64,000 nt of DNA from Carcharhinus amblyrhynchos (lineage: Eukaryota). Each line of letters starts with the position of its first letter. Position 1 is the first letter of the stretch. Below are positions 1 through 64,000 of the stretch, piece after piece. The position numbers were made by a program, and so were the translations under genes. The notes beneath the pieces are model-generated. The model was given only the letters and a program-made list of their open reading frames with translations, searched no databases and was not told the origin of the DNA. The stretch lies in the NCBI GenBank assembly GCA_965287045.1, contig OZ336885.1, positions 13,330,001 to 13,394,000 on the forward strand, read 5' to 3'.

Positions 1-284
1 AGGCGGTTTAGAACGGAGTTGAGGAGGAACTTCTTCACTCAAAGGGTGGTGAATCTCTGGAATTCTCTGCCCGTTGAAGTGGTGGAGGCTGCCTCGCTAA
101 ATATTTTTAAGAAGCGGGTTGATGGGTTTTTGATAAGAGAAGGGATTAAGGGTTATGGGGAGAGGGCGGGAAAGTGGAACTGAGCCACGACAGATCAGCC
201 ATGATCTTATTGAATGGCGGGGCAGGCTCGAGGGGCTAGATGGCCTACTCCTGCTCCTATTTCTTATGTTCTTATGTTCTTATG
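1..284 (+). mobile_element. 3' end of young CR1 (HER1-like) LINE
   Basis: Encodes ...FRTELRRNFFTQRVVNLWNSLP...; ends in (TTCTTATG)n tail; near-identical to 39496-40162 and 42134-42602. Confidence 0.92.
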
Positions 285-1001
285 TAATTGCCCCTTAATG
301 TCCCAAGATGTATTTGTTAGGGGGATTAGCAGGATATATGCATGAAATTACAGGAATTTCAGTGCCAGTGTAATGCCAGGTATGTAGGCCATACATTCCA
401 ATGACTAGTAAATCATTTCAAACAGTTCTTCCCTTCGGCTGTTCACAACAGGCAAAGTACTGACTGTTCTCAACCAGCCTGTGCTTGAAAAATTCAAAAA
501 CATAGTGTCCAACATGAGTTGTGATTCCACAATTGGACAACACTTAATAAACATTCCTGGAGGTGCTCAGAATGAAACTCAGAACCAATTTAAGAATATC
601 AGTTGAGCTTGGTGTGGCTCATGTACGCACACTGGAAGATACATATATTCACACATACAACCATGTCTTTTGCAGACAGATGGAGCATATCCTTTGTTTT
701 ACTTAGCCACTTTACTTTGACATCTGTGCTAAAAGCAACTGTATTGCAAAATGATTGTACAGGATGAAATTGTGAAACTTTGTCCTTATTTCCATCAAAG
801 TAACTATTTTATTTGCTGAAACATGTAACATTCTATTTGTAAGAACTGATGTGACTTGTGATACCAAAAATATCTAGGGCAACGTGACCTGATGTGATAA
901 ATTGGACTTTCTGATTGCTAATGGATGCTACACTGAACAGTTAAAAAGTAAGTAACTCAACCTGTAAGTGATAATTTAACCAGGGACTATTCATTTATTT
1001 T

Positions 1002-1262
1002 TGTGATGACCCCCACAAAGTCCATGGGAATCACTGATTGATTTCCCTGTCCGGCTCACCGAACATGAGTTCCCCTGGTAACAGGCAATGGCCTAACTGG
1101 CTGGAACTTATTACCTAAACCTTTTATAAGGCAGGCCCAGGACTGTGATTGCTGGACATAGTCCCAGATAGGGACTACTGTGTGTATAACATAGTAGCGA
1201 CTTTATTTTGCATTCTGCAATGAAGTATGTTCCTTTCGAGTCAGGATTCCTGAGTCATTACA
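1002..1262 (+). repeat. 5' LTR
   Basis: TGTGATGAC...GTCATTACA termini (TG..CA, short inverted repeat); homologous to 3801-4062. Confidence 0.88.
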
Positions 1263-1560
1263 TTGGCAATGAGAAACAAAATCTTTCAAACAGCTTTGCC
1301 TTTCAACAAATTCAGTCAGACAGTGATGGGGAGATATGGAAAATGCTGCAGTTTGGGAAACCGGAAACTTATGATGCTGCTGTGGAGTATTGGTCCCACA
1401 ACACTGAAAAAAGTCACTGAATTCTTGATGAGATTGCAGAAATTGTTGGAACACTATGAAAAGGAGTTAGCACTTCAGGAATTGTTAAGGGATCATTTCG
1501 TATGTGGAATTAATAATATTGAAACCCAAAGGAAGCTATTGGCCAAACCAAATCTGAACC
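1263..1560 (+). pseudogene. Gypsy gag remnant
   Basis: LRDHFVCGINNIETQRKLLAKPNLNL resembles the LRDxxVxGI...IQxKLL gag motif; frameshifted. Confidence 0.7.
1264..1273 (+). other. Primer binding site, probably tRNA-Ser(GCU)
   Basis: TGGCAATGAG 1 nt after the LTR equals TGGCGACGAG with both CpGs decayed. Confidence 0.6.
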
Positions 1561-2349
1561 TCAGATTTTATGCAAAAATGCATAAAAAGGGGCCTAAGAG
1601 CTTCAGGGGTCCATAAACAGTACTGTCCACAGGCTTGTGCAACGCCCCCCCACCCATCACCCCACACCACCGCAGTGCCAAGTCCCCAGTGGATAGCCCT
1701 CATTTCTCCTATTTCTTGCCAAGAAAGGGTGATTGGAGTTGGCGGCTGTGAGATTCCAGAACTAGATGGGAAGTCTCTCCACATTACAGTGAGGAGTAAG
1801 CACATCTGTGCTGCACTTGTAGTCATAGATTCTGCCCCAGACATGGCTACCAAAACAGACAAAATGTGTACCGCCCAGGCTGAAGAGTGAAGCCACGTTA
1901 GGGCGGGGCTTTACGAATTAATCAGCCCAAGAATGAGGAATGTGGCTAAATCGCATCATTGCACCCAAGTGTCTCTAATCAAGATTAAACCAAGTTAAAT
2001 GGCCACTCCCTAGACATGGAGGTTTTCATAGGAGATGCCGTATCTATTATTGGGGAGCAAACTTCTCGGTGATTCTGATTCGGTATCTTCTCTTCAGCTA
2101 CACTGGCTACATAAACCACGGAGCCCTTACATATTGCTGGGACCATTGTAAACCCAGTTACACACAGGCAATGGATAGTCTGCCTAATAGTGCTGCAACA
2201 ACCAGTCTTTTAGGAAGAGATTGGCTATGGAAAATTTGCCTGGATTGACAACAGATCTTTAAAATGAGGACTGGCAATTATAACAAAGTTATTGGGACGT
2301 GTCCCAAAGTGTTCCAAGAAGGCTTCGGGAATATTAAAGGCAAATGAAT

Positions 2350-2621
2350 CAGTGCTGAGGGAGTGCCGCACTATCAAAGTGTTAGTCCTGAGGGAATGCT
2401 GCACTGTCAGAGGATCAGTACTGAGCGAGTGCTGCACTGTCAGAGGGTAAGTACTGAGAGAGCGTTGCACTGTCAGAGACTCAGTACTGAGCAGTGCTGC
2501 ACTGTCGGAGGGTCAGTACTGAGCAGTGCTGCACTGTCAGATGGTTAGTACTGAGTTAGTGCTGCGCTGTCACAGGGTCACTGCTCAGGGAGTGAGCAGT
2601 GACTCTCTGACAGCGCAGTAC
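2350..2621 (+). repeat. 33-bp minisatellite (about 7.5 units) ending in a fold-back inversion
   Basis: Unit CAGTACTGAGGGAGTGCTGCACTGTCAGAGGGT; last unit mirrored at 2593-2621. Confidence 0.9.
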
Positions 2622-3230
2622 CCCCTATGTGCCAAAGTAGAGGATGAATTGGAACACCTAGAGGAACATGGCATTTTATGCCCTATTCAATCTGCTGAAT
2701 TGGCATGCCAGTAGTTCCAGTTTTAAAACCTGACAATTTGGTCCATCTCTATGGGGACTATAAGTTAATGGTAAACTGAGCTTCCTGCTTATACAGATAT
2801 CCTATGCCATGCAAATTAAGATTTGTATGCCAAGCTCACTGAGAGTCACATATTTTCCAAATTAAACATGAGCTACGCCTACGTCCAATTGAACCTTAGG
2901 TGTCACCCAGGAAATACATCACCATATATACACACAAAGGACTATATGTGTATACTCTTTGCCCCTTTGGATGTATTTGGCTGCATAATTTTTCAAAAAA
3001 TGATGGAAAACATTCTTCAAGGGGTGTCCAGAATGGCAGTCTATCTGGATGACATTTTAATCTCAGAAATTACTGCAAAGGAACATTTGTAAAGTTTGGA
3101 GGAGGGTTTACAGCTTTTTTTCTGATGCTGGCCCCCAATTAAAAAGGGAAAAATGTGTTCCAGGTTAACGAGGTAACAGAGTTGACAAGGATGGATTACA
3201 CCCTGTCGAAGAGAAGGTGAAACCCAGAGA
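2622..3230 (+). pseudogene. Gypsy reverse transcriptase remnant
   Basis: AKVEDELEHLEEHGILCPIQ, PVLKPD..GDYK, FSKLNMSYAYVQL, IFQKMMENILQG, VYLDDILI (YxDD); stops and frameshifts. Confidence 0.88.
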
Positions 3231-3784
3231 AGGATCCATGATGGTCAGAAACCAGATAGTGACTTTGAACCAGGAATTTAAGTTACACCTCTCCGTGGAT
3301 TCCGGGAGTTATTCTCGAAAAAACAGGACTTCTGTCTTATAAGGTAAAAACCAGGGAGAAGATCTTCAAGAAGATCACCTTGGTCACAGGGAACTCTCCT
3401 CAGAGACAACTGTTTCTATGGACATGCCACGTTGGTGTCGTTCACATCAGTACATAAGTGGAAAACTCCACCCCCTTGAAAATTCAAGAGCATCATCTGG
3501 ACAATGAAGACTGGCTCAGACACGAAGACAAAAGTGGTGGAGATCTAGTCAGAGGTTGCTAATGAGAATGAGCCCCGTGTAGTGGCTCTTCGGCTCGTTG
3601 TGGAAGAGGCACTCATTTATCCATTACACGGTCTCCCCCCGCCACCCCCCCATCCCCGCAACCCTCTCCACCACCCCACCCCTCCCTCCCGACCATACCC
3701 CACAAACCTTGGAAATGAGGTCTCGGGCAAAGAGATGGAGAAGGTCCCATCATCATCGGAGCAATGGGGAGCCCTCAAACTTGG

Positions 3785-4062
3785 AAGGGGGGAAGAGGGA
3801 TATAATTACCCCCACGAGATCCCATGGTGAATCACTGATTGATCTTCCTGTGGGGCTCATTGAGAATGTGTTCCCCTGGTAACAGGCAGTGGCCTGCCCA
3901 GCTACAACTCATTACCTAATCCTTTTACGAGGCAAGCCCAGGACTGAACCTGCTAAATGTAGTCGCAGGCAGGGACCAGTGTGTGTATACCACAGTTGTG
4001 TTTTATTTTGCACTCTGTAATAAACAATGTTCCTTTCCAGTCAAGCTTCCTGAGTCATTACA
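3785..4062 (+). repeat. Polypurine tract (3785-3800) and 3' LTR (3801-4062)
   Basis: AAGGGGGGAAGAGGGA immediately before a repeat ending GTCATTACA; AATAAA near the LTR 3' end. Confidence 0.88.
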
Positions 4063-5299
4063 CTGCTGAACAAAAATAAACTTTTATGTTGTAAAGTCTT
4101 GTTTTGTACTATCCTCACACATTTGTGCCGACTGAAAGATGCACTGGCATGGTTTGGAGAGAAAAGGATTACATGGCTGTATGTCTGCTTTAAAACACTG
4201 GGCTCGGTGTTTAAAATGTCTTTAAAAGTGTCTTTAAAAATTCTTTTAAAAATGCTGCATTTTTCAATTTGCTCAGTCATTTCTTTTTGGGATTTTTTTG
4301 TACATTTAAAGGTGTGATATAAATGAATTCAGTGGTGTAAGTAGCCTATGAGTGTAACATCACTTGTTGTATAAACATACTGCAGCCCAGAATAGTTTGG
4401 CTGGAGAATGTGCCAGTGACATCTCCTTTCACAGACTTCCCAGTCTTGGCTGAGATATCAAAGTGACAAGTACCAAATGGAGTATTCCTAATAGGGAGGA
4501 AAAATTGAGCGAGTTGCCATAACCTGTTGCTTAAATTGCCATTAGCACAGTCCCGGGGATTGTTGAAACTAAAACTGTAAAAGCTTTTTGTCTTTGTCTC
4601 CACGTCACAGCCTGACAGGGTGACATATAATATTCAAATCAATACTGCTGTCAATTTGTGCATGTGTCATAACGGATTTAGGTGTGTGATTTACTAATTA
4701 ATCACCAAGGATGGAACTCAACTAAGAATAGCTTCTTCCAAATCCCAGACTGTGAAATTCTATCAGTATACCAGAAATAGAAGTGCAACTACAACAGAGC
4801 TGCTGAGACTTTGTATCTAGTTTTGCATAGGCCATCAGCCCTGCTTTGGAGACTTCAGCTGAGAACTTTTTGGCCCCCTCCCCCAGTTTTTCAGGGGGCG
4901 GCTTGGAACATAAAATTACTTGGGGTGAGGTAGGCCTTTCCTCATTTCATGGCGGCCAGGCCCCGTGCTGGTCATATGAATGTTAGGGAAAAATATTCTA
5001 TGCGCATTTTCAATTGATTACTTTTACAGAATGGATGCCTACAAAGGTTATCCTCAATTTAAGCCACTCATTGGTAGGTTTTTAGTGTGATACACAATGG
5101 GATTGTGATAGTACCATGGAGTTTAATTTCAGTGATAAATGTCGTCAATGATCATTTAATTGCATTAATTGTCACATAAGTACCTGTGTGGTTCCTTTCA
5201 TTTCAAATTATCCATAGAATTTAGTTCTTTAACCATTCTTTCAAACAACTGTATTTTTACTTAAATACTGGAAGGTACTGTGCTGTTGTATTAGTTGCT

Positions 5300-6400
5300 T
5301 ATATTTTAAAATTCATTTTGAGGATGTTGATGTCACTGACAAGGTCAGGATATGTTGCCCATCCCTGTTTGCCCTGAAAATGTGGTGCTTGTCCTTTATG
5401 AGGGTTTATATTCCCTGTGGTAAAGTTGTTGAACCTCCAAAGCTGTTGGTGGGAAGTTACATGTTTTTTAGCCAGCAATGATGAAAGGTGTTTCCAAGTC
5501 AGGGTGATGCATGATATGGAGGGGAATTTGATTGTAATAATCATCCGAAGCACCTGCATCCTTCTAAATAATGGAGGTTACGAGTTTGGGAGGTGTTGCT
5601 GTTAAGATTTGGCAATTTGCTGCTGCACACATTAAGGTAGTATACTGTTTCATTATTGAAGAGATTGAGAACGGAGCTAAGCAAACAATCAGACCTCTAA
5701 GCAAACATTTAGACCTTAAGAAGAGGTCAGAGATGAAGCAGTTGAGATGGTTGGTCCTTGGTACAATGATGTCCACTGGAGAATCTCCCCCCAGATCCTA
5801 CTAACTTAAATTTTACAAGGACTCCCTTTGATATTTGATCAAAAGTTGCCTTGGCATCAAGCAAGTTAACTCTCATGTTATTTCTGGAATTCAGTTCTTG
5901 TGGCCATGTTTAGGTAGGGCTATCAATGAGGTCAACAGCTCTTTTGTAGAAACAAAAGCGAGCATCAATGAAGTTAATTTTTGAGTAAATACAGCATGAT
6001 AACACTGCTGATTACTCCTTTCATCACTTTACTGATAATTGCGAGTAGGTTGATTTTAGGTGTTAATTGGCTGGATTAGATTTTTCCTTTTTTGTGGGCA
6101 GAACAGATCTGTGCAATTATCCCAAATTGTGAAGTAGATGCCAATTTTGTAGTAATACAGAAACAGCTTGGCTAGGGGCATGGCTAATTCTGAAGCATAT
6201 GTTCAATATGACAATCAGAATATTTTCCAGGCCCATAGTCTTTGGTGTGGCCAGTGCACTACTCTGATCCTGAAATTGACTGAAGATTGACATTCATGAT
6301 GGTAGTGACATCAAGAGGAGGTTGGATATGATTGTCCACCTGAACTTCCAGTTGACGCTTGTTGTAAATACAAAGATTAGCATCTTCTAACATAAGTTCA
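5300..6400 (-). mobile_element. Degraded CR1/L2-group LINE fragment (second family)
   Basis: Similar to 28040-29475, 31510-32000 and 47890-48590. Confidence 0.6.
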
Positions 6401-6825
6401 GAATTGCTTGCAGGCTAAATCCTGGAAACCCTGCCTCACCTTTACCAATCTCTGAACTCAGTGAATAGGCTTTGCACTTTCACCCTCTCCCCCAAGTCCC
6501 TATCCTCTACCTTTCACATTTGAGTTCTAGTCCTCCACTGCCTGCACCCCTCTGGAATTACCTCTGATAGTGCTCATTATTCACTTACTTGAGTCTTGAT
6601 GCACTGCCTCCCCCCACCCATCTACTTGAGCCCCAGTAACTTACTTCTCCCATTATACTGTGGAAGAAGTTCACTTCAAAAAAAAGTATTGCCTGGTGAG
6701 CACTAGAATGCATAATTGTGTAAATCATCAGCTGATGATACTTCAATAAGTACTTAGCATTTTAGACATACTACTCAAAAGGTGCTGTTGTATGGATCGT
6801 GTGTTGTTGGATTGTTGGACTAACA

Positions 6826-6995
6826 TTTAGAACAAAGAACAACACAGTGCAGGATCAGGCCCTTCGGCCCTCCAAGCCTGCGCTGATCATGTTTACCTAC
6901 CCAGACCAACCGCTTAGATCCCTTTATTCCCCATTTGTTCATATGTCTATCAATGTAAATCTTAAATGTGGTGAATGTAGCTGCCTCAACTACCA
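6826..6995 (-). mobile_element. CR1 3' end fragment
   Basis: AGAACAAAGAACAA tail plus CAGGCCCTTCGGCCC, shared with the 33570 and 57218 copies. Confidence 0.7.
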
Positions 6996-7949
6996 TTTAA
7001 CAAAAACTTCTGCTATTGCTAAATTAATTGATAGAAATAGGTCGGAGGCTTTATCAGCATATGTCAATCTTGATGTGATTGGTCAATTATAATGATTGAA
7101 TTGGCCTGATCTGTATTTAATTACTGTGGCCAAAGTCCATTGGATGCATTAATATCAATTCAGCAATGAAGTTGATTATCCACAATGCCACTAACTTCAT
7201 TCTGGATCCCATCAAGAATCTATTTAATGATGTTTTTTTTAACTAAACATGCTTGTTTTATTTCTATATCTTTATGATGGATTTTAACATATTATGCTAA
7301 TTACCTTTTTACTTATTTTGCCAAAGATATAGTTTTATCCTTTGCTTTTTTTTAGAAACCAGAGGCTGCTTACCCTAGATTCCAATTGAGAAACTACAGA
7401 CATTTCCAGAATATCTGGCAATGCTGTTCTGCATTACATCAGGAAAAGCTGCTGAAATATAAAGCATCAATTACACAACGCCACTTCAGTCAGTGCTGCG
7501 TCAGACATCAACTCTGCATCTGTGACAAACCTGAGTGTCCATGATTCAAGTGCAGGTCTCCTCTAAGCATGTAACATATTATATCTTACTTATATGAGAC
7601 AGGGAATGGACAGGATTCACGAATCTTCTTTATTCCTGGTTAGAAATTTATAATTGTTTCAAAATTATGTTTTTTATAACTACTTTTCAATCTTTAAGTC
7701 AATCATGTCAAATTCCAGATATTTTCCAACCAAAATCTTTTATTGAGTTCAATTTCTCCATTAGGAGGAATAACAGCATGATGCATTTTTCAAAATTAAG
7801 TTTGAAAAATTGTGGGCAGGTAATCAATAAGTTCTAGTAACTGGAAAGTAGGAGCAGGTACTATTAGGTCATAATATTATATCATATAATGTAAACACAT
7901 TGCCTATAATGTAAGTTTTGAGTGTAGCAGGCACTTAAACCACAATATA

Positions 7950-8720
7950 ATTACAGATTTATTACAGTGCAGAAGAAGGCTATTCAGCCCATAATACCTA
8001 CATCAGTTCTCCAAATGAGCATTTTATCTCATGCCATTTTTCTGACTCCTCCCTGTAATCCTTATCATTTTTTAGATAATCATTTAATTCCATCTTGAAT
8101 GTCTCAATTGAACCTGCCTCCACCACACTGTCAGGCAGTGCATTCCAGACGCTAACCACTCACTGTGTGAAGTGTTTTCCTCATATTGCTTGTGCTTCTT
8201 TTACCAAATATTTTCAATTTGTGCCTTCCTATTCTTGAGCTTTTCATGAGTGGGAACCATTTTCTCCTGTCTGCTCTGTCAAGGCCCCGCATGATTTAGA
8301 ATATTTTATCAAATTTTCCCTCAGTTTTCTTTTCTCCAAGGAAATAAGTCTCAACTCCTCTAATTCATCTTTACAACAGAAGTTTCTCATCATTGAGAAC
8401 CACTTTTGTAAGTCTCTTCTGCTCTCTCCAATGCCTCCACATCCTTATAAAGTGTAGTGGCGAGTCCAACGATGTGCAAGTTGGGTGGATTGGCCATGCT
8501 AAATTGTCCCTTAGTGTCAGGAGGACTAGCTAGGGTAAATACATGGAGCTGTGGGGATAGGGCCTGGGTGGGATTATAATCAATGCAGACTCGATGGGCC
8601 AATTGGCCTCCTTCTGCACTGTAGGATTCTACGATCCTGTGATTCTGAAAACTATATGCAATATTCCAGCTGAGGTCTAACTAGTGTTTCATACAAGATT
8701 GACATAAGTCCCTCTGCTCC
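7950..8720 (-). mobile_element. Old CR1 3' fragment interrupted by a partial HE1 SINE (8462-8646, +)
   Basis: YKDVEALERA motif; SINE ends CTGTAGGATTCTACGAT. Confidence 0.7.
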
Positions 8721-9756
8721 TGAGTGTGATTCAAAGCCCACTCAAACAGCGTTCTAATTTTCAATGCGTTCGAATTTTACTTCACTCACTTAACAAACTG
8801 ACAGTGACTAGCCAAGAATGTTTACCTGAAAATTTGGAGTTGAGTAACAGTGTTTGATCACTCTAACTGTTAGCAATGAGAGCCTGTCACTGCCTATTGC
8901 TCTTATGGCACTTCCAGGGGAAATAATTTACTAGTTACTTCTCAATATACTTTTAGCTAGATCAAAAAAAAATGCAGAGCCAAGAATCAAATTGAGCTGC
9001 CGGGAATAACTTTTTGCTTTTCTTCATAAATCAGCAACATTTTGAAGATCTTTCTATATTAAGGGGAGTCAAAATATATTGTAAAATTACTTTGTGAATA
9101 GTTGTGAAAATATAAAAACATTATTATAAATGAAAGATGTCAGAATATTGAAGAATCTGTTTGAAGAATATTATATAAATGCTGCATTACTGTGGTCATG
9201 CTGTCATGGAAAGACACCAAATAGAGATCAGGTGCTTTTCACAGAGTGGAAACATCGGTGAGTGAATGATCAAGATGCATTTGTCGCTGATGTCCCTTAT
9301 GGATGCTTCCAGAGCAACACAGGCAGGAACATGAATGTGCTTTGGCTGCCTGTCTGCCCTCTACTGTTCTTCACCTACATTACAATATGGATATCCTTAA
9401 AAAAGTTATGAGAAATGGTTTCCAATATTGCCTGGGCTTCCTAAGAAGCAAACATTTCGGCTGTTGATTTTTAATCCCAAGAATAAATCAGACTGAAAGA
9501 AAACAGGATAACAGAAATCAACTTGTCAGACATTGGCCATTTAGATGCCAGCTTCTGAAACAAATGAACAAATTGTGTTGCCACAAATAAAGTTGTTTTC
9601 AATATTACATCTGAATTGTTCCTGTTTACATTCCTAATTTTTAATCTTTGATTCTTTTTCTCTATCTTTTGATTTTATTCCCCTCTAGTCTTTTAATAGG
9701 AGTACTTCTTGTTCACGTTCTTTATCATAATCTTGATGGAACTTTTTAATGTGATT

Positions 9757-10220
9757 TTTGATTTGATTTATTGTTGTCACATGTATTAGTACACAGTGAA
9801 AAGTATTGTTTCTTGCACACTATACAGACAAAGCATACTGTTCATAGAGAAGGAAAGGAGAGTGCAGAATGTAGTGTTACAGTCATTGCTAGGGTATAGA
9901 GAAAGATAAACTTAACGTGAGGTAGGTCCATTCAAAAGTCTGATGGCAGCAGGGAAGAAGCTGTTCTTGAATCGGTCAGTACCTGTCCTCAGATTTTTGT
10001 ATCTTTTACCCAATGGAAGAAGGTGGGAGAGAGAATGTCTAGGTTGCTTGGGGTCCTTAATTATGCTGCTGTGTTTCTGAGGCAGCAGGAAGTGTAGACA
10101 GTGTCAATGGGTGGGAGGCTGTTTTGAGAGATGGACTGGGCTTCATTCACAACACTTTGTACTTTCTTGCAGCCTTGTTTAGAGCCAGACCAAGCTGTGA
10201 TACAACCAGAAAGAATGCAA
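9757..10220 (-). mobile_element. Rex1/Babar-like LINE 3' end
   Basis: ILSGCITAW...VVNEAQSISQNSLPPIDTVYTSCCLR; (ATTTG)n tail; matches the 23508 and 38805 copies. Confidence 0.8.
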
Positions 10221-10661
10221 TTTTGTTGATTATCACAATTTTTATTAATGGTAGGAGATCCATATGAATGGAATTGTGTAGGAATTGATGCTGGAGCCGT
10301 TTTTCTTTGCAAACTGATCTGGTACAACAATATTCTGAATGAAGACTTTGAAAGTACCATCAGCAAGTTTTCAAATAACATGAAGATCTGTGCTGCTGTT
10401 AGAAACTTTGAGGAGGAATGACGACAGTTTGATGAAGGGAGTAAATTGTTTATATGTGGACACTATTTGAAAGAGGGAACATTCCTACAAGGTAAAGTTA
10501 AATCAAATGTCAGCAGATTTTTATAAGGGTATTATTTACCTTTGCAATAGATTGTCAGCTAATTTAGTGGATGCAAAATTGCCTCAAATACTCACAGGTA
10601 GCTAGATCAGTTCCTGGAGAAGACTGTTAGCTCTGCAGCTAGGTGGGGTGTTGCTACCTCC

Positions 10662-11000
10662 TGGGACAGTAATGTAGCGGTTATGTTACTTGACTGGTAA
10701 TTCAGAGAACGTGAGTTCGATCTGAATGATGACAGTTTGAGAATTTGTATTCAGTTAAAAAACCTGTAAATAAAAAGCTGGTATCTGTAAAAAAAAATTC
10801 TTTTAAAACACTTGGGGTGTCATAAAATCCTAGTTGGTTCACAAAGGAAACCTTATATGTCTGACTATATGTAGCACTAAGTTGTAAAAGGTCACGGAAA
10901 TGTGTTTCAGGAAGGTAGTCTATCACTTTAGGGCAACTAGAGATGGACAGTAAATGCTGGCCTTTCCAGCAATGCCCACATCCTGAGAATTGACAAAAAA
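10662..11000 (+). mobile_element. tRNA-derived SINE with LINE-shared tail GGGCAACTAG...TAAATGCTGGCC
   Basis: A/B-box-like head (GTTCGA); homologous to 53484-55670 and 59380-59722. Confidence 0.65.
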
Positions 11001-11424
11001 CAAATTTGTTTTTGATTGCCACTGAGGGTTGGAGAGAATTTTCCCAGAATTCTTTGTCCACCAAATTGACCTATGTTTACATATTTTTTGCCTCTCCCAA
11101 GATGGTGCAAGGTAAATCAGGAGTATTGGAGATTGTTTTGCTCAGTTTACAGCATAGGTGAATGGGACAGACTGGATTACTTGCTTTCTTTCTGCCTGTC
11201 ATTTATATGATTCATATGACTAATGAAGAAAAACAAATAATCTTGTAAACAGACACAAATTTTGCTCATATTTATGTTTTCCTTAAGCTTTATAAACATA
11301 CCTTAAAGTAACTGATTGTTTGCTGGAACTCCATAGTCTTTGTACGCTGCACTCTAAAGAAAATTTGTGATTCTCTTTTCTGCACCTTTGGTGGCCATAC
11401 CTTCAGCTACCGAAAGCTCCAAAA

Positions 11425-11662
11425 TTCCCACCCCAACCGTGGGAATCTAGCAGACACGGTGGACCATGTAAAGGTCTGTTGACCTTGGGTAGGAATTTCT
11501 GGCCTTCGGGTAAGTGCGGCCGGAAAATCCCATCCTTAGTGTCGGGGGATTAGTAGGATAAATGCGTGAAGTTATGGGCATAGGGCCTGGGTAGGATTGT
11601 TGTCAGCGCAGGCCCAATGGGCCAGAGGTCTCCTTCTGCACTGTAGGGATTCTATAATTTTA
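11425..11662 (+). mobile_element. Short Harbinger-type MITE abutting the 3' half of an HE1 SINE
   Basis: Ends GGAAAATCCCATCC; then HE1 tail CTGCACTGTAGGGATTCTAT. Confidence 0.6.
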
Positions 11663-13091
11663 TGAAAAAGCCAGACACAATTTCATGAGGCCATGTGCTT
11701 TAAAATTCGACCAAGCTTTGGTCACCTGTCCTAATAACTCTTTGTGTGGCCTTGGGATAATTTGCTATGTTAAAGTTGCCATATGGATACAACCTGTTGT
11801 TTTTGGACTGTTTGGTGACAATAAACATTCTGGCACATGAACATAAGAACATAAGACATGAACAGCATAGAAACCAAAGCAGTCACTTAAATTACCTATT
11901 GAAACTCTTCTGGATATATAAAAATAAAAGTTCTTAAATTGTATTTTTGTTAGATTTATTTATTATGGTAAATACAAATAGTTTAAAGGAAATATTCAGA
12001 GGAATACGCCTAAATCTTTAAATTAAATTGATGTCTTTTTGTTAAAAAAAAGTCCTTAATAAGGATAGCAAAAATAGTAACAAATAAAACTTTTGTGAAG
12101 AAGGCTGACATGCTGTATAATTTGACTGATGCAACATTTCTGTGATTTTTCCGTACACAAATAGTCATCTAGGCCAGGTACTGAACAAAAGTAGGGACTC
12201 CACAACCAAGTTCAGCAAATTTTCTTCCGCCAAGTAGACAGAAAGTTCAAATTGGAGCCTGGGTGGACACATGGAATTGTTTTTCTTTCCCATAGACTAG
12301 TTATAGCAAAACTTTGGAAACAGAGAGCTTTCTGCACTGTTGGGCAATGATATTTGGCACAAGCGACCAAAGGAATCTTAGGAGGAGGAGGAAGAAATTA
12401 CTTTCTCCTCTACCCATGGCAGGCAACAGTTGTGAAGTCCTTGTAGATCAAGTATAGCACTGTAAGATAAAAAATAAAGTTCCTTATACTCTTTCAACAG
12501 AATGCTTCTGCTCCAGTCAAGGAAAACCCCCTACTGCATCAGTATAACATTACATCAGTCATTCTGGGCCTCAATGAGGAAAACTACTGATTATGGGAGT
12601 GCCAAATTAGGAATAGTTTTAGGATTGAATTCAGAGTGTCCAAACTCATCTCGTATTTCTCCCTTTCATGGACATTGAAATAAGATTCATTATTTAAAGT
12701 TTGTAGATTACTGAAAGGAAGCTTTCACTGTATATTAGGGTGAATTGATGTCTCCTCAAATTAGGTCATTGAATTTGGCACATGCACTGACAAGTGTGCA
12801 TGTGTAGAAGCACTGTTGGTGATCATCTTGTGTTGGCAAGTGTTACAGTTCTAACTTAAAACAGGAAATTACACTCAGTTGAATGCACCATTTTATTTCC
12901 AATTCATGGATTTGTCACCACCAAACAGAATCTTCTGTTTTATATGTCTAAGTTGATTGTTTTTGTTGCAATAAAAAAAGGGAACTGTATCAATTGATCT
13001 TTAATGATTATGTTTTGATTTTGTGGACTATTAAATGTGCTGTTTTGACGTGTCACTTTCCCATCTTCACTGTTGGCGCAAGCAGATTCAG

Positions 13092-13365
13092 GGGTAGCGC
13101 TTCTGCCTCACAGCGCCAGGGATCCAGGTTCAATTCCCAGCTAGGGTCGTTGTCTGTGTGGACTTCTCCCTGTGTCTTCGTGGGTTTCCTCCAGGTGTTC
13201 CGGTTTCCTCCCACAAATCCGAAAGACGTGCTGGTTAGGCACATTGGCCATGCTAAATTCTCCTTCAGTGTACTCGAACAGGTGCTGGAGTATTGCGATG
13301 AGGGGATTTTCACATTAATTTCATTGCAGTGTTAATGTAAGCCTACTTGTGACATTAATTAAAAA
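13092..13365 (+). mobile_element. HE1/V-SINE-type SINE, alternative-tail variant
   Basis: CTGCCTCACAGCGCCAGGGA..GGTTCAATTCC head; central GTGGGTTTCCTCC..CCGGTTTCCTCCCAC; tail TAATGTAAGCCTACTTGTGAC. Confidence 0.85.
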
Positions 13366-14329
13366 AGTGTGAAATATGTTCAGTCATTGCAATGTTTCAG
13401 TAGTGAAATGTGGTATATTAAACTGTACCTTCATGTTCTCATCTATTTGCAACTGCAGTTATCATGTTTGAATTTCCTGTGAAGCATGTTCAAAAAGTCA
13501 CAGACAATGGCCTTCCTTTGTCACCATTCAACCCAACCCAGAAAAGATTCACATTGTCCTGTTCTCTACTTTACATGTAGTTTTCAAAGAATTGAAAAAT
13601 ATTGCTCCAGTTTTAAATTCTGTCAGAAGACTTCTTTTGGCTGCAACATAAGGGAAAAATATTATGGAGGTAATTTTAACACAGTGCAATTGTGCAAGAC
13701 TGGTAATATATTGGCAATCCATTTTATAGTTCAGCTGATTTTTATTTTCACTTACTTAATAAAAATAAACATGAAGAGATATCAAAAGGCCAGTCAATTG
13801 GCTATCAGCCGAATCACTCTATTGCACAAAGTCAATTATCCCTCATGTATTTCAAATTAATTTTGTCTCCGAACAGAGTGCAGAGGCCATTAATGCAAAG
13901 AAAATGCCTGTTTTGTTATTAGGAACAATTCATACTTCGAAATTTAAATGTAAAGTTAGATTGCTTGTAGTTTAGAGTGCATCATCCAGCAGTGTGACCT
14001 AATTACCAAGTGAGAAAATTTGCTAATGAGTAACCAGAGGCACTTGATGACCTCTTTGGATGGAAAATGTCAAATAAGAAATATTTGTACACTCTTTTCT
14101 CAGAAAGCAAATTAATGTTTGGATTGAAAGAGTATGTTGTATATTTAAAGTTAGCTTAATGAAACAGTCATTTTCTTAAAAGTAACGCATGCTTTAACAA
14201 GACATAAAACCCTATTTCAAGTTAGCATAAACGATGATAGTCAGGGCTAATGGGGGCAGGAAGGAGTCTAGTTGATTGCAATTTTCAGATCAGGATCTAA
14301 TGCCCTCATTGGGCCAGATTGAAAATATT

Positions 14330-15468
14330 GGGTGCAATTCTCCCATCCTGCTGCGTTGCATTTGTAGCACAACGGGCCAGGAGACTTGAGCGGAAGCCAC
14401 TACAAAGGCTCCCTGCTGGATGCCACGGCTTCCATGTGTCACCCTGCGTTGGATTTCTGGTGCCGTCAGCTCCGTGCCAGAAATCGGTGCGGAGTTGTAT
14501 AATGTATTCAAATGAGTATTTGAATATAATTTGCATCCTATTAGCCGGCCTGAGACTGAAACTTCCGGATCCGGTATCGCTACCACCTCCCCCTCCCCCC
14601 CCCCCACCCCGCTTCCAGGAGTTGTTCATTCCACTGGAGCTTAATGTAGCTCCTCTTGTGGGGGGGCTAACAGCCCGACCCAGCTGGAATGAATGGGGGT
14701 TAATTGAGGCCTCCCCCCCACCGCCCCCCGCCGAGAGTCGGGCACCAGTGGTTACCCCTTGGGCATTGCCACCTTGACAGTGCCAGCCTGGGCTCCCTGT
14801 CACCACCCAAGGGGCAGTCAATGCTTAGGCAGCATCTTGGCATTGCCCATTAAGCATCAGGTAGTGCCAAGAGGCAGGGCCTAGTGAGGAGTGGAATCTG
14901 ATGGGGAGGGGGGTGATCAGTGGGTTGAGGGTCCAGCTGCAAACCGAGCTGAGTTACAGAAGGAAGCCAGTGATCGGGGCTGGCCATCGGGGCGGGGGGA
15001 TGGATCAGCCTTCTGAGGGGGGCCGGGACTGCAGGGGGGATATTGGGACTGTTTTGGGAGGAGGATTGGGAGATCGGGGTTGTGCGGGGGTGGGATCCTC
15101 AAGGCAAGCTGGGGCAGGGGTGTTTGAGACTGGCCTGGGCATATCTGGGGAGCCAGTGATTGGGCTGTTGGGGGCAGGGGGGAGGATTGCACCGTGATGT
15201 GGGGATCGCGGGGTTGGCCAGCGATCAGGCTAATCAGTGATCAGAAGGTCGACAGTGAGTATGAGGCCCACTAAGAACTATGTTGACAGCCTCGTGAGCA
15301 GGAATAGGACTCAGCCCCTGATTTTTAGACTGATTCACACTAGTGCACTCCGTGGTGCACAGAGTGTGGGAGATTCATTTTGAAACTTCCACTGAAAAAA
15401 ACCAGTAGGATTTACTCCAGTTTCTACACAAATTCGACACTTAGAATTTTTTTGGGAGAATCGCCCCC
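14330..15468. mobile_element. Non-autonomous PIF/Harbinger-like DNA transposon
   Basis: 16-bp TIRs GGGTGCAATTCTCCCA / TGGGAGAATCGCCCCC (14/16); 3-bp TSD ATT at 14327-14329 and 15469-15471; GC-rich interior. Confidence 0.8.
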
Positions 15469-15702
15469 ATTACCTTGAGGCTTGGCTGAGGAGCAGTAGT
15501 GGCTTCCTGGGCAATGGAAGCCTATTGGGAACTGGAAGAGGCCCACCAAGTTTAACTTTATCTTTTTTTAGGTTTCTTTTTGGGTCAAGCGAAGCTGGGG
15601 TGTGCCTCTGGATTCTACAAGGAAATCTTCCATCTCTGCTGTTCCAACATCTTCTCTTCAAACTGCAACACCAGGTTAAAGTCCAACAGGTTCATTTGGT
15701 AG

Positions 15703-15738
15703 CACAAGCTTTTTGGAGTGCTGCTCCTTCATCAGGTG
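15703..15738 (-). ncRNA. Minimal hammerhead ribozyme motif, core mutated
   Basis: Reverse strand reads cac-CTGATGA-a-ggagcagcactcc-AAAAAGCTT-gtg; GAAA lost. Confidence 0.65.
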
Positions 15739-15760
15739 AGTCATGCCAAGGGGGCAGGGC

Positions 15761-15792
15761 CTGATGAAGGAGAAGCGCTCCGAAAGCTCATA
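15761..15792 (+). ncRNA. Minimal hammerhead ribozyme motif, intact core, stem I lost
   Basis: CTGATGA-a-GGAG aagcg CTCC-GAAA-GCTC; palindromic AGCT in place of helix III. Confidence 0.75.
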
Positions 15793-16048
15793 CTACCAAA
15801 TAAACCTGTTGGACTTTAACCTGATGTAGTGAGACTACTTACTGTGCCCACCTCAGCCTAACGCCGGCATCTCCACATCCAAACTGCAATTACTTGGATA
15901 TACATTTAAGGTGTCATTGTCAACAGAGCTATGAAGTAAGAATTGAATGTTGAAATTAGGCTGATAGCTCTTTGTTGCGCAGCAATGTACAACACTCCAG
16001 GCCTCTATGGATAGGGGTACAAAGCTCCCTGTGGAAGATGGGTCACAA

Positions 16049-16552
16049 TGTGGAGATGCTGGCATTGGATTGGGGCAAACACAGTAAGAAGTCTCACAAC
16101 ACCAGGTTAAAGTCCAACAGGTTTATTTGGTAACACAAGCCATAAGCTTTCGGAGTGCTGCCCCTTCATCAGATGAGTGAAAGTTCTGTTCACAAACAGG
16201 GCATATAAAGACAAACTCAATTTACAAAATAATGGTTGGTATGCGATTCATTACAAGTAATCGAGTCTTAAAGGCACAGACAATGTGAGTGGAGAGAGGG
16301 TTAAGCACAGATTAAAGAGATGTGTATTGTCTCCAGCCAGGACAGTTAGTGAAATTTTGCAAGCCCAGGCAAGTCGTGGGTGTTACAGATGTGACATGAT
16401 CCCAAAATCCCGGTTGAGGCCATTCTCATGTGTGCAGAACTTGGCTATCAGTCTCTGCTCAGCGACTCTGCATTGTCATGTATCATGAAGGCCACCTTAG
16501 AGAATGCTTACCCGAAGATCAGAGGCCGAAGGCCCGTGACTGCTGAAGTGTT
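16049..16552 (-). mobile_element. Penelope-like element 3' end (GIY-YIG C-terminus plus pLTR)
   Basis: Reverse strand HFSSHGPSASDLRVSIL*GGLHDT..RVAEQRLIAKFCTHENGLNRD; same terminus as the 55535 copy. Confidence 0.85.
16141..16175 (-). ncRNA. Minimal hammerhead ribozyme motif, best-preserved copy
   Basis: Reverse strand cat-CTGATGA-a-ggggcagcactcc-GAAAGCTT-atg; stems I and II can pair. Confidence 0.75.
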
Positions 16553-16589
16553 AATTAAGGACGTCACAGACAGAGGAGTCACAGCTCTG

Positions 16590-18460
16590 GAGTGCATTAA
16601 TTTTTAATTGCTTTTATTTATAGTGCATTTTATGCTTAAAGTTCCATCTTCACTGATGCTCTCTTGGTGACCCTAAAACTTGTTGATCTTCCGTGGCCTC
16701 CAGCTACGTCTAAGTGACCTCCCAGGATGTACATCAGAGATGGAGGCGGTCAGCTGTGTTTAATACCCCATGGCCTTTGATGCCCTGCAGTGCCCTGGCC
16801 AACTTTTGGATACAGCTGTGGCACCCAATTCAGCCAGCTGCTCGAGAGACGTGCTGTCAGGAAGTGAGCTCCAGAAGCCTCTGCAATATCTGGTGCTGCC
16901 CAACAGGATCTGCACCATGGTTTGTGACTTTTCAACGATAGCCCTCTGAATTTGGACCAAGCTCTGGAGCTTATCTGCAGTTACCCTTTGAGACTGGGCC
17001 ATGGTCTTGAAGCCTGCAGCCATGGCCCATACTCAGAGAACCAACCTCTGGAATCCCATGCTCTGTGTAAATGCAAAGAAGGGATGAGTATCTGGGCAGC
17101 TTTTAACTTACTTGCGAAAGGTTGGAATGGATGAATGTTTTGTGGATCCTCTATGTCAGATCTGCCAATCTGCCAGTCACTCACAGCCTCTCAGGTACCT
17201 CCCCTGAGAGCTCTATTGCTTGCTCTTCTAAGAGAGTCAGGAACCAGAGTTTGTGGGTTCCACCACTTGTTCCCTTTGATTATGCGCCGTCTTCTCCTGT
17301 GGAGACATAAAGGAATGATTGACAGTTTGATGACTGGTGAGCCTGGGATAGTGCAGGGGGAGTAGGTGGGGGATTGTGAATGGGTGGCGTAGCTTGGCAC
17401 CATGTCTTGACAAGCAAGAGATATATATGGGGGTACTGGAATGTCAGAGCTAAAAAGATATTCAGACACAGCATTCTCGAGTGATGGATACTGTATTCCC
17501 TTCTTATTGATAAGGAGAGGATTACTGAAGAATTCATAAGGCTTCTTCAGTTTGCCCTCTTCAATTTTGTACAGTCAATTTTTTTATAGGTTCAACTTCT
17601 AGTAAAGATCATTGTTTCTAGTCATGCACACTGGTAAATTATTTGCATATGATGCAAAGAGGTAAGCCCAAGACAATACCTGTTTATTTGCGTCCCATCG
17701 GTAATGTCATCAGCTTTAGTGGTGGATGGATGGAATATCTGTTCAGACAATAGTTATTTAATAATGCCTTAATCATAGTTTCTGTGCTGTTAGGAAGGAC
17801 ATTCCGCTGTGTCCTGTTGATAGATGAAGTAAAACATCCCCTTTGTCTGTGCTGACTATTTCATGTATATGCAGAGATAGCCGGTCTACAATGAGAGTGC
17901 TGTTAACTTTCCTGACCCCACCCCCCCACCTCCGAATCCAATTCTCCTCTCCCACAGAGGGATTTGAGGAGGCTGCTGGGGCTTGGGCTCTGGACAGCCA
18001 CAGAGTATCAGGGAGTGGGTCAAGATGAACATTCCAGGAATGACGGATGGAGTGATACCAGGAAGAGACAGATGGACACTCATCCTTGCAACCTGAATGA
18101 GGTCATTCATCCTCTTCCGGCATCGGCTGCTGGTCCTTTTTTTCAGACCGTGGGCACTGATTGTCACAACCACAGCATCCGTGGCTGCATTAGAGTCCCT
18201 GCTCCTGGGTCATCTTCCCTCCGGAGGCTACAGGATGGCCAGCTTCTCCTCCACGGCATCCAGCAGTGTCTGAGCTCTCCCTCAGAAAACTGCGGGGGCT
18301 GGTTTGTATGCTGTAATTTTCCTGCCATGACTGGCTGTGAGTCCAGGGTAGCATTCAAATGTCCTCTGCAGGGGAATGTTCCAGCCGGAAGGTGACAAAT
18401 CACCCAATCAACAACTTTTGGGGAATCTCACCTGGGGCTTTTGTAACAAAACATTTCTAG
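16590..18460 (-). pseudogene. PIF/Harbinger Myb/SANT-like accessory gene remnant, fragmented
   Basis: PPQFSEGEL... and KRTSSRCRKRMNDLIQVAR (about 18080-18330) match the Myb/SANT-like domain; downstream heptad-like MAAGFKTMAQSQ segment. Confidence 0.6.
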
Positions 18461-19134
18461 CCCGGCTTCCAGTTATGATGCCATCTGTGGTATTGTGCTT
18501 TTCAGATTTGTAGAGCACAATCTAGCTGGTCATGAAGAACAGCTTCAGATTGTAACACTTCATCATTATCCTGACACATCCTATTATTATTCATAAGATG
18601 GTGCTTTCAATGTTGGTAAAATAGAATGCTTGTGCAATTGGAGAAGGATGAAAGTTGTGTAACTTTTAGAAATTTTTATATTAATTCTAAGCCTGTTGTA
18701 TGATTTTTTTATTATGCTTTTAGATATTTCCTTAATTAAGAGCATAATATTTGAATGTGTAAGTGAAATATACTTCTGAAGGGGAAGTAGTTAAAAAATA
18801 ACTCTACAAAATGTTTCCTTCTGATTTTCCCCTTCATTCTTCACCACCACTGAATTCCACCACTCCACTGAATGGCCACCATTTACCTGGAAGCACAGAT
18901 ACTGAATGCCAGCTGTCATCCATAGGGTGGCAGCAGTACAGAGCCCTAACCTGACATGCGCACATAGACATTTTCAAGTACTTGTCAGAAGCAGGAACTT
19001 GGTCAGAATGGTATTCATCCACAGTGCAGCATCGCTAAAGACAATTAAAATATTCTTGCTGTAGCCACAGTTAAATTCAGCTAAATCGACAATGACAAAA
19101 AATTGAACCTGGAACTTCTCTGCATGACTCATAC

Positions 19135-19203
19135 TGTAAAAAGTCACAACACCAGGAGACTTCTTACTGTGTATACCCCAGTCCAATGCCGGCATCTCCA
19201 CAT
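19135..19203. mobile_element. 69-bp Penelope pLTR micro-insertion with inverted junction
   Basis: AAGTCACAACACCAG (minus) joined to GAGACTTCTTACTGTG...GGCATCTCCACAT (plus); 12-bp TSD CATGACTCATAC (19123-19134, 19204-19215). Confidence 0.85.
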
Positions 19204-19300
19204 CATGACTCATACCGGCCACAGTGGAAACTTTCAAAAATTCCCTTACATGAAATAAAGCTTAAAAATTCACTGACCAAATGGAGGCCTTACAATTTTG

Positions 19301-20260
19301 GGCAGAATTCTCCTATTTTGAGATGAAGTGCAGTATTACACAACTCTGACAAACCTGCCATGCTGAACAGAATGGTGGGATCTTGCACCAGATTCTGCAC
19401 TTGGAACCTCATCAATTATGTACAAGTGCATTTCCTCGGAGTCACCTGGAAGACCAGCAGCTGATTTGTCCACCCACTACAGTCAGCTGGTGGCTTTGAA
19501 GATCTTTAAGTCTAGCACACTCGCATCACTCTCTCCAGCCCACTTGTTATCACCCAGAGCACACAGGATGTCAGCAACCCAGAGGAAAAAGGCTAGCAGC
19601 CTCAGAAAGATGTCTGTTCCTTGATTTAACCACTCTCTCCTCCAAGCCCATCATCTGCGAGGCACCCATGCCCCACTTGGACATCGACCCAAAACTGGAG
19701 TCTTTGTACATCCCCTTCCACTAAACAATGTGATATCCCTTTGACTTCCTTGTTTGTGAGCTTTTCATGCAGCCTTGTTGGGTTCAACCTTCTTCCACTC
19801 GGTCCCGAACTCCAGGCACTGTACTGATCTGACTTGATGACACAGGAGGTTCATGGGTCCGGTAGCATGGTGCTGTCCATGAAGAGCAGCTTGGCATGGA
19901 GATGGAGGCTAGAAGCGGTCTGCCCTGGCACAGTAGTGAACAGCACATCAGGAGCAGTGCAGCACTTTGGCAGTGAGTTGTTGCACTCACCCTTAAGTCT
20001 TTGGTGAAGTGGGTACTGCTTTGTGCACACCACTCATTAGCAATTGGGGTTGACGTAAAAGTCTACTAGCATAATGCAAGATTGAATGGCATGATGGGAT
20101 TTGGGCAGACAGCTGTTTTAAAGGGGATTCGTGAGATAGAAATGAATGTAAATGGTGTTTGCACCCCCTGCCAGCGGGAAAACAAACTAACATTCAGCCA
20201 CCATTGCGAGAATTGTAACATGATATTATGCCAGCAGATTTTAGACTTTGTGGCACCCGG
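19301..20260. mobile_element. Degraded Harbinger-like element
   Basis: Begins GGGCAGAATTCTCC, like the 14330 TIR; right end uncertain. Confidence 0.4.
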
Positions 20261-21271
20261 TAGGTGAACTTATAGATGCAGTCTGATCTGCTGAATATTT
20301 CCAGCATTATTTTCTGGTTTTATTTCATATTTTGAATCTCTTGGCGGTACATGATACAATTTTGAAATTTCCAAATGACATGAAACTTGGAAATGCCATA
20401 AACAGTGGGGGAGTGAAGACATAGACAGGATGGTGAATGGCTGGACACATGGCGAAGTGTGAGATGACATAGTTTGATGGGAAGAATGAGGAAAGATATT
20501 ACAATTAGCTAAAGCAAAACATTTAAAGGAAGTGCAAGAACAAAGAGATGGGAGTGTTTGTGAATAGATCTTTGAAGAAGGAGGACAGATTGACAAAACA
20601 GTCAATAAAATTGACTGTGATTTGTGGCTTTATAAATAGAGGCATCGCAAGAATCAGGAAGTTATGTTAACCAATTAAAAATAAACTCTAGTTGGGCCCC
20701 AGCTTGAGTGTTGTGTGCAATAGTGGCAGAGTTGGATAAGGTTCTTAATTGGCCACTTAAAGGCCCCAATTAGCATCAGGGAGGCCATGGTAGCTGATGT
20801 CTGCACCCCGAAGACTCCACCACCTTCCATACAATTTGGGATGAGTTGCAGGTGGGCAAACAGACTGTCCGCACCATGGATTTTACAAAGCCCTTTGCCT
20901 CCAAACCCACTGGCAGGGGAACATAAAATCCAGCCCATCAAATAGAAGGAAGTCATCGACTGATCAAGTCTGTGTTGGCTGTTTCGAAGAACAATCCAAT
21001 TGTCCAATCCACTCTTCCCCATATCCCACAAATTTTCATCCTCCAAAATCTATACAACTCCCTTTTGAAAACTATTAACTCTGTTTCAGTCACCATATTA
21101 GGCAAAGCACTGTTTCAAATTCATATATTACCTGTACTCAGTTGGCCAACTAAATTAAGTTTGTGCCTTCAGCCAATGGAAGTAGTTTTCTTCATTTACT
21201 CTATCTAACCCTTTATGAGTTTAAACATTTATATTAAACATTCTCTTAGCATTCTCTCCTTTAGGGAGAAG

Positions 21272-21570
21272 GGTGGCACAGTTGTTAACACTGCTGCCCC
21301 AGTGCCAGGGACCTTGGTTTAATTCCAGCCTTGGGCGACTGTCTGTGTGACATTTACATGTTCTCCCTGTGTCTCCATGGATTTCCTCCAAGTGCTCCGG
21401 TTACTTCCCACAGTCCAACGATGTTAGGTTGATTGGTTATGCTAAATTGCCCCTGTATCAAGAGGATTAGCAGGGTAAACATATGGGGTTACAAGGATAG
21501 AGCTTGGGTGCGACTGCTGTCGATGCAGACTTGATGGACCAATGCATTATAGGATTCTATGATTCTATGA
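21272..21570 (+). mobile_element. HE1 SINE within old CR1 fragments
   Basis: GGTGGCACAG..CACTGCTGCC head; (GATTCTAT)n tail. Confidence 0.85.
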
Positions 21571-22074
21571 ACAGTTTTAGGAGGGACATGAAGTTTGAGG
21601 ATAGCACAAAAGAGATTAGAAGAATGATTCCAGGGATGAAAGAATATATAGAAACATAGAAATATTTAAGCCACAGATGGAGGTCATTTGATTTATCAAT
21701 CCATGCTGGCCTACAAAGAGCTAACCAGCCTAATTTCAACATTTTGTTCTTATTTCATAGCCCTGTTGGTTATGACATGTCAAAAGCATATCTAAGTGCT
21801 TTATAATATGATTGGAATTTCTGAATCTGCCATTTTTTCAGGCTGTGAGTTTCAAGCACCCATCACCCCAATGGGTCAATGGCTTTCTGCTATACTAATG
21901 TATGGGCTGGATTTTATCCCCTCCACCAGCTAATAAAAAGGCAAGGCAAAATTCAGCACCTGGGCTGCTTTCCATCTGTTTGCCCTTCTCCAACCTGTTT
22001 CAAATTTATGGGGGCTCTAATGTATGACTACTTAAGAACCAAAATAGAAGTAAGGTGTGATCATTTAATGTATT

Positions 22075-22290
22075 TTAGTAGTGTTGTTTGAGAAATAAAT
22101 GTTGCTATATGCCAGAGGAATTCCACTATTTTTTAAATAGTGCCTTGGATTATTATTTGTCCACCTAAGAAGGGAGATTGGGTCTTGATTTAATATATCT
22201 CCTGGAAGATGAAATAATACTGTAGTTCCTCAGTACTATTTTTTGTTGTCAGTTTTGAACCTGCAACATTCTTACTTAAAGGTGAGAGTG
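22075..22290 (-). mobile_element. Ancient DeuSINE-like (SacSINE1/AmnSINE1-type) remnant
   Basis: Reverse strand AGTACTGAGGAAC...TTAGGTGGAC..AATCCAAGGCACTATTT resembles the Deu domain as recalled. Confidence 0.5.
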
Positions 22291-22626
22291 GGGCCATTGA
22301 GAAAAGGTAGACTGTTCGATGCTTTCCTCCCAGCAGTCTGAGCTCAACTTGTAGATCCCAGAAAAGGAAGGACAACATTTAAAACACATTGCCATACACG
22401 TTACAGACATTACATGAAGCATAGCCTGTGGAATATGACTGATGGTTTAAGCTGAAAATGTGATTTCAACAATTCCATGGACTTACTGAATGATTTGGTG
22501 TTGGGTGTGCTTGGGCTGTGAGACTGTGAATCAGATTATAAGTTGGTTCCATGCACACTCAAGAAAATTGCCTTGCAGTTTGCTTCCTTCCCTACTTAGA
22601 AGTGATACCCAAGGCATTCTTCACCT

Positions 22627-22810
22627 TGGCAGGATTTTCCAGCTGTGCTTCTCCAAAACTGGAAAATTCCACCCTAGGTCAATGGAACTTTGCATGGTCC
22701 ACCGTCTCCTCACCCCCACCCCAGCCCACTATGCCCGCTATGATTCCCATCCCCAGCCCCGCACACCCGCTACGATTCCCATGGTGGGCGAGTCAGGAAA
22801 ACTCCCCCCA
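22627..22810. mobile_element. Short Harbinger-type MITE; relatives near 11425, 36770, 41955, 43226, 56378, 58703, 62350
   Basis: GGCAGGATTTTCC...GGAAAACTCCCCC termini with internal GGAAAATTCCACCC.AGGTCAA. Confidence 0.6.
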
Positions 22811-23507
22811 CTGTGTCCAGTCCTCCAAGGAGGAGTGAAATGGATCTATCCATCCAAAGAGAGATATCTTGTTAAGAACTCTTTTCTTTTCTCAACCTCA
22901 CTCAACTTCAATGTAAGCTGATAATCATAGTCAGACTATTTTTAAAAATTCTTCATTGCCAAATGCAAAGATGCTCATTCTACAAATTAATCTCTTCAGA
23001 AACAAAAGAAGTGGAGGCACATTAGAACATTTTTTCTTCATTTTCATTTAGTATACCCATTTGTATATTCTGTAATCAGAGCAGCTCTGTTTATAGGCGG
23101 ACATCTATCAATAGTTACGTCAGTTTGTCAGTGACATTAGTGGGAAAAGCATACAGTTGGCTCTGTCAAATAGGATATTAAAGAGCAGCCTACATGGATT
23201 AATTCTTAAGCTATTCAACATCGAGTGCCAGTTTTAGTTGGAACTGTCCACTGACCAAAATGAAATTGGGCATAAAGTTTACAAAGTTGTTCACATGCAC
23301 TGCCTCCTGTTAGTCACAGAGGAGAAGTCAGGAAATCTCCTGATGTGTGGTATTAAAGTTGGGTGTATGACACAAGGAACTGATCTAGAGAAAACTATAC
23401 TTTTAAAATATCCCCTTATCCAAAATGGCACCTTACTTCTTGGTGACTAATGGAATAGGTCAGTTCTCTAGGGCTGAGAGCTAGGAGCTGTTTAGGACAA
23501 AGTAAAA

Positions 23508-24151
23508 AGGGTTGAGAGCTTCAAGTTTTCAACTGTCCAGGTCACCAACAACCTGTCCTGGTTCCCCCCATGCCAGTGCGATAGTTAAGAAAGCCCACCA
23601 ATGCCTCTACTTTCTCAGAAGACAAAGGAAATTTGGTATGTCAGCTACTACTGCCACCAACTTTTACAGATGCGCCATAGAAAGCAGTCTTTCTGGTCGT
23701 ATCACAGCTTGGTACGGCTCCTGCTCTGCCTAAGGCAGCAAGAAACTGTAAAACATTGTGAATGTAGCCCAATCCATCATGCAAACCAGCCTCCCATCCA
23801 TTGACTGTGTCTACACTTGCCGCTGCCTCGGCAAAGCAGCCAGCATAATTTATGACCCCACGCACACCGGACATTCTCTCTTCCACCTTCTTCTGTCGGG
23901 AAAAAGATGCAAAAGTCTGAGGTCACATATCAACCAATTCAAAACAGCTTCTTCTCTGCCATCAGGCTTTTGAATGGACCCTACCTTGCATTAAGTTGAC
24001 CTTTCTCTACACCCTAGCTATGACTGTAACACTACATTCTGCACCTTCTCATTTCCTTCCATATAAATGGTATGCTCTGTCTGTATAGCACACAAGAAAC
24101 AATACTTTTCACTGCATTCTAATACATGTGACAATAATAAATCAAATCAAA
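23508..24151 (+). mobile_element. Rex1/Babar-like LINE 3' end
   Basis: KKAHQCLYFLRR..FYRCAIESSLSGRITAWYG; LFHLLLSGKRCKSL; tail AATAAATCAAATCAAA. Confidence 0.85.
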
Positions 24152-25639
24152 AGGACTTCACAATGGTTGACTAACTTGCTTACTTTCTTTTCCTATTTTG
24201 GAGAAACTAAAGATCCCAAGCTTATGAAAGTGTGAAAATATTCATTTAAAATGCCCGTTGTGAAAAAAAACACTAAGTACAAGGAACTGCTCAGTTCCTG
24301 CAATAGTTAAAATCAACGGGCTAGTTTACACAGAAAATAATTTGCTTTGGCGACTTTTTCAGTTGTGAAATTGGCTATGCTTTTAATCTTATTTAATAAG
24401 CTTTATTTTTTAATGCAAAATAACCTGTGGAAAGGACCACATCTACTTGAAAAGTATGCAAACTTTGCAGCAGTTGAACAGATATTCATCTATGATCTAT
24501 TGATTTTGTGAAACAGTAGACTTTACAGTCTCCTAACAGCACTATGCATCTTGACATAATGTGGTGTCATGTTGTAAACTTGGATAGTCTCCCAACCTAT
24601 GACTAATAGTTAGGTTGTTGCCTCATAGCAGCAGTAGTTGCCTCAGCCAGATCACTTATTTAAAGTTGTTTTCGGATTTAGAATCTTCTTGAATCATCAA
24701 CAGCACTAACAGAGGCAGTTTTGATACTGAAGTATGATTGTAACGACCTTGAAATACCCTGATGTTGGAGTCACAAAACCTGTAGTGAAAATCCTATCCA
24801 GTCGTGTCTTAAGATAAAAAAATCACTGAATTTGTGTTGTTGGTATCATTGCAAATATTTTGGTATGAAACAGTTACATTTTCATAATAGGTTTCAACTG
24901 TCCTTTAAAATTCATTTTGCAGGATGAGTGGTGAGTTTTCTCTCTACTTTTTTCCGAGACTTTGGCTGTGGCTTAAATGCTGCTCTTCTTCCATCTTTTC
25001 CCCTTATTTCCTTCTTTGTACTGTGCATTCTTTCTGGAATTGTGGCATGCGCTTTGCAACTGTTCTCTCCATTCAGTGGAGCTTGGAGCCAACCCATTAA
25101 GATGTCCAACCTTGAATTGCCACAGCCCTTTGACTTTTTTCAAGTGTGTGGATGCCTAGGCCTTATGCAAATTAGTCAGTGACATCAATAGCTATCTGTT
25201 TCAGACTAACCCAATATGCTGGAAGACCACATTAATTTGCCTTGGGCAAACTTGCCACATTTAAAACACTCGATCTCTTTGCCCACTGATCTCTGACTTC
25301 TGGTTAGCAGTTCGTCTCTTGCCTTGTTGGATGTGGGTTGAGTAGTTGGCTTGTGGTGCAACATGACTATGGGATGGCACAAGACATCTTGTAGCCACTT
25401 GAAGGCTTACAGATGGCTCACAAGGCAGAAAATAACCAGCTTGTGTGTTTATCTGCTTGAGTGTCACATTTGTAATCAAGTAACTAGATTCTCAAAGAAG
25501 CAAAATACTGTGGATACTGGAATCTGAAAAAAACTCATTGGATCTGGCTAACAGTATTATACTTAAAGAAAAAGCATATATTTGTGTATATATGACTGGC
25601 AGGTCAGGAGGTTGGAAAGAATATGAAAAGACTGGCAAG

Positions 25640-27390
25640 GAAAGAAAAATTAGAGTGTGAGAAAAATTTAGCCAGTAATACAAAGGTGGATAGTAAAAGT
25701 TTCCATTGATATTTAAATGAGAAAAGAGTTAACAAAGTGAGTATTGGTCAAATAGAAAGTGGGGAATTGGTAATGGAAAGTAGGGTAAAGGTAGACGAAT
25801 TAAACAGGTAATTTTCATCGGGCTCTACTATAGAGGACACCAGTAATATCCAAGAAATAGCTGTAAATCAGGAAGTGGAGAGGAAGGAGAAACACAGGAA
25901 AATTACAGTTACCAGGGAAATGGTATTGAGCAAATTGTTGCATCTGTGGGCTGACAAATCTTTTGGTCCAGATGGACTTCACCCTAAGAAATGGATAATG
26001 AGATAAGTAACACATTTGTTTTAATTTTCCAAAATTCCCTAGATTCAGAAAAGGTTCCATTAGATTGGAAAATAGTATTTACCACCTTTATTCAAAAAGG
26101 GAAGGAGACAGAAAGCAGGAAACTTTTGGTCAGTTAGCGTATCATCTGTCATAGGAAAAATAAAGATGTTACAAGGCAAAATTTGAGGCAATCAGACAGA
26201 GTCAACATGGTTTTATGAAAGGAAAATCATGTTTAACCAATTTATTGAGATTCTTTGAAGGAGTCACATGTGCCATGGATAAAGACGAACCAGTGGATGT
26301 ATTGTGCATAGATTTCCAGAAGGTATTTGATAAGGTGCCACATTAAAAGTTATTGAGTAAAATAAAAGCTCATGGTAAAGGGGTAACATATTGGCATGGA
26401 TTGAAGATTGGTTACCTAACAGGAAACGGAGTGTTGGCATAAATGGGCCATTTTCTAGTTGGCAGGATATGACAAGTGGTGTGCCATAGGGATCAGTACT
26501 GGAGCCTCAACATTTTATGATTTATATAAATGACTTGGACAAAGGGACTGAAGATATGGTTGATAAACTTGCTGATGAAACAAAGGCAGTTAGGAATATA
26601 AATTGTGACAAGCGTGCAAGGGCACAAATAGGTTAAGTGAGTGGGTAAAAATCGAGCAAATAGAATATAATGTGGGCAAATGTGAAGCAGGAAGAATACC
26701 AAAGAACCCTATTGTCTAAATGGTGAGAAATTGTGGATTCCTGTGGTCCAGCGGGGTCTGGGTGTCCTCATGCTTTAAAAAAGACTAGTACCTGGGTACA
26801 GCACTTAATTGGGAATGCTAATAGGATGTTATTCTTTATTGTGAGGGGAATTTTTTACAGAAGTAAGGAGGTTATGCTTGAGTTGTTCAGGGCATTGATG
26901 AGACTACATCTGGAATACTGTGTACAGTATTGATTTCCTTATTTAAGAAAAGAAGCAAAAGTGTTAGAAACTGTTCAGAGAAAGTTTATTGAACCAATTC
27001 AAGAAATGGGCAGATTATCGTATGAGGAAAGGTTGAAGAGGTTAGGTTTATATTCACTGGAGTTTAGAAAAGTATGAGGTGACTTGATCGAAGCTTTTAA
27101 GATTTTAAAGGGTAAGTAAAGTTGCCATAGTCCCAGAGGGCCATAGACTGCTGTCCCTTTTGAGGGGGAGAGCTGACTGGTGGTGATTTAACCTGAGGAT
27201 CACCACATCTCAGGCTTGAAAAGCATGCCATCATGAATAGCTTAGAATGAGATAGATTCTTGATTAACAAGGATGTGAAAGGTTAATCAATAGGTAGGAA
27301 CGCGGGGGTTGAAGTTACAAGCAGATCACCCATGATCTTATTGAATGGAGCAGGCTCGAAGGGCCAAGTGGCCTGTTCCTGCTCCTAGGA
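25640..27390 (+). mobile_element. Old CR1 LINE (ORF2 RT remnant) with a SINE fragment at about 27113-27240
   Basis: DFQKVFDKVPH, GVP*GSVLEP, YINDLD, RLHLEYCVQY motifs; many stops. Confidence 0.85.
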
Positions 27391-28039
27391 GAATGTACGT
27401 ACGTCTGTATGATCACCTAAAATAGTTGTTGAGCTAGTAGCAGTAAAGACCGCGTGGTTATGTAGCAGTGAAAATATGCAAAGATTCCATTGTGCATTTC
27501 CTTTGGAATATAGTTTATCAATGAGTGGCAGCAGAATGAAGATGAAATAAAAGAGAGATGTAAATAGGATGTTCTCTTCATTTCAACATCATCCTTCAGT
27601 TCCGCACTTTTAATTTAAAATTACTCTTTCATTTGCCGGTTTACAGAGGAATTAGCCTCAACTGGAGGAAATTAGACCCCTATACAACTTATTGAATGAT
27701 CCATTTAAGTTTAAACTGAGTTCCTATAATATGTTACCAAAGCGCCAAGTCATATAGATCAGACAACTTGCAAGTTCAGTCCCTGGTCTATGCTGTGACA
27801 GTTGGAGAAGGTGGCGTCATTGCTATATTAACCTAATTACCTTGGATCAGGGAAGAGGGTGAGATCTCGCATATTAACAAGTTAGCAAAATTCTTCCTAT
27901 AACATAATACATTGCTTCCACTAACTCTGTACAGTAACAATAAGCTAAAAGCATTTTACCTGCAAGTTGGATGGCTAGTCCTTTAGGTAATACTACTGGC
28001 TAGGGAAATTGTTAGTTTTTTCTGGTCCACGCTGGATAG

Positions 28040-29475
28040 GTCAAGATTTTTTATTGCGACCCTTAATTGCTCTTGAGAAGTTGGTGGTGAGCCAACTTCT
28101 TAAACAGCTGCAGCCTATCTGGTGTAGGTACAGCCACAATGCTGTTAGAGATGGACTTTCAGGATTTGACCCAGCAACAGTGAAGGAATGTGATATAGTT
28201 CCAAGTCAGTTGTGTGGCTTGGAGGGTAACTTGCAAGTAGTGATGTTTCCATATCCATGTGCTGCTCTTGTCCTTTTTGGCGAAGATATTGTGGGTTTGG
28301 AAGGTGCTGTCAAAGGAGCCTTGGTGAATTGTTGCAGTGCATCTTATAAATGGTATGCACTGGTGGAGCGAATGGATGTTGAAGATGTGGAAAAGGTATC
28401 CATCAAGCAGGCTTCTTTGTTCTGGATGACGTTGTGTTTCTTGAGTGCTGTTGAAGCTACACTTGTCGAAGCAAGTGGACAATATTTCATCACACTCCTG
28501 ACTTGTGCCTTGTCAACAGTGGAAAGAATTTGAGGAGTCAGTGGGTGAGTTCCTCTCTACAGAATTCCCAACTTCTGACCTGCTGTTATCGTTACAGTAT
28601 TTATATGACTAGACCAGTTAAATCTCTGATCACTGGTAACCCCCATGATGTTGATAGTGGGCATTCATCAATGATAATCCCATTGAATGTCAAGGGGAGA
28701 TGGTTAGGTTACTTCTTGTTGGAGATGGTCTTTGCCTGCCACTTATGTGATGTGAATAATACTAGCACAGTGGTTAACTCTGCTGCTTCACTGCGCTAGG
28801 GACCCGGGTCCAATTCCCAGCTTGAGTCACTGTCTCTGTGGAGTTTGCACATTCTACCCATGCCTGCGTGGGTTTCCTCCAGATGCTCCAGTTTGTCCTG
28901 CTTTTGTGGACAGGACATACCTGGGTAATTTTCCACATTGCCTGGTAAATGTCAATGTTGTAGCTGTACTGGAACAGCTTGGTGAGGGGCATGGCAAGTT
29001 TTGGAACACAAGTAATCAGTACTGTTAATGGAATGTTGTCAGGGCCCATAGACTATTCAGTATTCAGTGTCTTCAGCCATTTCATGAAATTACATGGACT
29101 GAATCAAATTGACTGAAGATTGGCATTTATGACGTTGCAACATCTGAAGGAAGCTGAGAAGGATCATCCACTTGGCACTTCTTCATGAAAATTGTTGCAA
29201 GTTCTCTAGCTTTGTATTTTGCACAGAAGTGCTGCGCTCCTCCATCATTGAGGTTGGAGATATATATGGAGCCTCCTCCTCCAGTTAGTTGTTTAATTGG
29301 ACATCAATGTTCATAAATGGAGCATGTGGCAGACCTTAAATCTAATCTGTTTGTTGAGGGTTTGTTCAGCCGTCCATTGCATGCTGTTTTTGTTGTTTAG
29401 CTTGCAAGTATTCTTGTACTGTAGCTTCAGCAGGCTGGCACCTCATTTTTAGTTATGCCTAGTGCTGCTTCCTGC
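28040..29475 (-). mobile_element. CR1/L2-group LINE (second family) with HE1 head inserted at about 28762-28890
   Basis: MGPDNIPLTVLITCVPKLAMPLTKLFQYSYN...WKITQVCPVHK pre-RT motif. Confidence 0.75.
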
Positions 29476-29841
29476 AAAGATTATGAGAGGGTGTAAACTG
29501 AATCTGTGTAGTGAAAGTCAGATTGTCCATTAAATCAGCATTGGAGGCTTTTGATGTCACAATCCACCAACTCTGCAAGCTTCTGGCATATGCACAATCC
29601 AAACCAGCACGCTGTCAAGTAGGACAAAAAAATTCAGGCTGAACCAGTAATGGCCAGATGTATCCCAAACAATTATTTTTAAGAGTTCAAAGTGTCTGCT
29701 GCACTCTGGCACCAGCAGAGGTACAGAATCCAATTCTGTAGCCAAAGTCCTCTTTCGATAATGGGAGAGTAGAAAATTACTGAGGAAAAAATGGATGGAG
29801 AAAACTTATTTTTGTGATTTTCCTCATTTTCAAATGGAGGT

Positions 29842-30545
29842 AAACATAAGAACATAAGTAATAGGAGCAGGAGTAGGCCATCTAGCCCTTCGAGCCTGCC
29901 CTGCCATTCAATAAGATCATGGTTGATCTGAAGTGGATCAGTTCCACTTTCCTGCTTTCTCCCCATAACCCTTAATTCCCTTGTCTATCAAAAACCTCTC
30001 TACCCGTGACTTAAATATATTTAGCGAGGTAGCCTCCACCACTTGAACGGGCAGAGAATTCCAGAGATTCACCACCCTTTGAGTGAAGAAGTTCCTCCTC
30101 AACTCCGATCTAAACTTTTGAAAACATTTATTAAAGTCTCATGGTATTTGAATAAAACATTGAATTGGGTAGACACCTAGGATTTTTCACCTTATTTTCA
30201 GTAAAAGGGCATGTGTCCATGCTTTTCTATATAGAAGCAGATTAATTGAAAATGAAGCTTTTACCATAATACCCATCAATATTTTTAGGTCATGTATAGC
30301 AAGAGTTTTATTTTGTTCATGCATAGGATGTGGGTGTTGCTACAAGACACGCATATATTTTGAGGCTGTGCCCTCTAGTCCTGCTATCCTTTCTAAGCGG
30401 GAAGAATCTCTCTACTTCCACCCTATCCATCCCTTTCATTATCTTATACGTCTCTATAAGATCCCCCCTCATCCTTCTAAACTCCAACGAGTACAGACCC
30501 AGTCTATTTAGTCTCTCTTCATAGTCCAACCCCCTCATCTCCGTA
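29842..30545 (-). mobile_element. Young CR1 3' end interrupted by a 247-bp copy of nearby flank
   Basis: AACATAAG tail; EMRGLDYEERLNRLGLYSLEFRRMRGDLIETYK. Confidence 0.92.
30113..30359 (+). repeat. Direct duplicate of 31322-31568
   Basis: 247 bp, two mismatches seen by eye. Confidence 0.95.
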
Positions 30546-31509
30546 GCAAAGCTATCAGTTAACTCTTTGGAAAGATAGCTTGTTTTGCCTGAAGGTAGAG
30601 CCCCCACATTTCTCTATACTGTTGAAGCTGCCTGCTGTATCAAAAGTCTCAAAATATTTTTTGAATCCATCTTTCGATTGGGTTGGCTCAAGCTCATCCA
30701 TTATGTTTCCTTAAGTGAGGGAAGACAAATAATTAATTATTATTTCCAAAAATATACCAGGAACTTTTTTTTTTGTTTTTGCAAGTAATTACCAGCCTTA
30801 ACTGAAGGAAACATCAGTGGATGGTCCTTTGGAATGAATTTAATAATGCCCTCGTACATGTTAGATCGAAAGCCCTTTTCATAATGTGTATTCAGGCACA
30901 GAAGCCTACATTTTAGAATCTTGGGTGGACTGCATGTAGTTATCAGCACTACCAGCCCCATTACTGAGCTGGAGAAAACAACTGAGTACAATGGAAAGTG
31001 ACCTTTCAGCCCACACAGTTACTATTTATGGTTAGCTCTTTCTTAATGACTTCCCTGGTTTCCAGATAATTATTTAGCATTATGCTTCCTGTTTATTCTG
31101 ACAATGCTCCACACAATATTTTCCTTTTTGCAATACTCCTGATTAACATGTTTGTGTATGTTGGTCTAGTATGAACCATGCTAAAGTTGTTAGAAATTTT
31201 AAAGATTCAAGAAGGACTGAACAAGAGGTCCAACAGAACAAAAGGGTCAATAAAACTGTCCCATTTTAATCAATCAGATTTGCCTAAATATCAGTAAATC
31301 TTCATTTCTTCAAAATAACAGAACTTTTGAAAACATTTATTAAAGTCTCATGGTATTTGAATAAAACATTGAATTGGGTAGACACCTAGGATTTTTCACC
31401 TTATTTTCAGTAAAAGGGCATGTGTCCATGCTTTTCTATATAGAAGCAGATTAATTGAAAATGAAGCTTTTACCATAATACCCATCAATATTTTTAGGTC
31501 ATGTGTAGC

Positions 31510-32000
31510 AAGAGTTTTATTTTGTTCATGCATAGGATGTGGGTGTTGCTACAAGACACGCATGTATTACCATCCATAATTGCCTTGGAGAAGGTGGTAG
31601 TGATATGTCTTCTTGAACCACTGCAGTTCATGTGGTGAAAGTACTCCAATAGTGCTATTAGGCTGGGAGTTCCAGAATTTTGATCCAACGGTGATAAAGG
31701 AACCAGTATATTTTTCCATATCAGGCTGGTGTGTGACTTGGAGGTAATTTTGGAGGTGGTGCTATTCTCTTGTGCCTACTGCCCATATTTTTCTAGGTGG
31801 TAGAAGTCACATCTTTGGCAGATGCTGTTGAAAAAGTCTTGTTGAGTTGTTCCAGTGCATCTTGTATATGGTGCATATATTGCAGCCACAATGTGCCTAG
31901 ATTGTGAATGTTTAAAGTGGTGGATGGGATGTCAATCAAGTGAACTGCTTTGTTCTGGATGGTGTCAAGTTTCTTGACTGTTGTTAGAGCTGTATTCATC
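31510..32000 (-). mobile_element. CR1/L2-group LINE 3' end (second family)
   Basis: TTVKKLDTIQNKAVHLIDIPSTTLNIH. Confidence 0.7.
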
Positions 32001-33569
32001 TAGGTATCTGAGTAGGTGCAAAAGAAAACTTATTCAGCATTGCCTCAACAATAAACCTTGACTCTCCAGAAGAGCATTCACTATTGTAACAACATGATAA
32101 CCTCAGAATGACTTGGAAGGTGCAGGAATGAGGAGACACTGCTAAATTTAACAGCAAGACCTTATTATGTTTTGGCTGTTCTGCTTTCCATCCAGTATCT
32201 GGCCAGTTTGAAAGGCTACTTAGCAATCTGTTGGAAAAACAAACGAACAAAGCTTCAGCCAGACAACCTTGGTGACAGCCCTCAGTAAGTGCAATTTTAG
32301 GACAGGCCTCATTTAGTTGAGATTAGGGAATTGATCAATTATATTGGTGGGGTTCACTTCAGAATGGGGGTTGGGGATTATTGCCAATCAAAGCAGTGGC
32401 TTGAGAGAGGCCGCAATTGATAGGCTGAAGGTTTCTTTGTTCCTCCTGGCCTACAGGGATACTATAAAAGTAATTGCTTTCTGGAAGGTTTTAAGGTTTT
32501 TAGTATTTAATTCTTTTACTCATCCCCATCACCCTGACATGCGTTACGAAATGCTTTGAAACTTTTAAAACTGATTCCATGAATGAGTCCTGCACGCAAT
32601 TAATTACTACCAGTAAGTAACATGTTCCAGCAGGAACCCTGATTAATTGTTTTCCTCCTTTGTATACCCTTTCAAAGCTTTTGTATACTGAAGCTGAAGC
32701 AGTTAAAGAGGTAGTCTGGTAAAGAGGTAGTCTGGTAAAGAGCTAGGTTCTACACCTTTTCATCGCAAATACAGGTTTGGAAGTTTAATAGCATCTCTGG
32801 CAAAATATTTGTGACCTGAGACAGAATTAGGATGATTTTTGACTCTTTGCCCAATTGGCACTCTGACATAGAGCTGCAACAGGCAGAGGACAAAATGGCT
32901 GTTTGACTTGCTCACATATAAGTGACATCATTATGACTAGCACAACTTAGTGCTCCTGCCCACAAACCACAGGCAGTGCAATGATCGGGGTAGCCATTTG
33001 AAATGCTTTTTAAAGGGATGATCATGTGCAAGCTGATAACTCTTTTGGAAACATTTTTTCTTGCACTAGCATCTGTTTTCTGAACTTAATGGACTTGAAA
33101 GCGCGTCTTGTTGGTTCTGAAGCATAGAAGCTTCTAGAGCTGTAGTTTATTCTGTGGTCTTTCTGATTGCCTCCCACTTTGAGGAGGAGGAGGAGGAAAT
33201 AGTAAACAAAGCTGCAGCTGGGAGAGAGCAAACAGAAGGGAACATTCTCGTAGAGAAATCTGTCAGAGTTGATAATCTTTGAACAGCATAAAGTTTTCAG
33301 CATGGAAGCTGGCTTAGACTCTTTGATTTTTTAAGGCTGCTGCAAGTGGGCCTGCAAACCTCAGACAGCACTGCCTGTTGTAGCAAGGCAGCTACAGCTC
33401 AGAACATTGTCATTCCTTTCAGGGATTAGCAAAATTGAGGTGGAGCAGTCAGGGTTCATTCAGCTGCACGAATGTTGAAGTGACCACATGCTCTAGAGCT
33501 GACTGCAAATTGTTAATATCATGTGTGACAACAGCATGCATGTGCTGGACACCATTATGCAATTTGACA

Positions 33570-34445
33570 TGAACAAAACAAAGAACAATGTAGCACAGGA
33601 AACTGGCCCTTCGGCCCTCCAAGCCTGTGCTGCTCATGCGTCTAACTAGACCATTCGTTTGTATCTCTCCATTCCCAGTCTTTTCAAGTGGCTATCCAGA
33701 TAAGTCTTAAATGATCCCAGCATGTCCGCCTCTACCACCTTGCTTGGCAGTGCATTCCAGGCCCCCATCACCCTCTGTGTAAAATACGTCCCTCTGACAT
33801 CTGTGTTAAACTTTGCCCCCCTCACCTTCAGCCTGTGACCCCTTGTGTTCATTACCTCTGACCTGAAAAAATGTTTCCCACTGTTCACTCTATCTATGCC
33901 CTTTATAATCTTATACACCTCTATTAAGTCGCCCCTCATCCTCTGTCTTTCCAGGGCGAACAACCCCAGTTTAGCCAATCTCTCCTCATAGCTAAGACCC
34001 CTCCATACCAGGCAACATCCTGGTAAACCTTTTCTGTACTCTCTCCAAAGCTTCCATGTCCTTCTGGTAGTGTAGTGACCAGAACAGGATGCAGTATTCC
34101 AAATGTGGCCTACCCAATGTTCTATATAGCTGCAACATCATACGCTAACTTTTATACTCTATGCCTTGTCATTTAAAGGCAAGCATGGCCTTCTTCACCA
34201 CCTTCTCCACTTGTGCTGCCACTTTTAAGGATCTGTGGACCTGCACACCCAGGTCCCTCTGTGTGTCTATATTCCTGATGATTCTGCCACTTATTGTATA
34301 GCTCCCCCCTACATTAATTCTACCAAAATGCATCACTTCACATTTACCTGGATTAAATTCCATCTACCATTTCTCTGCCCAATTTTCCAGCCTATTTATA
34401 TTCTGCTGTACTCTCTGACAATGTTCATCGCTATCCGCAAGTTCA
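33570..34445 (-). mobile_element. CR1 3' end, different subfamily
   Basis: MEFNPGKCEVMHFG; LGLFALERQRMRGDLIEVYK; 19-bp tandem duplication at the 5' junction (about 34451-34487). Confidence 0.9.
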
Positions 34446-35705
34446 GCCAAGCTTTTGGAAGCATCCAAATGCTTTGGAAGCATCCTTAAAGATAATCTAA
34501 ATCATGCACTAATTGGTGATTCGCTCATTCTTTTAAAAACTGGGTCACTGAAAAAAAAATTGTATCTCCTCTTCAGTAGAGCTCAGGCTTGAGCTGGCTG
34601 TCTGATTAGTTCTTTTCTGTGCCTTCTTTGCTATCTTCAACTGCTCCTACAAGCTTTATTCAGTGAATCCAACAGTGCAGTCTCCTGAGACTTACTAAAA
34701 GTCACATAGGATGTCTATTCCTGTGCTAGTGCTTTAAGAGCAATAAGGCCAATATATTGTCCTTATCCTCATTTTGACTTTGGAGGCACGAATTAAGCTG
34801 TACTTGATAAGTGAAGATATTTCAGTGGCAGTTTGGTGCACCATCAAGCTGTTATGCTCAGAATGTGACAACATAAATGTATGATTGAAAGAGCTGTGGA
34901 ATGTTTTATGCCATTTTATATATTGCTGGTACATGCATTTACCACCCATGAAAAAATGTGAGCAATTAATCCCATTCTATTTTGACAGCCATATAGACAC
35001 AAATTAAAAAAAGACAAGTTTATCAGCCAAATTTAGATTATATATTCTGTGTATGCCAGGTGTCCCAGCTGGATTTTGGTTATGTGACACATTTTCGACT
35101 GTTGCTGGGAAATTACATTGCTTCAAAACAGGTTAAGTGGTTCCACTACTGGATCAGCAAGTCTGTATCAGTATCTGCCAAAGTCTATAAATACTGTGCA
35201 ATAAACACTAGCCATTCACAATAAATAAATGTTTACGATCGTTGTATGAAATGATTGCACCTCAAGGCAATCATGTAACTTCCCAATTTGGTTTTGGGTA
35301 AGAAATTGTGCCATATCCCCCATATTATTCAGAATGTCAAGTCACTGAAGACATAACAGCATTTATCATCTGACAACATTTTTCCTTTCCTCAGTGCTAG
35401 TTCATTGGCACCAAACCTTTTTGCAAATTACTTTCTGGGGTGGTATATTGGAAAGTTGTATTCACTGAATAATCCTAGTTGCCTTGAGAGTAGCTGTGGA
35501 TGTTCTCCTTGAACTGCTGCAGTTCCTAGATGCTGATGGTGTTCCTAACCATCGCATTAGCTGGAGAAATGACTTTCTCCTACTCCTGTTCTTTCCTAAG
35601 TCACCTGTAGGTTGGCACTAGTTCTCAGTCAGGAAATACTCTTTTTCGGAAGTGCCAGTGTACTTGAGACAGTATTATTGAACCAAACTCAGTACCATTT
35701 GAGTA

Positions 35706-36471
35706 CCATTATTTAAAAGGCAAAAAGCTGCAGCATGCTACAGTACAGAGGGACCTGGGGGTCCTTGTGCATGAATCACAAAAACCCAGTCTGCAGGTGC
35801 AGCAGGTGATCAAGAAGGCAAATGGAATGTTGGCCTTTATAGCGAGGGCGATCGAATATAAAAGCAGGGAGATCTTGCTGCAACTGTACAGGGTACTGGT
35901 GAGGCCGCAACTGGAGTACTGTGTGCAGTTTTGGTTGCCGCACTTGCAGAAGGATATATTGGCCTTGGAGGGAGTGCAGAGAAGGTTCAGTAGGCTGATA
36001 CCGGAGATGAGGGGTTTAGCCTATGAAGAGAGACTAAATAGACTGGGTCTGTACTCGTTGGAGTTTAGAGGGCTGAGGGGGATCTTATAGAGACGTATAA
36101 GATAATGAAGGGTATAGATAGGGTAGAGGTAGAGAGATTCTTCCTGCTTAGAAAGGATAGCAGGACTAGAGGGCACAGCCTCAAGATAATGGGGGGGGCA
36201 GTTTAGATTGGAGTTGAGGAGGAACTTCTTCACTCAAAGGGTGGTGAATCTCTGGCATTTTCTGCCCATTGAAGTGGTGGAGGCTACCTCGCTGAATATA
36301 TTTAAGTCACGGGTAGATCGGTTTCTGACAGACAGGGGAATTAAGGGTTATGGGGAGAAAGCGGGAAAGTGGAACTGATCCACTTCAGATCAGCCATGAT
36401 CTTATTGAATGACGGAGCAGGCTCAAAGGGCTAGATGGCCTACTCCTGCTCCTATTTTTTATGCTCTTATG
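35706..36471 (+). mobile_element. Young CR1 3' end
   Basis: KKANGMLAFIARAIEYKSREILLQLYRVLVRPQLEYCVQFW; same subfamily as 29842. Confidence 0.92.
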
Positions 36472-38804
36472 CAGAAGACTTATTCTGATTCAGAAACAAT
36501 AATCTATGAAAGTATCTCAAAATATAGCGCACATACTGTGAATTGCTGTCTCAGCTTGGAGTCCGTCAGAATATGACTTCCTCTTCTATTGTCAATGCCA
36601 ACTTCTGTATACCTGGTAGAGATAGCATGAAAGATACAGTTGGAAGGAACAGAAGTTAATTAAGACAAGGAACAAGATTTTTTTCTGTAGGCTCTGAACC
36701 CTGGCATCAGTCCCAAATGGATGTTAGAAGCCCACAAAGTTTGGGAAACAGTCTCTTTTCTGTTGCACAGCACCCCCATTGTGCCTCCAGGGAAATAATC
36801 ACAGGACAGGATGAAGTTGGAGAATGGCAGACATGTCCTCAGTTTAAAATTCTGTGTCCATCCATCACCATTCCCAGCCCCAGCGGGGCCTTAAAATTCT
36901 CACCAAAGTGACATGTTTACAGCAGCCTTCATTCCATGCGGAAGCCACACTTGATAATTACATAGCTTGGGATTATTTCAGCATAATTTCAAATGGTTTA
37001 AAAAGGATTTCATTTGAGCTTATTTAGTTCAATTTTACTGCCATAATTAATGATGCCACAAGTAGTTTTACAGAATGAGTATCCATTTGATTCATATGCC
37101 TGACAGGTTATTCTGAATACAGTTCCGGTAAGCAATTTAAGTAATTAAATACTTTGTTTTGTACACATCTTAAGTTACTAGAGATAGCCTATTTGCTACA
37201 TAATTACTCAACACCAATTTTGATACCTGGTACAGCTTAATTCCATTCCTGTCCTTGCCTAATGTCCAAATGTGTGCACTCCTTGCCAGAGTTTAAGTAT
37301 AATAAATAAGACCAGAAATCCTACTCCATTTTCTTTTCCATAACGTTGGGACACTGAAAACAACAGTAAGGATCAGATGAAGGAGGATGAGTGGAAGCTC
37401 ACAAGGCACATAAACACCTGTTATAGAGCTGGTTCTTGTAAATACTTTGTAACTTTGTAATACCATTGTCAAAATGAGATCAGCTAATTCAGCAGAGAAT
37501 AGAGATTGATTCTGACATTTTTCTGGTCTATATGATTCAGCTACTTAATGCTTAAAACCATTGAGCTGTTGGAGAACACATTTCTTACACTCCTAACAGT
37601 TGAGGCATTCACTGCTGCTGAGAATCTGTAAATGATCATCTGGGTATATTGCAGTGAATATAGGAACAGGAGCAAATCATTCCTTCGATGCTGTTTGCCT
37701 GTAGAGTTAGAACATGACTGCACCTCGACTTAATTTACTCACTTTTCAGCTATCTATTTAAACTTAAATTAGTAAATTAGAAAATCTTAATCTTGAAAAT
37801 TTCAAATGCCCCAGAATTCACAGCCTTTTAAGGAAGTGAATTCAAGTTCCCCTAACCATTGTATTGAAAAAAAGCTTCCTGATTTCACTCCTAATTGGTA
37901 GAGTTCTAATTTTAAAATTAGACCCCCTTGGTGTTTTGAATTCCCTTGCCAGAGGAAATGCCTTGGTGGGAAGTTGGGAGGGGATGGGGGGAAGCTTAAA
38001 AAAGATTGTTATGCCTTACGTGAGCATTCCGCATAAAATGATTCTTTTTTCAATTTGAAAGCAAGACCAGTTCTGTTTAGCCCCCATCGCTTGATTTTAA
38101 CATCTTCCTTCTGTGCTGAAATTGCTGAATTCTTAAAGTGAAAAAATTATCCATGTTGTACAAGAAATCCCAAGGTAAACAAATGTTCCCTTAGCAACCA
38201 CAGTGCTGCCAATGAGTGTGTTAAGCACACAAGACCTAAATGAATGTGAAAACAGTCCTTATTATTGTCATGGCAACAACCACAGAACAAATCAAAAAAC
38301 TCATGCACTGTGTAATTTATTCTGGTAAAATTTAATAGTGCCACATATTCTATGTATTGAATCATGTGTATTCATAAGTTACCCTCTTTTTTTAAAAATT
38401 TGATTCAGCATGGCCCTGAGGTTGGAAGGCCATGGGTCTGATTCTTGGCGTAGTTTATTTAGCTTTTCATTTGATAAAAATTCTTGATCTTATGATGTGA
38501 AGAAGAATGGGAAATGGCAGAGCTATGTAAGGTGCCTTTCATTCTGCTATAGTTATAGTTTTTGGACATTTGTCTTTGTTAACCATAGAAAGAAGGATTA
38601 ACATAATTGTACTGCCAAAGTTGATCATTTATGTTCAAGACATGGCATAGGAAGGTACCAGGTGTCTATTGCATATAGCAATACATGACTTTGATCCTAT
38701 TTTAACTCCAGCACTGTTTGCAATGGTTGAATTTTGATTGTAATTCAAAGAACTACAGGCCTCATTATAATCTGAATGAATTTAAAGTAAAAGTTAAAGT
38801 TTTT

Positions 38805-40215
38805 TTTGATTTAATTTATTATTGTCACATGTATTAGCATACAGTGAAAAGTATTGTTTCTTGCATACTGTACAGACAAAACATACTTTTCATAGAGAAG
38901 GAAATGAGAGAGTGCAGAATGTAGTGTTACACTTATAGCTAGGGTGTAGAGAAAGATCAACTTAATGCAATGTAAGTCCATTCAAAAACCTGATAGCAGC
39001 AGAGAAGAAGCCGGTCTTGAGTCCGTTGGTACTTGACCTCAGACTTTTGTATCTTTTTCCCGAAGGAAGAAGGTGAAAGAGAAAATATCCAGGATGTGTG
39101 GGGTCCTTAATTATGCTGGCTGCTTTGCCGAGGCAATGGGAAGTGTACACAGAGTCAATGGATGGGAGGCTGGTTTGCATGATGAATTGGGCTACATTCA
39201 CGACCTTTTGTAGTTCCTTGCAGTCTTGGGCAGAGCAGGAGCCATATCAAGCTGTGATACAGATGCACCATAGAATGCTTTCTATGGTGCATCTGTAGAA
39301 GTTGGTGAGAGTTGTAGCTGAAGTGCCAAATTTTCTTAGTCTTCTGAGAAAATAGATGTGTGGGCTTTCTTAACTATAGTGTTGGTATGGGGGTCCAGGA
39401 AGGTTGTTGGTGATCTGGACACTTAAAAACATGAAGCTTTCGACCCTTTCTACTTCATCCCCGTTGATGTTGACAGGAGCATGCTCCTCTTTATGGAAGG
39501 CGAATGGGATGCTGGCCTTCATAGCGAGGGGGATTGAATATAAAAGTAGGGAGGTCTTGCTGCGGCTGTATAGGGCATTGGTGAGGCCGCAGCTGGAGTA
39601 CTGTGTGCCGTTTTGGGCACCGCACCTGCGCAAAGATATTTTGGCCTTGGAGGGAGTGCAGAGGAGGTTTACTAGGCTGATACCAGAGTTGAGGGGATTG
39701 AGCTATGAGGAGAGGCTGAATAAACTGGGCTTGTACTCGTTAGAGTTTAGAAGAATGAGGGGAGATCTCATTGAGACTTATAAGATGATGAATGGGAGGG
39801 ATAGGATAGAGGTGGAGAGACTCTTCCCGCTCAAAAAAGACAGTAGGACTAGGGGGCACAGCCTCAAGATAAAAGGGGGGCGGTTTAGAACGGAGTTGTA
39901 GAGGAACTTCTTCACTCAAAGGGTGGTGAATCTCTGGAATTCTCTGCCCGTTGAAGTGGTGGAGGCTGCCTTGCTAAATATTTTTAAGACGCGGGTTGAT
40001 GGGTTTTTGATAAGAGAGGGGATTAAGGGTTATGGGGAGAAAGCGGGAAAGTGGAACTGAGCAGCGACAGATCAGCCATGATCTTATTGAATGGCGGGGC
40101 AGGCTCGAAGGGCTGGATGGCCTACTTCTGCTCCTATTTCTTATGTTCTTATGTTCTTATGTTCTTTATGCTTCCTGAAGTCGATGACAATCTCTTTCGT
40201 TTTGTTGACATTGAG
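38805..40215 (-). mobile_element. Rex1/Babar-like LINE 3' end, host of a nested CR1
   Basis: LFHLLPSGKRYKSL..FFSAAIRFLN; INGDEVERVESFMFL. Confidence 0.85.
39496..40162 (+). mobile_element. Young CR1 3' end with 8-bp TSD
   Basis: TSD TCTTTATG at 39488-39495 and 40163-40170; (TTCTTATG)n tail. Confidence 0.93.
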
Positions 40216-41384
40216 TTACAAGTAGGCTTACATTCACACTGCAATGAAGTTACTGTGAAAATCCCCTACTGTGAATTTCCCATTGATTTGACTAGCCTGA
40301 CAGGAAATGGTCCCATTTCGGGAGGGGGTGGTGATAGGTACTGGTGGATTAGCAGGAAACTGATTCAAAGTGGAAATTCACTGCTTAAAACAAGATTATT
40401 ACTTAACTCATTTGCAAGAAGTAGAACTTCTAAACTATCATAAATCACTGAATAGGCTTCAGCTTGAGTATTCTTTCCAATTCTGGCTACCACACTTTAG
40501 GAAGGATGCTAAGGACTTGGAGAGGTACGGGGGAGATTTATCAGAATCATTAAAAATTGAACAATAATCCAAAAGAAAAATATGAATTTAAAGATTAAAA
40601 TGAGTAATGCAATCACAACCAGAATTGAGTGTGAACTTTAATTGCCACCTTTAAGGTGGCAGGGAGCTTACCAAGCTTGTGTCCCACCCTCAATAGGTGG
40701 AACACTTCATTAACATACTTAAATAGGCTCCCACAGTGAAAATGGAGACCTGATTTAAATGTTGCCCTTGCTGGCTAGATTTCTCAGGCTTGGGAAATCC
40801 GGCAGTAAAAAGGAGGCAAGAGTTGATTTATTCAGAGTTAAATCCTTTTGATAGAACTCTTTGAGTCAAGAAGAGCAGGAGTACTCCCCTCCCCACCTTG
40901 TCAAACTAAGGAAACCTTCCTAGCCTTGCCCAAGCCAATCACATGCTCTCTCCCCACTTCCGTGGCCTTCCCTTAAACATTCATCAATTCCTTGGCCTCC
41001 ACCCTTCCAATTGCCATTTCTTTCCTCTCCCTCACCATGTCCTGATGTTTCACCCACATCTAATTGCCATTCTCTTCCTCCCACCACCAACCCTTGATTT
41101 CTTGCTCCCACCCTCCTGATTGCACTCTCTTTCTCTACCACACTAAACCAAGGCCCAATCTGGAGCTAAGGAATATGTTGCTGATGTAAGATGAGATAAA
41201 TAGAGTGGGAGGGGACTTATGAGGAGCATCAATACCAGTCTACTTTTTGTGCTGTGAAATGTGTGTAATTCCTTGGTGTATTTGAAACTATTTTCATTCC
41301 AGATATAGTAAAAGGTGCCAGGTGCAATCAACAACATGATGATGCAGTTTTGCATCATTAATCCTCTTTCCACATCATATTTGG

Positions 41385-41675
41385 GTGGCACAATGGTATA
41401 GTGGTTAACACATCTGCTTCACAGTGTCAAGGACCTAGATACGATTCCAGCCTTGGGTGACTGTATGTTCACCCCACTTCTCCATGGGTTTCCTCCCACA
41501 CTCCAAAAATGTCAGACTAGGTTGATCACCCATACTAAATTGCCAAAGTGTTGGAGGATTAGCAGGTTAAATACATGGGATTATGGGGATAAGTCCTGGA
41601 TGGAATTGTTGTCGATGCAGGCTTGATGGGCTGAATAGCCTCCTTCTGCACTGTAAGGATTTTATGATTCTATTT
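41385..41675 (+). mobile_element. HE1 SINE
   Basis: Head and CTGCACTGTAAGGATTTTATGATTCTAT tail. Confidence 0.8.
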
Positions 41676-42133
41676 TATTCCATCTTGTACTGTGTCCTGT
41701 TTCATGCATCAGCTCTGTCCATACCAACCTGTTTGGCACTTGGTTTTACAGAACCTTAAACAAAAATATTTTATTCTCATGCTTACATCCTTTCAGAGCC
41801 TTGACTCTTCCCTATCACTGTAAGCCCTTCCTGAGCCCTGTGTTCCTATGACCCTTGTTTCCTGTACATCATCTTCCCTTTCTCCCATCATAGTTGTTTT
41901 CAGCACTTATACTCTGGAATTATGTTCTTAAATCTCTGCACCCTGCCAACCCAGAGTGGGATTTTCCATCTCTATCAGTAATGGGTATTGTTGCTTCTGG
42001 GACAGGAAAGTTTGATGTGTGGCCAAAAGACTTTTATTTGCCCTCCAAATTCTCCCATTCTATCCATGATGATGCCAGCCATGCAGCAGGATCAGAAAAT
42101 CCTAGTCTCAATCTTTTCCTTCAAGACTGTCCT

Positions 42134-42602
42134 TAAGAACATAAGAACATAAGAAATAGGAGCAGGAGTAGGCCATCTAGCCCTTCGAGCCTGCCCCGCC
42201 ATTCAATAAGATCATGGCTGATCTGTCGTGGCTCAGTTCCACTTTCCCGCCCTCTCCCCATAACCCTTAATCCCCTCTCTTATCAAGAACCCATCAACCC
42301 GCTTCTTAAAAATATTTAGCGAGGTAGCCTCCACCACTTCAACGGGCAGAGAATTCCAGAGATTCACCACCCTTTGAGTGAAGAAGTTCCTCCTCAACTC
42401 CGTTCTAAACCACCTCCCCTTTATCTTGAGGCTGTGCCCCCTAGTCCTACTGTCTTTTTTGAGCGGGAAGAGTCTCTCCACCTCTATCCTATCCATCCCA
42501 TTCATCATCTTATACGTCTCAATGAGATCTCCCCTCATTCTTCTAAACTCTAACGAGTACAAGCCTAGTTTATTCAGCCTCTCCTCATAGCTCAACCCCA
42601 AC
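42134..42602 (-). mobile_element. Young CR1 3' end
   Basis: Uninterrupted ORF2 C-terminus 42233-42601 ending ...GYGERAGKWN; (AACATAAG)n tail. Confidence 0.93.
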
Positions 42603-42659
42603 TCATATTTTTAGTAAAACTTTTGGGCATTTGTGTGTCTTTCTTTACTTCAATATCTC

Positions 42660-43222
42660 TGCAGCCACAGCAGGGAGCTCTGAAGCTTGTGTTGCCTGCC
42701 TGGTGCCAAAGTTAAGGACATCACCTCATGCTGGAGAGATACTTGCAGTGCGAAGAGATGGATCCAGTTGTTGTGGTCCATGTGGGAACCAATGACATAG
42801 CTAGAATTAGGTATGAGGTTCTGCTAAGAGAACTGGAAGAGTTAAGGTCCAAAGTAAAATGCAGAAAATCAAATGTAATCATGTCTGGATTGTTACCTAA
42901 GCAACCTGCCAATTGGCGTAGGGTGAAACAGATTAGAGAATTAAATGAGAGGCTCAAAATATGGTGTGGGAAGTAGGGCTGCGGACAAGGGTTTAAACTA
43001 ACTCAGGTGGGGGAGGCTTTGGTTGAAGGGAAACTTAGAAATCCAAAGGGAAATGTTGTAACATTGGAACAGCACAGTGATGTGGGTAAAGATGATCAAA
43101 GTGGGATACAAAAAATGTTCGTCAGTGAATAAAGTCAATGCAGAGACTAGACGTAAAAAATGAAATTAAAGATTCTTTACCTGAATGCACAAAGCATCTG
43201 TAATAGGATAGATAAGTTAGGA
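42660..43222 (+). pseudogene. CR1 ORF1 SGNH esterase remnant and start of ORF2 APE endonuclease
   Basis: VCCLPGAKVKD, VVVHVGTNDI, SGLLP motifs; then LKILYLNAQSICNRIDKL. Confidence 0.85.
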
Positions 43223-43374
43223 CATGATGGTGGAATTTTACAGCCTCGTTCAAGAGAAGCCAGAAATTCCCGCCCGAGGTCAACGGATATTTCCGTTGTC
43301 CAACCCTCGCCTGTTCCGATTCCATGGCAGGCAAGGAGTAGAATTTCAGTGATAGCGTTAAATGATTTAGATCT

Positions 43375-44340
43375 GCTAGCCTTTGATATTCAATAGCATG
43401 ACCATCCCCACTATCAATATCCTGGGGGCTTATCATTAACTAGACACTCATGTGAACTAACTATATGAGTACTGTGGCTACAAAGAACAAGTCAGAGCGT
43501 TGATTGGCATCCCTTCCACAAACAATCACATCCCTCACCACTGATGCACAGTGAACAATGTACAACATCTACAAAATGCACTGCAGGAGTGCACTAAGGC
43601 TCCTTAGACAACAACTGCCAAACCAACAACCACTATCTCCAGAAGACAAGGGCAGCAGATATAGAAACGTCACTGCCTGGAAATTCCCCTCCAAGTCACT
43701 AACCATCCTGATTTGGAGCTTTATTACCATTTCTTTACTGTTGCTAGGTTAAAATCTTGAAACTCCCTTCCGAGCAGCATTGTGGATGAGAAGGCAGCTC
43801 ATCACATCTTTCTGCAGGGCAACTAGGGATGGACAATAAATGCTGGCCTAGCCAGTGAAGCTAACTTGCCATAAATTAATTTAAAATGGACATTCTTGCA
43901 TTGGAGATGATACAGTGAAGGTTCATTAAATTTTACTCTGAGATGAGTAGGTTGTCCTATGTTGAGACGCTGAATAGATTGGTCTTGTATTCTCTGGCGT
44001 TTAAAAGAATGAGAAGTAATCTCACTGAAACCTACAAAATTCTGAAGTCTTGATATGTGGATACTAAGAGATTGTTTCTACAGGTCAGGGAATCTAAAAC
44101 ACAGACACCATCTCAGGATGAGGGGCCAATCATTTAGGACTTGAAAATTTCTTCAAAGGGTATGAATCTTTTAGAGCTATTGGATGCTCCGTTGTTGATA
44201 CAATGGAGGCTGGGGTTTACTGATATTTGAGTCTCAAGGGGAATTCAGGAATATGGGGACTGGTTGGGATAATACAGTGAAGCCCAAGATCAGCCATGCT
44301 TGTATCGAATAGCAGAGAAAAGTCTGTGGGGTATGGGGTC
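43375..44340 (+). mobile_element. Second-family LINE 3' end (to about 43880) followed by an old CR1 3' end
   Basis: IYKMHCRSALRLLRQQLP; tail GGGCAACTAGGGATGGACAATAAATGCTGGCC; then degraded CR1 LNRLVLYSL. Confidence 0.7.
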
Positions 44341-44829
44341 TTTCATATTTAACTTCAGCGAAGCAGTGTTTTGAAGTATTTCTTTCTATGCAAGTTATAA
44401 AAATTCAAGTCGTTGTTCATTGTGGATCTCTAAGTGTATTATTTTGTTTTAATGAAATCATTTTAAAAACAGCAACAGAAAACAATGGCCTTATTTCATA
44501 GATGACTCTGCATATATTCTGATGCTTAGTACTTGAAGAATCCCAGTCATTAGACTGACATAGGGAAATTGTCTTGTTTACATGTAATGGCTCCACATTT
44601 TACATTCAGGGAAAAGGACAACAATAAGGTAATTTGTTGAAAATGTACTGCTGCCACAGAAAAGTAGGCTATTCAGTAATTATCCTAGCTGCTTAGAATA
44701 GAGCAACAGCTTGATATTTGGTTTCTTTGATATCGTTGCTCTTTACTGCTGAAACTGAGCCAAGCTTTGAATTCAAATTCTTTTCACAGAATGGCTTCTG
44801 TCTGCAAATGCTCTGCAGAAGTAACCATT

Positions 44830-45032
44830 CAGGAAGTGTTCTAGCCAATCAGCTTCAGTTTTATATGGTGGTAAATTAGACTGTCCAATTGCAGTTGAGT
44901 TACTTTGGAGACTGACAGATCATCAAGCTTATGTGCCAAGCCCTTCTCTGAGTACTGAGTTACTGTCCACCATGTTTTTTTAAGTATTGACTTAACCCTG
45001 TGTTACAGTACAATGCAACCACAGAGGTAAGT
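44830..45032 (+). promoter_or_regulatory. Candidate alternative promoter/first exon, or 18-nt microexon (45009-45026)
   Basis: ETS CAGGAAGTG, AGCCAATCAG, TTTTATAT, ATG at 45013, consensus donor AG|GTAAGT at 45026/45027; repeat-poor context. Confidence 0.35.
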
Positions 45033-47889
45033 ACCAAACAGTTTCTTTAAGCTACTTTTAAAGTGTTCAAGCTTATTTACATGTACTTTTATGATCTGGC
45101 TGTTTTAAAAAAACTAGCAAACCAAGTACTTTCAGTAGTTGCAATGCTAGTTTTTACTTTTTGCTTCCCTTGGTCACATGTTACTGCCATCCTGTTCAGT
45201 AGTGATTCTGTTTAAAGTGTGATCAGCTGTATTTTAAATACATTCCTAAAGGAGGGTGAATTGACTTTTGGTTCATACTGTACTGATCCTCACTAATCAA
45301 TTGTAGTGGCCTAGCTTCTCTTTAACTGAAGGTGCTTGCCCTATTGTGTAGCTGAGTCACATGCCTGTTGGTGGGCAAATAGAAGAAGCAGATTGCTGCC
45401 CTACAGGGAGTCAAAGCAGGCATTAGCTAGTTTGAATTGCAAACAAGATCAGCATCGTCACTAAGAAGGTAGGATACAGATTGCGCTGTCACAGAATTAA
45501 ATGCAAATCTGCTTCTGTAAGCATATATTTCAGTATATCCCTTTTAGCGTGGCAAAACAAAATGGCAATTTTCATGGGGGAGGGGTAAATGGGTGAGCTT
45601 GGAAAGGAACTTATGCACTGTAATTTTGAGATTAAATTAGAGACTGATTGATTATAGTGTAGTATGTGATGTATACAGCCACAACCAGGCTTTCAGAGAA
45701 GGAGGCTGTTTATACCTGTGTATGTGATGAATACCTTTGTGCAGAAAAGACACACTGAGATCCATACATGTGCAATCAACAGCACAAGAATGAGGTATAC
45801 AGATGTGTATGCATCTATTTTTAGTGTTCAATGACACAATGGCTTTGTTTAGTAATTATGAATATTATTTATTCTATTTGTGAATGCAAACTTTATTAAT
45901 GCACTGTTTTTTCCTGTTTTATTTTCTCTCTATTAGCTGTAGTTAATTTGAATACTTGAGGATCTTGTCCTTGTGGCTCCTGCATCAATAAGGTTTTCCT
46001 CTTGATTGGGAGGATAGGAAGTTCTGGCCTGTAACCATCCACCCTGAATGTTGCCATTGCTTCTCTATCTTCATCTTACAATGCAGAATTTCTCTTCTTC
46101 CCAGGCAACTTGGCTGAAACTATCACATTTAGTATCTTATGTATTGTGATTTGATCTATAGTTGCCAGGTGGACAGAGTGGCACTATAAATTGGTAATAG
46201 TTTCCTTCAGTGCTTTTAATTGTTGAATCTGCTTTATTTCACTCTACAATGAAAACACCCCAGTTCAAATGGATTTTGGATAGCCTGGGAAGAAAAAGAG
46301 TTAACTTGTTACCATAGTGTTCTGCAAGTGTGAGTGCAGAAGGAATACAAGATGTCAAGGAAATCTGCTTTTTGCAGCTCTCTTCCAATTGATTTGAATT
46401 AAATACGGTACTGCAACAATCACTTAAAACTATTTTTATTCTAAAGTAAAGCATTAAATTACTAGAACAGTGTGTGCCTCTACGAAAATATATTCTTGTT
46501 CTTCATTTTTATCTAGTCCTTTTCGCACTTAGCTACACAGGGAAGCATATGCAACAATGAATTAGACATTAGGGTATTCTTCCTGATTTCCCCTTGCTGC
46601 CCCTGTGCGGGGGCAGAAGCGCAGACGATTGTTAAAAAATGTCAATGCCTGCAGCAATGCAGCTGTAATCAGGAGTTAATAGTGTTAGGAATCGTGGAGA
46701 CAATCACGTAGCAAGCCACTTTATGGCATTGTGCAGCCAATGTGCACTGCATTTCCAGCCCCTCTCTTTAATGCTTATTGGTTCTTATAATGTGCACAAT
46801 TATCAGCCAAGAGCCAAAACGAACTTTAAGCATTTTGATAGTGTAATGCTGAAGGAAGGAAGATGCTGTAAATGTCTGCCAGTTGAGTGAATGGGTTCTG
46901 AAATTGGCCCTGTCAGTTGGGCCTGTCCTATTCTTTCTGTATGTCAGTTAAAATATATGCTCGCATTCAGTTGTATAATTGATTTTATAATCAATTGTAA
47001 AGAGATTAAAAACTGGAGAAGTGGCATAAGTAGCTGAGATTTGCCAATGCCTAGTTTTTTTGGTTTCTTCAATCCTAACCGCTGTGCACAAAGAAAATGT
47101 TTAATTTAATGAACATTAAAATGTGAAACAAGTTACTGGTATTTCAAAATATTCCCACCCACCCCCCTCATAGTTTAAGATTACTGTAAATAATTTTGGC
47201 GGTTGATAAAACATTGACTCATCTCAGAAGGTTCTAGATTTTTTTCAGTTGCTTGATTCTGGTTTCACTTTCCTTTTCCTTTTTCAAAAATGTAGAGTCT
47301 TATTGTGGCCAGTGAGTTAATATATTGTTTGGGGTGCTGTGGTACTGAGCCGTTCAGACAAGCAGGGCCCAGATGGGTTCTATTTCTGATGTCTGCAGAG
47401 TTAGTTAATCTCAGCTGGGCCATCAGGTGAGGGCGCTATATTAGGCCTCTGTATTCCATCAAATAGCGAGCCTTAACTTGATTGCTGTCCAATCACTAGA
47501 ACTGGACAATAGCACTTTGAGAATACAATAAAATTATTTGCTGTAACAGTGCAAGGCTGCAGGCTCTTGCTTCGAATTATTTGGCAAGTTACTGGGCTGC
47601 TGACGTCATGTGTAGTTCCATCACTATACTTTTGGTTTGAGTCCTTTCACTAACCTTTTAATTCTACTCACAGCTTGGACCTCCTGCCTCAAAGTCCTGT
47701 TAACATCTCTCACGTACGCCATTTTTCTTGCAACTCAGTGTTTCCGATCAACAGTCATAATACTGAAATGACCATGAGCAAAATCACATGTGGCATCTTA
47801 TGAGAATGTGGCTACAGTGGACCTTCAAGAATAGTTCTTTTTGACTTGTTTGCAGCTTTTGACACGATTAATCTCACTATTGTCTTTTT

Positions 47890-48590
47890 AAAATACATTA
47901 TTGGGATGCAGGCATTGTTGGCTAGTCTAGCATTTAATTGCCCTTGGTGGTGAGCTACCTTCTTAAACTCCTCCAGTCCATGTGGAGTAGCTGTGCCCAT
48001 AGTACTGTGAGGGAGGACATTCCAGGATTTTGACCCAGTGACAATGAGATAATGGCAATATAGTTCCAAAATCAGGATAGATTGTGGCTTGGAAGAAAAC
48101 CCCAAGGTGATAGTGTTCCCATATGTCTGTTGCCTTTGTCCTTCTAGACGGTAGTGGTCATTGGTTTTGGAAGGTGTTGCCGAAGGATCCTTGGTGAGTT
48201 CCTGCAGTGTGTCAGAGGTGAAGGGAGTGAATGTTCGTGGACAGAGTGCCAATCAAGTGGGCATGGATGGTGTCAAGCTTCTTAAGTGTTGTTGGAGCTG
48301 CAATCATCCAGGCAACTGTACTCCATACTCCAACCATACTCCAACTTGTGTCTTGTAGAAGGTGGACAGGCTTTAGGAGTCAAGAAGTGAGTTACGCACC
48401 ACAGGACTCCTAGCCTCTGATCTGCTCATGTGGCAACAGCATTTGTATGGCTAGTCCAATTGAGGGTAGGTAATGTTATTGAATATAAAGGGCTGATGGT
48501 TAGACTCTCTCTCTCATGGGAGTTAGTCATTATCTGGCACCTGTGTGGTGCAAGTGTTAATTGCCACCTGTCTGGATATTGTTGTGGATG
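47890..48590 (-). mobile_element. Second-family LINE 3' end
   Basis: GSKSWNVLPHSTMGTATPHGLEEFKKVAHH. Confidence 0.7.
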
Positions 48591-48659
48591 AGCAGAAATT
48601 TCTCTCAACTAAATTTTGGGAAGGATAAAAGCATTGTCTTTGAGTCCTGCAAAATCTCA

Positions 48660-49330
48660 ATATTTTAGCCACTGATTCCAACCCTCTCCCTCATTATGGA
48701 GGCTGAGCCAGACCAATTGCGAAATCACTATCCAATTTGAATCTGAGATGAGCTTGCAATCACATATCCACTCCAACACCAAGCCTCATTCTTTCTACCT
48801 CAGTGACATCACTTGCTCTCTCCCATCCCAGCACATCTGAAACCCTCCACCATGGCTTTGTTACCTCAGCAGTTTGGTTCCAGTGCTCTTGTGGTTGTCC
48901 TTACCATCTCCTATCCCAATAAACTTGAACTCATCCAAAACTCTGTCTATATTCTAAATGCATCAAACTCCATTCACTTTATCACCCTGAGGTACATTGG
49001 CTTCTTGCCTGTGAACACTTTCATTTTAAAATGATCACCTTTGTTTTCAAATGCCTCCGTAGTCTTCCGCACCCCCCCCACCCCCTGCCCCTGTAATCTT
49101 CTTCAGCCATATAATCCTCTGAGATCCTTATGCCTCACCTTCTGTCACTCAAACTGAATTAATATTCCCTTCTGACTCCTCTGCACCTTGAGTTGGAAGT
49201 TTCAGCAGCTGTATCCTATCCTGAGGATTCCTTCAGAGAACTGTGTTGCTATGCTATCTCTGTCCCTACCTTCAAAAGTTTCTTGGAAAAAATATTAGCT
49301 TAGATCAGGCTTTTGGTTTCCCTGAAATTG
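48660..49330 (+). mobile_element. Degraded L2-like LINE 3' region
   Basis: KLELIQNS and LHWLPV-like remnants. Confidence 0.5.
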
Positions 49331-50727
49331 CCTCACATTTTGATTGTCCGTTTCTTTTCTTTGCGCTCCCCCACCACCACTGCAAACTAATGTGAAAAAC
49401 TTGTGTTGTAATGTGTTCTCTTTTTAATATTTGAAAAATTTTCAATTGCAGGAACTCGTGTTACACAAAAGTGTGTTTGAGGAAATGTAATGCCACGTAT
49501 CAATGTGTGCATGATCTGTAGAATTTTCTGTGCCTCAGTAGTAATAGAAATCTGTCAGGCTGCAATAATACAATGATGCCTGGTTAACAGTTGTAACGTG
49601 GTGGCCAGTATGCCAATCAATAAGCCTGCACTCCTGGTGCACAGAGTTGTTCCTTTACAAATCATGAAACTTGAGGGCCTAGCCCACGCTGTAGGCCAAC
49701 AGAAACGTCAGGAGGTGGTGATAAATCTTGTGTTTTTAAAAATCCTATAGATTGTAGAAGGAAGGGAGGGCCTGAGGAAAAGAGGAATTCTGCACTTTTT
49801 GAGGCTTGATCTATGTCTGTGTGACTGGGTCAGAAGCCAGACAATAGTAAGGAGTACGTGCTAAACAGCTCTTTGGTAAATACGAGCCAAATTCAAGTAG
49901 AGGCTGAGCAGGCAGTCTGCAGTGGAGTGGGGGAGGGGACGTGAAGCATATTCAAAGAAAAATAAATCGTGCACCCAAAACCGCCTGGCCAATGAGTTTT
50001 TAAGCTTGTGGACTTCATAGTGCATGGCAGCCACCACTTTTTCTTTTCTTTGAGACACTATGAAAGGAATTTGGTTAAAGTCTCCCGGGAGGGACAGGTC
50101 ATTTAAATAAGTTGTTAGTCCGCATCAAAGAGCTTGATTTTTGAATGGTTTTCTTTGCTCATTTATCAAGTGCCTAAACTTCTATTTATTGAAAGAATGG
50201 TAGAAACCATTTTTACACTGGCATGGTTACTTTGGGTTATTCTAACTTGCAGTGTTCAAACTTAAAGTACCTTGAATGTTCACTCTCAGCCACAGGGCCT
50301 GAAGCTCTAGATTAAATATCTTGCCGAAGTAGGTTAAATGTAGCAATTGGCTTCATTTTCATGTGCCATATTTCCCCTTTCCTCCCCCGTGCCTCATTTA
50401 ATTTGCTGCAGAAGAAAGAACTTTTGAAATGATGACATCAACTCCTGTACCACGAGCTGACCAAGAATAAGATTCTTTGGCTGGACCTACCCAAATCTTA
50501 TTTTGTCTTTCAATATTTCTAACAAAGTTAAAAATGGCTGCACTGGTAGGGCCTACATGCAACAGCAACGTGTAATGAGAATCATAATTGCAAATGCCAC
50601 ATCAAAGCAGTGCTGTGGAAGACTAATTTTTTTGGCAGCCTTTTAGATCCCCCCCCCTCCCCAATATCCACCTCATGTAATTGTCTGTCTGCATGTTATG
50701 TATGCATGTTTTCCTCTTACAATCTAG

Positions 50728-50760
50728 GCTGCAATGCAGAAAGATGCTGTCTGTAACAAG
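50728..50760 (+). other. Candidate 33-nt alternative exon
   Basis: Two TGCATG upstream, pyrimidine tract, TAG acceptor, AAG|GTAGCA donor; frame-preserving. Confidence 0.3.
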
Positions 50761-53550
50761 GTAGCAGCAGCTATACAGCTTTTCGCTGCAAACCAATCAT
50801 ATCCTACCATGTAGTGTTTAACCAATAGCAGCACAGAATAGGTTAAAGATTGACAATTGCTGTAGCCGGACTCAGAAAGGCCTTCTGGAAATTTCCTCCA
50901 TCTTTGTTCCACCAAAACAAGGTAAATTCAGCCAAGCTGAAGAACTTTATATGTTTTTAGTGTTTAAAAGAAGTTATGATGCTCGCTGTCGTTTATGTAA
51001 CATACCCTACATGGCTAAAAGGAAGCAATTTCTGCAGTTTTTGTTAACAATGTTGTACTTGATGCTGATGGGATCTGCTGTTCAGGCTGTGAGACAAGAA
51101 CAGAGAGCCCAGTGCATTAACTTCTTGTGCCCAGGACCCTCCTTTAATGATGTGCTGGCAGCTCTATGCTGCATTATTCTGTTGTTACAATAACTATAGC
51201 AAAAACACAAAAATTGTGAATTGATAAAAATACTGATGTAATTCAGTGCCTAGGAGAAGCAAATGTCATGCCCAAGGTAAAAAGCTGGTTCAAACCGGTC
51301 TGAGCAAGTCTGCCATTGCTGCATCCACAATAGAGCTGCTTTTTAAAAAATATTTCAAGCCCACTGAATGAGAGTGATGGTCGTGTTGTCAGGATCTGGG
51401 CTACATTTTTAGAGCTGTAATGAAAAAGATTAATTTTACACGTATTCAGTTTACAGTCAAAAAATATTTTCTATAAATATCACTGGGATTCTAAATGGCA
51501 TTTAATACAAATGTAATGTAGGTATGGTTTTGTATTTGTATTTCTTCTGCGTGGAATAGTTCCTGAATTAAAAGCATTGGTTCCATTTAGTACAGTGGCT
51601 GCCTTGCAGTGCAGTCTGATGCAGTTACTTTCTGTTGATTTAATAGACTTAATTGTGTCCTAAATGGTTCTGTTATGCAGGATTGCAGGCTTGACAATTG
51701 CCAGAGTGATTATGAAGAGTGCCACCATTTTAGACACAGATAGGAGCAGACGGACGGTGCCAGGTTCCATTTTTAGACTCTACATATTGTAAACACTGTG
51801 TATAGGACAATTAAATGGTTGATAATGGTATACGCAGGGCAAACTGAGCTTTCCGACTGTATTCAGGATTTCTGTTTGTTTTCTTTCAAAATAACCTGAA
51901 AAAAATCTGGGGGAAATTAATTCTACAATTCATTTGAGTATTTATATTCTTAAGCCTTCAGTATTTCTAAAACCAAGGGACTATTTGCTTATTTAATTGG
52001 GGATTTTATATGGTTGTGTGGATAGTGCAGGCAAGGTGACCTGTACAAAGCCATTCTTTTTGTTGAGGCATTTTTGATGAATCCTTGAATGCACTTTCCT
52101 TCTGAGTTTGTGCAGGCACATAAGATATTGATGCTGTTATTGTTCGGTGGTAAATAGCCAGCAATCTTCTGCTACAGAGTATCTTTGTTATGAATTCATC
52201 TGGTTGCATGATGTTGTAATCTATTTGCTATCATCACAAACCTCTGTAATATGAACATAGACCACGGTTTTGATGCAAAAGGAAGTAGTCTGTGCACGGT
52301 AAGTAATGGGAGGTTTTCTACTTATTCCTTTTAAAATATTATATTTGCTGTGTTGTCAAATCAAATGACAGTCAGAATGGGTTTAGACCATAATTTGAGG
52401 TTCAGTTGATTTACATAATTCATGTGCCGTGCTAGCCATTCGACGTAGGACATGTAACATACAATTGTGTACATGATACTAAAATGAGAGAGTATTGTGG
52501 GTTAAATCTTAAGGTCCACATTCTGAGTGCAACACCTGCCTCCACCACCCCAGATATAAACTGCAAGTTTTGTTTCCTGGGTCTGACTAATTTTATATTG
52601 TTTGCAATCCTATAAACTGCTTTGCAAGTCTCTTCTGCTTCTCTATTATGGACTGAATTGTTTGTTTTATTTGTAGCCCATAAATGTTTTAAGTATTCCA
52701 TTACATCATTTTGTAGAATAAAATTACACACAATTCTTCATACAGCAGATATACGAGATATGTTATAACTCATTCGGCATGTCAAATATCACGAGTTGAA
52801 GATAACTGAAAAACCAGAGAGCAACAGATGGTTATTTCAGTTTTGCCAGTGGGGCGATTTATTATGTTGATGTATTTATAACACAGTTGAATCATTTATA
52901 AAGCATTGTGATTGGGGAGAAAAATCAATGGAAGATTCCAGTCGTGAGAAGAACAGATACAAAAAAAGTAAACAAGTGCACTGAGCACTAATGCAGCCTG
53001 CTGCATAAGCACCTGCAATTGCTATTTTTATAGATTGTTGTTTAATCATTATCTGTCTACTTTCACCTCCCACCACCCTGAAACATTCTTCTTGCTCCTG
53101 TAGGCACTAGCTCATGCTGAACTATGAATTCAATAATATTTGGCCAAATGGTCATTTTTTGTATGTGAGCCTTAAAATGAGTGTCAGCATTTTGGTGTTA
53201 TCTTGGTAGAGACTGATCACTTTCTAAAAAAGGGATTCAAACTTCCAGTTACTCTTTGAAAAAATGATATCACAAGATTTCACATTTTAAAACTTTGAGT
53301 ACAATGGCTAAAAGCGCTATTGACAAAATACTTTTCTGTAGTCACTCTTTACTTTAAAGAGAAGAATATTCCTCTTTATATGCTTGCCACACATCACATA
53401 CACCATGGAATCACAACCTTTGTAGTAAGCAGTCCAAAGTTGCTCTCTGCTTCCAATGGGTACCATCTTCCTGTTTCACCTGAGAGGTGATGGCCTAGTG
53501 GTATTATCGCCTCACTATTAATCCACAAACTCAGCTAATGTTCTGGGGAC

Positions 53551-53633
53551 AAAGGGTCGTATGGAATCGAAACGTCAGCTTCTTTCTGTCCTTACAGATG
53601 CTGCCGGACCTGCTGAGATTTTCCAGCATTTTG
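53551..53633 (+). mobile_element. Short insertion from a second putative Penelope family, with the 3' half of a hammerhead
   Basis: CGAAACGTC (palindromic ACGT) then CAGATGCTGCC.GACCTGCTGAG..TTTCCAGCA; 13-bp TSD ATGTTCTG[G/A]GGAC. Confidence 0.6.
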
Positions 53634-53813
53634 ATGTTCTGAGGACCTGGGTTCAAATATCACTACAATAAATGTTGGAATTTGAATTCAATGAAAAATA
53701 TCTGGAATTAAGGATCTACTGATGACCATGAAATCATTTGTCAATTGCCGGAAAAACCCATCTGATTCGCTAATATCCTTTCGGGAAGGAAGTCTGCTGT
53801 CCTTGCCTGTTTG

Positions 53814-55535
53814 AAGTCTCTCAACACCAGGTTAAAGTCCAACAGGTTTATTTGGTGGCAAAAGGCACTAGCTTTTGGAGCGCTGCTGCTTCGTCGGTTA
53901 AGTGGGAGTTCTGTTCACAAACAGGGCATATAAAGACACAACACAATTTACAAAATAATGGTTGGAATGCGAGTCTTTACAGGTAATTCAGTCTTAAAGG
54001 TACAGACAATGTGAGTAAAAGAGGGTTAAGCACAGGTTAAAAAGAGATGTGTATTGTCTCCAGCCAGGACAGGTATGAGATTTGGCAAGCTGTGGGGGTT
54101 GCAGATAATGTGACATGAACCTAAGATCCCGGTTGAGGCCGTCCTCCTGTGCAGAACTTGGCTATCAGTTTCTGCTCAGCAACTCTGCGTTGTTGTGTGT
54201 CGTGAAGGCCACCTTGGAAAACACTTACCCAAAGATCAGAGGCCAAATGCCCATGACCGCTGAAGTGTTCCCCAACAGGAAGAGCGCACTCTTGCCTAGT
54301 GATTGTTGAATGGTGTTCATTCATCTGTTTGTCGTAGCGTCTGCATGGTCTCCCCAATGTACCGTGCCTCAGGACATCCTTTCCTGCAGCATATCAAGTA
54401 GGCAATTTTGGCCGAGTTGCAAGAGTATGTATCGCGTACCTGGTGGATGGTGTTCTCACATGAGATGATGGCATCCGTGTCGATGATCTGCATGTCTTGC
54501 AGATGTTGCTGTGGCAGGGTTGTGTGGTGTTGTGGTCACCGTTCTCCTGAAGGCTGAGTGGTATGCTGCAGACAATGATTTGTTTGAAGGCAAGAAGTGG
54601 GGGTGTGGGGATGGCCTTGGCAAGATGTTCAACATGTTATTGATGAAGATGAACCTCTCACCAAGACCATCCTACATCCCCACTTCTTGCCTTCAAACAA
54701 CCGCACAACCTCAAACAGACCACAGGTGCAGCAAACTACCCGGCCTTCAGGAAAATAGTGACTACAACACCACACAATCCTGCCACAGCAACATTTGCAA
54801 GATGTGCCAGATCATCAACATGGATGCCATCATCTCATGCGAGAACACCATCCACCAGGTACGCGGTACATACTCTTGCAGTGTTGTCTACCTGATTATG
54901 CTGCAGGTAAGGATGTCCCGAGGCATGGTACATTGGGGAGACCATGCAGACACTACAACAATGGATGAATGAACACCGCTCGACAATCGCCAGACGAGTG
55001 TTCTCTTCCTGTTGGGGAACACTTCAGCGGTCACAGGCATTCAGCTTCTGATCTTTGGGTAAGCGTTCTCCAAGGTGGCCTTCATGAAACACAACAACGC
55101 AGAGTCACTGAGCAGAGACTGATTGCCAAGTTCCGCACACATGAGGATGGCCTCAACCGGGATCTTGGGTTCATGTCACACTATCTGCAACCCCCGTGAC
55201 TTGCCTGGACTTGCAAAATCTCACTAACTGTCCTGGCTGGAGACAATACACATCTCTTTAACCTGTGCTTAATGCTCTCTCCACTCACGTTGTCTGTCTG
55301 TACCTTTATAAGACTTGATTACCTGTAAAGACTTGTATTCCAACCATTATTTTGTAAATTGAGTTTGTGTCTTTTATATGCCTTGTTTGTGAACAGAACT
55401 CCCACTTGCCTGATGAAGGAGCATCACTCCAAAAACTAGTGGTGTTTGCTACCAAATAAACCTGTTGGACTTTAACCTGGTGTTATGAGACTTCTTTCTG
55501 TGTTTACCCAAATCCAATGCCGGCATCCCCACATC
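53814..55535. mobile_element. Inverted pair of 5'-truncated Penelope-like elements (left arm minus, right arm plus)
   Basis: Both arms carry GIY-YIG remnants (CxxxxCKxC, YSCSVVYLI, PVGEHFSGH, EQRLIAKFRTHEDGLNRD); junction near 54630-54650; mutated hammerheads at about 53866-53900 and 55407-55441. Confidence 0.9.
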
Positions 55536-56825
55536 GTGTTTATCTGGTCTGGCATACAGATCCAAATCCACAGCAATGTGGTTTATTCTCATCTGCCCTT
55601 GGGCAACTAGAGATAAGCAGTAAATGCTGGCCGGCCAGCCAGCAGCTCTCACGTCCCACAAATGAATTTAATAAAAAATTTCAATGATTCTTATTTCCCT
55701 GCCTAGGTGAGAATGAATCTTTGGATGGCTGCAGGATGTGTCACTTCACCCGGAGACCATCTCCCTCCTGCATTTGGCTCTAATAGTGCTCGAGGCATCA
55801 TTTCTTTGCTGACCAGACAGAACAGCTGTCTGTAATTTTGATTTTGCAGGGAAGCCTGTAACTTGATCTTCCCCTGTCATCCTCCCCATGGCAACTAGGT
55901 AGAAATGGTAATTAGGTACTCTTGACCTCTAGTCTCTTTCATCTTGGATGTAATTGGGCATTTAACAGCACAACTGTTAAAATCTGATACTAGTGTACCT
56001 TTCTAGGACTTTTTGGGAGACTTGGGCTTGGATTTTTGCTTTCAAGTGCTGCATCACGTCAGCAGGGAGAAAGAACTATGAACGGTGGGAGCTTCTTTCT
56101 TGCAGAATGGATGCAGGGTGGTGCTTGTTCCAGTGCCCCCAAATGCAGTTTAGAGCTGGGCTTAAGGCAGTCCAGTGCTGCAGCGGATTGTGTAACAGGC
56201 CCACCTTGGTTTTCTGGGACTTCACCCCAGTTGCTTTTAAAAACATTAGGTCATGGAGTCTAGATCCCACATACTCATCAGCCCTTGCCATGCATGCTAA
56301 CTTCATAACCATTGACCACAATGGTAGTTCCATTGTGAATGGAGATTTTTTTTGACGTAGTGATATTGAGTCATATAGGGGGGAATTTTTCTGTTCCTCC
56401 CACTATGGGAATCGTAGCGGGCAGGGAACAATTTAGTATTTAGTAAAGGAGAACCAAAGAAGTGATGAAAGGAAAAGAGAATATGAATACAAGCTAGTGG
56501 GAAACATAAAATGGATTATAAAAGCCTGTTTAGGTGTGTGGAAAAGAAAAGGTTAGCAAGGACAAATATGGTTCCCTTACAGGTGGAGATAGGAGAATTT
56601 ATAACAGAGAATAGGGTGGAGAAACGAGCCCATTGTGTTGTGCATCTTGCAGAAAATCTTTCAGAAATACCAGCGATTTAAGTGACTTGTGAAAATGAGA
56701 AATTGAAATAAATTAGTATTAATAAGGAGGTAGTACTCAAAATTAATTTGTTTGAAGATTGATAAATCCTCTGGACCAGATGAGCTTCATCCCAGAGTGT
56801 TGAAGGAGGTGATTTTTCAGATAAC

Positions 56826-57216
56826 TGGTGGCAGAGTAGTTAGCACTGCTGCCTCTCAGGCAGGGACTGGGTTCAATTCCTGGATTGGGTCACTGTCTGT
56901 GCAGAGTCTGCAGATTCTCCCGTATCTGCATGGGCTTCCTCCGAGTGCTCTGGTTTCCTCCTATAGTCCAGCTGGTTAGGTGCATTGACCATGCTAAATT
57001 CCCCCTCGATGAACTCAGACAGGTGCTGGAGTATGGGGACTAGGGGATTTTCGCAACAACTTCATAAGAACATAAGAACATAAGAAATAGGAGCAGGAGT
57101 AGGCCATCCAGCCCTTCGAGCCTGCCCCGCCATTCAATAAGATCATGGCTGATCTGTCGCTGCTCAGTTCCACTTTCCTGCCCTCTCCCCATAACATTGC
57201 AATGTAAATGTAAACC
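56826..57216 (+). mobile_element. HE1-type SINE interrupted by a 134-bp young CR1 3' end (57063-57196, minus)
   Basis: SINE tail AACTTCAT|TGCA split by (AAGAACAT)n...CCCCATAAC. Confidence 0.8.
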
Positions 57217-57217
57217 C

Positions 57218-58322
57218 ATAGAACATAGAACACTACAGCACAAACAGGCCCTTCGGCCCACGAGTTGCGCCGATCACATCAACACCTGCCAATCTATAGA
57301 CCTATCTATAACCCCCAATCCCATTAAATTCCATATACTCATCCAGAAGTCTTTTAAAAGACCCCAGCAAGTTCGCCTCCACCACCACTGACGGCAGCCA
57401 ATTCCATTCACTCACCACCCTCTGAGTGGAAAAACTTACCCCTAACATCACTTCTGTACTTGCCTCCCCGCACCTTCAATCTGTGTCCTCTCGTAGCGAC
57501 CATTTCAACCCGGGGAAATAGCCTCCACCCTATCTATTCCACTCAACATTTTATAAACTTCTATCAGGTTGCCTCTCAACCTTCGTCTCTCCAGGGAAAA
57601 GAGTCCCAGCTCCCTCAACCTAACTTCATAAGGCATGCCTCCCAGTCCAGGCAACATCCTTGTAAATCTCCTCTGTACCCTTTCAATAGCTTCTACGTCC
57701 TTCCTATAGTGAGGCGACCAGAACTGCGCACAGTACTCCAAATGAGGCCTGACAAGGGTCTTATAAAGTTGCAGCATTACCTCCCGATTCCTAAACTCAG
57801 TCCCTCGATTAATGAAGGCCAGTACACCATACGCCTTCTTGACCACATCCTCCACCTGCGAGGCCAATTTAACAGTCCTGTGGACCCGGACCCCAAGATC
57901 CTTCTGCTCTTCAACACTACTAAGACTCCTGCCCTTGATAGTGTACTCATTCATCCTGTTGGTTCTGCCAAAATGGACGACTACACATTTATCCACGTTG
58001 AAGTCCATCTGCCACTTCTCTGCCCAGTCCTGCATCCTATTTATGTCCTGCTGCAACTTTTGACATCCTTCCAGACCATCCACAACACCACCGACCTTCG
58101 TGTCATCAGCGAACTTACTTACCCATCCCTCCACTTCCTCATCTAGGTCATTTATGAAAATGACAAACAGCAAGGGTCCTAGAACAGATCCCTGGGGCAC
58201 TCCACTGATGACTGACCTCCATGCTGAAAAAGACCCATCCACAACCACTCTCTGCCTTCTGCAGGCAAGCCAGTTCTGGATCCACAAGGCCAAAGGCCCT
58301 TGGATCCCCTACCCCCTCACCT
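57218..58322 (-). mobile_element. CR1 5'-truncated copy with a 262-aa open RT segment (57505-58293)
   Basis: SGVPQGSVLGPLLFVIFINDL, SKFADDTK, VRPHLEYCAQFWSP. Confidence 0.93.
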
Positions 58323-58924
58323 ATCTTTTGTTATCAAAACTACTGAAAAGGGTGGTGCCACTTCAGACTGAGACGGAGAGGAATTTCTTCACAGGGTGCT
58401 GAATCTTTGGAATTCTGTATCCCAGAGGGCTGTGGAAGCTCAATCATTGAGCATGTTCAAGAGAGGAAATTGATTAGATTTCTGGATACTGATGACATCA
58501 AGGGATGTAGGATGGAGGTTGTGGGAACGGCTTAATTGCCCACACTTATTCCAATAATCCCATCCCCGTGGCTCCTTTCTAGCCTCTGTTGCTAACTTAT
58601 GACCCCCAATCTCACCCTTTTCTCTTTCTCACTCTATGCCAACTCACCCAATTTTCACCATGGGTAGACCTCATGAGTCATGCTGAGATAAATAAAAACT
58701 ATGGATAGGATTTTCCAGCCATGCTAGCCCAAAACTGGAAAATAGGACCTGAGGTTAACAAATCTTTGCGTGGTCCTCTCCCCACCTGCTATGATTCCTG
58801 TGGTGGGTGGGACAGAAGAATTCCACCCCCCCCCCGCCCGTATGACTAAATATTACTACATTAAAAAAAATCTCCATTCACAAAAGCCCATTCAAAGCAT
58901 TTAAATCTTACAAAGTACTTAAGT

Positions 58925-59082
58925 TACCTCATAACCCCATGTATTTACACCAGCTAGTCCCCCTGACATTAACGGGCAATTTAGCATGCCCAATGCATCT
59001 AACCTGCACACCTTTTGGAATGTAGGAGGAAACTGGAGCACCCAGAGGAAACCCACGCAGACACAGGAAGAATGTGCAAGCT

Positions 59083-59145
<63 letters not shown>

Positions 59146-59210
59146 CACCCAAGGGTGGAATTGATCCTGGATCCCCGTGAGGCAGCAGTACTAATCACTG
59201 TGCCATCGTG
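58925..59210 (-). mobile_element. HE1 SINE with internal (CA)n expansion
   Basis: GAGGAAACCCACGCAGACAC...CTCCA(CA)nGTCACCCAAG. Confidence 0.88.
59084..59143. repeat. (CA)30 microsatellite
   Basis: Perfect dinucleotide run. Confidence 0.97.
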
Positions 59211-59379
59211 AAAATTAGAAGACAAACTTCAGTAAAAACAAGTATTTGCAGATAAACTAAGGAACTTCTGTTTTCTGCTAATGCTGAGCACTCTATTGGA
59301 AATGGACAAATGTAATATTTTCCAATGCATTAGAAGCAAAGCTAGTTCACTCTATTTGGTGACCAGACTAATATTGTCT

Positions 59380-59722
59380 TTAATCATCTGTGGAGTATGG
59401 CCATTGTTGGCTGGCCTACAGTTATTGCCCATCCCTACTTGTCTGAGGGCAGTTGAGAGTTAACCATATTGCTATGGCTCTAGAGTCACATGTAGGCCAG
59501 ACCAGGTAAGGTCAGTAGACTTCCTTCCGTAAAGGACATTAGTGAATCCAATGGGTTTTTCCAACAATTGACAATGGTTTCGTGGTCATCAGTAGATTCT
59601 TAATTCTAGATTTGTTTTATTGAATTCAGATTCCACCATCTGCCATGGTGGGATTCGAACCTGGGTCTTCAGAATGTTAGCTGCGTTTCTGGATTAATAG
59701 CCTAGTGATGATACCTCTGCCT
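59380..59722 (-). mobile_element. tRNA-derived SINE, same family as 53484
   Basis: GGGATTCGAACCTGGG B-box on the reverse strand; collinear body. Confidence 0.8.
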
Positions 59723-60074
59723 CCCCCTTGTCAGATGTGTAATCAGATAGGTGAATTAGATGAGCAATTTCCTTTGTAATTTACTGTAACTACTTCATAT
59801 TGAAATCAACAAGATTGTTATCTTGAAACTGGAAGATTTCCTCAAAGTGCAACAATACCATAATGTTAAGTATTATATTTTATTGGGGAGAGGCTGAGCA
59901 AGGAGGAGCTGAAATGTCCCTTTTTGGGAAAGGGGCAAAGAAACTATGGAAGCTAATGGATGGATATATTGTTTCTTGGCATAAACCATATTTGCTGTAG
60001 TCAAGTATATTTAGGGTAGCGGTTTCAAATAAAAAGGATATTTCTGCAAATATTTGTTTGCAGTGTGGTGTTCA

Positions 60075-60400
60075 ACGAGGTATGGTGATCAAAATCCAGA
60101 GGGGTGTGTGCAGAGCACAAAATAGTTGGCGAAATGGTTTAGAACCGGAGGACACCAACTTATGATAATTGGCAAAAGAACCAGAGGCGCCATGAGGAAA
60201 ATTTTTTTGCAGCAAATGGTTAGGATCTTGAATGTATTGTCTGAGAGTGAGGTGGAGGCAGATTCAATTATGGCTTTCAAATACAAATTGGATAAATGCT
60301 TGAAGAGAGAAAATTTGCAGGGCTTTGGGGAAAGTGGGGGGGAATGGAACAAATTGAGTTGCTCTCATAAAGAACTGGCACAGATGCAATGGGTTGAATA
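60075..60400 (+). mobile_element. Old CR1 3' end
   Basis: RTGGHQL...VEADSIMAFKYKLDKCL. Confidence 0.7.
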
Positions 60401-60479
60401 GATTTTTCAAAAAAATATTTTTGCAGTATTCTTTAAGTATTTTCTTTTGCTCTTTCTTTTATGTAGTTTGGCTGAAGAC

Positions 60480-61244
60480 CCGCCTAAACAGGAGCAGGAG
60501 GAGGAAGAGGAGGAGGAGATGGAGATCTCAACCAGATCAAGAGGTGAGTAAAAGAAAACATCTTGCATCCGTCCTCTTTGTCTACAATGATGGATACTTT
60601 GGTGTGCGTTTAACTCTCATTATCTGCACAACACTGGACCAAGAGCTGGAAATACTATTAGGCTGGCTATCCATTTGTCAGCAAGTGCTGACACCTTGGG
60701 GGTGATCTTAAGATCCCTCCCTCCACAGATCCTGAATGCAGAGTCACAGGGTGTCCCTCTTTCTCCCACCACCAATCCCTAATGTCGAGTAGCAGTGGGT
60801 TCCCCAGTCTGGTCCTGCTCATCTCTGCCTCTGCCACCTTCCTACTGTCAGAGTGCCTGGAAATTCCCAAGGGGCACCCCACCCTTGCCCCCGACCACTC
60901 AGGTGGGGGCACCTCAATAGCTTCTGATTCTACCAGTGAGGCCATCCCTTTTGTTGGGAACCAGCTATGATTCTCGCTGGATGGAATCTCCCAGTAAGGT
61001 CAGAGAGGCAAGTGAGCCTGGACAATAACATCCCAAGCTCATTAAATCAATGCTAAATTGATTTAAATTTAAATAAATTATTAAGCGTCGTGCTGGAAAT
61101 GACCGCAAGGCTGATCTCGCCAGATATCCAGTGCTAGTAAGAGAGGTGAGAAATTGGGCGTGAATCTGATTTTTCAGCTCTTTCATGATCTTACTGGCTC
61201 ACCCCGCCCATCGGCCAGCATGGTGCAACAGTAAGATTGTCCCC
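60480..61244. mobile_element. Harbinger-like fragment
   Basis: (GAG)n acidic tract, GC-rich body, terminus GTAAGATTGTCCCC resembling other TIRs. Confidence 0.4.
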
Positions 61245-61747
61245 GATTTGGGTCAAATGGCCTGCTTCCAGTCTACTCCAATGAGTTGACATATTCCATC
61301 ATTGAATATGTCCACAACTTGAGACTGATAGTTTTTAGGGATCAAGGAGTACATGGAACAGGGAGGAAAGTGGAAGATTAGCCATGATCTTATTCAATAT
61401 CAGGCTTGGGAGGGGACAAGAGCGGTTGTGTGGTCTACTGCTGCTTCCATTCTTAAGATTCAACGTCACTGATGCCCAATGGCTGCAGCATGTCCCATCT
61501 ATAACGTGCTGCTGCAATTTGTCAAGGCTTCTATTCTATGATTCTGAGCTGCTTCCAGCCCTATGACCTCAACCACTTCAAAGAACCAACATGTACGTAG
61601 AAATAGAATCATCATTTTCTGTTCAAATCACAAATCACCCTGGGTTAGAAATATATTTCAGTCCTTTGTCACTGCTGGACTAAAATCCTGGAGCTCCCTA
61701 CATAACAGCCCTCTACCATGGGTGTCGGTGTACCTGCACCTTACGAG

Positions 61748-62060
61748 GCAGTATGGTGGCACAGTGGTTATCATTGCTGCCTTACAGCACCAGAACCAAT
61801 GTTCAGTTCCAGCCTTGGGTGACTGTGTAGAGTTTGCACGCTCTCCCATGTCTGTGTGCATTTCCTCCGGGTGTTCCGGTGTCCTGTCACAGTTCAAAGA
61901 TGTGCAGGTTTGGTTAATTGGCTGTGCTGAATTGTCCCTTGGTGTCAGAGATTTGCAGGGTAAATATGCGGGGTTACGAGAATAGGCCCTGGGTGAGATT
62001 CTTAGTGTTGCGGGCTCAATGAACCAAATGGCCTTTATCAGCACGTAGAATTCTACAATT
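61748..62060 (+). mobile_element. HE1 SINE nested in a second-family LINE 3' end
   Basis: GGCAGTATGGTGGCACAGTGGTTA head; LINE tail resumes at about 62095. Confidence 0.85.
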
Positions 62061-63594
62061 ATGATACGAGCTGAAGTGGTTCAATTAAGGACTCTCAGTA
62101 AATGCTGGTCTTGTTGATGCCCACATCCCATGGTCCAATAATACATACTTCTAAAAAAAATTAGTTTATCACGACTGTACATTCTTATTGCATTGAATAT
62201 CATGGAATAGATTGGAAATATCTGGAATATCAGAGTGGGCCACTTTAACTTAAACTGGGAATGTTTGAAGACTTTGTTTTTGTTTTGAAAAAAATATATA
62301 GTGAGTCACCTTTTGGAGCAAGTGTTTAGCATTTCTAACATATAGTGGTCAGAATTCCCTGGACTAGCATGCGCAGCTGCTGCTGACAGCGAGAATGGAG
62401 AATTTGATGTTCAGCCAAATCTCTGTTCACCGCAACAGGACTGGTTAATTCCAGCTGGAGGCAAGGTTGGCGAAGTCCAATCGGTATCTTCCCCTCAAGT
62501 TGCTTTTTTGCTTTTAATTGTGAATGCTGTTCAGACCAATTTGCTCCCTGAATGCAGATTTGAGGGTCAATTTCAACATCTTATCTTCATTTCCCTGATA
62601 TTTTTGTAATGTTTAACAGCTGAATGCCTGAAAGTACTAACTACATGAAACAAAGCCAGGCTACTGACTGTAAGTTTATTTATACAAAATCTGAACACTG
62701 AAGTTACAGCAATAGAATATTTAAGGCTGTGGGTTTGTTTAGTGACGTTCAAATTTGGCCTTAGAAAGGATTCACGCATCTCACTACAAGCTTTAAGAAA
62801 GTTCCAGACTTCAAAAAAGAGCATTATTTGTACTTGATCTGATTCATATTCTGTCATGTCTTCTCATCCTAGTTATACCCATTACATTTATAAATCACTA
62901 GATATATAATAAAGATTAATCCACAGCATGCTTTTTAGTATTTTTAATTGGGAATGAAATAAGACTCTGCACCTTGTAAGGTGAGAAACGTTTATGCGCA
63001 ATTAATTTTAGCATTTTGACTCATTTGTCCTTAATTTTCTGTAGTTTAACAGAGCTCAGGTTTAAGATGGAAGCTACTGCTTTGTTGCATTTCAGTTTGG
63101 AAGACAGGATGCACCAAGCAAGTTTGTGAATCAAGAAAATAGTTAAGATGAAGGTGCTTTGATCTATTTTTCGTGCCAAGGGCTTCAACTGAGATCCAGC
63201 TGCTGTGTTTTGAAACATCTTACCAACGTTTCATAGGATAATTCTTCAGATAATCGTGTCCAGTGATTGATAGTGTTGTTTTGAAAAGACAAAGCAACAT
63301 TTTCAGTTGTTCACTGTTCTGGCTAGAATGCACCCGGGCTCTGGAACCAGAATGCCACACATTTTGAGCAGAATGTCCTGTGTGTTTTCACTTTGACACG
63401 ACATGTTAGCCCCTTGTGGATGGTTTCCATTTTCCCCCTGATACCAATTACAGAAATGTATTGTATAGCAGTTTCTATATTTTTTTGCTGCAGTGTATGC
63501 TCTGAGGTGATAGGAGACATCATAATTTCTTCTCCAAATAGCATTCTTGATTATTTGAGGATTGATAAATCACAGCATAAGCCGTGATTTTTGC

Positions 63595-63712
63595 TGCAGG
63601 GTGGGGCAAGGAGGCAGGCCACAAGTCTACTTCAGGCAGAACGGGGATTGAACTCCACAGTTTTGGCATTATTCTGAACTATGCATCTAGCCAAATGAGC
63701 TAACTGACCCCG
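63595..63712 (-). mobile_element. tRNA-derived SINE head
   Basis: Reverse strand GGGTCAGTTAGCTCATTTGG (A box) ... GAGTTCAATCCCC (B box). Confidence 0.6.
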
Positions 63713-64000
63713 TGATAGGAGCATGGTCTACTTCTAAATCTTGTTCAGTGAGAAACTCTCAGTGATTGGGATTAATTATTAAATCTTGTGTTCTGTTGAT
63801 CTGAATACAGTGGAGAGAAAAGACAAAAATTTCCATTTTACAGTCATTTTGTCTACTTATGGAAACTGTCATCTAGCCATTTAATACGAGTAAAGATAAT
63901 GGCAGGAAGGAAACTGTTACACCCATTTTTCTTCAGTTGGTGCACTTCTAAACCACATGTACACAAAGGTTGGGCAGATCCCTTTTTAAAATAATTGGGG

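Follow-up and report, generated by a model that had tools for sequence, protein, structure and literature searches.

How inverted ends form in Penelope-like elements (PLEs) was described as undefined (PMC8557442), and self-priming on an antisense template was proposed earlier to account for them (PMC3846280). In vitro, a Penelope-like protein that is predicted to be a dimer cuts and extends both target strands, uses uncleaved RNA and starts synthesis at two sites that bound the tail (PMC11167929). Pairs of hammerhead motifs on opposite strands, 100-700 bp apart, have already been noted in Schistosoma (PMC4209133). The Neptune/Nematis layout and its CX2-5CxxC linker motif are defined in PMC8557442. 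The locus analysed here lies in a stretch of 64,000 nucleotides of Carcharhinus amblyrhynchos DNA (the window) and is a short insertion of an abundant PLE of the Neptune/Nematis type. It is an inert scar, an ordinary dead insertion of known shape, and is valuable as one data point in a large insertion series.

The insertion (Table 1) consists of 211 bp between two exact 10-bp TSD copies, at the coordinates given in a preliminary description of this DNA. The last three nucleotides of the left TSD (CAA) also fit the element, a microhomology. Insertion as one unit with a TSD and the identification of Penelope pLTR ends are likewise supported, a parent element with an RT ORF having been found elsewhere in the genome, and the interval 15659-15889 is indeed free of coding sequence. 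The arms are unequal: 73 nt on the left (76 nt with the 3-nt CAA overlap with the TSD) and 120 nt on the right. The inner end of the left arm is exactly at -6, the inferred RNA 5' end discussed below, and its outer end lies about 50 nt before the terminus, which makes the arm about 15 nt shorter than the family mode of 34-38; the right arm ends in CCACATC. Inverted matches between the arms cover 15668-15712/15783-15827 (89% identity) and 15711-15736/15760-15785 (88%). The locus folds as a hairpin of about 68 bp (-117.2 kcal/mol, z=-12.0), close to the ~70 bp first suggested, and 0 of 200 shuffles are as stable. A separation of 20 nt between the two copies was also described; a short spacer does separate them, but its non-element part measures 18 nt (15742-15759) and the cores are 25 nt apart. 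With neither promoter nor ORF nor working ribozyme, the insertion most likely does nothing.

Table 1. Features of the insertion and related sequences in the window
Feature	Position	Strand	Remarks
Local copy of filler source repeat, candidate bridging template	14855..14887	+	0.87 kb upstream
Left TSD CAAACTGCAA	15659..15668	+	Exact copy of right TSD
Inverted, tail-less arm	15669..15741	-	Spans element positions -6 to about +68, counted from hammerhead C3
Decayed minimal hammerhead core	15706..15735	-	G12 replaced by A and an A inserted; retains 3-bp helix I strands
18-nt filler from another GC-rich repeat family	15742..15759	+	
Sense arm	15760..15879	+	Hammerhead core, remaining 5' leader, ~35-nt tail
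Hammerhead core	15761..15789	+	CUGAUGA/GAAA/UC intact, without helix I; nominal cut after C15789
Right TSD CAAACTGCAA	15880..15889	+	Exact copy of left TSD
Separate, longer copy of element 3' end	16044..16552	-	
Long (1.7 kb) version of inverted arrangement	53813..55536		Decayed GIY-YIG coding sequence

Both arms had been credited with a CTGATGA-stem II-GAAAGCTH motif, which is correct for the right copy and not for the left. The right core at 15761-15789 reads CTGATGA-stem II-GAAAGCTC, its RNA form ending in GAAAGCUC, whereas the left copy, on the minus strand, reads AAAAAGCTT and carries the G12 change and the extra A. G12 is catalytically required in hammerheads; its replacement by A is CpG decay and is present in 28 of 58 arms. 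In the right copy the 5' strand of helix I is replaced by filler and the 3' strand is CpG-decayed, so that the pair next to the cut site cannot form. Neither copy thus combines G12 with a helix I beside the cut site, the former being absent on the left and the latter on the right. The notion of a working ribozyme pair is abandoned, since both copies are damaged and lie on opposite strands; nor can the pair act as a dimeric hammerhead, because one transcript carries a motif together with its antisense and folds as a hairpin. The suggested search with hammerhead models returned no Rfam match at E<=10 for these minimal motifs at the locus. The 5' flank of the hammerhead, read in antisense at window positions 15733-15741, gives CAG/GTGAGT, a perfect splice donor, and such insertions inside host introns could in principle offer cryptic splice donors.

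At the level of the family the hammerhead motif is real. In 30 copies selected because their core is intact, pairing holds in 87% of cells, and stem II has 25 double-sided changes against 9.1 in shuffled data, an excess inflated by relatedness. All double-sided changes in these copies fall in stem II, helix I varying on one side only. The claim of a minimal-hammerhead family therefore stands for these 30 copies, with a conserved core and a covarying stem II. Between subtypes stem II is strongly variable with pairing kept, and the locus subtype is without 6-7 nt after the cut site. At the ribozyme cut site cDNA ends form no peak: the interval +27 to +32 holds 6 of 74 sense ends, against about 4.5 from the local density, and genome-wide there are 7 matches at +28/29 against 3 at +32/33, small counts with an incomplete control set. 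An end peak at this position, suggested by one locus (L133) and two copies from random blocks, is unsupported by these family counts, which in any case do not measure cleavage.

An intact ORF of 893 aa was found in a copy of the element elsewhere in the genome (L193:1299-3980, G000:C46), with an RVT_1 match at E=1e-9. Its GIY-YIG region, VYLIRCKKGCPEAWYIGET, with two cysteines between GIY and YIG, was read by eye; Pfam returned no GIY-YIG match on this ORF. The RT-EN linker, CHSNLCKTC (C-x4-C-x2-C), fits the CX2-5CxxC definition, and the Neptune/Nematis assignment is made by ORF layout and this linker motif. In the full element the ATG directly follows the terminus CCACATC on the hammerhead strand, so that the right arm of the locus is the 5' leader of the element. 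L193 is a partial tandem with an inverted pLTR upstream, and its two direct pLTRs differ in stem II. The family may have been active recently. Genome-wide, the 29-nt tail has 4,881 exact matches, and the 64-kb window contains four other copies of the same element end, one of them the 1.7-kb version in Table 1. A tiny member of the series occupies 19156-19204 of the window, with an inverted arm of ~13 nt, a sense arm of 49 nt and a TSD of ~12 nt.

The usual shape of such insertions was established from the first 90 of the 4,881 tail matches, all on contig C1, which gave 85 independent insertions once 5 duplicates were dropped; the exact-tail filter favours subtypes younger than that of the locus. 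There are 74 short and 11 long insertions. An adjacent inverted arm is present in 53 of the 74 short ones, and 42 of these 53 have a TSD of 7-16 nt, mostly 12-14 nt. The preliminary description had proposed to look for other TSD-flanked inverted pLTR pairs, and the shape clearly recurs. The inverted arm starts 23-42 nt before the terminus in 46 of the 53 (mode 34-38). An inverted arm, a tail of about 35 nt and a TSD make up the known, usual shape, and the locus itself combines an inverted pLTR, a one-sided tail of 30-40 nt and a TSD. The base next to the terminus is A in 71 of the 85 insertions, and AT is found in 54; this matches the AUG of the RNA and suggests short pairing between target and RNA. 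When the arms of 41 tail-selected insertions were compared by eye, subtypes mostly agreed, with differing markers in L112, L126 and L128. About 20 insertions in a random 600 kb of the genome were used qualitatively.

Several other arrangements were observed. In L184, L186, L188, L190 and L192, all from loci selected for holding the ORF start, the pLTR end is followed by the ATG and ~100-130 nt of ORF and then by a jump upstream of the hammerhead, ending in a new terminus, as a recurring template jump or deletion. Small insertions with the inverted tail on the other side (tail-first) are represented by B046 (the L046-L050 block), L185, L186, L189 and L190, and the sense piece of B046 starts exactly at the cut site. 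L094 and L145 occupy the same position of another repeat with different structures, and are independent hits of one site, whereas L162, L172 and L178, also at one position of another repeat, look like a single insertion multiplied with its host repeat. L097-L100 and the region G000:C1 0.3-4.8 Mb are segmental duplications with identical insertions.

The filler at the centre of the locus, together with the adjacent CCTGATG, matches other copies of its source repeat (L195, L197) exactly over 23-24 nt, and this repeat and the beginning of the right arm have 7-8 nt in common. From these matches, the filler was evidently captured from the other repeat through the 7-8-nt microhomology. The local copy at 14855-14887 is similar to the filler and also to the end of the left arm (CATCAGGT) and the beginning of the right arm; it is the best non-self match in the window (score 13/25), about four differences away, and, being found after the fact, is proposed as a candidate bridging template. 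The GC-rich repeat at about 14329-15470 of the window, with short terminal inverted repeats by eye, belongs to the filler source family and is highly repeated in the sequence runs compared. At least 8 of the 50 centres listed repeat at least 8 nt of nearby element sequence, as judged by eye. Polymerase-theta end joining and RT template switching typically leave fillers of this kind.

The insertion is of considerable age and has probably become fixed. Its left junction is covered by contigs of organism A and both junctions by contigs of organism B, with 1-3% differences, so that the insertion is shared and old. The empty orthologous site that had been suggested as a check was not found among the best-supported joints in 4 of 22 runs. 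Across the entire unit with its centre, the locus copy shows 80-85% identity to the closest look-alikes.

The position at which sense arms stop bears on the nature of the template. In the tail-selected sample the stop rate is 0.4% per nt near the terminus, rises to 2.5% at -20 to 0 relative to C3 and drops to about 0.15% per nt upstream of -50. Among arms with the locus core, 45 stop at -1 to -9, 5 at -10 to -45 (one ambiguous) and 41 run on, as counted by hand in the first 100 of 12,309 arms (91 after removal of duplicates). Joints from 15739-15743 dominate the contigs compared (9 of 15 among those listed). The A at -6 stands in an initiator-like context, and 30 nt upstream of it is a conserved TATA-like sequence, TTTATATG. 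A sharp stop some 6 nt upstream of the core and 30 nt below a TATA-like box points to the RNA 5' end, and the stop zone is likely to represent it. Hand counts of the extra base before -6 (before ACTCAC) gave 52 G, 17 A and 9 T in 78 stops, against 0 G at the same position among 19 run-on copies; with the cases that the partner arm could explain removed, they become about 21/13/9 (G/A/T). The extra G is suggestive and would fit cap copying, and also snap-back synthesis. Many arms of the youngest subtype stop at -9 to -25 instead of -6, and no single base therefore marks the boundary in every subtype. D. virilis Penelope has a TATA-less internal promoter (PMC2377424), which shows that these elements do not all share one promoter type.

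Two origins had initially been envisaged, a one-off product of reverse transcription or a MITE-like family, and neither accounts for the locus. All 40 look-alikes scored among 4,689 candidates match over almost their entire length, 39 lie elsewhere and show 80-85% identity, and genome-wide there are 1,012 exact back-to-back pairs within 30 nt against 0 in the control; the shape recurs, hence the locus is not a one-off. Its junction, searched with up to 3 mismatches, recurs at only four further places, each in an unrelated repeat that lacks Penelope arms, and this uniqueness among Penelope-type sequences excludes a MITE family, as do the different centres in 29 of the 30 loci viewed. Copies sharing both internal junction and ends, as in a MITE, are thus not what the search recovered. 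The copying, as one unit, of a non-autonomous palindromic element made up of ribozymes only is accordingly very improbable. Such copying could produce the 1,012 exact short pairs and the recurrence of some minimal centres (8 of 50 listed); but, besides the unique junction, the centres, outer ends and arm lengths grade continuously into palindromes of kilobase size, the only centre shared among the loci viewed is found in different subtypes with different outer ends (L007 and L008), no promoter is included and both motifs at the locus are dead.

The choice is then between one template and two, and it was addressed by comparing alleles between arms in 30 loci chosen for likeness to the locus, the locus itself included. 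In 20 insertions of one subtype the stem II A/G variant differs between arms in 8, whereas arm differences at other A columns amount to 22/479 (4.6%; p=1.5e-6); a second marker, A/T, is mismatched in 4 of 20 pairs. None of the 13 arms of a second subtype carries the G allele (0/13 vs 17/43, p=0.005), and the A/G difference is thus a source variant and not a mutation hot spot. This mismatch argues for two RNA templates over fold-back, in which one cDNA stops, self-primes and is copied back towards its start before being joined to the second target end. Arms made in that way would be identical at birth and would diverge later, leaving the mismatch unexplained unless later conversion were common; gene conversion from other copies could be a later source of such differences. 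Moreover, L028 has a perfectly symmetric centre and yet its arms differ at two subtype markers, and synthesis of the inverted arm begins at a second, fixed site, in agreement with an RT start that has been measured (PMC11167929). Fold-back, for which self-priming was proposed for such palindromes (PMC3846280), therefore seems unlikely, even though it would readily give the near-symmetric junctions that occur in excess (arm ends within 10 nt in 21 of 52 pairs vs 8.9 by permutation, with 0 of 20,000 permutations as high), the minimal hairpin-like centres of GTGAGTCAC type seen by eye in 8 of the first 50 pairs, and the general agreement of subtype markers between arms. These markers are discordant in 3 of 30 cases vs 11.8 expected at random, which means that the templates are no random sample of all copies, as would be expected if subtypes were active at different times. 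The coupling of arm ends, which also affects junctions as distant from the RNA end as +30 to +65, is not predicted by independent cDNAs, so that the model needs either later palindrome trimming or lock-step synthesis in addition; the coupling could stem from trimming at the centre of perfect palindromes. Two cDNAs made from both pLTR copies of one long RNA, a tandem or circular transcript, would explain the partial marker concordance; partial tandems exist, the two pLTRs of L193 are unlike in stem II, and circular templates have been proposed (PMC4209133). However, for an arm made from the downstream pLTR the RNA would not end at -6, which is where both arms of short pairs do stop, and the cut site shows no end peak (7 vs 3 raw matches), which makes this origin improbable.

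The preferred reading, to which we give a probability of roughly two in three, is that two reverse-transcription reactions on two RNAs each ran off upstream of the core and that the products were joined head to head via captured filler. The observations that it brings together are family membership, the TSD, two fixed starts 35 nt apart, the sharp stop zone, the allele mismatch between arms, the origin of the filler and the loss of both ribozymes. The element protein would nick both target strands 10-15 nt apart, one nick priming at the terminus next to the ORF ATG and the other ~35 nt upstream, and these offset priming sites would leave the tail on one side only. In vitro, the start sites are the same on both strands (PMC11167929), which counts against strand-specific priming. 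Each cDNA would run off the RNA 5' end just upstream of the hammerhead core. Since no more than ~125 nt would separate the priming sites from the 5' end of an uncleaved transcript, the leader alone would be copied in most reactions, and priming on the downstream pLTR of a tandem transcript would give long copies. The two free cDNA ends would be joined by microhomology-mediated repair or template switching, in this case via a piece of another repeat.

More tentatively, and at somewhat less than even odds, Penelope-like integration as a whole could be a two-RNA machine, in which a protein dimer holds two transcripts, one primed at each nick, and in most events only a capped leader of ~125 nt is copied, twice over. 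The palindromic AGCU of the hammerhead may pair the two RNAs. If this model is true, the hallmark palindromes directly record where the transcript starts and that templates were mixed. Full-text searches of freely accessible main articles found no statement of such a model. Mixed arm alleles, the sharp stop zone and foreign filler provide a direct test of fold-back against two-template priming, and the intact ORF in the genome makes an experimental test possible.

In LINE-1 twin priming, a second target nick primes a second cDNA, leading to an inversion with a TSD, and the two cDNAs copy adjacent parts of one RNA. Here, in contrast, the cDNAs copy the same stretch, so that two templates are needed, unlike in LINE-1. 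Insertions of EN+ PLEs (Pen2a_Av, PMC3846280; scheme in PMC8557442; D. virilis Penelope, PMC2377424) share with those described here an inverted 5'-truncated copy, a one-sided tail, a variable TSD and a pLTR with TATA and Inr-like motifs. Compared with these, the locus is a minimal form without ORF sequence, and the present family has ends piled at the inferred RNA start and arms often derived from different source variants. The minimal type I hammerheads of metazoan PLEs (PMC4209133) have the same core, the bulged A before stem II, G10.1-C11.1 and the palindromic AGCU in place of helix III. They differ from the locus in that both of its copies are broken; helix I is only 3 bp in the locus subtype, against 6 bp in younger subtypes. 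Non-LTR retrozymes (10.64898/2026.07.22.740005) are, like the locus, non-coding, hammerhead-bearing and PLE-derived, but form head-to-tail tandems with a ribozyme in each unit, whereas the locus is a single, unique head-to-head unit. The closest biochemical parallel is PAc, a Poseidon element of Anolis (PMC11167929), in which two start sites ~85 and 120 nt downstream of the core bound the tail, as here, both strands are extended and uncleaved RNA is used. Indeed, uncleaved RNA is its main substrate, in agreement with the absence of an end peak at the cut site in the present family. In contrast to PAc, the ORF here starts after the tail and not inside stem II, the linker is of the Neptune/Nematis type, and A or AT at the terminus suggests target-RNA pairing, which PMC11167929 did not find.
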